The position numbers and the translations under genes were made by a program. Positions 1 through 64,000 of a stretch of 64,000 nt of DNA are shown here, piece by piece; within the stretch, counting starts at the first letter, position 1, and each line of letters opens with the position of its first letter. The DNA comes from Escherichia coli (GTDB lineage Bacteria > Pseudomonadota > Gammaproteobacteria > Enterobacterales > Enterobacteriaceae), in the NCBI RefSeq assembly GCF_003334335.1, contig NZ_QOWQ01000003.1; one strand, written 5' to 3'. The notes below the pieces were generated by a model. The model was not told the DNA's origin, did not search any database, and worked only from the letters and a program-made list of their open reading frames with translations.

Positions 1-2342
<2,342 letters not shown>

Positions 2343-2672
2343 TCTGTGTTGCACACAGTTATCTGTGAGAAACCCATGGAAGAGAAATGGAAATAAAAAG
2401 AACTGACACCGCGATCAAAAAACCAAAAACTGCAATACCCACAGCGTGATATAGATCGCATTAATCTTTAAAACAGCGTTGACAGAAGCCATAAAATAAG
2501 CAACCGAACGTTCGTTCGAGCGTATTGGGAACGATAAACTCTCATGACATATGGCTACAGTGAATATTTTGGGGGGAATTCTCCGAAGCCGGGAAGGATA
2601 ATTTTTGCACAGAGAAATTACGATATGAAACGCGGGCACAGTTATCACCAGCCCGCCGAAAAAGAGAGAGAA

Positions 2673-3263
2673 TCAGGATGCGGTTAAGATACCGCCAATC
2701 ATCGCGCGTAATCCCTGAGCAAACGACGCTTCACGCGCCAGGTCTTCCGCTTCGATATCGGCCAGTACACCGTAGGTCAGATCCAGCAGTAAACGTGAAG
2801 TCATTGCCGTGTTGATGTCTGGGCTTATCTCGCCTTTTTGCTGGGCATCACGCATCCGCTGGGCAACAAATTCCGTGATCGTCATATGCTTATTTTTAAG
2901 CATGGCGGCGACCTGTGGGTTACGCATCCCTTCCGCCATAATTTCAACCACCAGCGCCCGTTGTCCAAAGGCTTCATGGGTGAGAGAGACAATGGACTCG
3001 ACCATATAGTCAACGAAATGAATCCCTTCAATCGGTTCCCGGAAACGGGCCAGCGCCCTCTCCTGGTCCTGTAAGATAATCGCCTGAATCAAGGCTTCTT
3101 TGGAGATGAAATGGTGATAGAGCGTCCCGGGACTAATGGCGCAAGATTTACAGATGGCTTTCATCGAGGCACTGTGAAATCCATTTTCTGAAAAAATCTC
3201 TCTGGCAGCATTGAGGATCCGGGTCCGTGTCGGTTGTGCTTCAGTCTGCATGTTATCCATCAT
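2673..3263 (-). CDS. uidR: TetR-family repressor of the uid operon, 196 aa
   Basis: Track ORF 2673..3263 (-), 196 aa, with an N-terminal TetR-type helix-turn-helix; position upstream of uidA. Confidence 0.93.
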   Translation of the reverse strand: MMDNMQTEAQPTRTRILNAAREIFSENGFHSASMKAICKSCAISPGTLYHHFISKEALIQAIILQDQERALARFREPIEGIHFVDYMVESIVSLTHEAFGQRALVVEIMAEGMRNPQVAAMLKNKHMTITEFVAQRMRDAQQKGEISPDINTAMTSRLLLDLTYGVLADIEAEDLAREASFAQGLRAMIGGILTAS

Positions 3264-3376
3264 TAAACCATTATAGTTAGCGTGAATAACTAGTTTACCG
3301 CGTTGTCAGGTGAGCGCCTATCATTGCTGTTGAATAGTGCGAAGGCACACTCTATTCGTATACTTTTCACTCTGAA

Positions 3377-3390
3377 ATTGGTTAACCAAT
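3377..3390. promoter_or_regulatory. Palindrome ATTGGTTAACCAAT upstream of uidR (candidate autoregulatory UidR operator)
   Basis: Perfect 14-bp palindrome seen directly in the uidR 5' region; same core as the site at 2331-2342. Confidence 0.45.
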
Positions 3391-3483
3391 AGCCGTGATT
3401 TGGCTGCCAGTTATTTAGCAGAGACGTTGATGAGTTTATCCCGGTAAACAACACGCACGGTTGTTTACCGGTCCGTTAGTGTA

Positions 3484-4251
3484 TTAATTGAGCTCCTGTA
3501 CCCCACCACCGGAGACGGTGAGAATTTGTCCGCTTACCCAGCTCGCAGCAGGCGAGCAAAGGAACAGCGCTGCGTTAGCAATATCTTGCGGTTGGCCCAG
3601 ACGTCTGATCGGCGTGTGCTGTAACATTTTTTGTTCAATTTCTGGTGTAATAACGGATTTCAGGGCATCGGTTAATATTGCCCCCGGCGCAATGCCATTT
3701 ACCCGAATATTTTTTTCACCCAGGTCAAACGCCATATTTCTGACCAGATGACTGGCCGCAGCTTTAGATGATGCATAGGAAGTCATGTTTATATTTTTAT
3801 TTTCTGCCGCCATAGAAGTGATGGTCAGAATAACGCCACCGCCATTTTTTTCCATTTCTGGCGCAACAAGTTGTGACAGATGGAAAAAAGAAAACACATT
3901 CAGTTCATAAGCACGGCGAAAATCCGCCATTGGCATATCAAACGGTTTAGGTCCACCGCCACCGGCGTTGTTAACCAGAATATCAACTTTACCCAGCTTA
4001 CTGATAGCAAAGTCTGCCAGTGCAGAGAGTTCCTGTTCGGAAGTAATATCACAACGGCAGGCAAATGCCTGACCACCCAGTTGTTGAATTTCGTCTACAA
4101 CATGGTTAGCTGCGTCGGCGTTAATATCACTGACCACCACAGATGCGCCAGCTGTCGCGAATGTAATGGCGATTTCTTTACCAATACCTGCACCCGCACC
4201 TGTGATGATGGCGCATTTTCCGTCGAGTCTCAGGTTGTCAGAATTAAACAC
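3484..4251 (-). CDS. hdhA: 7-alpha-hydroxysteroid dehydrogenase (short-chain dehydrogenase/reductase), 255 aa
   Basis: Track ORF 255 aa with the SDR glycine-rich NAD-binding motif TGAGAGIG and a YxxxK catalytic motif (YASSK); synteny. Confidence 0.93.
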   Translation of the reverse strand: MFNSDNLRLDGKCAIITGAGAGIGKEIAITFATAGASVVVSDINADAANHVVDEIQQLGGQAFACRCDITSEQELSALADFAISKLGKVDILVNNAGGGGPKPFDMPMADFRRAYELNVFSFFHLSQLVAPEMEKNGGGVILTITSMAAENKNINMTSYASSKAAASHLVRNMAFDLGEKNIRVNGIAPGAILTDALKSVITPEIEQKMLQHTPIRRLGQPQDIANAALFLCSPAASWVSGQILTVSGGGVQELN

Positions 4252-4362
4252 ATAAACCTCCTGTGAACTTCAGTAAAAATAAAAGGCACCGCCTGTGTGC
4301 CACATTTTTTATCATTAACCTTGAGGAAAGGACACTACCAGGTATAGCAGATAAAGAGAGGA

Positions 4363-7158
<2,796 letters not shown>

Positions 7159-7167
7159 GGATAAGAT

Positions 7168-8340
7168 ATGTTCGATTTTTCAAAGGTCGTGGATCGTCAT
7201 GGCACATGGTGTACACAGTGGGATTATGTCGCTGACCGTTTCGGCACTGCTGACCTGTTACCGTTCACGATTTCAGACATGGATTTTGCCACTGCCCCCT
7301 GCATTATCGAGGCGCTGAATCAGCGCCTGATGCACGGCGTATTTGGCTACAGCCGCTGGAAAAACGATGAGTTTCTCGCGGCTATTGCCCACTGGTTTTC
7401 CACCCAGCATTACACCGCCATCGATTCTCAGACGGTGGTGTATGGCCCTTCTGTCATCTATATGGTTTCAGAACTGATTCGTCAGTGGTCTGAAACAGGT
7501 GAAGGCGTGGTGATCCACACACCCGCCTATGACGCATTTTACAAGGCCATTGAAGGTAACCAGCGCACAGTAATGCCCGTTGCTTTAGAGAAGCAGGCTG
7601 ATGGTTGGTTTTGCGATATGGGCAAGTTGGAAGCCGTGTTGGCGAAACCAGAATGTAAAATTATGCTCCTGTGTAGCCCACAGAATCCTACCGGGAAAGT
7701 GTGGACGTGCGATGAGCTGGAGATCATGGCTGACCTGTGCGAGCGTCATGGTGTGCGGGTTATTTCCGATGAAATCCATATGGATATGGTTTGGGGCGAG
7801 CAGCCGCATATTCCCTGGAGTAATGTGGCTCGCGGAGACTGGGCGTTGCTAACGTCGGGCTCGAAAAGTTTCAATATTCCCGCCCTGACCGGTGCTTACG
7901 GGATTATAGAAAATAGCAGTAGCCGCGATGCCTATTTATCGGCACTGAAAGGCCGTGATGGGCTTTCTTCCCCTTCGGTACTGGCGTTAACTGCCCATAT
8001 CGCCGCCTATCAGCAAGGCGCGCCGTGGCTGGATGCCTTACGCATCTATCTGAAAGATAACCTGACGTATATCGCAGATAAAATGAACGCCGCGTTTCCT
8101 GAACTCAACTGGCAGATCCCACAATCCACTTATCTGGCATGGCTTGATTTACGTCCGTTGAATATTGACGACAACGCGTTGCAAAAAGCACTTATCGAAC
8201 AAGAAAAAGTCGCGATCATGCCGGGGTATACCTACGGTGAAGAAGGTCGTGGTTTTGTCCGTCTCAATGCCGGCTGCCCACGTTCGAAACTGGAAAAAGG
8301 TGTGGCTGGATTAATTAACGCCATCCGCGCTGTTCGTTAA
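7168..8340 (+). CDS. malY: PLP-dependent cystathionine beta-lyase / MalT-interacting protein MalY, 390 aa
   Basis: Track ORF 390 aa, aminotransferase class I/II fold; immediately downstream of malX. Confidence 0.94.
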   Translation: MFDFSKVVDRHGTWCTQWDYVADRFGTADLLPFTISDMDFATAPCIIEALNQRLMHGVFGYSRWKNDEFLAAIAHWFSTQHYTAIDSQTVVYGPSVIYMVSELIRQWSETGEGVVIHTPAYDAFYKAIEGNQRTVMPVALEKQADGWFCDMGKLEAVLAKPECKIMLLCSPQNPTGKVWTCDELEIMADLCERHGVRVISDEIHMDMVWGEQPHIPWSNVARGDWALLTSGSKSFNIPALTGAYGIIENSSSRDAYLSALKGRDGLSSPSVLALTAHIAAYQQGAPWLDALRIYLKDNLTYIADKMNAAFPELNWQIPQSTYLAWLDLRPLNIDDNALQKALIEQEKVAIMPGYTYGEEGRGFVRLNAGCPRSKLEKGVAGLINAIRAVR

Positions 8341-8443
8341 CCCCAATTGCGCAACGTAAAAAATCGTTGCGCAATCGTGGATTTTTACCCTGCTTTGTTT
8401 TTATAATGGTGCGCACTTTTATATCCAGAAAAAGAGTGCGACC

Positions 8444-9445
8444 ATGATTGATACCACCCTGCCATTAACTGATATCCATCGCCACCTTGATGGCAACATT
8501 CGTCCCCAGACCATTCTTGAACTTGGCCGCCAGTATAATATCTCGCTTCCTGCACAATCCCTGGAAACACTGATTCCCCACGTTCAGGTCATTGCCAACG
8601 AACCCGATCTGGTGAGCTTTCTGACCAAACTTGACTGGGGCGTTAAAGTTCTCGCCTCTCTTGATGCCTGTCGCCGCGTGGCATTTGAAAACATTGAAGA
8701 TGCAGCCCGTCACGGCCTGCACTATGTCGAGCTGCGTTTTTCACCAGGCTACATGGCAATGGCACATCAGCTGCCTGTAGCGGGTGTTGTCGAAGCGGTG
8801 ATCGATGGCGTACGTGAAGGTTGCCGCACCTTTGGTGTGCAGGCGAAGCTTATCGGCATTATGAGCCGGACCTTCGGCGAAGCCGCCTGTCAGCAAGAGC
8901 TGGAGGCCTTTTTAGCCCACCGTGACCAGATTACCGCACTTGATTTAGCCGGTGATGAACTTGGTTTCCCGGGAAGTCTGTTCCTTTCTCACTTCAACCG
9001 CGCGCGTGATGCGGGCTGGCATATTACCGTCCATGCAGGCGAAGCTGCCGGGCCGGAAAGCATCTGGCAGGCGATTCGTGAACTGGGTGCGGAGCGTATT
9101 GGACATGGCGTAAAAGCCATTGAAGATCGGGCGCTGATGGATTTTCTCGCCGAGCAACAAATTGGTATTGAATCCTGTCTGACCTCCAATATTCAGACCA
9201 GCACCGTAGCAGAGCTGGCTGCACATCCGCTGAAAACGTTCCTTGAGCATGGCATTCGTGCCAGCATTAACACTGACGATCCCGGCGTACAGGGAGTGGA
9301 TATCATTCACGAATATACCGTTGCCGCGCCAGCTGCTGGGTTATCCCGCGAGCAAATCCGCCAGGCACAGATTAATGGTCTGGAAATGGCTTTCCTCAGC
9401 GCTGAGGAAAAACGCGCACTGCGAGAAAAAGTCGCCGCGAAGTAA
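8444..9445 (+). CDS. add: Adenosine deaminase, 333 aa
   Basis: Track ORF 333 aa recognised as E. coli adenosine deaminase (metal-dependent hydrolase; N-terminal HRHLDG). Confidence 0.95.
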
Positions 9446-9449
9446 CAAA

Positions 9450-9480
9450 ATGGATGGTGCAAATGCACCATCCATTTTTC
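9450..9480. terminator. Bidirectional intrinsic terminator hairpin between convergent add and ydgJ
   Basis: Inverted repeat ATGGATGGTGCA/TGCACCATCCAT flanked by A-run and T-run, seen directly. Confidence 0.7.
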
Positions 9481-10519
9481 ATGCAAGGCACAAAGTCGCG
9501 CGATGTTTGGCGGATTCGATGCCCAGCTCAATCAACTCCATTACCTGGATTGCCTGGCTTGCCGGAACCGGATTTTCACCATCGCCATTTAACGCATCAC
9601 GAATAGCCGCATAGTAAGCCGGATAATTCCCAGGCACCGTCAACAGCGTTTCTTCGACACGTTCCTCACCTTCCACGCGGGTAAGTACGCCATCACGCAT
9701 ATCGTAGCCCCAGTCTTCCTGCGGTAGACGCTCGCCATTTTTCAGACGTTCTTCCTGTGGATCGAGGCCATATTTCACATAACTGCCTCGGGATCCATGC
9801 ACGATATACCGTGCTGACTCAGCGGCTGCCAGCATGGTACCGTGTAAAATGACTCGCCGCTGTGGATAGGACAAGATGGCGTGGAAATAATCGGTCGACT
9901 GCGCTCCGGGCCGTAACTGTGCCAAATCTACCGTCATGCTGACCGGTAAACCAAAAAGCGTAATGGCCTGATCAAGAAGATGTGGTGCTAAATCGTACCA
10001 GATACCGCTGCCTGGGCCGCCCTGTTCACGCCAACGATCGCGCACCTGCGGACGGAAGCGGTCAAAATGAGACTCAAAGTAAGCAACTTCACCCAGCACG
10101 CCTTCCGCGAGTAAACCTTTTAGCGTCAAGAAATCGCTATCCCAGCGACGGTTATGGAATACAGACAGCACACGCCCCAGGCTTTTTGCCAGCGCATCCA
10201 GCTCTCGCGCTTGTGACAGTGTCACGGTAAAGGGTTTATCAACGACCACATGTTTACCCGCCTCAAGCGCCGCTTTGGCTAACGGTAAATGGGTATCGTT
10301 GGGTGTAGGAATGACAATCAGGTCTATGTTGGGATCGTTAAACAGATGCTTCGGCTCAGAGACAACCGTAACCGTTGGCCAGTCGGCTTTTACTTTTGTT
10401 TCATCACTGCTGGAGATTACCGCCAGTTCCAGCCCGGGCGTGCCCGCAATCAGGGGCGCATGGAAGGTTTTGCTCGCATAACCATACCCAATCAACCCAA
10501 CACGGATGTTGTCGCTCAT
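9479..10519 (-). CDS. ydgJ: Gfo/Idh/MocA-family NAD(P)-dependent oxidoreductase YdgJ, 346 aa
   Basis: Track ORF 359 aa trimmed to the internal ATG at 10519 (MSDNIRVGLIGYGYASKTFH..., Rossmann motif). Confidence 0.9.
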   Translation of the reverse strand: MSDNIRVGLIGYGYASKTFHAPLIAGTPGLELAVISSSDETKVKADWPTVTVVSEPKHLFNDPNIDLIVIPTPNDTHLPLAKAALEAGKHVVVDKPFTVTLSQARELDALAKSLGRVLSVFHNRRWDSDFLTLKGLLAEGVLGEVAYFESHFDRFRPQVRDRWREQGGPGSGIWYDLAPHLLDQAITLFGLPVSMTVDLAQLRPGAQSTDYFHAILSYPQRRVILHGTMLAAAESARYIVHGSRGSYVKYGLDPQEERLKNGERLPQEDWGYDMRDGVLTRVEGEERVEETLLTVPGNYPAYYAAIRDALNGDGENPVPASQAIQVMELIELGIESAKHRATLCLA

Positions 10520-10761
10520 GTCATTGCCTCTCATTGAAGTATGATGGCTATTTGACACTATCCTTTACCCACGCTCAACAGTTTAATAACCTGCCAGCAA
10601 TAAGGGATGTTGTTTAACTTAAGTCAAAAAAATAGCGAATTTTCCAACGACAAAAGCTAAATATCGCAAAAACCTCAGTAAAAATCTTGCTGGAGCTATT
10701 ATTGCTAAGTAACATTTACCCCCTGAAGTTAATGGATCAATCAAGAGAGATGTGGGCTGTA

Positions 10762-10887
10762 ATGAATCGTCTTATTGAATTAACAGGTTGGATCGTTCTT
10801 GTCGTTTCAGTCATTCTTCTTGGCGTGGCGAGTCACATTGACAACTATCAGCCACCTGAACAGAGTGCTTCGGTACAACACAAGTAA
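10762..10887 (+). CDS. blr: Small membrane protein Blr (beta-lactam resistance / divisome-associated), 41 aa
   Basis: ATG at 10762 within track ORF 10687..10887; MNRLIELTGWIVLVVSVILLGVASHIDNYQPPEQSASVQHK is a single transmembrane segment. Confidence 0.85.
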   Translation: MNRLIELTGWIVLVVSVILLGVASHIDNYQPPEQSASVQHK

Positions 10888-11159
10888 GCTCTGCACTTGT
10901 GGAGCGACATGCTGCCCGTCCGGGTGCATGTTTTCACTTGTCGGATATTAAACCAGGAATTTATTATCTTGTTCGATGTTGTTGGTGATTGTCAGGGATA
11001 GTAAAGCGCGTTACTCTTTTCAGAGCAGTTTTTCATCCCTGAATATTTGCCATCAGCGCATTCTTATTATTGTAATAACACAAGCGTTCACTTTTGGTGA
11101 AATTTTATCATCACTAATAATACCTACCCCTTTGGTATTAATTATTTTATGGACCTTTT

Positions 11160-11375
11160 ATGACTGTTCAGGACTACTTATTAAAATTTCGCAAAATCAG
11201 TTCACTCGAAAGTCTGGAAAAACTCTACGACCATCTTAATTACACCCTGACGGACGATCAGGAACTGATCAATATGTATCGTGCTGCCGATCACCGTCGC
11301 GCAGAGCTGGTTTCTGGCGGGCGTTTGTTTGACCTCGGCCAGGTACCGAAGTCCGTCTGGCACTATGTCCAATAA
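11160..11375 (+). CDS. cnu: Hha-family nucleoid-associated regulator Cnu (YdgT), 71 aa
   Basis: Track ORF 71 aa recognised as Cnu/YdgT ([26 protein letters not shown]...). Confidence 0.93.
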
Positions 11376-11460
11376 AGAAAGTAGCGATCGGTTATAAAAG
11401 CCTTATAATAACGCCCCTAAAATTAGATTTGCCTGTTTGCGTCGCTATTCTGGAGAACCT

Positions 11461-11901
11461 ATGACCACCACAACGCCACAACGTATTGGAGGCTGGTTGC
11501 TTGGCCCGTTGGCCTGGCTTTTAGTCGCTCTGTTGAGTACGACGCTGGCGTTGTTGCTGTATACCGCTGCGTTATCTTCTCCGCAAACATTTCAAACGCT
11601 CGGCGGACAAGCACTGACGACACAAATCTTATGGGGCGTTTCTTTTATTACCGCTATCGCCTTGTGGTATTACACACTGTGGTTGACCATCGCTTTCTTT
11701 AAACGTCGGCGTTGTGTTCCTAAACACTATATTATCTGGCTGCTTATTTCCGTATTGCTGGCAGTAAAAGCATTCGCTTTTTCACCCGTGGAAGATGGCA
11801 TAGCCGTTCGCCAGTTGCTGTTTACTTTGTTGGCAACCGCATTGATCGTCCCCTATTTCAAACGCTCGTCGCGGGTAAAAGCGACGTTTGTGAATCCGTA
11901 A
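11461..11901 (+). CDS. ydgK: Inner-membrane protein YdgK, 146 aa
   Basis: Track ORF 154 aa trimmed to the ATG at 11461; hydrophobic multi-TM protein; synteny upstream of rsxA. Confidence 0.85.
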   Translation: MTTTTPQRIGGWLLGPLAWLLVALLSTTLALLLYTAALSSPQTFQTLGGQALTTQILWGVSFITAIALWYYTLWLTIAFFKRRRCVPKHYIIWLLISVLLAVKAFAFSPVEDGIAVRQLLFTLLATALIVPYFKRSSRVKATFVNP

Positions 11902-11977
11902 TAACCTTACAGTTAACCTGTTGTCGCCTGCTCTGGATTAACGGATAATAGGCGGCTTTTTTATTTCAGGCCGAAAA

Positions 11978-12558
11978 ATGACTGACTACCTGTTACTGTT
12001 TGTCGGAACTGTACTGGTCAATAACTTTGTACTGGTCAAGTTTCTCGGTCTCTGTCCGTTTATGGGGGTTTCCAAAAAACTGGAAACCGCGATGGGCATG
12101 GGGCTGGCAACAACGTTTGTGATGACGCTGGCGTCTATTTGCGCCTGGCTTATCGATACGTGGATTTTGATCCCACTTAATCTGATTTACCTGCGCACCC
12201 TGGCATTTATTCTGGTGATTGCTGTGGTCGTGCAGTTCACCGAGATGGTGGTGCGCAAAACCAGCCCGGTGCTTTACCGTCTGCTGGGGATTTTTTTGCC
12301 GCTTATCACCACCAACTGTGCAGTGCTCGGCGTGGCGTTGCTGAATATCAATCTCGGGCACAATTTCTTGCAGTCGGCGCTGTACGGTTTTTCCGCCGCT
12401 GTCGGTTTCTCGCTGGTGATGGTGCTCTTCGCCGCCATCCGCGAACGCCTTGCTGTGGCTGATGTCCCGGCACCTTTTCGCGGTAATGCCATTGCGTTAA
12501 TTACCGCAGGTCTTATGTCTCTGGCCTTTATGGGCTTTAGTGGTTTGGTGAAGTTGTA

Positions 12559-12559
<1 letters not shown>
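11978..12559 (+). CDS. rsxA: Rsx/Rnf complex subunit A (SoxR-reducing system), 193 aa
   Basis: Track ORF 193 aa, polytopic membrane protein, first gene of rsxABCDGE. Confidence 0.95.
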
Positions 12560-15256
<2,697 letters not shown>

Positions 15257-16315
15257 ATGGTATTCAGAATAGCTAGCTCCCCTTATACCCATAACCAGCG
15301 CCAGACATCGCGCATTATGCTGTTGGTGTTGCTCGCAGCCGTGCCAGGAATCGCAGCGCAACTGTGGTTTTTTGGTTGGGGTACTCTCGTTCAGATCCTG
15401 TTGGCATCGGTTAGTGCTCTGTTAGCCGAAGCTCTCGTACTCAAACTACGCAAGCAGTCGGTAGCCGCAACGTTGAAAGATAACTCAGCATTGCTGACAG
15501 GCTTATTGCTGGCGGTAAGTATTCCCCCCCTCGCGCCATGGTGGATGGTCGTGCTGGGTACGGTGTTTGCGGTGATCATCGCTAAACAGTTGTATGGCGG
15601 TCTGGGACAAAACCCGTTTAATCCGGCAATGATTGGTTATGTGGTCTTACTGATCTCCTTCCCCGTGCAGATGACCAGCTGGTTACCGCCACATGAAATT
15701 GCGGTCAACATCCCTGGTTTTATCGACGCCATCCAGGTTATTTTTAGCGGTCATACCGCCAGTGGTGGTGATATGAACACACTACGCTTAGGTATTGATG
15801 GCATTAGTCAGGCGACACCGCTGGATACATTTAAAACCTCTGTCCGTGCCGGTCATTCGGTTGAACAGATTATGCAATATCCGATCTACAGCGGTATTCT
15901 GGCGGGCGCTGGTTGGCAATGGGTAAATCTCGCCTGGCTGGCTGGCGGCGTATGGTTGCTATGGCAGAAAGCGATTCGCTGGCATATTCCCCTCAGCTTC
16001 TTAGTAACGCTGGCGTTATGCGCAATGTTGGGCTGGTTGTTCTCACCAGAAACACTGGCAGCACCGCAAATTCATCTGCTGTCTGGAGCGACCATGCTCG
16101 GCGCATTCTTTATTTTGACTGACCCGGTTACCGCTTCTACGACCAATCGTGGTCGTCTTATTTTCGGCGCGCTTGCGGGCTTATTAGTCTGGTTGATCCG
16201 CAGTTTCGGCGGCTATCCTGACGGCGTGGCTTTTGCCGTCCTGCTGGCGAACATCACGGTTCCTCTGATCGATTACTACACGCGTCCGCGCGTCTACGGC
16301 CATCGCAAAGGGTAA
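15257..16315 (+). CDS. rsxD: Rsx/Rnf complex subunit D, 352 aa
   Basis: Track ORF 352 aa, membrane protein (NqrB/RnfD-like); operon position. Confidence 0.95.
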
Positions 16316-16318
16316 ACC

Positions 16319-16939
16319 ATGCTGAAAACTATCCGAAAACACGGCATTACGTTGGCGCTATTTGCAGCGGGTTCAACAGGGTTAACTGCGGCCATCAACC
16401 AGATGACCAAAACGACGATTGCTGAACAGGCCAGTCTGCAACAAAAGGCGTTATTTGATCAGGTGCTGCCAGCCGAACGCTATAACAATGCGCTGGCACA
16501 GAGTTGCTATCTGGTAACTGCGCCAGAGTTAGGTAAAGGTGAGCATCGGGTTTACATCGCCAAACAGGATGACAAACCGGTAGCCGCCGTTCTGGAAGCA
16601 ACCGCGCCAGATGGCTATTCCGGTGCGATTCAGCTGCTGGTGGGAGCCGATTTTAACGGCACGGTACTTGGCACGCGCGTGACAGAGCACCACGAAACGC
16701 CAGGGCTTGGCGATAAAATCGAACTGCGCCTTTCTGACTGGATCACCCATTTTGCGGGTAAAAAAATCAGTGGTGCAGATGATGCGCACTGGGCGGTGAA
16801 GAAAGATGGTGGTGATTTCGACCAGTTCACCGGCGCGACGATTACTCCCCGCGCGGTGGTTAATGCGGTAAAACGCGCCGGATTGTACGCTCAGACGTTA
16901 CCGGCACAACTTTCTCAACTTCCTGCCTGTGGAGAATAA
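16319..16939 (+). CDS. rsxG: Rsx/Rnf complex subunit G, 206 aa
   Basis: Track ORF 206 aa; operon position. Confidence 0.94.
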
Positions 16940-16942
16940 AGC

Positions 16943-17638
16943 GTGAGCGAAATTAAAGACGTTATTGTTCAGGGGTTGTGGAAAAACAACTCTGCGCTGG
17001 TCCAGTTGCTCGGCCTTTGTCCTCTGTTGGCGGTCACGTCCACTGCCACTAACGCTCTGGGTTTAGGACTTGCGACTACGCTGGTACTGACGCTGACCAA
17101 CCTGACCATTTCGACGCTGCGTCACTGGACGCCAGCCGAGATCCGCATTCCCATTTACGTGATGATCATCGCCTCGGTGGTCAGCGCTGTACAGATGCTG
17201 ATCAACGCCTACGCCTTTGGCCTGTATCAATCATTAGGGATTTTTATTCCGCTGATTGTCACTAACTGTATCGTTGTGGGCCGCGCTGAAGCCTTCGCCG
17301 CCAAAAAAGGTCCGGCGCTTTCGGCACTGGACGGCTTTTCAATTGGTATGGGCGCAACCTGCGCCATGTTCGTGCTGGGTTCACTACGCGAAATTATCGG
17401 CAATGGCACATTGTTTGACGGTGCAGATGCGCTGTTAGGTAGCTGGGCAAAAGTATTACGCGTGGAGATTTTCCACACCGACTCCCCTTTCCTGCTGGCG
17501 ATGCTGCCACCAGGTGCATTTATTGGCCTGGGACTGATGCTGGCAGGAAAATACCTGATTGATGAAAGAATGAAAAAGCGCCGTGCTGAAGCAGCTGCAG
17601 AACGTGCATTGCCAAACGGTGAAACAGGGAATGTCTGA
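16943..17638 (+). CDS. rsxE: Rsx/Rnf complex subunit E, 231 aa
   Basis: Track ORF 231 aa, membrane protein paralogous to RsxA; stop TGA overlaps the nth ATG (TGATG). Confidence 0.95.
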
Positions 17639-18273
17639 TGAATAAAGCAAAACGCCTGGAGATCCTCACTCGCCTGCGTGAGAACAATCCTCATCCCACC
17701 ACCGAGCTTAATTTCAGTTCGCCTTTTGAATTGCTGATTGCCGTACTGCTTTCCGCTCAGGCGACCGATGTCAGTGTTAATAAGGCGACGGCGAAACTCT
17801 ACCCGGTGGCGAATACGCCTGCAGCGATGCTTGAACTGGGCGTTGAAGGGGTGAAAACCTATATCAAAACGATTGGGCTTTATAACAGCAAAGCAGAAAA
17901 TATCATCAAAACCTGCCGTATCTTGCTGGAGCAGCATAATGGCGAGGTTCCGGAAGATCGTGCTGCGCTTGAAGCCCTGCCCGGCGTAGGTCGTAAAACA
18001 GCCAACGTCGTATTAAACACTGCATTCGGCTGGCCGACTATTGCTGTCGACACGCACATTTTCCGCGTTTGTAATCGTACTCAATTTGCGCCGGGGAAAA
18101 ACGTCGAACAGGTAGAAGAAAAGCTACTGAAAGTGGTTCCAGCAGAGTTTAAAGTCGACTGCCACCATTGGTTGATCCTGCACGGGCGTTATACCTGCAT
18201 TGCCCGCAAGCCCCGCTGTGGCTCTTGTATTATTGAAGATCTTTGTGAATACAAAGAGAAAGTTGACATCTGA
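17638..18273 (+). CDS. nth: Endonuclease III (DNA glycosylase/AP lyase), 211 aa
   Basis: Track ORF 211 aa with a C-terminal 4Fe-4S cluster loop (CIARKPRCGSCIIEDLC). Confidence 0.96.
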   Translation: MNKAKRLEILTRLRENNPHPTTELNFSSPFELLIAVLLSAQATDVSVNKATAKLYPVANTPAAMLELGVEGVKTYIKTIGLYNSKAENIIKTCRILLEQHNGEVPEDRAALEALPGVGRKTANVVLNTAFGWPTIAVDTHIFRVCNRTQFAPGKNVEQVEEKLLKVVPAEFKVDCHHWLILHGRYTCIARKPRCGSCIIEDLCEYKEKVDI

Positions 18274-18883
18274 AGAAAAGGGGTAACACCGATTACCCCA
18301 TTGATAACCTTTCTTTATCCTCTTTTAAAACATCTTTTTAACGTCAATGATGCCATTGCTTAGCGTTATCATCAGGTAATCCGTTTGCGGATAACCAAAA
18401 ATGCAGGTTAATTGTTTTTTTAATAGCGAAATTTTCTATTCATTCGTGATCAAGATCACGATGCTGTCGCAATGTAAAAACATTGCAAGAATCAGGTTAA
18501 AATCATTTAAATTTACACACGCAACAAATATTGACCTACAAAACATTACACTGGCTATTTTTCAGAAACTGGACTATCTCACTAGTAAAAACGCTAAATA
18601 GCAGAACATATCGCCGTTAAGCCATCACCCCCCTCTCAGTGCAGTGAAAAAATCTGCCGTTACGTTTTTTGAAAAATTTAACGCTGGATAACATTTCCCG
18701 GAATGGTTGAATTCCCCGCCTCAGTTATATGTAACAGATTATTACAAAGGACTTGTCTGAAAGTGCAAGATAGTGAACATTACCTGCCGTTTCCCCTCCC
18801 ACTATATCAATTGCGCGTATGTTTTTTATACATAACGCGAGAAAGCACCCCCGTTAATATGGGATGTAAAAAAAGAGGTAAAA

Positions 18884-20386
18884 GTGTCCACTGCAAACCA
18901 AAAACCAACTGAAAGCGTCAGTTTGAACGCTTTCAAACAACCGAAGGCGTTCTATCTCATCTTCTCGATTGAGTTATGGGAACGTTTTGGTTATTACGGC
19001 CTACAAGGAATTATGGCTGTTTACCTGGTTAAACAACTGGGTATGTCTGAAGCGGATTCAATCACCCTTTTCTCTTCCTTTAGTGCCCTGGTTTATGGTC
19101 TGGTCGCTATCGGCGGCTGGTTAGGTGACAAGGTACTGGGTACTAAACGCGTAATTATGCTCGGCGCTATTGTGCTGGCGATTGGTTATGCTCTGGTTGC
19201 CTGGTCTGGTCACGACGCCGGTATCGTTTATATGGGTATGGCGGCTATTGCGGTCGGTAACGGCCTGTTTAAAGCTAACCCGTCTTCTCTGCTTTCTACA
19301 TGCTATGAGAAAAACGACCCGCGTCTGGACGGTGCATTCACCATGTACTACATGTCCGTCAACATCGGCTCTTTCTTCTCTATGATTGCTACGCCGTGGC
19401 TGGCCGCGAAATACGGCTGGAGTGTTGCGTTTGCGTTGAGCGTTGTAGGCCTGCTGATCACTATCGTTAACTTCGCCTTCTGCCAACGCTGGGTTAAACA
19501 GTACGGTTCAAAACCAGACTTCGAGCCTATCAACTACCGTAACCTGCTGCTGACCATTATTGGTGTTGTGGCACTGATCGCTATCGCCACCTGGCTGCTG
19601 CACAATCAGGAAGTTGCGCGTATGGCGCTGGGCGTTGTTGCCTTCGGTATCGTGGTTATCTTCGGTAAAGAAGCCTTCGCGATGAAAGGTGCTGCGCGTC
19701 GTAAAATGATCGTTGCCTTCATCCTGATGCTCGAAGCCATTATCTTCTTCGTGCTGTACAGCCAGATGCCAACGTCACTGAACTTCTTTGCGATTCGTAA
19801 CGTTGAGCACTCCATTCTGGGTCTGGCCGTAGAACCTGAGCAGTATCAGGCACTGAACCCGTTCTGGATCATCATCGGTAGTCCGATTCTGGCCGCTATC
19901 TATAACAAGATGGGCGATACCCTGCCGATGCCAACCAAGTTTGCAATCGGCATGGTGATGTGTTCTGGTGCGTTCCTGATTCTGCCGCTGGGTGCAAAAT
20001 TCGCGTCTGACGCTGGTATCGTGTCTGTAAGCTGGCTGGTCGCAAGCTATGGCCTGCAGAGCATCGGGGAACTGATGATCTCTGGTCTGGGTCTGGCAAT
20101 GGTTGCTCAACTCGTTCCGCAGCGTCTGATGGGCTTCATTATGGGTAGCTGGTTCCTGACCACTGCCGGTGCAAACCTGATTGGTGGTTATGTTGCGGGT
20201 ATGATGGCTGTGCCGGATAACGTTACCGATCCGCTGATGTCACTGGAAGTCTATGGTCGCGTATTCTTGCAGATTGGTGTCGCTACTGCCGTTATTGCAG
20301 TACTGATGCTGCTGACCGCGCCGAAACTGCACCGCATGACGCAGGATGACGCTGCAGACAAAGCGGCGAAAGCAGCCGTAGCGTAA
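18884..20386 (+). CDS. dtpA: Proton-dependent di/tripeptide permease DtpA (TppB), 500 aa, GTG start
   Basis: Track ORF 500 aa, POT-family motifs; GTG at 18884 preceded by AGAGG. Confidence 0.94.
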
Positions 20387-20407
20387 AATTCAGGGAAACT
20401 CTTTTAC

Positions 20408-20441
20408 AAGCCGCTAACTTTTCGTTAGCGGCTTTTTTTTT
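20408..20441 (+). terminator. Intrinsic terminator downstream of dtpA
   Basis: Hairpin GCCGCTAAC/GTTAGCGGC followed by a 9-T run, seen directly. Confidence 0.75.
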
Positions 20442-20491
20442 GTTCAGCAACGCACTACCATACTTTAAACCACAGACAAAAGGAGTTACCG

Positions 20492-21097
20492 ATGAAATTG
20501 TTCTACAAACCGGGTGCCTGCTCTCTCGCTTCCCATATCACCCTGCGTGAGAGCGGAAAGGATTTTACCCTCGTCAGTGTGGATTTAATGAAAAAACGTC
20601 TCGAAAACGGTGACGATTACTTTGCCGTTAACCCTAAGGGGCAGGTGCCTGCATTGCTGCTGGATGACGGTACTTTGCTGACGGAAGGCGTAGCGATTAT
20701 GCAGTATCTTGCCGACAGCGTCCCCGACCGCCAGTTGCTGGCACCGGTAAACAGTATTTCCCGCTATAAAACCATCGAATGGCTGAATTACATCGCCACC
20801 GAGCTGCATAAAGGTTTCACACCTCTGTTTCGCCCTGATACACCGGAAGAGTACAAACCGACAGTTCGCGCGCAGCTGGAGAAGAAGCTGCAATATGTGA
20901 ACGAGGCACTGAAGGATGAGCACTGGATCTGCGGGCAAAGATTTACAATTGCTGATGCCTATCTGTTTACGGTTCTGCGCTGGGCATACGCGGTGAAACT
21001 GAATCTGGAAGGGTTAGAGCACATTGCAGCATTTATGCAACGTATGGCTGAACGTCCGGAAGTACAAGACGCGCTGTCAGCGGAAGGCTTAAAGTAA
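20492..21097 (+). CDS. gstA: Glutathione S-transferase, 201 aa
   Basis: Track ORF 201 aa recognised as GstA ([22 protein letters not shown]...). Confidence 0.95.
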
Positions 21098-21105
21098 TAG
21101 CCATC

Positions 21106-21127
21106 GGCCCACAGGTCGTTGTGGGCC
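21106..21127. terminator. Bidirectional terminator hairpin between convergent gstA and pdxY
   Basis: Inverted repeat GGCCCACA/TGTGGGCC seen directly. Confidence 0.6.
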
Positions 21128-21140
21128 GAAATGAGATATT

Positions 21141-22004
21141 TCAGAGCTTTGTTGCGCTGAAGTAATGTTCTGGTTTGGCAATACGATCCTGAGCAGCCAC
21201 CACTTGCAGCTCATATTCCTGCATTGCTTTGGTGGTCACCATGATTTCGTAGACTGCAGCGGTCACATGTTCCAGCGCCTCCTGCAGCGTTGCCCCCTGA
21301 AGCAGTTTCACCAGCAGTAAACCGCTCGTCACATCACCAACACCTACCGGCTGGCGCATACCAAAATCCACCAGCGGACGGCTGATATGCCAGGCTTCAT
21401 CGGCGGTGACCAGCAGCATTTCAAAACGGTCACGGCTGTAGCCAGCTCGCGCCAGGTGTTTAACCAACACAATTTGTGGCCCTTGCGCAATGAGTTCGCG
21501 CGCTGCCAGAACCGCTTCTTCGACGTTATTTACCGCATGCTCACAGAGTATTTCCAGCTCAACCAGATTTGGCGCAATGATATCGCTGGCAGGCAAACCG
21601 TGCCGCACATGAAACTCTGCGACACCCGGTGCAACGATACAGCCTTTTTCCGGATGACCCATTACCGGATCGCAAAAATATTTCGCCTGCGGATTCGCGG
21701 CTTTCACCTGACGGACGATACCGAGGATATGTTCACCCTGCTCCGCCGATCCCAGATAGCCACTTAATACGGCATCACAGGTGTGTAATTTATCAATGGC
21801 GGCAATGCCTTGCACAATTTCGGTTAAATGGCTGGGCGGCATCACGCAGCCAGTCCATTTGCCGTATTGGGTGTGATTAGAAAATTGAACGGTGTTCAGC
21901 GGCCAGACGTTCGCGCCCAGGCGGCGCATCGGAAACTCTGCCGCACTGTTACCCGCATGACCATAAACAACGTGAGACTGGATAGCGAGAATATTTTTCA
22001 TCAT
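21141..22004 (-). CDS. pdxY: Pyridoxal kinase 2 (PdxY), 287 aa
   Basis: Track ORF 287 aa, ribokinase-like PfkB fold; downstream of tyrS. Confidence 0.94.
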
Positions 22005-22062
22005 GTTCCCTGTATAAAAACCAGGGGGAGTGATTTCTCACTCCCCCTTTCCACTTAATGCA

Positions 22063-23337
22063 TTATTTCCAGCAAATCAGACAGTAATTCTTTTTACCGC
22101 GACGCAGTAAGGTAAAACGACCAAACAGACGATCTTCTTCTTTAAAGAAGTATTCAGGATCGGACTGTTTTTCACCGTTAATGGTGATGGCATTGGAGGC
22201 GATAGTTTTACGTGCCTGACCACGGGAAGGTTGCAGTTCAGAATCGACCAGTGCCTGCATCAGGTCTGCGCCCTTTTCCATCTCAACCATCGGTACGCCG
22301 TCCTGCGCCAGCTGTTCGAAGTCCGCTTCACTCAGCGCACTCAAAGAACCGCTGAACAGGCATTCGGTAATACGTTTTGCCGCCTGTAAACCTTCTTCAC
22401 CGTGAACCAGACGAGTCACCTGCTCCGCCAGTACATACTGGGCGCGCGGTGCTTTACCGCTGTTTTTATCTTCTTCTTCCAGGGCGTTGATCTCTTCAAT
22501 GCTCATAAAGGTGAAGAACTTCAGGAAGCGGTAAACGTCGGCATCCGCAGTGTTGATCCAGAACTGGTAGAATTTGTACGGGCTGGTTTTCTTCGGATCC
22601 AACCAGACTGCGCCGCCTTCAGTTTTACCAAATTTGGTGCCATCTGCTTTAGTGATCAGCGGAACGGTCAGGCCAAACACCTGATTCTGATGCAGACGAC
22701 GGGTCAGGTCGATACCAGAAGTGATGTTACCCCACTGGTCAGAACCACCAATTTGCAGCACCACACCGTACTGTTTGTTCAGACAGGCGAAGTCATAACC
22801 CTGCAACAGGTTGTAGGAAAACTCAGTGAACGAAATCCCCTGATCTTCACGGTTGAGACGCTGCTTAACCGCTTCTTTGTTGATCATCTGGTTAACGGAG
22901 AAGTGTTTGCCAATATCGCGCAGGAAGGTCAGCACATTCATATTGCCGAACCAGTCATAGTTGTTCGCCGCGATAGCAGAGTTTTCTCCACAGTCGAAAT
23001 CGAGGAACGGGGCAACCTGCTTACGGATTTTGTCCACCCACTCCTGAACAGTTTCTTCGGTGTTCAGCTTACGCTCGGCAGCTTTGAAGCTCGGGTCGCC
23101 AATCAGACCCGTCGCGCCGCCTACCAGCGCAACCGGCTTGTGGCCCGCCTGCTGGAAGCGTTTCAGGCATAACAATGGAACAAGATGCCCCAAATGCAAG
23201 CTGTCAGCGGTAGGATCGAAGCCGCAATAGAGCGCGATCGGGCCTTGCGCCAGTCGCTCTGCTAACGCTTCCTCGTCCGTCACCTGGGCTACCAGCCCCC
23301 GCTCTTGCAATTGTTTAATCAAGTTACTGCTTGCCAT
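22063..23337 (-). CDS. tyrS: Tyrosyl-tRNA synthetase, 424 aa
   Basis: Track ORF 428 aa trimmed to the ATG at 23337 ([14 protein letters not shown]...); class I HIGH motif (HLGH) and KMSKS-type motif (KFGKT). Confidence 0.95.
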
Positions 23338-23465
23338 CAAAATCTCCATGTATATAACGACTGCACCTTTGCCGGTACACGACTTTTCGCCAGATGCGAA
23401 AGAGACATAGAATAAAGTGCCAGAATCAGGAGTACCAGCGATTAAAGCAAGATTTTTGCATCTTT

Positions 23466-24122
23466 TCAGGGTGCAAGACGATCAATCTTCCACGCATCAT
23501 TTTCACGCTGGTACAAAAAGCGGTCATGCAGGCGATGCTCACCACCCTGCCAGAACTCAATCTGTTCAAGGCTGACGCGAAAACCGCCCCAAAAGCTCGG
23601 CAATGGCACTTCGCCCTGTTGAAACTTCTGCTTCAGCTCCAGGAATTTACTTTCAAGGATACCGCGGGCAGAAATGCGACTGGACTGCTTCGAAACCCAT
23701 GCACCAATCTGGCTATCACGCGGGCGGCTATGAAAATATTTCATCACTTCGAGAGTCGAAAGTCGTTCTGCTTTACCGATCACCATCACCTGGCGCTCAA
23801 GGGTATGCCACGGGAACAGCAGGCTAACGCGCGGATTATTTTCGATTTGATGTGCTTTACGGCTGCCGAGGTTGGTGTAAAACACCATGCCTTTTTCGTC
23901 GTAATGTTTGAGTAAAACGATGCGCTGATAAGGCTGACCATGTTCATCCACGGTAGCGACCACCATCGCGGTAGGGTCCGCCAGTTTGGCTTCACAAGCC
24001 TGAGAGAGCCAACGTTCAAAAAGGGTTAATGGATCGGCGGGAAGATCGCGGCGGCGTAACCCGCCTTTGGTGTATTCACGGCGCAGATGCGCGATTTGCT
24101 GCAATTCGTCGTTATCAGACAT
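23466..24122 (-). CDS. pdxH: Pyridoxine/pyridoxamine 5'-phosphate oxidase, 218 aa
   Basis: Track ORF 218 aa recognised as PdxH; upstream of tyrS in the same orientation. Confidence 0.95.
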
Positions 24123-24180
24123 GGTTTTCTTTACGGATTGTCAGTGGGTGACGCTATTGTGCGCCGCCCCTGGAAAAATC

Positions 24181-24510
24181 TCAACGCTGTGGATTTTGTA
24201 ACTGACAGTTATTCAAGACGATGCGGTCGCGTTTATAGACAGTCGCTTCATCGCCTTTCGACCAGAAAACATAGATTCCGTCAGTGTAACGCGCGCCAGA
24301 GGCTGAAATGCCCTGTTTGAGATGCAGTAGTTGATTATCGTAAACAAAACTGACCTCCTGGCGCGGATTATTCAGTTTGACCGTCAACGGTTTTTCATCA
24401 CACTGGTATTCCAGCGTATCGGTTTGCATGCGCTCAACCAGCTGATTAAAGGCGCTACAGCCGGAGAGAAGGACCGGCAAAATGATAATTAACAGTTTTT
24501 TCATAGTCAT
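24181..24510 (-). CDS. mliC: Membrane-bound lysozyme inhibitor of C-type lysozyme (MliC/YdhA) lipoprotein, 109 aa
   Basis: Track ORF 109 aa with lipoprotein signal and lipobox (LLSGC). Confidence 0.92.
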
Positions 24511-24607
24511 ATCCCGAAGACTTTCCTGGTCTGGAGGGCAATACGCCCTCCCTAACGTTCCAAGTGTAACGGCAGACGCGGTAAGAAAAATTCAGTTAAC
24601 TCTGATA

Positions 24608-25717
24608 TCACGGGTTAGCGGGGAAAATAGCCCCCAGTACCGTCTCCTGGCTTGCGCCAGTGACGGAAGGCAGATTTCCTGGTAATCCCGCCAGCGTCCG
24701 CCAGGCAAGCCAGGCGAAAGCCAATGCTTCCATGTCATCGCCACTAATGCCAACGGCATCGGTGGTGGTGACTTCTGTGCCTGGCAGTAATGCCGCCAGA
24801 CGCGCCATGAGTAGCGGATTACGACTACCTCCACCACATACCATCAATCGTTCGCAGCCACCGCTCAACAAAACTTGTTCAGAAATGGTCACGGCGGTGA
24901 GTTCTGCCAGTGTCGCCTGCACATCTCGGGGATCAACACCCGGAAAATGGCGCAAATGGCGCTCCAGCCAACCATAGTTAAAGTATTCGCGTCCGGTGCT
25001 TTTCGGTGCAGGTTGCGAGAAATACGGGTCGCTGAGCATATTTTGCAGCAGTGGGAGAATAACTTTACCCGCCCGTGCCCACTCGGCATCTTTATCGTAA
25101 GGTTTACCGGCCTGACGCCAGATCCAGGCATCCATCAGCATGTTACCAGGACCGGTATCGTAGCCCCCAACCGGCTGCCCAGGAATGAGCAGTGACAGAT
25201 TGGCGATGCCGCCAATATTGAGCACCATTCGTCGCTCGGTTGGGTGAGCCAGCAGCGCATGATGGAACGCAGGTACCAGCGGTGCGCCTTGTCCTCCCAA
25301 GGCAATATCGCGACGGCGAAAATCACCGACAACCGTAATTCCGGTGCGTGCCACAATTTGATTGTTATCGCCAATCTGTAAAGTGTGTGGTGCCACGCCC
25401 GTCGGTTCATGCCAGACGGTTTGACCGTGACAACCGATCGCAACTATATCTCTTGCCTGCAGATTTTGTTCCTTAAGCAAGGCATTGACCGCATCAGCAA
25501 AAAGTCGCCCGAGTTGAGTATCAAGCTGTCCAAACTGCGAAAGTGTAAGCTGCTGGCCCTGGCAAATATCCAGTACAGCCTGTTTCAGAGATACCGGGAT
25601 CGGCCAACTCAAACTTGCCAGCTGTGCGACCCGGTGTTCATCAATTGTCGCCAACACAACATCAACACCATCAAGGCTGGTGCCTGACATAACGCCAATA
25701 AAGCGGCCCGATTTCAT
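24608..25717 (-). CDS. anmK: Anhydro-N-acetylmuramic acid kinase, 369 aa
   Basis: Track ORF 369 aa recognised as AnmK ([23 protein letters not shown]...). Confidence 0.95.
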
Positions 25718-25850
25718 AGTTCATCCTTTTTCAATCTGACGTTTGCGCACCACTCAAACATAAACTTTTCGTGAATACCATGCGGAATGACCGATTTTTA
25801 CCGTTGGTAGTAAAACATTATCTTCAAATCAATAATCATCATGAATGTTT

Positions 25851-25867
25851 TGTTTATAATTGGTTGA
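25851..25867. promoter_or_regulatory. Candidate PhoP box (TGTTTA-N5-GGTTGA direct repeat) upstream of slyB
   Basis: Hexamer direct repeat with 5-bp spacer seen directly; slyB is a known PhoPQ-activated gene. Confidence 0.4.
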
Positions 25868-25990
25868 TCCTACTTTCATTATGATTTGCTCATATTTGGT
25901 AGAACATGTAACCATGGATTCACATATGCCATATACTTTGACCATGAGGGATGCTTGCGTGGCGTTTCATGGTGAACAGGAGATTTTTCA

Positions 25991-26458
25991 ATGATTAAAC
26001 GCGTATTGGTTGTTTCAATGGTAGGTCTGTCTCTTGTCGGTTGTGTTAATAACGACACCCTGTCAGGGGATGTTTATACCGCTTCTGAAGCGAAACAAGT
26101 ACAGAATGTCAGCTATGGCACCATCGTTAACGTACGTCCGGTACAGATTCAGGGCGGTGATGATTCCAACGTTATCGGTGCAATTGGCGGTGCTGTTCTT
26201 GGTGGTTTCCTGGGGAATACTGTTGGTGGCGGAACCGGGCGTTCTCTGGCTACTGCAGCAGGCGCTGTTGCAGGTGGCGTAGCTGGTCAGGGCGTACAGA
26301 GTGCAATGAACAAAACGCAGGGTGTCGAGCTGGAAATTCGTAAAGACGATGGTAATACCATCATGGTGGTACAGAAACAAGGCAACACTCGTTTCTCTCC
26401 GGGCCAACGTGTCGTACTGGCCAGCAATGGCAGTCAGGTGACCGTTTCTCCGCGCTAA
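25991..26458 (+). CDS. slyB: Outer-membrane lipoprotein SlyB, 155 aa
   Basis: Track ORF 155 aa with lipobox (LVGC) and glycine-zipper region. Confidence 0.95.
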   Translation: MIKRVLVVSMVGLSLVGCVNNDTLSGDVYTASEAKQVQNVSYGTIVNVRPVQIQGGDDSNVIGAIGGAVLGGFLGNTVGGGTGRSLATAAGAVAGGVAGQGVQSAMNKTQGVELEIRKDDGNTIMVVQKQGNTRFSPGQRVVLASNGSQVTVSPR

Positions 26459-26468
26459 ATAAGTTTGC

Positions 26469-26492
26469 GTGTGGTCAGGTTACTGACCACAC
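26469..26492. terminator. Bidirectional terminator hairpin between convergent slyB and slyA
   Basis: Inverted repeat GTGTGGTCAG/CTGACCACAC seen directly. Confidence 0.6.
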
Positions 26493-26504
26493 GCCCCCTT
26501 CATT

Positions 26505-26939
26505 TCACCCTTTGGCCTGTAACTCAATGATATTATGCTCAAGTTTTGCGATGAGCGTAATCAGTTGCTCCAGTTCCTCTGCGGAGATGCCATGTAATAT
26601 TTCCGCGCGGGTTTTGTTAATAACAGCTTCCATTTCGCTGATCAGCGGCTCTGCCTTTTCCGTCAGTTTAATACGTTTAGCCCGACGATCGCTGGCACAA
26701 GTTTGACGCGAAATTAACCCTTTTTCTTCCAGTTGGTCCAGAGTACGGACCAGTGATGGCTGCTCGATGCCAATCGCTTTTGCCAGTTGAATTTGCGACT
26801 GGTCTGGAGGTAACTGATGGATATTGTGTAACGTAACCCAATGGGTTTGTGTTAACTCCAGCGGTTTCAGGCGATGGTCTATCAGAGCACGCCATATGCG
26901 CACCAACCGTGCCAGATCAGAACCTAGTGGCGATTCCAA
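26505..26939 (-). CDS. slyA: MarR-family transcriptional regulator SlyA, 144 aa from a TTG start
   Basis: Track ORF 26505..26945, winged-helix MarR fold; reference length of 144 aa corresponds to the TTG at 26939, with an alternative ATG at 26945. Confidence 0.9.
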
Positions 26940-27139
26940 TTTCATCTCCTTATAATTAGCTTGCTAAGATATTATGCGGCTTTTAGAATAGTGTGCAGCA
27001 ATTGTATTGCTAAAACAAATGTATTGCTGCATTTGGTTACCGTCAGACATATTTTTCAGAAATTGCGCGTAAATTTTTCGCACTTAAAGAATATTTATTA
27101 ATCTAACGCAATATATTCGGTCGTAAAGGAATCTACTTT

Positions 27140-27376
27140 GTGAAGTTTATGCTCAATGCAACAGGATTGCCCTTACAAGATCTGGTGTTCGGTGCGTCCG
27201 TCTACTTTCCTCCGTTTTTCAAAGCATTCGCGTTTGGATTCGTCATCTGGCTTGTCGTACACCGCCTGCTTCGTGGCTGGATCTACGCCGGTGACATCTG
27301 GCATCCCTTGTTAATGGATTTATCGCTGTTTGCGATTTGCGTTTGCCTTGCTCTGGCAATACTGATTGCGTGGTAA
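27140..27376 (+). CDS. ydhI: Small membrane protein YdhI (DUF1656), 78 aa
   Basis: Track ORF 78 aa, hydrophobic; first gene of ydhIJK. Confidence 0.9.
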
Positions 27377-27378
27377 CT

Positions 27379-28236
27379 ATGTCAATTAAAACAATTAAGT
27401 ATTTCTCAACAATCATTGTAGCGGTAGTTGCGGTTCTTGCCGGATGGTGGCTGTGGAATTATTACATGCAATCTCCGTGGACACGCGACGGGAAAATACG
27501 CGCAGAACAGGTTTCTATCACCCCACAGGTGTCGGGACGTATTGTTGAGCTGAATATAAAAGACAACCAGCTGGTTAACGCGGGGGATCTTCTGCTCACG
27601 ATCGATAAAACGCCCTTTCAGATCGCCGAGCTGAACGCACAGGCTCAGCTGGCGAAAGCGCAATCTGACCTCGCAAAAGCCAATAACGAAGCGAATCGTC
27701 GTCGTCATCTCTCACAAAATTTTATTTCTGCCGAAGAACTCGATACCGCTAACCTCAATGTTAAAGCGATGCAGGCCAGTGTTGATGCCGCACAGGCGAC
27801 GCTGAAACAGGCACAATGGCAACTGGCGCAAACGGAAATTCGCGCCCCGGTGAGTGGATGGGTGACTAACCTTACTACCCGCATCGGCGATTACGCTGAT
27901 ACCGGGAAACCGCTGTTTGCCCTTGTCGACAGCCACTCGTTTTACGTCATTGGTTATTTTGAAGAAACCAAGTTGCGCCATATCCGCGAAGGTGCACCAG
28001 CACAAATTACCCTCTATAGTGATAACAAAACGTTACAGGGTCACGTTTCCAGTATCGGTCGGGCGATTTATGATCAGAGCGTTGAAAGTGACTCAAGCCT
28101 TATTCCGGATGTTAAACCTAACGTCCCCTGGGTTCGACTCGCCCAACGCGTTCCCGTCCGCTTTGCGCTGGATAAAGTCCCAGGCGATGTCACGTTGGTG
28201 TCGGGCACCACCTGTAGCATTGCCGTAGGTCAATAA
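27379..28236 (+). CDS. ydhJ: Membrane fusion (HlyD-family) protein YdhJ, 285 aa
   Basis: Track ORF 299 aa trimmed to the ATG at 27379 (MSIKTIKYF...); coiled-coil periplasmic adaptor features. Confidence 0.9.
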
Positions 28237-30248
28237 TGAACGCATCGTCATGGTCCTTGCGCAATTTGCCCTGGTTCAGGGCCACGCTGGCGCAATGGCG
28301 TTATGCGTTACGCAATACCATTGCCATGTGTCTGGCGCTGACGGTTGCCTATTATTTAAATCTGGATGAACCCTATTGGGCGATGACCTCGGCTGCAGTG
28401 GTTAGCTTTCCCACCGTTGGCGGTGTTATCAGCAAAAGCCTCGGACGCATCGCTGGCAGTTTGCTCGGAGCCATTGCGGCACTGCTTCTTGCCGGGCATA
28501 CGCTCAATGAGCCGTGGTTTTTTCTATTGAGCATGTCGGCGTGGCTTGGCTTTTGTACCTGGGCCTGTGCGCACTTCACGAATAACGTCGCGTATGCATT
28601 TCAACTGGCGGGCTACACGGCTGCCATCATCGCCTTTCCGATGGTTAATATTACTGAGGCCAGCCAGCTGTGGGATATCGCTCAGGCGCGCGTTTGCGAG
28701 GTAATAGTCGGTATTTTGTGCGGCGGCATGATGATGATGATCCTGCCGAGCAGTTCCGATGCTACTGCCCTTTTAACCGCATTGAAAAACATGCACGCCC
28801 GATTACTGGAACATGCCAGTTTACTCTGGCAGCCTGAAACAACCGATGCCATTCGTGCAGCACATGAAGGGGTGATTGGGCAGATACTGACCATGAATTT
28901 GCTGCGTATCCAGGCTTTCTGGAGCCACTATCGTTTTCGCCAGCAAAACGCGCGCCTTAATGCGCTGCTCCACCAGCAATTACGTATGACCAGTGTCATC
29001 TCCAGCCTGCGACGTATGTTGCTCAACTGGCCCTCACCGCCAGGTGCCACACGAGAAATTCTCGAACAGTTGCTGACGGCGCTCGCCAGTTCGCAAACAG
29101 ATGTTTACACCGTCGCACGTATTATCGCCCCGCTACGCCCGACCAACGTCGCCGACTATCGGCACGTCGCCTTCTGGCAGCGACTACGTTATTTTTGCCG
29201 CCTTTATCTGCAAAGTAGTCAGGAATTACATCGTCTGCAAAGCGGTGTAGATGATCATACCAGACTCCCACGGACATCCGGCCTGGCTCGTCATACCGAT
29301 AACGCCGAAGCTATGTGGAGCGGGCTGCGTACATTTTGTACGTTGATGATGATTGGCGCATGGAGTATTGCTTCGCAATGGGATGCCGGTGCCAATGCAT
29401 TAACGCTGGCAGCAATTAGCTGCGTACTCTACTCCGCCGTCGCAGCACCGTTTAAGTCGTTGTCACTTCTGATGCGCACGCTGGTGTTACTTTCGCTATT
29501 CAGCTTTGTGGTCAAATTTGGTCTGATGGTCCAGATTAGCGATCTGTGGCAATTTTTACTGTTTCTCTTTCCACTGCTGGCGACAATGCAGCTTCTTAAA
29601 TTGCAGATGCCAAAATTTGCCGCATTGTGGGGGCAACTGATTGTTTTTATGGGTTCTTTTATCGCTGTCACTAATCCCCCGGTGTATGATTTTGCTGATT
29701 TTCTTAACGATAATCTGGCAAAAATCGTTGGCGTCGCGTTGGCGTGGTTAGCGTTCGCCATTCTGCGTCCAGGATCGGATGCTCGTAAAAGCCGCCGCCA
29801 TATTCGCGCGCTGCGCCGGGATTTTGTCGATCAGCTAAGCCGCCATCCAACACTGAGTGAAAGCGAATTTGAATCGCTCACTTATCATCACGTCAGTCAG
29901 TTGAGTAACAGCCAGGATGCGCTGGCTCGCCGTTGGTTATTACGCTGGGGTGTAGTGCTGCTGAACTGTTCTCATGTTGTCTGGCAATTGCGCGACTGGG
30001 AATCGCGTTCCGATCCGTTATCGCGAGTACGGGATAACTGTATTTCACTGTTGCGGGGAGTGATGAGTGAGCGTGGCGTTCAGCAAAAATCACTGGCGGC
30101 CACACTTGAAGAATTACAGCGGATTTGCGACAGCCTTGCCCGTCATCATCAACCTGCCGCCCGTGAGCTGGCGGCAATTGTCTGGCGGCTGTACTGCTCG
30201 CTTTCGCAACTTGAGCAAGCACCACCGCAAGGTACGCTGGCCTCTTAA
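28236..30248 (+). CDS. ydhK: FUSC-family (aromatic acid exporter-like) inner-membrane efflux protein YdhK, 670 aa
   Basis: Track ORF 670 aa; start overlaps ydhJ stop (TAATG). Confidence 0.92.
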
Positions 30249-30770
30249 TTACTTAATTACACCACAGGCATAGCGTTCACCGCCACCGCCCAGCGGTTTA
30301 GGTTGATCGGACATATTATCGCCGCCAACGTGGACCATCAGCGCTTTGTCTTTGATTTCATCCAGTGATTTCAGACGAGGCGCGATGACGGCATCGGTAG
30401 CTTTGCCGTCATTATTGACGACCAGTGCAGGCAGATCGCCTAAATGCCCGGCACCTTCTGGCCCTTCATGTTTACCGGTATTTTGTGGATCAAGATGCCC
30501 GCCTGCGGATTCCGCGGCGCTGGCTTTGCCATCTTTGGTGGCTGGCTGGCAGCTTCCTTTGGCATGAATATGGAAGCCATGTTCACCGGGGGGTAATGCT
30601 TTCAGATCGGGCGAAAACTCCAGACCTTTATCGGTTTCAGTAATGGTGACGCTACCAATTGACTGCCCTACCCCTTGCGACGTGACGAGGTTCATCTCGA
30701 CTTTTTCACTGGCAGCTTGTGCGCCGGTTGCAACAACCAGCGCCAGAATAGCCAGACTAAAACGTTTCAT
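30249..30770 (-). CDS. sodC: Periplasmic Cu/Zn superoxide dismutase, 173 aa
   Basis: Track ORF 190 aa trimmed to the ATG at 30770 (MKRFSLAILALVVATGAQA signal peptide); Cu/Zn SOD motifs (GFHIHAKGSC; GGGGERYACGVI). Confidence 0.94.
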   Translation of the reverse strand: MKRFSLAILALVVATGAQAASEKVEMNLVTSQGVGQSIGSVTITETDKGLEFSPDLKALPPGEHGFHIHAKGSCQPATKDGKASAAESAGGHLDPQNTGKHEGPEGAGHLGDLPALVVNNDGKATDAVIAPRLKSLDEIKDKALMVHVGGDNMSDQPKPLGGGGERYACGVIK

Positions 30771-30850
30771 AGGACCTCCGTTCATTGTGCATTCCTGAAT
30801 AAGTGTAAACCAGTGACACATTTTTGAACGGCGGCTATTCCTAAAAGTGC

Positions 30851-31747
30851 TTACGGTACGTCGTACCCCAGTGCCGCTTTACGGATACGAAACCATTGTT
30901 GACGGGTCATTTTCAGTGTTTCTGCTTCGACAGCTGCCCGTACGCGCTCAATTTTACCTGAACCGATAATTGGCAGCGGCTGCGATGGTAAACGTAATAC
31001 CCAGGCGTAAACCACCTGTTCAATCGAGCCCGCGTTTAACTCCTCTGCCACCACAGCCAGTTCATCACGCAGCGGCTGGAAATAATCATCATTAAACAGA
31101 CGACCACCACCAAGGCAGGACCACGCCATCGGACGAACACGCAGTTGTTGTAGTTGGTCGAGCGTGCCATCCAGCAGTAACGGCTGATGCACCGGGGATA
31201 TTTCCACCTGATTAGTGGCAAGGGTAAACGGCAGACGTGATTGCAACAGGGCAAATTGCGCAGGCGTAAAGTTCGATACGCCAAAATGACGCACTTTGCC
31301 GCTCTGATGCAGATGTTTGAACGCGTCCGCCACTTCATCGGCATCCATTAACGGGTCTGGTCGGTGGATTAACAGCAAATCCAGATGATCGGTCGCGAGA
31401 TTAATTAGCGACTGTTCGGCGCTCTTAATGATGTGATCGCGGTCAGTGATGTAATGACCAATGACGTTTTCTTCACGCGCGGTCGTCGCGATACCGCATT
31501 TACTGACGATTTCCATCCGTTCACGCAGGTGAGGTGCCAGTTTCAGTGCCTCGCCAAACGCCGCTTCGCACTGATAGCCACCATAAATATCAGCATGGTC
31601 CACGGTGGTCACGCCGAGATCCAGATGCTCTTCAATAAAACTGACCAGCTGGCGGGCGGACATATTCCAGTCCATCAATCGCCAGTAGCCCATCACAAAA
31701 CGGGAAAACTCCGGGCCTTGCGGCGCAATAGTAATACGCTGAACCAT
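30851..31747 (-). CDS. ydhF: Aldo-keto reductase family oxidoreductase YdhF, 298 aa
   Basis: Track ORF 298 aa; AKR-type fold; synteny. Confidence 0.92.
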   Translation of the reverse strand: MVQRITIAPQGPEFSRFVMGYWRLMDWNMSARQLVSFIEEHLDLGVTTVDHADIYGGYQCEAAFGEALKLAPHLRERMEIVSKCGIATTAREENVIGHYITDRDHIIKSAEQSLINLATDHLDLLLIHRPDPLMDADEVADAFKHLHQSGKVRHFGVSNFTPAQFALLQSRLPFTLATNQVEISPVHQPLLLDGTLDQLQQLRVRPMAWSCLGGGRLFNDDYFQPLRDELAVVAEELNAGSIEQVVYAWVLRLPSQPLPIIGSGKIERVRAAVEAETLKMTRQQWFRIRKAALGYDVP

Positions 31748-31795
31748 AATCGCTTCCTCTTATCAGATATGAGAGGAGTATACGCAAGATTAGGT

Positions 31796-32035
31796 TCAAA
31801 AGAGTGATGGTTGCTCCGGTTCGTCTGATGACGCTGGCTTATTTGCGCGTAATTTGCGCATTAATCGCTGCCGACAAAGGCGCAGCACCTCTTGTTTTTC
31901 GCCATCGCTCATTTTATTCCAGTTAAAACGCTCATCACGACTACGAAAACAGCCGCGACAAAACCCGCGTTCGTCAGACTGGCAAATTCCCCGGCACGGG
32001 CTCTGGACGGGAAAGAACTCTAATTGCTCCGCCAC
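31796..32035 (-). CDS. ydhL: Small Cys-rich protein YdhL (DUF1289), 79 aa, GTG start
   Basis: GTG at 32035 preceded by GAGGAG; conserved CRGIC...CRGC motif; the track ORF extends further upstream and would overlap nemR. Confidence 0.8.
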   Translation of the reverse strand: MAEQLEFFPVQSPCRGICQSDERGFCRGCFRSRDERFNWNKMSDGEKQEVLRLCRQRLMRKLRANKPASSDEPEQPSLF

Positions 32036-32107
32036 TTCGCCCTCCTCAGATAAGATTATTACCATTATTGAAGCTGTTAATGTCCAAAGTAGCAACTTTG
32101 CTTGCAC

Positions 32108-32123
32108 TAGACCGACTGGTCTA
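32108..32123. promoter_or_regulatory. NemR operator-like palindrome TAGACCGACTGGTCTA upstream of nemR
   Basis: 16-bp palindrome seen directly, 15 bp upstream of the nemR start. Confidence 0.6.
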
Positions 32124-32137
32124 CTACACTTCAACGC

Positions 32138-32737
32138 ATGAACAAACACACCGAACATGATACTCGCGAACATCTCCTGGCGACGGGCGAGCAACTTTGC
32201 CTGCAACGTGGATTCACCGGGATGGGGCTAAGCGAATTACTAAAAACCGCTGAAGTGCCGAAAGGGTCCTTCTATCACTACTTTCGCTCTAAAGAAGCGT
32301 TTGGCGTTGCCATGCTTGAGCGTCATTACGCCGCATATCACCAGCGACTGACTGAGTTGCTGCAATCCGGCGAAGGTAACTACCGCGACCGCATACTGGC
32401 TTATTACCAGCAAACACTGAACCAGTTTTGCCAACATGGAACCATCAGTGGTTGCCTGACAGTAAAACTCTCTGCAGAAGTGTGCGATCTGTCAGAAGAT
32501 ATGCGCAGCGCGATGGATAAAGGTGCTCGCGGCGTGATCGCCCTGCTCTCTCAGGCGCTGGAAAATGGCCGTGAGAACCATTGTTTAACCTTTTGTGGCG
32601 AACCGCTGCAACAGGCACAAGTGCTTTACGCACTGTGGCTTGGCGCGAATCTGCAGGCCAAAATTTCGCGCAGTTTCGAGCCACTGGAAAACGCGCTGGC
32701 CCATGTAAAAAACATTATTGCGACGCCTGCCGTTTAG
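32138..32737 (+). CDS. nemR: TetR-family electrophile-sensing repressor NemR, 199 aa
   Basis: Track ORF 199 aa with TetR-type HTH; co-oriented with nemA-gloA. Confidence 0.94.
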   Translation: MNKHTEHDTREHLLATGEQLCLQRGFTGMGLSELLKTAEVPKGSFYHYFRSKEAFGVAMLERHYAAYHQRLTELLQSGEGNYRDRILAYYQQTLNQFCQHGTISGCLTVKLSAEVCDLSEDMRSAMDKGARGVIALLSQALENGRENHCLTFCGEPLQQAQVLYALWLGANLQAKISRSFEPLENALAHVKNIIATPAV

Positions 32738-32773
32738 CAGGCATTTTTTATCACCAGACGACCGGGAGCCTTT

Positions 32774-33871
32774 ATGTCATCTGAAAAACTGTATTCCCCA
32801 CTGAAAGTGGGCGCGATCACGGCGGCAAACCGTATTTTTATGGCACCGCTGACGCGTCTGCGCAGTATTGAACCGGGTGACATTCCTACCCCGTTGATGG
32901 CGGAATACTATCGCCAACGTGCCAGTGCCGGTTTGATTATTAGTGAAGCCACGCAAATTTCTGCCCAGGCAAAAGGATATGCAGGTGCGCCTGGCATCCA
33001 TAGTCCGGAGCAAATTGCCGCATGGAAAAAAATCACCGCTGGCGTTCATGCTGAAAATGGTCATATGGCCGTGCAGCTGTGGCACACCGGACGCATTTCT
33101 CACGCCAGCCTGCAACCTGGCGGTCAGGCACCGGTAGCGCCTTCAGCACTTAGCGCGGGAACACGTACTTCTCTGCGCGATGAAAATGGTCAGGCGATCC
33201 GTGTTGAAACATCCATGCCGCGTGCGCTTGAACTGGAAGAGATTCCAGGTATCGTCAATGATTTCCGTCAGGCCATTGCTAACGCGCGTGAAGCCGGTTT
33301 TGATCTGGTAGAGCTCCACTCTGCTCACGGTTATTTGCTGCATCAGTTCCTTTCTCCTTCTTCAAACCATCGTACCGATCAGTACGGCGGCAGCGTGGAA
33401 AATCGCGCACGTTTGGTACTGGAAGTGGTCGATGCCGGGATTGAAGAATGGGGTGCCGATCGCATTGGCATTCGCGTTTCACCAATCGGTACTTTCCAGA
33501 ACACAGATAACGGCCCGAATGAAGAAGCCGATGCACTGTATCTGATTGAACAACTGGGTAAACGCGGCATTGCTTATCTGCATATGTCAGAACCAGATTG
33601 GGCGGGGGGTGAACCGTATACTGATGCGTTCCGCGAAAAAGTACGCGCCCGTTTCCACGGTCCGATTATCGGCGCAGGTGCATACACAGTAGAAAAAGCT
33701 GAAACGCTGATCGGCAAAGGGTTAATTGATGCGGTGGCATTTGGTCGTGACTGGATTGCGAACCCGGATCTGGTCGCCCGCTTGCAGCGCAAAGCTGAGC
33801 TTAACCCACAGCGTGCCGAAAGTTTCTACGGTGGCGGCGCGGAAGGCTATACCGATTACCCGACGTTGTAA
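32774..33871 (+). CDS. nemA: N-ethylmaleimide reductase (Old Yellow Enzyme family flavoprotein), 365 aa
   Basis: Track ORF 365 aa, OYE-type FMN oxidoreductase. Confidence 0.95.
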
Positions 33872-33951
33872 TCCAACATTGCGAGCGGCGTAAAGCCGCC
33901 GCTATACTAAAACAACATTTTGAATCTGTTAGCCATTTTGAGGATAAAAAG

Positions 33952-34359
33952 ATGCGTCTTCTTCATACCATGCTGCGCGTTGGCGATTTGCAACGCTCCA
34001 TCGATTTTTATACCAAAGTGCTGGGCATGAAACTGCTGCGTACCAGCGAAAACCCGGAATACAAATACTCACTGGCGTTTGTTGGCTACGGCCCGGAAAC
34101 CGAAGAAGCGGTGATTGAACTGACCTACAACTGGGGCGTGGATAAATACGAACTCGGCACTGCTTATGGTCACATCGCGCTTAGCGTAGATAACGCCGCT
34201 GAAGCGTGCGAAAAAATCCGTCAAAACGGGGGTAACGTGACCCGTGAAGCGGGTCCGGTAAAAGGCGGTACTACGGTTATCGCGTTTGTGGAAGATCCGG
34301 ACGGTTACAAAATTGAGTTAATCGAAGAGAAAGACGCCGGTCGCGGTCTGGGCAACTAA
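33952..34359 (+). CDS. gloA: Glyoxalase I (lactoylglutathione lyase), 135 aa
   Basis: Track ORF 135 aa recognised as GloA ([29 protein letters not shown]...). Confidence 0.96.
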
Positions 34360-34461
34360 TCTCCTGCCGGGCGTGAACTCATCGCGCCCGCATCTTTACT
34401 GCATCGACAAGTAATATTTGTCATAATGCGCGCTGCAATTTATCCGTATTAAGAGAATCAG

Positions 34462-35109
34462 ATGTCCGATAACGCTCAACTTACCGGTCTGTGCGACCGT
34501 TTTCGTGGTTTTTATCCTGTTGTGATCGATGTTGAAACAGCCGGATTTAACGCCAAAACCGATGCGCTGCTTGAGATTGCCGCCATCACCCTGAAAATGG
34601 ATGAACAAGGCTGGCTGATGCCGGACACCACATTACATTTCCACGTCGAACCATTTGTCGGCGCAAATTTGCAACCAGAAGCCCTCGCCTTCAACGGCAT
34701 TGACCCGAACGATCCCGATCGCGGCGCGGTCAGCGAATACGAGGCGCTGCACGAAATTTTTAAAGTTGTACGTAAAGGTATTAAAGCGAGCGGCTGTAAC
34801 CGCGCCATTATGGTGGCGCACAATGCCAATTTTGATCACAGCTTTATGATGGCCGCCGCAGAACGCGCCTCACTGAAACGTAACCCGTTCCACCCTTTCG
34901 CCACTTTTGACACTGCTGCACTGGCCGGGCTGGCACTCGGACAAACCGTATTGTCAAAGGCTTGCCAGACCGCTGGCATGGACTTCGACAGCACCCAGGC
35001 GCACTCCGCGCTGTACGACACCGAACGCACTGCTGTGCTGTTTTGTGAAATCGTCAACCGCTGGAAACGTCTGGGAGGCTGGCCGCTATCTGCCGCCGAA
35101 GAGGTGTAA
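34462..35109 (+). CDS. rnt: Ribonuclease T (DEDDh 3'-5' exonuclease), 215 aa
   Basis: Track ORF 215 aa recognised as RNase T. Confidence 0.95.
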
Positions 35110-35201
35110 TCGAGTCGATGCCTGATGACATGCAATGATTCAGGCATCTATAGTGAGGCTATTCCACTCATCCTGCATGATATTCACGGGGAATAGCGTT
35201 A

Positions 35202-38200
35202 ATGGCAGATAATCCAGACCCTTCATCGCTCCTGCCGGACGTGTTTTCACCGGCGCCCCGCGACTGGTTTCTTCGCGCCTTTAAACAGCCGACCGCTGTC
35301 CAGCCGCAAACCTGGCATGTGGCGGCGCGAAGCGAACATGCGCTGGTGATTGCACCGACCGGCTCCGGGAAAACGCTGGCAGCATTTCTCTACGCCCTCG
35401 ATCGGCTCTTCCGCGAAGGCGGCGAAGATACCCGCGAGGCGCATAAGCGTAAAACCTCACGCATCCTCTATATTTCACCGATAAAAGCCCTGGGCACCGA
35501 CGTTCAGCGCAACTTGCAGATCCCGTTGAAGGGTATTGCCGATGAACGGCGGCGGCGCGGCGAAACGGAAGTCAATCTTCGCGTAGGGATCCGTACTGGC
35601 GATACGCCTGCACAGGAACGCAGCAAACTCACCCGTAATCCGCCGGATATTCTGATCACCACACCCGAATCACTCTATCTGATGCTGACCTCCCGCGCGC
35701 GCGAAACGCTACGCGGCGTCGAAACGGTAATTATTGATGAAGTCCACGCGGTAGCGGGCAGTAAACGTGGTGCGCATCTGGCGTTAAGTCTGGAGCGGCT
35801 CGATGCGCTGCTCCACACCTCAGCACAGCGAATTGGCCTTTCTGCCACTGTGCGCTCAGCCAGCGATGTGGCAGCATTTCTTGGTGGCGATCGCCCGGTT
35901 ACGGTAGTCAACCCGCCCGCAATGCGCCATCCGCAGATACGAATTGTCGTACCGGTCGCCAATATGGATGATGTCTCATCGGTCGCCAGCGGCACCGGCG
36001 AAGACAGCCATGCCGGCCGGGAAGGCTCCATCTGGCCATATATTGAAACGGGTATCCTTGATGAAGTGTTGCGCCATCGCTCGACCATTGTCTTTACTAA
36101 TTCGCGGGGGCTGGCGGAAAAACTGACGGCACGATTAAATGAGCTTTACGCCGCACGCTTACAGCGTTCCCCGTCTATCGCCGTTGATGCGGCCCATTTC
36201 GAGTCGACCTCCGGCGCAACCTCTAACCGTGTACAAAGTAGCGACGTTTTTATTGCCCGCTCACACCACGGCTCCGTCTCTAAAGAACAACGAGCAATCA
36301 CCGAACAGGCGCTGAAATCGGGTGAATTACGCTGCGTGGTCGCAACCTCCAGTCTTGAACTGGGGATTGATATGGGCGCGGTGGATCTGGTGATTCAGGT
36401 GGCAACGCCGCTTTCTGTTGCCAGTGGGTTACAACGCATTGGTCGCGCCGGACATCAGGTTGGCGGTGTATCTAAAGGGCTGTTTTTCCCCCGTACCCGG
36501 CGTGATTTAGTCGATTCCGCAGTCATTGTAGAGTGTATGTTCGCAGGCAGGCTGGAAAACCTGACACCACCGCATAATCCTCTCGACGTCCTTGCGCAGC
36601 AAACCGTTGCCGCCGCGGCGATGGATGCATTACAGGTAGACGAATGGTACTCCCGCGTACGCCGTGCCGCACCGTGGAAAGATCTGCCAAGACGTGTTTT
36701 TGACGCCACGCTGGATATGCTTTCCGGGCGCTATCCCTCTGGCGATTTTTCTGCTTTTCGCCCCAAACTGGTCTGGAACAGGGAGACCGGGATATTGACC
36801 GCCCGACCTGGCGCTCAATTGTTGGCGGTTACCAGCGGCGGCACCATTCCGGATCGTGGCATGTATAGCGTGTTATTACCCGAAGGTGAAGAAAAGGCCG
36901 GTTCGCGGCGGGTGGGTGAACTGGATGAGGAGATGGTATATGAGTCGCGGGTGAACGACATTATCACTCTCGGCGCTACCTCATGGCGGATCCAACAAAT
37001 CACCCGCGATCAGGTGATTGTGACTCCTGCTCCGGGTCGTTCTGCCCGGCTCCCCTTCTGGCGTGGTGAAGGTAACGGACGTCCGGCTGAATTAGGCGAG
37101 ATGATCGGCGATTTTCTTCATTTGCTGGCGGATGGCGCGTTCTTTTCCGGGACTATTCCCCCGTGGCTGGCAGAAGAAAATACGATCGCCAATATTCAGG
37201 GGTTGATTGAGGAGCAGCGCAACGCGACGGGCATCGTTCCGGGGAGTCGCCATCTGGTCCTCGAACGGTGCCGTGATGAAATTGGTGACTGGCGTATTAT
37301 TTTGCACTCTCCCTATGGAAGACGGGTGCATGAACCCTGGGCGGTGGCGATTGCCGGGCGAATACATGCGCTATGGGGCGCTGACGCGTCGGTGGTCGCC
37401 AGTGATGACGGCATTGTTGCACGTATTCCTGACACCGATGGTAAATTGCCCGATGCCGCGATTTTTTTGTTTGAACCAGAAAAGTTGCTGCAAATTGTCC
37501 GCGAGGCGGTAGGCAGCTCGGCACTTTTCGCCGCCCGTTTTCGCGAATGCGCCGCGCGGGCATTATTAATGCCGGGGCGCACTCCGGGCCATCGCACCCC
37601 GCTTTGGCAACAACGGCTGCGCGCCAGTCAGTTGCTGGAAATCGCTCAGGGATATCCGGATTTTCCGGTCATTCTCGAAACCCTACGCGAATGTCTGCAA
37701 GATGTTTATGATCTTCCCGCACTGGAACGTTTGATGCGTCGCCTGAACGGTGGCGAAATTCAAATATCCGATGTAACGACCACTACGCCCTCGCCTTTCG
37801 CCACAAGTTTATTGTTCGGCTATGTCGCGGAATTTATGTACCAGAGCGACGCCCCGCTGGCAGAGCGCCGGGCATCCGTACTGTCGCTGGACAGCGAGTT
37901 ACTGCGCAATCTACTCGGACAGGTCGATCCGGGGGAATTACTCGACCCGCAGGTCATTCGCCAGGTGGAAGAAGAGTTGCAACGACTGGCTCCTGGCAGA
38001 AGAGCGAAAGGTGAAGAAGGATTGTTCGACCTGCTGCGCGAACTGGGGCCAATGACCGTTGAAGACCTGGCGCAACGGCATACAGGCAGCAGTGAAGAGG
38101 TTGCGTCGTATCTGGAAAATCTTCTTGCAGTAAAACGAATCTTCCCAGCGATGATTAGCGGACAGGAGCGTCTTGCCTGTATGGATGATGCCGCCAGGCT

Positions 38201-39818
38201 GCGTGATGCCCTCGGCGTACGACTACCAGAGTCATTGCCAGAGATTTATTTACATAGAGTCAGTTACCCGCTTCGCGACCTCTTTCTGCGCTATCTCCGG
38301 GCTCATGCTCTGGTCACGGCTGAACAACTGGCTCATGAGTTTAGTCTCGGTATTGCCATTGTCGAAGAGCAGCTTCAGCAACTGCGTGAACAGGGTCTGG
38401 TGATGAATCTGCAACAAGACATCTGGGTGAGCGATGAAGTATTTCGTCGTCTGCGTTTGCGCTCGCTGCAAGCCGCCAGAGAAGCGACGCGTCCCGTTGC
38501 AGCCACGACCTATGCGCGATTGCTGCTGGAACGTCAGGGCGTATTACCCGCCACCGATGGTAGCCCGGCGCTCTTTGCCTCAACATCGCCAGGCGTTTAT
38601 GAGGGCGTAGATGGCGTGATGCGGGTGATCGAACAGCTTGCCGGAGTCGGTTTACCCGCCTCACTCTGGGAAAGCCAGATCCTGCCTGCCCGCGTACGCG
38701 ACTATTCGTCAGAAATGCTCGATGAATTACTGGCAACCGGTGCGGTTATCTGGTCGGGGCAAAAAAAACTGGGTGAAGATGACGGCCTGGTGGCACTGCA
38801 TCTACAGGAATATGCTGCAGAATCGTTCACTCCCGCCGAAGCGGATCAGGCGAATCGTTCGGCGCTGCAACAAGCGATAGTCGCTGTTCTGGCTGACGGA
38901 GGAGCCTGGTTTGCACAACAAATCAGCCAACGGATACGCGACAAAATCGGCGAATCGGTTGATCTCTCTGCCCTGCAAGAGGCGTTATGGGCGCTGGTCT
39001 GGCAAGGCGTCATCACCAGCGACATTTGGGCACCGTTACGCGCCCTCACCCGCAGCAGTTCCAACGCACGCACCTCAACTCGCCGCAGTCACCGGGCTCG
39101 TCGTGGACGTCCTGTCTATGCGCAACCCGTCTCGCCGCGGGTATCTTACAACACACCAAATCTGGCTGGACGCTGGTCGTTATTGCAGGTGGAGCCACTA
39201 AACGATACCGAAAGGATGCTGGCGCTGGCGGAAAATATGCTCGACCGCTACGGCATCATCAGTCGTCAGGCGGTGATAGCCGAAAATATCCCTGGCGGGT
39301 TTCCATCGATGCAAACGCTTTGTCGAAGTATGGAAGACTCCGGGCGAATTATGCGAGGTCGTTTTGTAGAAGGTCTGGGTGGCGCGCAATTCGCTGAACG
39401 TCTGACTATTGACCGATTGCGCGATCTGGCGACACAAGCCACGCAAACGCGCCACTATACACCAGTGGCGCTCTCTGCCAACGATCCGGCTAATGTGTGG
39501 GGAAATCTTCTGCCCTGGCCTGCACATCCGGCAACGCTGGTTCCAACGCGTCGGGCGGGTGCGCTGGTGGTCGTTTCTGGCGGCAAATTGTTACTCTATC
39601 TGGCGCAAGGTGGCAAAAAAATGCTGGTCTGGCAGGAAAAAGAGGAATTACTCGCCCCAGAGGTTTTCCACGCGCTGACTACCGCACTGCGTCGCGAACC
39701 ACGGCTGCGCTTTACGCTAACAGAAGTGAATGATCTACCGGTCCGGCAAACGCCGATGTTTACGCTGCTGCGTGAGGCGGGATTTTCAAGTTCGCCACAA
39801 GGGCTGGATTGGGGATAG
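35202..39818 (+). CDS. lhr: Large ATP-dependent helicase Lhr (superfamily 2), 1538 aa
   Basis: Track ORF 1538 aa; Walker A (APTGSGKT) and DEAH-type box (IIDEVH). Confidence 0.95.
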   Translation: MADNPDPSSLLPDVFSPAPRDWFLRAFKQPTAVQPQTWHVAARSEHALVIAPTGSGKTLAAFLYALDRLFREGGEDTREAHKRKTSRILYISPIKALGTDVQRNLQIPLKGIADERRRRGETEVNLRVGIRTGDTPAQERSKLTRNPPDILITTPESLYLMLTSRARETLRGVETVIIDEVHAVAGSKRGAHLALSLERLDALLHTSAQRIGLSATVRSASDVAAFLGGDRPVTVVNPPAMRHPQIRIVVPVANMDDVSSVASGTGEDSHAGREGSIWPYIETGILDEVLRHRSTIVFTNSRGLAEKLTARLNELYAARLQRSPSIAVDAAHFESTSGATSNRVQSSDVFIARSHHGSVSKEQRAITEQALKSGELRCVVATSSLELGIDMGAVDLVIQVATPLSVASGLQRIGRAGHQVGGVSKGLFFPRTRRDLVDSAVIVECMFAGRLENLTPPHNPLDVLAQQTVAAAAMDALQVDEWYSRVRRAAPWKDLPRRVFDATLDMLSGRYPSGDFSAFRPKLVWNRETGILTARPGAQLLAVTSGGTIPDRGMYSVLLPEGEEKAGSRRVGELDEEMVYESRVNDIITLGATSWRIQQITRDQVIVTPAPGRSARLPFWRGEGNGRPAELGEMIGDFLHLLADGAFFSGTIPPWLAEENTIANIQGLIEEQRNATGIVPGSRHLVLERCRDEIGDWRIILHSPYGRRVHEPWAVAIAGRIHALWGADASVVASDDGIVARIPDTDGKLPDAAIFLFEPEKLLQIVREAVGSSALFAARFRECAARALLMPGRTPGHRTPLWQQRLRASQLLEIAQGYPDFPVILETLRECLQDVYDLPALERLMRRLNGGEIQISDVTTTTPSPFATSLLFGYVAEFMYQSDAPLAERRASVLSLDSELLRNLLGQVDPGELLDPQVIRQVEEELQRLAPGRRAKGEEGLFDLLRELGPMTVEDLAQRHTGSSEEVASYLENLLAVKRIFPAMISGQERLACMDDAARLRDALGVRLPESLPEIYLHRVSYPLRDLFLRYLRAHALVTAEQLAHEFSLGIAIVEEQLQQLREQGLVMNLQQDIWVSDEVFRRLRLRSLQAAREATRPVAATTYARLLLERQGVLPATDGSPALFASTSPGVYEGVDGVMRVIEQLAGVGLPASLWESQILPARVRDYSSEMLDELLATGAVIWSGQKKLGEDDGLVALHLQEYAAESFTPAEADQANRSALQQAIVAVLADGGAWFAQQISQRIRDKIGESVDLSALQEALWALVWQGVITSDIWAPLRALTRSSSNARTSTRRSHRARRGRPVYAQPVSPRVSYNTPNLAGRWSLLQVEPLNDTERMLALAENMLDRYGIISRQAVIAENIPGGFPSMQTLCRSMEDSGRIMRGRFVEGLGGAQFAERLTIDRLRDLATQATQTRHYTPVALSANDPANVWGNLLPWPAHPATLVPTRRAGALVVVSGGKLLLYLAQGGKKMLVWQEKEELLAPEVFHALTTALRREPRLRFTLTEVNDLPVRQTPMFTLLREAGFSSSPQGLDWG

Positions 39819-39825
39819 AGAAAGG

Positions 39826-39855
39826 ACTGACGGATGCCCGTTCGCATCCGTCAGT
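39826..39855. terminator. Bidirectional terminator hairpin between convergent lhr and grxD
   Basis: Inverted repeat CTGACGGATGC/GCATCCGTCAG seen directly. Confidence 0.6.
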
Positions 39856-39868
39856 ATTGCAGGACGGA

Positions 39869-40216
39869 TTATTCCGCGTCCGGCTCTTCAGACTTGTATT
39901 TAGCGGCAGTTTCTTTGATCAGCTGCTGCAGTTCGCCACGCTGATACATTTCGATCACGATATCACAACCGCCGACCAGCTCGCCGTCAACCCACAGTTG
40001 CGGGAAGGTCGGCCAGTTAGCATATTTCGGCAGTTCCGCACGAATGTCCGGATTCTGCAGAATATCAACATAGGCAAAACGTTCGCCACATGCGGCAAGC
40101 GCCTGGACTGCCTGGGCAGAGAAACCGCAGCTCGGCAGTTTCGGTGAACCTTTCATGTACAGCAGGATCGGGTTTTCAGCAATCTGGCGTTGGATTTTTT
40201 CGATAGTGGTGCTCAT
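39869..40216 (-). CDS. grxD: Monothiol glutaredoxin Grx4 (GrxD/YdhD), 115 aa
   Basis: Track ORF 115 aa with the CGFS active-site motif. Confidence 0.95.
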   Translation of the reverse strand: MSTTIEKIQRQIAENPILLYMKGSPKLPSCGFSAQAVQALAACGERFAYVDILQNPDIRAELPKYANWPTFPQLWVDGELVGGCDIVIEMYQRGELQQLIKETAAKYKSEEPDAE

Positions 40217-40549
40217 TGTCTTGCTTCCTCAAACTTCTTTACGGCAGTAATCTGACATTGTAGCGGGTCAGTGCGGCATCGGAAAATAACATTTTCATCA
40301 CGCTTTTGCTATTTTATCCCTTTGCTCTATTTGTTGCATTTCAAATATTCGTTTCTTCTCTGATGCCGGCAAACTGGCGTATTTATAACCATTTTTAGCT
40401 TTCACTGCTGCATTTTTTTGCGCTCGCCAACGAAACGTATTTTTTAACAATAAAAGCTATTAACTTTCTCTTCTTCTATGCATTAGAATCATCAAGTTTT
40501 GTAAATCAGACGCAGGCATGATAGACCTGCCTTAACAGAGGGACGCTCA

Positions 40550-41365
40550 GTGGCGCGGATAAACCGTATTTCGATCACGCTCTGTGCTTTACTTTTTACC
40601 ACCCTGCCTTTAACGCCTATGGCCCATGCTTCAAAGCAAGCCAGGGAGAGTTCTGCTACCACTCATATCACCAAAAAAGCAGATAAAAAGAAAAGCACGG
40701 CAACCACCAAAAAGACCCAGAAAACAGCGAAAAAAGCCGCCAGTAAAAGTACGACCAAAAGCAAAACCGCTTCTTCCGTTAAAAAATCTTCCATTACCGC
40801 TTCTAAAAACGCCAAAACTCGCAGCAAACACGCCGTCAATAAAACGGCCTCAGCCAGCTTTACCGAAAAGTGTACCAAACGTAAGGGCTATAAATCGCAT
40901 TGTGTGAAAGTCAAAAATGCCGCGTCAGGAACTCTTGCCGACGCGCACAAAGCGAAGGTGCAAAAAGCTACGAAAGTGGCAATGAATAAACTGATGCAGC
41001 AAATTGGTAAGCCATATCGTTGGGGTGGCAGCTCACCGCGTACCGGTTTTGATTGCAGCGGCCTGGTTTATTACGCTTATAAAGATTTGGTGAAAATTCG
41101 TATTCCGCGTACGGCGAATGAAATGTATCACCTGCGTGATGCAGCGCCAATCGAACGTAGTGAACTGAAAAACGGCGACCTGGTCTTTTTCCGTACTCAG
41201 GGACGCGGCACAGCCGATCATGTCGGCGTGTATGTCGGCAACGGCAAATTTATTCAGTCACCGCGCACAGGTCAGGAAATTCAAATCACTTCTCTCAGTG
41301 AAGACTACTGGCAGCGCCACTATGTTGGCGCTCGTCGGGTAATGACCCCAAAAACACTTCGCTAA
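40550..41365 (+). CDS. mepH: NlpC/P60-family peptidoglycan DD-endopeptidase MepH (YdhO), 271 aa, GTG start
   Basis: Track ORF 271 aa; signal peptide, Lys/Thr-rich linker and C-terminal NlpC/P60 domain with a catalytic Cys (DCSGLVYY). Confidence 0.92.
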   Translation: MARINRISITLCALLFTTLPLTPMAHASKQARESSATTHITKKADKKKSTATTKKTQKTAKKAASKSTTKSKTASSVKKSSITASKNAKTRSKHAVNKTASASFTEKCTKRKGYKSHCVKVKNAASGTLADAHKAKVQKATKVAMNKLMQQIGKPYRWGGSSPRTGFDCSGLVYYAYKDLVKIRIPRTANEMYHLRDAAPIERSELKNGDLVFFRTQGRGTADHVGVYVGNGKFIQSPRTGQEIQITSLSEDYWQRHYVGARRVMTPKTLR

Positions 41366-41371
41366 AACTTT

Positions 41372-41408
41372 ACCCTGTTGTTACGGCAACAGGGTAAGTT
41401 CATCTTTT
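41372..41408 (+). terminator. Probable intrinsic terminator downstream of mepH
   Basis: Hairpin ACCCTGTTG/CAACAGGGT followed by a T-rich tract, seen directly. Confidence 0.5.
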
Positions 41409-41492
41409 GTCTCACCTTTTAATTTGCTACCCTATCCATACGCACAATAAGGCTATTGTACGTATGCAAATTAATAATAAAGGAGAGTAGCA

Positions 41493-42074
41493 ATGTCATT
41501 CGAATTACCTGCACTACCATATGCTAAAGATGCTCTGGCACCGCACATTTCTGCGGAAACCATCGAGTATCACTACGGCAAGCACCATCAGACTTATGTC
41601 ACTAACCTGAACAACCTGATTAAAGGTACCGCGTTTGAAGGTAAATCACTGGAAGAGATTATTCGCAGCTCTGAAGGTGTCGTATTCAACAACGCAGCTC
41701 AGGTCTGGAACCATACTTTCTACTGGAACTGCCTGGCACCGAACGCCGGTGGCGAACCGACTGGAAAAGTCGCTGAAGCTATCGCCGCATCTTTTGGCAG
41801 CTTTGCCGATTTCAAAGCGCAGTTTACTGATGCAGCGATCAAAAACTTTGGTTCTGGCTGGACCTGGCTGGTGAAAAACAGCGATGGCAAACTGGCTATC
41901 GTTTCAACCTCTAACGCGGGTACTCCGCTGACCACCGATGCGACTCCGCTGCTGACCGTTGATGTCTGGGAACACGCTTATTACATCGACTATCGCAATG
42001 CACGTCCTGGCTATCTGGAGCACTTCTGGGCGCTGGTGAACTGGGAATTCGTAGCGAAAAATCTCGCTGCATAA
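41493..42074 (+). CDS. sodB: Iron superoxide dismutase, 193 aa
   Basis: Track ORF 193 aa recognised as SodB ([36 protein letters not shown]...). Confidence 0.97.
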
Positions 42075-42094
42075 TAACTGATGGCAAATGCAGC

Positions 42095-42250
42095 ATTGCC
42101 TGAAGCGCTACGTTTATCAGGCCTACGCGGATCATCGATGTAGGTCGGATAAGGCACTCGCCGCATCCGACAAGCGCTGCATGATACGACGCCTAACGCG
42201 TCTTTTCATGTCAACGCGGATGAGTCGTTAACACCGCATCCGGCAAGATA
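42095..42250. repeat. REP/BIME cluster (repetitive extragenic palindromic elements) between convergent sodB and ydhP
   Basis: Several imperfect palindromes of the GCCTGATAAGCG/CGGATGCGGCG type seen directly. Confidence 0.7.
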
Positions 42251-42308
42251 AATCGCACGTTGTCAGCAACTGTAACGCAGAAGGTTATCCTTCTGCGTTT
42301 TTGTTTAA

Positions 42309-43478
42309 TTAGCTGTTAGCAACGCAAACTGTTTCAGGTTGTTTTCTGGCTGACATAAACACCAGCAATAATGCCAGTCCCGCGACAATCGCTCCCATCA
42401 CCGGCACAAAGCTGTATCCCAGCCCAGCGGAAATTACCGCACCACCAGCAGCTGCTCCCAGCGCATTTCCAAGATTAAAGGCACCAATATTGACTGATGA
42501 AGACAGACCTGGCGCTTCACTGGCGACACGCATCACGCGCATCTGTAACGGCGGTACGACCGCAAAGGTTGCTGCGCCCCACACCACCATGCTAATAGCT
42601 GCGCCGAACTCATTGCGGGCCAGGAACGGGATTGCCAGCATAATCACCATCAACAACAACAAAAAGCCTTTCAACGTGCCGTTAACTGAACGATCTGCCA
42701 GTTTGCCGCCGAGATAGTTACCGATAGAGAATCCGACACCAATCAGCACCAGCATTGCCGTGACGAACACCGGTGTTGCGTGGGTAATACTTTGCAGTAC
42801 CGGAGAGATATAGGTGTAGAGAGTAAACATTGCACCAGCTCCCAGTACCGTCGTCAGCAATGCAGACAGCACCTGCGGACGCATTAATACCGCCAGCTCT
42901 TTTTTCACTTCAGGTCGTGCCCCTGCACCACCTTTAGGTAATGAGAAGAACAGACTTACCATTGAAATCACTCCCAGCCCCGCCGTTGCCAGAAATGACA
43001 TCCGCCAGCCGATGGTTTCACCCAACCAGGTCGCCGCCGGCACGCCACCGATATTTGCCAGGGTTAACCCCATAAACATAGTGGCAACTGCGCTGGCCTG
43101 TTTATGTTTTGGCACCACGCTTGCGGCCACGACTGAACCCAAACCAAAAAATGCTCCGTGATTCAGGCTGGTCAAAATGCGTGAAAGCATCAGGGTCATA
43201 TAATCCGGCGCGATGGCGGAAAGTACGTTGCCGAGCGTGAAAATTGCCATCAGGAAAATCAACGCACTGCGGCGGGCACGATGAGAAAGTAGAAGCGTCA
43301 TCAGCGGCGCGCCAACCATTACGCCAACTGCATAGGCACTGATTAACATTCCGGCAGCGGGAATCGAGACATCCACACCGCGCGCAATGACGGGCAACAA
43401 GCCCATTGGCGAGAACTCCGTTGTCCCGATACCAAACGCGCCAATCGCCAGCGCCAGCAACGGATAGTTAATTTTCAT
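42309..43478 (-). CDS. ydhP: MFS transporter YdhP, 389 aa
   Basis: Track ORF 389 aa, 12-TM major facilitator profile. Confidence 0.93.
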   Translation of the reverse strand: MKINYPLLALAIGAFGIGTTEFSPMGLLPVIARGVDVSIPAAGMLISAYAVGVMVGAPLMTLLLSHRARRSALIFLMAIFTLGNVLSAIAPDYMTLMLSRILTSLNHGAFFGLGSVVAASVVPKHKQASAVATMFMGLTLANIGGVPAATWLGETIGWRMSFLATAGLGVISMVSLFFSLPKGGAGARPEVKKELAVLMRPQVLSALLTTVLGAGAMFTLYTYISPVLQSITHATPVFVTAMLVLIGVGFSIGNYLGGKLADRSVNGTLKGFLLLLMVIMLAIPFLARNEFGAAISMVVWGAATFAVVPPLQMRVMRVASEAPGLSSSVNIGAFNLGNALGAAAGGAVISAGLGYSFVPVMGAIVAGLALLLVFMSARKQPETVCVANS

Positions 43479-43643
43479 GCCTTATCTCCACCTCTTCGCG
43501 TCATTACGCGATATTCATTAAAGTGGCGAAAGCATGACAGCAATCACAAAAAAATGAAAATAACAAAAAGAGAAAACACTTTTGCCATTTTGCTAACAAA
43601 CAGGAAGGAGATGCGAGGGAGAACGCGCTCCCTCGAGAGGAAA

Positions 43644-43733
43644 TCAGTGCAGCGCGGCAGTCAAACCCACGGCTACGATCAAACCGAGGACGATAATCGT
43701 TGTTACCAGTGAAAATTTAAGGTCGGTGCTCAT
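43644..43733 (-). CDS. ynhF: Small membrane protein YnhF, 29 aa
   Basis: ATG at 43733; translation MSTDLKFSLVTTIIVLGLIVAVGLTAALH is a single TM helix; below the ORF-track length cutoff. Confidence 0.75.
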   Translation of the reverse strand: MSTDLKFSLVTTIIVLGLIVAVGLTAALH

Positions 43734-43973
43734 CAAGTTTTCTCCTTTTTTATTACCACACAAAAAGTGATATTACGCATTTTTACACACTGTGATGAAA
43801 AAATCTCCCGTCATTTATAATGATAAGTGTTTTTACCACTTCCCCTTTTCGTCAAGATCGGCCAAAATTCCACGCTTACACTATTTGCGTACTGGCCATT
43901 GACCCCTTCCTGACGCTCCGTGTCGTTTTTCCGGCGTACCGCAACACTTTTGTTGTGCGTAAGGTGTGTAAAG

Positions 43974-43985
43974 GCAAACGTTTAC
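43974..43985. promoter_or_regulatory. PUR box (PurR operator O1) GCAAACGTTTAC in the purR 5' region
   Basis: Match to the PurR operator core (GCAAACGTTT) seen directly, about 50 bp upstream of the purR start. Confidence 0.6.
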
Positions 43986-44031
43986 CTTGCGATTTTGCAG
44001 GAGCTGAAGTTAGGGTCTGGAGTGAAATGGA

Positions 44032-45057
44032 ATGGCAACAATAAAAGATGTAGCGAAACGAGCAAACGTTTCCACTACAACTGTGTCACACGTGATCAAC
44101 AAAACACGTTTCGTCGCTGAAGAAACGCGCAACGCCGTGTGGGCAGCGATTAAAGAATTACACTACTCCCCTAGCGCGGTGGCGCGTAGCCTGAAGGTTA
44201 ACCACACCAAGTCTATCGGTTTGCTGGCGACCAGCAGCGAAGCGGCCTATTTTGCCGAGATCATTGAAGCAGTTGAAAAAAATTGCTTCCAGAAAGGTTA
44301 CACCCTGATTCTGGGCAATGCGTGGAACAATCTTGAGAAACAGCGGGCTTATCTGTCGATGATGGCGCAAAAACGCGTCGATGGTCTGCTGGTGATGTGT
44401 TCTGAGTACCCAGAGCCGTTGCTGGCGATGCTGGAAGAGTATCGCCATATCCCAATGGTGGTCATGGACTGGGGTGAAGCAAAAGCTGACTTCACCGATG
44501 CGGTCATTGATAACGCGTTCGAAGGCGGCTACATGGCCGGGCGTTATCTGATTGAACGCGGTCACCGCGAAATCGGCGTCATCCCCGGCCCGCTGGAACG
44601 TAACACCGGCGCAGGCCGCCTTGCCGGTTTTATGAAGGCGATGGAAGAAGCGATGATCAAGGTGCCGGAAAGCTGGATTGTGCAGGGTGACTTTGAACCT
44701 GAATCCGGTTATCGCGCCATGCAGCAAATCCTGTCGCAGCCGCATCGCCCTACTGCCGTCTTCTGTGGTGGCGATATCATGGCAATGGGCGCACTTTGTG
44801 CTGCTGATGAAATGGGCCTGCGCGTCCCGCAGGATGTTTCGCTGATCGGTTATGATAACGTGCGCAACGCGCGCTATTTTACGCCGGCGCTGACCACGAT
44901 CCATCAGCCAAAAGATTCGCTGGGTGAAACAGCGTTCAACATGCTGTTGGATCGTATCGTCAACAAACGTGAAGAACCGCAGTCTATTGAAGTGCATCCG
45001 CGCTTGATTGAACGCCGCTCCGTGGCTGACGGCCCGTTCCGCGACTATCGTCGTTAA
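44032..45057 (+). CDS. purR: Purine repressor PurR (LacI family), 341 aa
   Basis: Track ORF 341 aa recognised as PurR ([28 protein letters not shown]...). Confidence 0.97.
44062..44073. promoter_or_regulatory. Second PUR box (PurR operator O2) GCAAACGTTTCC inside the first codons of purR
   Basis: Second operator-core match seen directly, 30 bp into the coding sequence. Confidence 0.55.
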
Positions 45058-45986
45058 TCACCCGTTGCGGGAGTCTCTTCCGGCTCCCGCAGCCACTCCT
45101 TATTCAGCGTCTCACTATCGCCGAGATACTCAAGCAACCAGGTTAACGCAGGCGACATATCATTTTGCTGCCATGTCAGACAACATGCCGAATCCGGAAA
45201 GGGGTTTTCCAGTTCTAATGCTACCCACTTCCCCTCATTAAGCCACGGTTTGGCGAAATGTGTTGGCACCATCCCTATGCATAATCCTGCCGAGATACAG
45301 GTTGCCGATGATTCCCAGTCAGGCACGACAACTCTTTTTTGGTTATCCAGCAACCAGGTAATACGTTTAGGTAGCGTTCGCGAGGTGTCTTCGCGCACCA
45401 ACGACGGCCAGTTGCGCAACGTATCATCGCTGAACGGGCCATCCATCAACGCCAGCGGGTGGTGACTGGCAACAACGCAACTCCAGCTTAGCATCCCCAT
45501 ATCCCGGAAGGCATAACGACCGCCTACCGGAATCGCGCGTGTTGCGCCAATCGCCAGTTCCACGCGCCCGTCGGAAAGCGCATCCCAGACACCGTTGAAC
45601 ACTTCCTGAAAGACAAGAAGTTCGACATCATCAAAATGGCGATAAAAATCAACGATCATCTGCCGTGTACGTTCTGGCCTGACAATATTATCCACTGCGA
45701 TAGCTAACTGACCGCGCCAGCCGTTCGCTATCTGCTGACATTGCTGGCGGGTGATCTGCATTTTTTTGACAACAGAGCGCCCTTCTTTGAGAAACCACGC
45801 TCCAGCAGCGGTCAGCTCCACATCACGGTGCCGTCGTTCAAAGAGCGGCACCGCCAGCCACTCTTCCAGCTGACGCACGGTATAGCTGACCGCAGAAGGA
45901 ACGCGATGCAGCTCCTGTGCCGCAGCGCTAAAACTACCATTACGCGCTACCGCATCAACAACTTCGAGTGAATATTCTGACCACAT
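45054..45986 (-). CDS. punR: LysR-family transcriptional regulator PunR (YdhB), 310 aa
   Basis: Track ORF 310 aa with N-terminal LysR HTH; divergent from punC; 3' end overlaps the purR 3' end by 4 nt. Confidence 0.92.
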
Positions 45987-46098
45987 AGTCTGCCTGCAAA
46001 ATTTTTGAAACCAGTCATCAAATATTACCGTTTCACAACACTAATTTCACTCCCTACACTTTGCGGCGGTGTTTAATTGAGAGATTTAGAGAATATAC

Positions 46099-47310
46099 AT
46101 GCAACCTGGGAAAAGATTTTTAGTCTGGCTGGCGGGTTTGAGCGTACTCGGTTTTCTGGCAACCGATATGTATCTGCCTGCTTTCGCCGCCATACAGGCC
46201 GACCTGCAAACGCCTGCGTCTGCTGTCAGTGCCAGCCTTAGTCTGTTCCTTGCCGGTTTTGCCGCAGCCCAGCTTCTGTGGGGGCCGCTCTCCGACCGTT
46301 ATGGTCGTAAACCGGTATTATTAATCGGCCTGACAATTTTTGCGTTAGGTAGTCTGGGGATGCTGTGGGTAGAAAACGCCGCTACGCTGCTGGTATTGCG
46401 TTTTGTACAGGCTGTGGGTGTCTGCGCCGCGGCGGTTATCTGGCAAGCATTAGTGACAGATTATTATCCTTCACAGAAAGTTAACCGTATTTTTGCGACC
46501 ATCATGCCGCTGGTGGGTCTATCTCCGGCACTGGCTCCTCTGTTAGGAAGCTGGCTGCTGGTCCATTTTTCCTGGCAGGCGATTTTCGCCACCCTGTTTG
46601 CCATTACCGTGGTGCTGATTCTGCCTATTTTCTGGCTCAAACCCACGACGAAGGCCCGTAACAATAGTCAGGATGGTCTGACCTTTACCGACCTGCTACG
46701 TTCTAAAACCTATCGCGGCAACGTGCTGATATACGCAGCCTGTTCAGCCAGTTTTTTTGCATGGCTGACCGGTTCACCGTTCATCCTTAGTGAAATGGGC
46801 TACAGCCCGGCAGTTATTGGTTTAAGTTATGTCCCGCAAACTATCGCGTTTCTGATTGGTGGTTATGGCTGTCGCGCCGCGCTGCAGAAATGGCAAGGCA
46901 AGCAGTTATTACCGTGGTTGCTGGTGCTGTTTGCTGTCAGCGTCATTGCGACCTGGGCTGCGGGCTTCATTAGCCATGTGTCGCTGGTCGAAATCCTGAT
47001 CCCATTCTGTGTGATGGCGATTGCCAATGGCGCGATCTACCCTATTGTTGTCGCCCAGGCGCTGCGTCCCTTCCCACACGCAACTGGTCGCGCCGCAGCG
47101 TTGCAGAACACTCTTCAACTGGGTCTGTGCTTCCTCGCAAGTCTGGTAGTTTCCTGGCTGATCAGTATCAGCACGCCATTGCTCACCACCACCAGCGTGA
47201 TGTTATCAACAGTAGTGCTGGTCGCGCTGGGTTACATGATGCAACGTTGTGAAGAAGTTGGCTGCCAGAATCATGGCAATGCCGAAGTCGCTCATAGCGA
47301 ATCACACTGA
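46099..47310 (+). CDS. punC: MFS purine nucleoside exporter PunC (YdhC), 403 aa
   Basis: Track ORF 403 aa, MFS drug/metabolite efflux profile. Confidence 0.92.
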
Positions 47311-47600
47311 TCTATATCGATATACTTATACTTAGGCTGCTAACAAAATTTTGTTGTATGATTGAAATTAGCGGCCTATACTAATTTCGAGTTGTTAAAG
47401 CTACGATAAATATTATGTTTTTACGGGGACAGGATCGTTCCCGACTCACTATGGATAGTCATTTCGGCAAGGGTTCCTCCTTTCCCTCTGTTCTACGTCG
47501 GATTATAGACTCGCGGTTTTTTCTGCGAGATTTCTCACAAAGCCCAAAAAGCGTCTACGCTGTTTTAAGGTTCTGATCACCGACCAGTGATGGAGAAACT

Positions 47601-48749
47601 ATGAGTTCATCGTGTATAGAAGAAGTCAGTGTACCGGATGACAACTGGTACCGTATCGCCAACGAATTACTTAGCCGTGCCGGTATAGCCATTAACGGTT
47701 CTGCCCCGGCGGATATTCGTGTGAAAAACCCCGATTTTTTTAAACGCGTTCTGCAAGAAGGCTCTTTGGGGTTAGGCGAAAGTTATATGGATGGCTGGTG
47801 GGAATGTGACCGACTGGATATGTTTTTTAGCAAAGTCTTACGCGCAGGTCTCGAGAACCAACTCCCCCATCATTTCAAAGACACGCTGCGTATTGCCGGC
47901 GCTCGTCTCTTCAATCTGCAGAGTAAAAAACGTGCCTGGATAGTCGGCAAAGAGCATTACGATTTGGGTAATGACTTGTTCAGCCGCATGCTTGATCCCT
48001 TCATGCAATATTCCTGCGCTTACTGGAAAGATGCCGATAATCTGGAATCTGCCCAGCAGGCGAAGCTCAAAATGATTTGTGAAAAATTGCAGTTAAAACC
48101 AGGGATGCGCGTACTGGATATTGGCTGCGGCTGGGGCGGACTGGCACACTACATGGCATCTAATTATGACGTAAGCGTGGTGGGCGTCACCATTTCTGCC
48201 GAACAGCAAAAAATGGCTCAGGAACGCTGTGAAGGCCTGGATGTCACCATTTTGCTGCAAGATTATCGTGACCTGAACGACCAGTTTGATCGTATTGTTT
48301 CTGTGGGGATGTTCGAGCACGTCGGACCGAAAAATTACGATACCTATTTTGCGGTGGTGGATCGTAATTTGAAACCGGAAGGCATATTCCTGCTCCATAC
48401 TATCGGTTCGAAAAAAACCGATCTGAATGTTGATCCCTGGATTAATAAATATATTTTTCCGAACGGTTGCCTGCCCTCTGTACGCCAGATTGCTCAGTCC
48501 AGCGAACCCCACTTTGTGATGGAAGACTGGCATAACTTCGGTGCTGATTACGATACTACGTTGATGGCGTGGTATGAACGATTCCTCGCCGCATGGCCAG
48601 AAATTGCGGATAACTATAGTGAACGCTTTAAACGAATGTTTACCTATTATCTGAATGCCTGTGCAGGTGCTTTCCGCGCCCGTGATATTCAGCTCTGGCA
48701 GGTCGTGTTCTCACGCGGTGTTGAAAACGGCCTTCGAGTGGCTCGCTAA
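47601..48749 (+). CDS. cfa: Cyclopropane-fatty-acyl-phospholipid synthase, 382 aa
   Basis: Track ORF 382 aa with a SAM-binding motif (VLDIGCGWGG). Confidence 0.96.
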   Translation: MSSSCIEEVSVPDDNWYRIANELLSRAGIAINGSAPADIRVKNPDFFKRVLQEGSLGLGESYMDGWWECDRLDMFFSKVLRAGLENQLPHHFKDTLRIAGARLFNLQSKKRAWIVGKEHYDLGNDLFSRMLDPFMQYSCAYWKDADNLESAQQAKLKMICEKLQLKPGMRVLDIGCGWGGLAHYMASNYDVSVVGVTISAEQQKMAQERCEGLDVTILLQDYRDLNDQFDRIVSVGMFEHVGPKNYDTYFAVVDRNLKPEGIFLLHTIGSKKTDLNVDPWINKYIFPNGCLPSVRQIAQSSEPHFVMEDWHNFGADYDTTLMAWYERFLAAWPEIADNYSERFKRMFTYYLNACAGAFRARDIQLWQVVFSRGVENGLRVAR

Positions 48750-48759
48750 AGGCTATTCT

Positions 48760-48782
48760 ATCGCCCCCTCTCCGGGGGCGAT
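48760..48782. terminator. Bidirectional terminator hairpin between convergent cfa and ribC
   Basis: Inverted repeat ATCGCCCCC/GGGGGCGAT seen directly. Confidence 0.65.
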
Positions 48783-48788
48783 TTCAGA

Positions 48789-49430
48789 TCAGGCTTCTGT
48801 GCCTGGTTGATTCATGGCATTTTCTCGTGCCGCCAGCACACGTTCTACCGTATCTACCACTGCCTGAGTTTGTGGATCGATTTCAATGTTGACGCGTGCG
48901 CCAAGTTTTTTCTTCCCAAGAGTCGTGCGTTCCAGTGTTTCCGGAATTAAATGGACGCAAAAACGCGTTGGCGTGACTTCGCCGACGGTCAGGCTAATAC
49001 CGTCGATGCCAATAAATCCTTTGTACAGAATATATTTCATCAACTGACTATCCTGGACTTTAAACCAGATCTGGCGATTATTTTCTGAGGTTAATATTTT
49101 CGCCACTTCAGCAGTGGTCATAATATGACCTGACATTAAGTGTCCGCCAATTTCATCACTGAATTTCGCCGCACGCTCAACGTTTACCCAATCCCCCACT
49201 TTTAAATCGCCAAGATTGGTAATGCGTAACGTTTCTTTCATCAGGTCAAAACTGACATGGTTGCCGTTAATTTCCGTCACGGTCAGGCAGCAACCGTTAT
49301 GCGCCACGGAAGCACCGGTTTCCAGGCCGTCCAGCATGTGGTCGGGTAACTCCACCACATGCGTACGAAAATTTGGTTTCTCGTCAATCGACACCAGTTT
49401 TGCGGTGCCCTGTACAATCCCCGTAAACAT
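48789..49430 (-). CDS. ribC: Riboflavin synthase, 213 aa
   Basis: Track ORF 213 aa recognised as riboflavin synthase ([26 protein letters not shown]...). Confidence 0.95.
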
Positions 49431-49623
49431 ACTTACAACTCCTGAAATCAGTTAAGACATTCTGTTCAGCACAATAGCAGGTGGAAAACGCCCTTACCAG
49501 TGAAGGGGTAAGAATGGCTATTTTTTCACTGGAGAATTAATAAATCCTCGCTACAATAGACTGAATTTCCCCTGCTTCTTCTTTTTGCTGCCCATTCAGG
49601 CGGCTTTTTAGTCTCTCATATAA

Positions 49624-51018
<1,395 letters not shown>

Positions 51019-51058
51019 TAAAGACAAGGCGCAACCTTCACGGGTTGCGCCTGTATTT

Positions 51059-52315
51059 TTACGCAGGCTGGAGCGTTGCGCCAATCCCGTCTTCGTCTGG
51101 CTGTAATTTCAGAGCGTTACACAGAGTTTGCCGACTGGCATCTGTTATCTCAACGTGTATATCCCCGGTAACTTCCCCTTTCACATTGATGAAGTCAGGT
51201 GAAATTTCTTTTGCACTGGTTTGCAGGCAAATCGCTCCCTCTCCGCGCAGGCGTTTCACTTTCAGTTGCACATGCGTTGCCGCATCAGTGATCAGCCACA
51301 GTTTTCCACCATTCAGATTGATGTTACCAACAATGAAAGTGACACCGTCACCTTTTACCGTACTGCCGTCTAGAATCAACACACCGCCCTGCTGTACAGT
51401 AATCGTTGATTGTTGCAGCTCTGCGCCATAACCAATAATCATTGAAGCGCCGTCCAGTAATGCAACACTCCCGGTCAGTTCAACCGGTGCGCGATCTTCC
51501 TCTACGACAAAATTTTCGTCCGCGCTGATGGGTGACAACAGGATCACTGTCCCACCTTGTATTACCGCGTTTTCCAGCGTACCGGCATGCACTTCAGCCC
51601 GACCACCCACATTCACGGACAGGTTTTGCGTCTTACCGGAACTGTAGAGCTGAAGGCCATCCGTCCCCAGACGATAAATGGATCCATTCTCAACAATAGT
51701 GTCAGAGTCTTCACCACCGAGATTATTCATGGTGCCACCAGCAAGCAACGTATCACTGGCTTTCCCGGCCAGCATAAAAACGCCGCCCTGATTAATCTCA
51801 CAATTGCTGGCTTCCCCACCTGGATACACCAACAATTCACCACCTTCATCTACCACGACCGCTGAGGTTGTCCCATTAACCAACAGGCCGCCCTCTTGAT
51901 CGAGAATGATTTTTTCCGCGCGATGTCCTTCCAGTACACGCAGGTTACCGCCATTTTCCAGCAACAAACCGCAGGCATAACCTTTATCAACGCTGAATTC
52001 ACCTTCGGGATGGCGGCCATTAACCGTAGCGAGCGTAGAGAGACTAATTGCGCCTCCCTCGGACTGAACAATATCTGTGGCAATGGCACCATCGCTGACC
52101 GATAGCGTGCCATTGTTACCGTACTGTGTGCATTTGGCGATCCCACCGGTTGCCACTTTCAACCAGCCAGCCCCCGTGACCACGGTATTTTCGGCTCTTC
52201 CGCCAGCTTCAACAATCAACTCGCCTTCAGTAAGTTGCGTCGCGCCAATGACCTCGCCGGTCTTAACAATTTGCACGTTCCCGTCGCTCATCAAGTTTTT
52301 CGCATCAGATCCCAT
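51059..52315 (-). CDS. ydhQ: Autotransporter-passenger-like repeat protein YdhQ, 418 aa
   Basis: Track ORF 418 aa, Gly/Thr/Val-rich beta-helix-type repeats; no obvious signal peptide or C-terminal beta-barrel. Confidence 0.9.
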   Translation of the reverse strand: MGSDAKNLMSDGNVQIVKTGEVIGATQLTEGELIVEAGGRAENTVVTGAGWLKVATGGIAKCTQYGNNGTLSVSDGAIATDIVQSEGGAISLSTLATVNGRHPEGEFSVDKGYACGLLLENGGNLRVLEGHRAEKIILDQEGGLLVNGTTSAVVVDEGGELLVYPGGEASNCEINQGGVFMLAGKASDTLLAGGTMNNLGGEDSDTIVENGSIYRLGTDGLQLYSSGKTQNLSVNVGGRAEVHAGTLENAVIQGGTVILLSPISADENFVVEEDRAPVELTGSVALLDGASMIIGYGAELQQSTITVQQGGVLILDGSTVKGDGVTFIVGNINLNGGKLWLITDAATHVQLKVKRLRGEGAICLQTSAKEISPDFINVKGEVTGDIHVEITDASRQTLCNALKLQPDEDGIGATLQPA

Positions 52316-52622
52316 GATTTATTCCTTTGCTGCATCTGTGTGCCTTTATTGCTACCTAAGTGTAAAGGCTACGGAGGATTTATCCACGACAGATTTGAGA
52401 TGGTGGCAAACAACTCTGTTTAAACTCTGATACACGAATTATTGGGTTGTATCAGATGTAAATGCGATCCTGAATAAAAATCACCCTTGCAAATCAACAA
52501 AATATAGCCAATTTGCTTAAAAGCTCTGCAAACGGTCGAAATAGCGCAGAAAATTACGTTTTGCCTCTTGCCACCTTCCCACTCTGCCGCTAATATTCGT
52601 CCCCGTTGTCACCTACAACGTT

Positions 52623-52699
52623 GCGTTCATAGCTCAGTTGGTTAGAGCACCACCTTGACATGGTGGGGGTCGTTGGTTCGAGTCCAATTGAACGCACCA
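52623..52699 (+). tRNA. valV: tRNA-Val (anticodon GAC), 77 nt
   Basis: Cloverleaf read directly: GCGTTCATAGCTCAGTTGGTTAGAGC...anticodon loop CCACC-TTGACAT-GGTGG...TTCGAGTCC...CACCA. Confidence 0.95.
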
Positions 52700-52703
52700 T
52701 CCT

Positions 52704-52780
52704 GCGTCCGTAGCTCAGTTGGTTAGAGCACCACCTTGACATGGTGGGGGTCGGTGGTTCGAGTCCACTCGGACGCACCA
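52704..52780 (+). tRNA. valW: tRNA-Val (anticodon GAC), 77 nt, second copy
   Basis: Same architecture as valV with differences in acceptor and T stems; ends CGCACCA at 52780. Confidence 0.95.
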
Positions 52781-52887
52781 GATTTTCTTAATCTGGTCTT
52801 CTCCTTTTTCCCTCTGTTTCTTCTCTGTATCCAATACGTTAAAAGATTTACACTGTCTTCGTATGCGTTATCAGAAGGAGAATCGCT

Positions 52888-53193
52888 ATGGCAACTTTGT
52901 TACAACTTCATTTTGCTTTTAATGGCCCATTTGGCGACGCAATGGCTGAGCAGCTTAAACCACTTGCTGAGTCGATTAATCAGGAACCTGGTTTTCTGTG
53001 GAAGGTATGGACAGAAAGTGAAAAGAACCACGAAGCCGGTGGGATCTACCTTTTCACTGATGAAAAAAGCGCCCTTGCCTATCTGGAAAAACATACTGCC
53101 CGACTGAAAAATCTCGGCGTTGAGGAAGTTGTCGCCAAAGTTTTCGATGTCAATGAGCCACTTAGTCAAATCAATCAGGCAAAACTCGCCTGA
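52888..53193 (+). CDS. ydhR: Small cytoplasmic protein YdhR (putative monooxygenase-like), 101 aa
   Basis: Track ORF 101 aa; synteny. Confidence 0.88.
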
Positions 53194-53318
53194 CAGAATT
53201 TAATCAAGGGCGGTTAGCGCCCTTTTCATCCCTGTCTGAAATTTCTCAAATTCTAAAAATCTCAACCAAACTTATCTGATAACACTAAATTCGAAAGAAT
53301 GCGTACAGGTAAGTAACA

Positions 53319-54923
53319 ATGAAAAAAATTGCTATTGTGGGTGCCGGGCCTACGGGGATCTACACCTTATTCTCGCTTCTACAGCAACAAACTCCACTTT
53401 CTATTTCTATCTTCGAGCAGGCTGACGAGGCCGGTGTCGGGATGCCATACAGTGATGAGGAAAACTCAAAAATGATGCTGGCAAATATTGCCAGTATTGA
53501 AATACCGCCGATTTATTGTACGTATCTCGAATGGCTACAAAAGCAAGAAGACAGCCATCTCCAGCGTTATGGCGTTAAAAAAGAAACCTTGCACGATCGT
53601 CAGTTTTTACCGCGAATTCTGCTGGGCGAATATTTCCGCGATCAATTTTTACGACTAGTAGACCAGGCACGACAGCAAAAATTTGCAGTGGCTGTTTATG
53701 AATCATGCCAGGTTACCGATCTGCAAATTACAAATGCTGGCGTCATGCTCGCTACAAATCAGGATTTACCCAGCGAGACGTTTGATTTAGCGGTGATCGC
53801 CACGGGTCACGTCTGGCCTGATGAAGAAGAAGCAACCCGAACGTATTTTCCCAGCCCGTGGTCAGGCCTGATGGAAGCAAAGGTCGATGCGTGTAACGTG
53901 GGTATTATGGGAACATCCTTGAGCGGACTGGATGCGGCAATGGCAGTGGCTATTCAGCATGGTTCGTTCATTGAAGATGATAAACAACACGTCGTTTTTC
54001 ACCGCGATAACGCAAGTGAAAAGCTAAATATCACGTTGTTGTCGCGCACGGGTATTTTACCCGAAGCCGATTTCTATTGCCCTATTCCCTACGAGCCCTT
54101 ACACATCGTCACCGATCAGGCATTAAATGCTGAGATTCAAAAAGGCGAAGAGGGCCTTTTGGATCGGGTATTTAGATTGATAGTAGAGGAAATCAAGTTT
54201 GCTGATCCAGACTGGAGTCAACGCATAGCCTTAGAGAGCCTGAATGTCGATTCCTTTGCTCAAGCCTGGTTTGCCGAGCGCAAACAACGCGACCCATTTG
54301 ACTGGGCAGAAAAAAATCTCCAGGAAGTCGAACGCAATAAACGAGAAAAACATACTGTTCCCTGGCGTTATGTCATTCTGCGCCTGCATGAAGCCGTACA
54401 GGAAATTGTTCCACATCTGAATGAACACGACCATAAACGGTTCAGTAAAGGCCTTGCCCGGGTTTTCATCGATAATTATGCGGCAATCCCTTCAGAGTCT
54501 ATTCGTCGCCTACTTGCCTTACGTGAAGCGGGAATCATTCATATTCTCGCCCTCGGTGAAGACTACAAAATGGAAATTAATGAGTCGCGCACCGTCCTGA
54601 AAACGGAAGACAACAGCTACTCGTTTGACGTTTTTATTGATGCCCGCGGACAACGTCCGCTTAAAGTGAAAGATATCCCTTTCCCTGGGCTACGCGAGCA
54701 ATTACAGAAAACAGGGGATGAAATCCCTGATGTTGGCGAAGATTATACGTTACAGCAACCCGAAGATATTCGTGGGCGCGTAGCGTTCGGCGCGTTGCCC
54801 TGGTTGATGCACGACCAGCCTTTCGTTCAGGGACTTACGGCATGTGCAGAAATTGGTGAGGCGATGGCTCGGGCGGTCGTAAAGCCTGCATCCCGTGCTC
54901 GTCGGCGTCTTTCGTTTGATTAA
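53319..54923 (+). CDS. ydhS: FAD/NAD(P)-binding protein YdhS, 534 aa
   Basis: Track ORF 534 aa with an N-terminal Rossmann dinucleotide-binding motif (IAIVGAGPTG). Confidence 0.9.
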   Translation: MKKIAIVGAGPTGIYTLFSLLQQQTPLSISIFEQADEAGVGMPYSDEENSKMMLANIASIEIPPIYCTYLEWLQKQEDSHLQRYGVKKETLHDRQFLPRILLGEYFRDQFLRLVDQARQQKFAVAVYESCQVTDLQITNAGVMLATNQDLPSETFDLAVIATGHVWPDEEEATRTYFPSPWSGLMEAKVDACNVGIMGTSLSGLDAAMAVAIQHGSFIEDDKQHVVFHRDNASEKLNITLLSRTGILPEADFYCPIPYEPLHIVTDQALNAEIQKGEEGLLDRVFRLIVEEIKFADPDWSQRIALESLNVDSFAQAWFAERKQRDPFDWAEKNLQEVERNKREKHTVPWRYVILRLHEAVQEIVPHLNEHDHKRFSKGLARVFIDNYAAIPSESIRRLLALREAGIIHILALGEDYKMEINESRTVLKTEDNSYSFDVFIDARGQRPLKVKDIPFPGLREQLQKTGDEIPDVGEDYTLQQPEDIRGRVAFGALPWLMHDQPFVQGLTACAEIGEAMARAVVKPASRARRRLSFD

Positions 54924-54934
54924 AGGTAAAGCTA

Positions 54935-55747
54935 TCAGCACTCAACAAACTGATGCTGTTCATTAAGACGATAGCGGACTCCGGCTCGAATATTGTTTTC
55001 ACCTTCAATGGCGACGGCGAAGCGAACTCTTTCGCCGTCATGATATGCCAGTGCGGCGCTTCCTCCTGGCCCGAGAATAATTGAGTCGACCACGCCCGTG
55101 CTCACTACCGTTGAATTTTCACCGCTGGCAATGATGTGTACATTGTCGCCGCTGTTGGCAATTCTGGCGTTTGCGCCAAAGCTGGCGATTTGCACCAGGT
55201 CACCATTACTGGCGACATGACACCGTTCACCCAATGTACAAACGCGTACTCGCATTCCGGTATTCGCAATCCGACTGCTATCTCCAGCGCTGCTTATCCG
55301 CGAAGAATTACCGGTTACAGCAACCCGTGCGCGTTCACCGGAGCTGCCAATGTGACTGTTAAAGCCGACACTTCCAATCCGCACGCTATAACCCATACTG
55401 GCAATTTGCGCGGCATACCCAGCGGTTGCGATTCTGGCGTTATCCTCACAACAGCCGATGCGAGCATGATCGTCGCTGCGGGCAAACTGACTGCAAAATG
55501 GTCTCTCTCCGGGGTCTGTGGCCAGTTTTTGCATAGAGGAAACTTCCTGATGCGCGAAGTTTTCATCCGCCAGCCATTTTTTCCACGCATACTCAACCAG
55601 ACTCTCCGCCCAGTCCGTATATCCTTCCTCAATCAGTGCATGATGAATATCGGCATAACTACCGCCGCGTGGGAAATGGCGCAGGAACCAGCGATACATC
55701 ACCGCTCCGATACGCCATTCTCGCAGGTCTGCTTGTGTAATGATCAT
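54935..55747 (-). CDS. ydhT: Protein YdhT, 270 aa, last gene of ydhYVWXUT; contains a regular 9-residue repeat
   Basis: Track ORF 270 aa; operon position; about 16 consecutive 9-aa units with a hydrophobic-I/V-x-S/T-x-G pattern. Confidence 0.9.
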   Translation of the reverse strand: MIITQADLREWRIGAVMYRWFLRHFPRGGSYADIHHALIEEGYTDWAESLVEYAWKKWLADENFAHQEVSSMQKLATDPGERPFCSQFARSDDHARIGCCEDNARIATAGYAAQIASMGYSVRIGSVGFNSHIGSSGERARVAVTGNSSRISSAGDSSRIANTGMRVRVCTLGERCHVASNGDLVQIASFGANARIANSGDNVHIIASGENSTVVSTGVVDSIILGPGGSAALAYHDGERVRFAVAIEGENNIRAGVRYRLNEQHQFVEC

Positions 55748-55750
55748 TCG

Positions 55751-56536
55751 TTAGTGCCGGTGATAGCCATCGACCATGCTTTTAAAGGTTTCGTGTGGCG
55801 TACGCCCCGTGGTGCAAAGATAAAGATGACCGAAGATAAAAAAGAGGCTTATAAATGCCAGAGCAAAATGTGTCTGCAATAACCAGTATCTTACGCCAGG
55901 AAACACATCTCCCACGGCTTGCGGATAGAGACACAGCAGCCCCGTCAATAGTAACAACGGCAGCAATCCATACATGACACCAACATAGGCGACCTGCTGT
56001 AAGGGATTAAATTTAGACTGGGTTGTTGCCGGGAAAGGATGTTCTTCCCCCTGCATAATGCCAAACAAATAAAATCGCGTTTGTTTTGCCGCTCGTTCCA
56101 GCCACCCCTGACGACGAATGCGATAGTGGTGACCATTATCCCCAACGGCATTGATCAGCACAAAGCCGAGCCAGCATGCCAGTAACAAAAATCCGCAAAC
56201 TTCATGCACCGCAACCAGACTTTTAACCGCAGTTGCGCCCACCATCGCAAAGTGATTTATCAGCCCACTGGCCAGCAACAATACAAAGAGTAACGCATTC
56301 GACCAGTGCCATAATCTGACCGCTTTGCTGTAAAGATAAATCTTCTCACCATGATCGGTGGCTGATTTCTTCACGCCACGAGCACGAAGCAAGGCATGCA
56401 GCCCCAGCACCAACCACATCCCAACCAGCAATACTCCGGCAATGATCAACCACACCGGCCAAAATTCGGGAGTGAACTGTGGCACATAGTTCGCTAACTG
56501 GCTCTGAAACTGTTCAGCATGTTGCGACGGGTTCAT
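55751..56536 (-). CDS. ydhU: PhsC/NrfD-like membrane anchor subunit YdhU, 261 aa
   Basis: Track ORF 261 aa, polytopic membrane protein; overlaps ydhX by 4 nt. Confidence 0.9.
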   Translation of the reverse strand: MNPSQHAEQFQSQLANYVPQFTPEFWPVWLIIAGVLLVGMWLVLGLHALLRARGVKKSATDHGEKIYLYSKAVRLWHWSNALLFVLLLASGLINHFAMVGATAVKSLVAVHEVCGFLLLACWLGFVLINAVGDNGHHYRIRRQGWLERAAKQTRFYLFGIMQGEEHPFPATTQSKFNPLQQVAYVGVMYGLLPLLLLTGLLCLYPQAVGDVFPGVRYWLLQTHFALAFISLFFIFGHLYLCTTGRTPHETFKSMVDGYHRH

Positions 56537-57201
56537 ACATTTTCCTTTTTAATCAAATGTTGACCGAACCGGCGATACAGATGCGGTTTCCCGGCACCAG
56601 GTAGCTGATATTGATAGTATTTATTTTGCTGCAACCACGCCTGAATTTCTGGGCTATCTTCGCGACCAAAGATCAATGCGTGTTCCGGGCAGGCGCTGAC
56701 GCAAATGGGCGGAAAGCCTTTTGCCAGTCGGGACTCAGCGCAGAAATCACATTTATCTGCCACTTTAGTGACAGGGTTAAGGTAGCGAACCTGGTACGGA
56801 CAAGCGCCAATGCAATAACTGCAGCCGATGCACTGCGATTTTTCTACCCGCACGATCCCCTGCTCATCACGCCACGACGCCCCCGTCGGGCAAACGTCGA
56901 TGCACGGAGCATCTTCGCAGTGCTGACATGACTGGCGAAAAAAGTGATACTGCGTTTCGTTGTCGTTATCGGTGACTGGAATGTGTGCTATCGATAAACG
57001 GCTTCCCTGAGCGGGGACGTGGTTAGTTTTACGGCATGCGCGGGCGCAAATATTACAGCCATTGCACCGTGACTCGTCATGAATCATGGCATACCGAACT
57101 TCCTTTTCTTGCCTCGTGTTCGCTAACAGAGAAGACGCAGAACCAGTAAAAAAGATTACTGTTCCCATCCCCAGAACAAATTTGCGTCGAGTGAAGGACA
57201 T
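56533..57201 (-). CDS. ydhX: Tat-exported 4Fe-4S ferredoxin-type protein YdhX, 222 aa
   Basis: Track ORF 239 aa trimmed to the ATG at 57201 (MSFTRRKFVLGMG..., twin-arginine motif); several CxxCxxCxxxCP clusters. Confidence 0.9.
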   Translation of the reverse strand: MSFTRRKFVLGMGTVIFFTGSASSLLANTRQEKEVRYAMIHDESRCNGCNICARACRKTNHVPAQGSRLSIAHIPVTDNDNETQYHFFRQSCQHCEDAPCIDVCPTGASWRDEQGIVRVEKSQCIGCSYCIGACPYQVRYLNPVTKVADKCDFCAESRLAKGFPPICVSACPEHALIFGREDSPEIQAWLQQNKYYQYQLPGAGKPHLYRRFGQHLIKKENV

Positions 57202-57264
57202 CTGATTATCCCCTAATGCAGTGGCTGCAACTGTCCACCCTATCCATGACATCTCCCTGAAATT

Positions 57265-57912
57265 TCAGGGGTTCTGAAACTGCTCTACCTCGAACCATTC
57301 GCATAAGCCATAAGCCTTGCCATAGGTCATAAATCGCTCGCTAAACAAGTACAACACCGCCGTCGATGACTCCACCTGCCGTATATCGGCATATTCAGGT
57401 GCAACATCCATCGCGGCGATCGCGGCTTCAATCTGCGCTTCCTGGAAGTAATATGGCGCTTGCATCAGCATGGCGACTTTGTAAGGACGAGGATACGTCT
57501 GGCACTCAAAACGAACGGCGTGTGCAATGGCGCGACAAATGTCCTGCTCCACAACTTGCAAAGACATCGCCGCGTAGTTTTCACTCATGGCCTGCGTTGA
57601 GTAATAGTAATCATCCTTGCTTCCCGTCAAACAAGCGATATCCGCGTAGTCTCCGTTCTGCTTAATGCTTTCCAGCAAAACTGACAGTTCCTCTTCTGCA
57701 ACCAAATAGGGTGGCGAGAGAAACACGGCGCGCGCCACCAGCTGCCCAGCCGCAGAATGCTGGCGAATGAACTCAGCCAGGATTTCAGCAGGTTCTGGTT
57801 CGGTTACCGTATCAACGGGGTGACGCATCCCCTGCAACCATTGCCGCTTCGCCTCGTCAACTTCGCTGACTTTCGCTAACGGCAATTCATCCTGATGGTT
57901 CATCTTACCCAT
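57265..57912 (-). CDS. ydhW: Protein YdhW, 215 aa, unknown function
   Basis: Track ORF 215 aa; operon position between ydhV and ydhX. Confidence 0.88.
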   Translation of the reverse strand: MGKMNHQDELPLAKVSEVDEAKRQWLQGMRHPVDTVTEPEPAEILAEFIRQHSAAGQLVARAVFLSPPYLVAEEELSVLLESIKQNGDYADIACLTGSKDDYYYSTQAMSENYAAMSLQVVEQDICRAIAHAVRFECQTYPRPYKVAMLMQAPYYFQEAQIEAAIAAMDVAPEYADIRQVESSTAVLYLFSERFMTYGKAYGLCEWFEVEQFQNP

Positions 57913-57915
57913 TCC

Positions 57916-60665
<2,750 letters not shown>

Positions 60666-60865
60666 TTATTTCGCATCCTCTTCGCAAACACAGTGCTGAC
60701 AATTCAGCAGCCTGATATTAAGCATTCAACTAATACGCTGCTGACTCTGTCCCCAACACCAGATATTTTCCCTAACCCGATAGTGTATGAGAAAAGATTA
60801 ACGCCGATAAACTAATCCTTTATGGTTAGGAGAAAAAATAATGTGATTATTCTGAGCCCTTAACA

Positions 60866-60879
60866 TTGATCGTTATCAA
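60866..60879. promoter_or_regulatory. FNR/CRP-family box TTGAT-CGTT-ATCAA upstream of ydhY
   Basis: Perfect match to the FNR consensus TTGAT-N4-ATCAA seen directly, about 200 bp upstream of the ydhY ATG in an AT-rich region. Confidence 0.65.
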
Positions 60880-61119
60880 TTAAAATTACAAAGCAAGAAA
60901 TTATAAGTGAACTGATATTTATTATCATTTGAAATAAATTTAACTTAAGCGACAATTATTTGTGACTTTCATTGCAGAAAATAAAAATAACATTATCGCT
61001 ATAAATTAAAATACATACCGAAATTCGTATAATTTCAGCAGTTGTTATTTAGAATGATTAACTGGACCGCAACTGAAGCAAGAATATCAGGATGAAGCTT
61101 ACCGCCTCATCCTGAATGG

Positions 61120-61329
61120 TCATTTTACCAGTGCGTTAATGACGGTTTCCATCGCCTGCTTTTCCAGCTCACTGCGCTGAATGCGTTTATTGGCTAATGC
61201 TGTACGTAATACGCCTGCGATAACAATATGCTTTGGTTCCTGCCCCAGATCGCGCATTTCCAGCACAACTTTACCGACAACTCTGCACATTTCTCGGTAC
61301 AGTTCATCCTCTTTTGTCCGATTTCCCAT
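61120..61329 (-). CDS. fumD: Small class-I fumarase-related protein FumD (YdhZ), 69 aa
   Basis: Track ORF 69 aa recognised as YdhZ/FumD (MGNRTKEDELYREMCRVVGKVVLEMRDLG...). Confidence 0.9.
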   Translation of the reverse strand: MGNRTKEDELYREMCRVVGKVVLEMRDLGQEPKHIVIAGVLRTALANKRIQRSELEKQAMETVINALVK

Positions 61330-61885
61330 TCTTTATACCTATTTATCATGCCAACTATCAGCATATATCAATCTAACCAATTAAACAAAAATCAAACAAA
61401 ATCAGACAAATAACGCGATAAATTATTTTAACTGTAGCAATTGAGCGATGATATATTTATACACCGGATGAACTTTCACTTATCCTCACACTGACAACTT
61501 CGGCACCAGACGTTGCGCAAACAGTGAAGTTTTTGCGTAACCTTTTCCCTGGAACGTTAAATCTTTGATAACAATTTATTGTCTAACAAGTTGTATATTT
61601 TTTGAAACGCTGTTTTTGTTTTCCTTTTGGATTAATTTCAGCGTATAATGCGCGCCAATTGACTCTTGAATGGTTTCAGCACTTTGGACTGTAGAACTCA
61701 ACGACTCAAAAACAGGCACTCACGTTGGGCTGAGACACAAGCACACATTCCTCTGCACGCTTTTTCGATGTCACCTATCCTTAGAGCGAGGCACCACCAC
61801 TTTCGTAATACCGGATTCGCTTTCCGGCAGTGCGCCCAGAAAGCAAGTTTCTCCCATCCTTCTCAACTTAAAGACTAAGACTGTC

Positions 61886-63298
61886 ATGAAAAAGACCAAA
61901 ATTGTTTGCACCATCGGACCGAAAACCGAATCTGAAGAGATGTTAGCTAAAATGCTGGACGCTGGCATGAACGTTATGCGTCTGAACTTCTCTCATGGTG
62001 ACTATGCAGAACACGGTCAGCGCATTCAGAATCTGCGCAACGTGATGAGCAAAACTGGTAAAACCGCCGCTATCCTGCTTGATACCAAAGGTCCGGAAAT
62101 CCGCACCATGAAACTGGAAGGCGGTAACGACGTTTCTCTGAAAGCTGGTCAGACCTTTACTTTCACCACTGATAAATCTGTTATCGGCAACAGCGAAATG
62201 GTTGCGGTAACGTATGAAGGTTTCACTACTGACCTGTCTGTTGGCAACACCGTACTGGTTGACGATGGTCTGATCGGTATGGAAGTTACCGCCATTGAAG
62301 GTAACAAAGTTATCTGTAAAGTGCTGAACAACGGTGACCTGGGCGAAAACAAAGGTGTGAACCTGCCTGGCGTTTCCATTGCTCTGCCAGCACTGGCTGA
62401 AAAAGACAAACAGGACCTGATCTTTGGTTGCGAACAAGGCGTAGACTTTGTTGCTGCTTCCTTTATTCGTAAGCGTTCTGACGTTATCGAAATCCGTGAG
62501 CACCTGAAAGCGCACGGCGGCGAAAACATCCACATCATCTCCAAAATCGAAAACCAGGAAGGCCTCAACAACTTCGACGAAATCCTCGAAGCCTCTGACG
62601 GCATCATGGTTGCGCGTGGCGACCTGGGTGTAGAAATCCCGGTAGAAGAAGTTATCTTCGCCCAGAAGATGATGATCGAAAAATGTATCCGTGCACGTAA
62701 AGTCGTTATCACTGCGACCCAGATGCTGGATTCCATGATCAAAAACCCACGCCCGACTCGCGCAGAAGCCGGTGACGTTGCAAACGCCATCCTCGACGGT
62801 ACTGACGCAGTGATGCTGTCTGGTGAATCCGCAAAAGGTAAATACCCGCTGGAAGCGGTTTCTATCATGGCGACCATCTGCGAACGTACCGACCGCGTGA
62901 TGAACAGCCGTCTCGAGTTCAACAATGACAACCGTAAACTGCGCATTACCGAAGCGGTATGCCGTGGTGCCGTTGAAACTGCTGAAAAACTGGATGCTCC
63001 GCTGATCGTGGTTGCTACTCAGGGCGGTAAATCTGCTCGCGCAGTACGTAAATACTTCCCGGATGCCACCATCCTGGCACTGACCACCAACGAAAAAACG
63101 GCTCATCAGTTGGTACTGAGCAAAGGCGTTGTGCCGCAGCTTGTTAAAGAGATCACTTCTACTGATGATTTCTACCGTCTGGGTAAAGAACTGGCTCTGC
63201 AGAGCGGTCTGGCACACAAAGGTGACGTTGTAGTTATGGTTTCTGGTGCACTGGTACCGAGCGGCACTACTAACACCGCATCTGTTCACGTCCTGTAA
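61886..63298 (+). CDS. pykF: Pyruvate kinase I (fructose-1,6-bisphosphate activated), 470 aa
   Basis: Track ORF 61670..63298 trimmed to the ATG at 61886 ([38 protein letters not shown]...). Confidence 0.97.
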
Positions 63299-63329
63299 TA
63301 TTGCTTTTGTGAATTAATTTGTATATCGA

Positions 63330-63354
63330 AGCGCCCTGATGGGCGCTTTTTTTA
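63330..63354 (+). terminator. Intrinsic terminator downstream of pykF
   Basis: Hairpin AGCGCCC/GGGCGCT followed by a T-run, seen directly. Confidence 0.75.
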
Positions 63355-63596
63355 TTTAATCGATAACCAGAAGCAATAAAAAATCAAATCGGATTTCACT
63401 ATATAATCTCACTTTATCTAAGATGAATCCGATGGAAGCATCCTGTTTTCTCTCAATTTTTTTATCTAAAACCCAGCGTTCGATGCTTCTTTGAGCGAAC
63501 GATCAAAAATAAGTGCCTTCCCATCAAAAAAATATTCTCAACATAAAAAACTTTGTGTAATACTTGTAACGCTACATGGAGATTAACTCAATCTAG

Positions 63597-63845
<249 letters not shown>

Positions 63846-63861
63846 TAGTACCTGTGAAGTG

Positions 63862-63893
63862 AAAAATGGCGCACATTGTGCGCCATTTTTTTT
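63862..63893 (+). terminator. Intrinsic terminator downstream of lpp
   Basis: Hairpin ATGGCGCAC/GTGCGCCAT followed by an 8-T run, seen directly. Confidence 0.85.
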
Positions 63894-63908
63894 GTCTGCC
63901 GTTTACCG

Positions 63909-64000
63909 CTACTGCGTCACGCGTAACATATTCCCTTGCTCTGGTTCACCATTCTGCGCTGACTCTACTGAAGGCGCATTGCTGGCTGCGGGAGTTGCTC
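63909..64000 (-). CDS. ldtE: L,D-transpeptidase LdtE (YnhG), 3' end only; gene runs off the window edge
   Basis: Open minus-strand frame from the window edge to a TAG at 63911-63909 (translation ...SVESAQNGEPEQGNMLRVTQ*); convergent with lpp as in the K-12 gene order; too short to confirm by motif. Confidence 0.5.
   Translation of the reverse strand, partial: ATPAASNAPSVESAQNGEPEQGNMLRVTQ

Follow-up and report, generated by a model that had tools for sequence, protein, structure and literature searches.

The window, a stretch of 64,000 nucleotides of Escherichia coli DNA (contig NZ_QOWQ01000003.1), contains the gene ydhT on the minus strand at positions 54,935-55,747; in the list of open reading frames it has 270 codons followed by a stop codon at 54,935-54,937. 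The encoded protein matches the NCBIfam equivalog NF007410, "protein YdhT", with 489.7 bits (cutoff 300), and residues 2-270 of YdhT align to the complete profile (1-269 of 269). The genes from ydhU to ydhY, which lie upstream of ydhT in the same orientation and belong to its operon, span positions 55,751-60,665 according to their open reading frames and NCBIfam names. These are ydhU (55,751-56,536), coding for a cytochrome b, ydhX (56,533-57,252), coding for an Fe-S protein that contains the twin-arginine motif RRKF, ydhW (57,265-57,912), identified by its NCBIfam name, ydhV (57,916-60,018), coding for a member of the aldehyde:ferredoxin-oxidoreductase family, and ydhY (60,039-60,665), which has an internal stop in the source strain. 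On the far side of ydhT lies ydhS in convergent orientation. From this gene set and the gene names we conclude that the window holds the E. coli ydhYVWXUT region. The ydhYVWXUT operon is activated by FNR and repressed by NarL/NarP, and ydhT is its last gene.

At the junction between the ydhU stop codon and the ydhT start codon (55,745-55,753, minus strand) the sequence reads TAA-CGA-ATG, and the gap of 3 nt is consistent with translational coupling of the two genes. No sigma-70-like site was found in the region 54,700-56,000, which includes this junction. The gene is inherited together with the other ydh genes and probably co-translated with them.

The N-terminal 77 residues of YdhT (55,517-55,747, minus strand) make up a domain of five helices, located at residues 5-77 in the AlphaFold2 model, with the conserved motif YRWFLRxFPxGGxY. 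This domain is Pfam PF27195 (YdhT_N), an assignment taken from precomputed annotation in which PF27195 matches a protein 99% identical to YdhT (P0001) as well as nearly all homologues; the Pfam copy that we scanned directly is one without PF27195. Against this Pfam-A copy, which also has no models for the repeat or the cap, YdhT gave no significant match, the best being DUF6876 with an E-value of 0.16. A sequence search of the PDB with YdhT alone gave no match, and profile searches of the PDB returned only a sub-threshold PPR protein for the N-terminal domain (E 0.7) and only a sub-threshold RTX protein, CyaA, for the family (E 0.02). A poorly conserved linker (55,502-55,516, minus strand; residues 78-82) connects the head domain to the repeats. 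The C-terminal end of the protein (54,938-55,069, minus strand; residues 227-270, PGGSAALAYHDGERVRFAVAIEGENNIRAGVRYRL...) is a beta cap, delimited by conservation and by the strands of the AlphaFold2 model (residues 230-236, 241-247, 258-261 and 267-269). Its consensus is GG[CS]AALAYHDGxRxRFAxAxEGENGIxAGVxYRL. The cap is the most conserved segment among the orthologues in the operon (mean 0.73 vs 0.61 for the head); it is also the most conserved part in the wider family, where it is common to the DUF7666-type phage proteins described below.

Between the linker and the cap lies an array of nonapeptide units. About 16 consecutive repeats of nine residues had been proposed in the earlier note, and autocorrelation confirmed the strict period of nine. 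With BLOSUM62 scores for residues 93-245, peaks were obtained only at lags 9, 18, 27 and 36 (z = 11.0, 10.1, 9.5 and 9.4, respectively), values that were reached in none of 5000 shuffles. All other lags of this segment were at or below chance, and so were periods of 5 or 6 residues (z -2.1 at lag 5 and -0.3 at lag 6). The register of the unit in YdhT is G-[DENY]-x-[AS]-[RKHQ]-[IV]-[AGS]-[SN]-x or, in a narrower form, G-[DN]-x-[AS]-[RKQH]-[IV]-[AG]-S-x. In the sequence alone, 14 units can be recognised clearly (residues 101-226), and two degenerate units precede them (residues 83-100). Since these two form strands in the AlphaFold2 model, we count 16 units in total, encoded at 55,070-55,501 on the minus strand (residues 83-226). 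The boundaries proposed previously have to be shifted. The 9-mer ARIGCCEDN, which had been taken as the first one at residue 93, starts two residues later, at 95, and the array falls short of residue ~245: the periodicity ends at G226 and residues 227-270 are a non-periodic, conserved C-terminal part. The interval 55,010-55,490 given for the repeats corresponds to residues ~87-246; it overlaps the array proper at 55,070-55,501 and differs from it at both ends.

The period of nine is retained across orthologues; its loss there had been named in the earlier note as a finding that would refute the proposal. Orthologues from Citrobacter, Edwardsiella, Limnobaculum/Jinshanibacter, Brenneria, Serratia and Proteus have 16-19 units in an array without insertions or deletions; exceptions are Brenneria salicis and GCA_003666165.1, which miss an internal block of ~46 residues. 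Within Escherichia and most Citrobacter the number of units is fixed. From 159 family members, with 6-23 units per protein, we obtained G-[DYN]-x-[AS]-[QRK]-[IL]-[AG]-[SA]-S as consensus. In the operon copies every unit is distinct and conserved by its position, the central units at residues 137-163 being the best conserved, and no tandem repeat is left at the DNA level in E. coli ydhT.

An AlphaFold2 model computed from an alignment of 60 sequences including YdhT has a mean pLDDT of 94 and a pTM of 0.89. The proposal of a beta-solenoid is borne out by this model: it is a solenoid and not a non-repetitive globular fold, with 16 short strands between residues 87 and 225 at an exact spacing of nine residues and with lengths alternating between 5 and 4. 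The notion of one repeat per turn has to be revised. The alternating strand lengths, together with best structural matches that are two-sheet solenoids, in agreement with a coil of ~18-19 residues, point to one coil made of two 9-residue units. From DSSP and the fold matches we infer a coil of 18 residues and 8 coils in the array. In our reading, the Gly of each unit would sit in the turn and the Ile/Val would face the core. The closest structural matches are the Marinomonas Ca-dependent antifreeze protein (3p4g; score 16.6, 169 residues aligned at 3.5 A), the curli protein CsgA (8c50; 15.4) and a ryegrass ice-recrystallisation inhibitor (3ult; 14.3); various tailspikes, RTX domains, SufB/SufD and autotransporter passengers follow with scores of 10-14. 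A Foldseek search of the AlphaFold database returned orthologue models with TM scores up to 0.95. As modelled, YdhT belongs to the parallel beta-helix/beta-roll fold class.

Neither a hydrophobic segment nor a signal peptide is present in YdhT (max KD19 1.23), which is predicted from its sequence to be a soluble cytoplasmic protein. A role as DNA mimic, considered by analogy with pentapeptide-repeat proteins, was ruled out, as the net charge of the solenoid is ~0 per unit in 141 family members.

Of 5426 complete E. coli genomes, 5418 contain the gene as a single copy, annotated as ydhT; it is therefore a core gene. For dN/dS we used the Nei-Gojobori method and an orthologue of 84% identity (locus L027), which has the same neighbourhood as in E. 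coli, including ydhS and ydhR. The value is 0.08 for the whole gene, 0.13 for the N-terminal head, 0.04 for the repeats and 0 for the C-terminal cap, in which this comparison reveals no non-synonymous change; the neighbouring ydhU has a value of 0.10. Judged from these substitution patterns, ydhT is a functional gene under strong purifying selection. Over larger distances YdhT and YdhW are the fastest-evolving members of the operon: where YdhV is ~80% identical, YdhX has ~67%, YdhU ~61%, YdhW ~42% and YdhT 33-41% identity.

When one genome of each species was scanned, 45 loci with a YdhT homologue were obtained. In 39 of them the gene lies directly after ydhU in the colinear order ydhV-W-X-U-T; this proportion is biased toward operon copies and gives no estimate of frequency, because the scan patterns were built from operon-type sequences. 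The 39 loci belong to Escherichia, Citrobacter, a metagenome-assembled genome labelled Raoultella, Limnobaculum, Brenneria, Serratia marcescens, Proteus and Symbiopectobacterium. Three further loci (L005, L007 and L027) are also colinear V-W-X-U-T. In Edwardsiella (L006) the order is V-W-X-T without ydhU, so that ydhT follows directly after ydhX, and Edwardsiella tarda has Y-V-W-X-T with ydhU absent. Altogether, ydhVWX(U)T clusters occur in at least eight genera of the Enterobacterales. The genes flanking the clusters differ by genus, for instance between Jinshanibacter, Edwardsiella, locus L007 and E. coli, and the spacing between ydhU and ydhT differs as well, with an overlap of 1 nt in Jinshanibacter and a distance of 37 nt in L007. 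A repeat scaffold at the end of a redox-enzyme operon had been considered unexpected; the position itself is conserved across Enterobacterales, and what is unexpected is that the protein belongs to a family otherwise made up of phage early genes.

Co-location of ydhT with ydhV, ydhW and ydhX, which code for components of the Ydh complex (a class V tungsten/molybdenum oxidoreductase), is thus conserved, and co-expression is likely. Since Edwardsiella retains ydhT and lacks ydhU, the membrane subunit YdhU is neither an obligatory nor the sole partner of YdhT. The gene content of Ydh operons varies among lineages. In Cetobacterium somerae the operon for an enzyme of the same class has three genes only, coding for the subunits L and S and a third subunit that is named both "W" and "X" (PMC13328260). 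YdhT is therefore no universal component of these enzymes and looks like a lineage-specific addition. The database names that call relatives of YdhT "oxidoreductase subunit" appear to be derived from gene context alone.

Most of the family is found elsewhere. At E <= 1e-3 an exhaustive search yielded 611 representative clusters, among which proteins of 300-550 amino acids are frequent. YdhT matches the PHROG family phrog_4433, to which no function is assigned, with an E-value of 1.7e-6. In tblastn searches of phage genomes we found a gene of Edwardsiella phage GF-2 with 36% identity over 90% of YdhT, annotated as "collagen-like", and a gene of Komagataeibacter phage phiKX1 with 29.9% identity over 96%, which is labelled ydhT; partial matches were obtained for Paracoccus phage Shpa and for metagenomic phages. 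The head of these proteins is variable. In 20 of 60 aligned relatives YdhT_N is replaced by DUF7666 (PF24703), a domain for which YdhT itself gave no match, and other relatives have a third type of head with a CGNGLHG motif. For one member of the DUF7666 type we obtained matches in 71 records of phages of Pseudomonas, Salmonella, Ralstonia, Vibrio and Acinetobacter.

The location of the gene in phage genomes points to the early region. In GF-2 it is ORF55 of the leftward early operon, located first behind the gene for the antiterminator N. A viral contig (UViG L011) has the order repressor-BstA-N followed by the family gene, again first after N, and in Salmonella phage ES18 the gene for gp53 is first after N, located between gene 24 and cIII/kil/erf and provided with its own putative terminator. 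In phiKX1, in the loci L012 and L015 and in a Limnobaculum prophage (L058) the gene adjoins the repressor or antirepressor, just upstream of recombination exonucleases. The phage copies consist of near-identical 27-bp DNA repeats, which match to 89-93% over 15 copies, and TRF reported periods of 27 and 81 bp for their DNA, not the 54 bp that would match two units, so that these periods have no bearing on the coil length. A 54-bp in-frame deletion, equal to two units, has been reported as a single event in "ydhT_1" of a Serratia symbiotica prophage.

Limnobaculum allomyrinae contains both an operon copy and a prophage copy in one genome. In a neighbour-joining tree calculated from head plus cap, the operon-linked copies group in a single clade that was recovered in each of 100 bootstraps, and the clade nearest to them comprises GF-2, the L058 prophage copy, the viral contig L011 and P0065. 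The YdhT family is thus, with little doubt, a large family of early genes of temperate phages, and YdhT its chromosomal branch that became fixed in an operon. Because the family is broad in phages and the operon copies form a single clade, it is more economical to assume that an ancestor of the enterobacteria captured the gene from a phage. We regard such a capture as fairly probable, the direction being read from the breadth of the family.

Taken together, we propose the following course of events. An early-gene family of temperate phages uses the same solenoid and cap to carry interchangeable heads (YdhT_N, DUF7666 or "CGNGLHG"), and one lineage has become fixed in Enterobacterales at the end of the ydhYVWX(U)T operon. 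YdhT is predicted to be a rigid, two-sheet parallel rod made of the head, 8 coils and the cap, which could serve as a rod-like scaffold or adaptor and bind another product of its operon. This partner might be contacted through the conserved head, the cap or the central units 137-163. The absence of a match to any enzyme family and the restriction of invariant residues to structural Gly and the cap suggest that YdhT has no catalytic role; besides the Gly ladder and the cap residues, the alignments contain no invariant polar residue. The parts of this proposal differ in strength. We are highly confident of the structural and family statements, that is, of the head, solenoid and cap and of the membership in a phage-related family. 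As overall explanation we favour, by a modest preference, a phage-related solenoid protein that acts as non-catalytic scaffold or adaptor of the Ydh system. The more specific statement that it binds a same-operon partner through head, cap and central coils is tentative and might well prove wrong, and a single capture followed by conversion into a dedicated non-catalytic subunit or assembly factor of the respiratory molybdo/tungsto-enzyme YdhYVWXU is a bolder and rather doubtful extension.

The main competitor starts from the same phage origin. The phage relatives work without Ydh proteins, so the intrinsic activity of the family is independent of the oxidoreductase, and YdhT might be a retained phage "moron" whose activity is unrelated to the enzyme and which merely uses the anaerobic promoter of the operon. 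Such a protein could have kept an early-phage function, such as host takeover, exclusion or anti-defence. Three lambdoid phages have the family gene directly after N, a slot taken by variable accessory genes in other lambdoid phages; the architecture of YdhT_N head, solenoid and cap is the same in phage proteins, and Limnobaculum allomyrinae has copies of both kinds. This reading would also agree with the fast divergence of YdhT relative to YdhV and with the three-gene operon of Cetobacterium somerae, the only operon for this enzyme class that has been characterised outside the enterobacteria. Yet a single origin was followed by retention of the place after ydhU or ydhX in at least eight genera with different flanks, ydhU and ydhT lie only 3 nt apart in E. 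coli, and dN/dS is as low as 0.08. The repeats have lost the DNA homogeneity of the phage type and their units are conserved by position, and no PADLOC model matches YdhT. We therefore consider the moron reading unlikely.

Other roles can be derived from the fold. A cofactor-assembly scaffold for the Fe-S proteins of the operon, similar to the beta-helix proteins SufB/SufD, is very improbable, as the SufB/SufD structures rank only 10th and 29th among generic beta-helix matches, with 4-9% identity. Furthermore, the Cys on which this analogy draws is replaced by Ser in E. coli YdhT, the orthologues share no invariant Cys, and the phage relatives have no Fe-S context. A cytoskeletal or amyloid-like solenoid that polymerises end to end like bactofilins or curli is even less probable: in the model both ends of the solenoid run into folded, conserved domains, and YdhT has neither a Pfam match to bactofilin (PF04519) or curlin repeats nor a secretion signal. 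An RTX calcium-binding beta-roll, ice-binding or adhesin repeat can be practically dismissed, since the names "hemolysin", "ice nucleation protein" and "collagen-like" of relatives in the databases are automatic labels on repetitive sequence, the GGxGxD motif is absent, HemolysinCabind is not among the domain matches listed up to E 10, there are no signal peptide and no secretion genes among the neighbours (ydhS, ydhU/X/W/V), and the AlphaFold2 model is confident without ions.

If the scaffold proposal in its dedicated-subunit form is true, a virus-derived structural part is located inside a core anaerobic redox complex, and the phage clusters, more than 600 in number, would by extension be an undescribed class of early effectors with one stalk and different heads. 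For the Ydh enzyme, a physiological role is not known (PMC13328260). The gene ydhT belongs to the "y-genes" of E. coli K-12, and the fold of its product, the selection acting on the gene and its linkage to the operon turn an anonymous open reading frame into testable hypotheses. The phage link is useful in both directions, as phage genetics may reveal the intrinsic activity of the family, and YdhT is a well-behaved family member with non-repetitive DNA for structural work. The results do not overturn current understanding.

The published record on ydhT is sparse. The literature on ydhT, as far as we read it, gives no description of its repeat, fold, function or phage connection, and no mention of DUF7666 was found in the literature. 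In PMC12579225, ydhT is one ranked feature of a combined Salmonella and E. coli pangenome model, in which we suspect that it merely marks the species; in PMC3535384 it occurs only in a listing of SELEX sites. In PMC5120140, yhdT is misprinted as "ydhT".

The gene itself is known and named, and its fold is already visible in the public AlphaFold models of orthologues. The entries NF007410 and PF27195 describe the same gene and give its name and its N-terminal domain only. The closest relatives of YdhT are the DUF7666 proteins (ES18 gp53, phrog_4433), which have the same nonapeptide solenoid and cap, with E-values down to 1e-20 or below, and the same fold according to Foldseek, with a variable number of units. 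They differ from YdhT in their head, which is the Cys/His-rich DUF7666 domain instead of the helical YdhT_N, in the near-identical 27-bp DNA repeats of the phage copies, compared to the diverged units of YdhT, and in their location in phages or prophages, whereas ydhT is part of a chromosomal operon. RTX beta-rolls, such as block V of CyaA, share the nonapeptide period and, as far as the coil can be deduced from the model, a similar coil length. Unlike them, YdhT is cytoplasmic and has neither the GGxGxD calcium turn nor the Pfam match, and we read its core as filled with Ile/Ala/Ser in place of bound calcium. The antifreeze protein (region IV, 3p4g), CsgA (8c50) and the ryegrass protein (3ult) have 8-18% identity to YdhT, with no sign of homology; these proteins are extracellular and bind ice or form amyloid, whereas YdhT has folded domains at both ends. 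Hexapeptide and pentapeptide repeat proteins have the wrong period, and YdhT has no Pfam match to them. By its sequence, the repeat of YdhT forms a new family of a well-known fold class.

The same solenoid and C-terminal cap are combined in the family with three different N-terminal heads, namely YdhT_N, DUF7666 and a type that we designate 'CGNGLHG'. This survey rests on the homologous proteins P0084, P0097, P0098, P0117-P0121 and others in the family alignment (A1), together with the phage matches H38, H42 and H44. The motif of the DUF7666 head is CRGFQY...CxSGFHxCExPLD. The DUF7666 and 'CGNGLHG' heads have in common the motif C-x-G-[FL]-H, in which the cysteine and histidine are conserved and which could be a metal or catalytic site. 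Homologues in Acinetobacter phages are annotated as 'putative ADP-ribosyltransferase'.

The synonymous divergence of ydhT was compared with that of the adjacent ydhU in a single genome pair for both genes (window 54935-56536 vs 6164-7765 of L027, a locus with an 84% identical ydhT orthologue). The dS of ydhT is 0.97 (1.5 within the repeats) and thus approximately three times that of ydhU (0.34). Recombination, differences in codon usage or a mutational bias in the repeat region are possible reasons for the higher value. A 248 aa ORF from the ORF list (55136-55882, plus strand) lies antisense to the ydhT repeat region, and long ORFs likewise occur in alternative frames and on the complementary strand of a ydhT family copy in a Limnobaculum prophage (L058). 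Rather than being genes, these ORFs most likely arise from the repetitive codon composition. A second beta-helix protein is probably encoded 3 kb from ydhT by ydhQ (51059-52315, minus strand; 418 aa, NCBIfam NF007409), as suggested by partial matches of its sequence to Ag43/AIDA-I autotransporter adhesins in their passenger regions; a barrel domain was not found in the 418 aa of this protein.

Downstream of ydhT, the stop codons of the convergent genes ydhS and ydhT (54921-54937) are separated by a gap of only 11 bp. The only terminator-like hairpin found for ydhT transcripts is located approximately 200 nt into ydhS (54712-54729, minus strand), and the ydhS-ydhT pair is included in a published list of overlapping-transcript 'excludons' (PMC12288877).

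The Ydh system of the window strain may be defective, with ydhT itself intact, because ydhY (60039-60665), with which the operon begins, carries an in-frame TAA at codon 22 (60600-60602, minus strand). The interrupted reading frame runs through MNPVDRPLLDIGLTRLEFLRI to the stop and continues with GKGLAG... behind it. A 61-mer containing this stop has exact matches in only three of 5393 E. coli genomes; in one of the three strains, SCU-308, ydhY is annotated as a pseudogene ('internal stop'). The gene is intact in the typical E. coli strain used for comparison. In Edwardsiella tarda the ydh cluster (L006, 3690-8954) has the gene order Y-V-W-X-T, lacks the cytochrome b gene ydhU and is adjoined by the nap cluster for periplasmic nitrate reductase. 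The Edwardsiella enzyme may have another membrane partner.

An unannotated 23 kb record labelled 'Escherichia phage 503046' contains ydhT with 98.9% identity (CP025887.1, 18751-19560); this record probably represents a fragment of the E. coli chromosome that was submitted under a phage label, and not a genuine phage copy. In the Limnobaculum prophage copy (9277-9681) and in a copy on a viral contig (L011, 6286-6695), 15 near-identical 27-bp DNA repeats are retained that match each other at 89-93%. Evidently, the number of units is unstable in phage copies of the family: in an evolution experiment with Serratia symbiotica, 'ydhT_1', which is located within a mitomycin-inducible prophage, lost 54 bp in-frame, corresponding to two units (PMC12505973).
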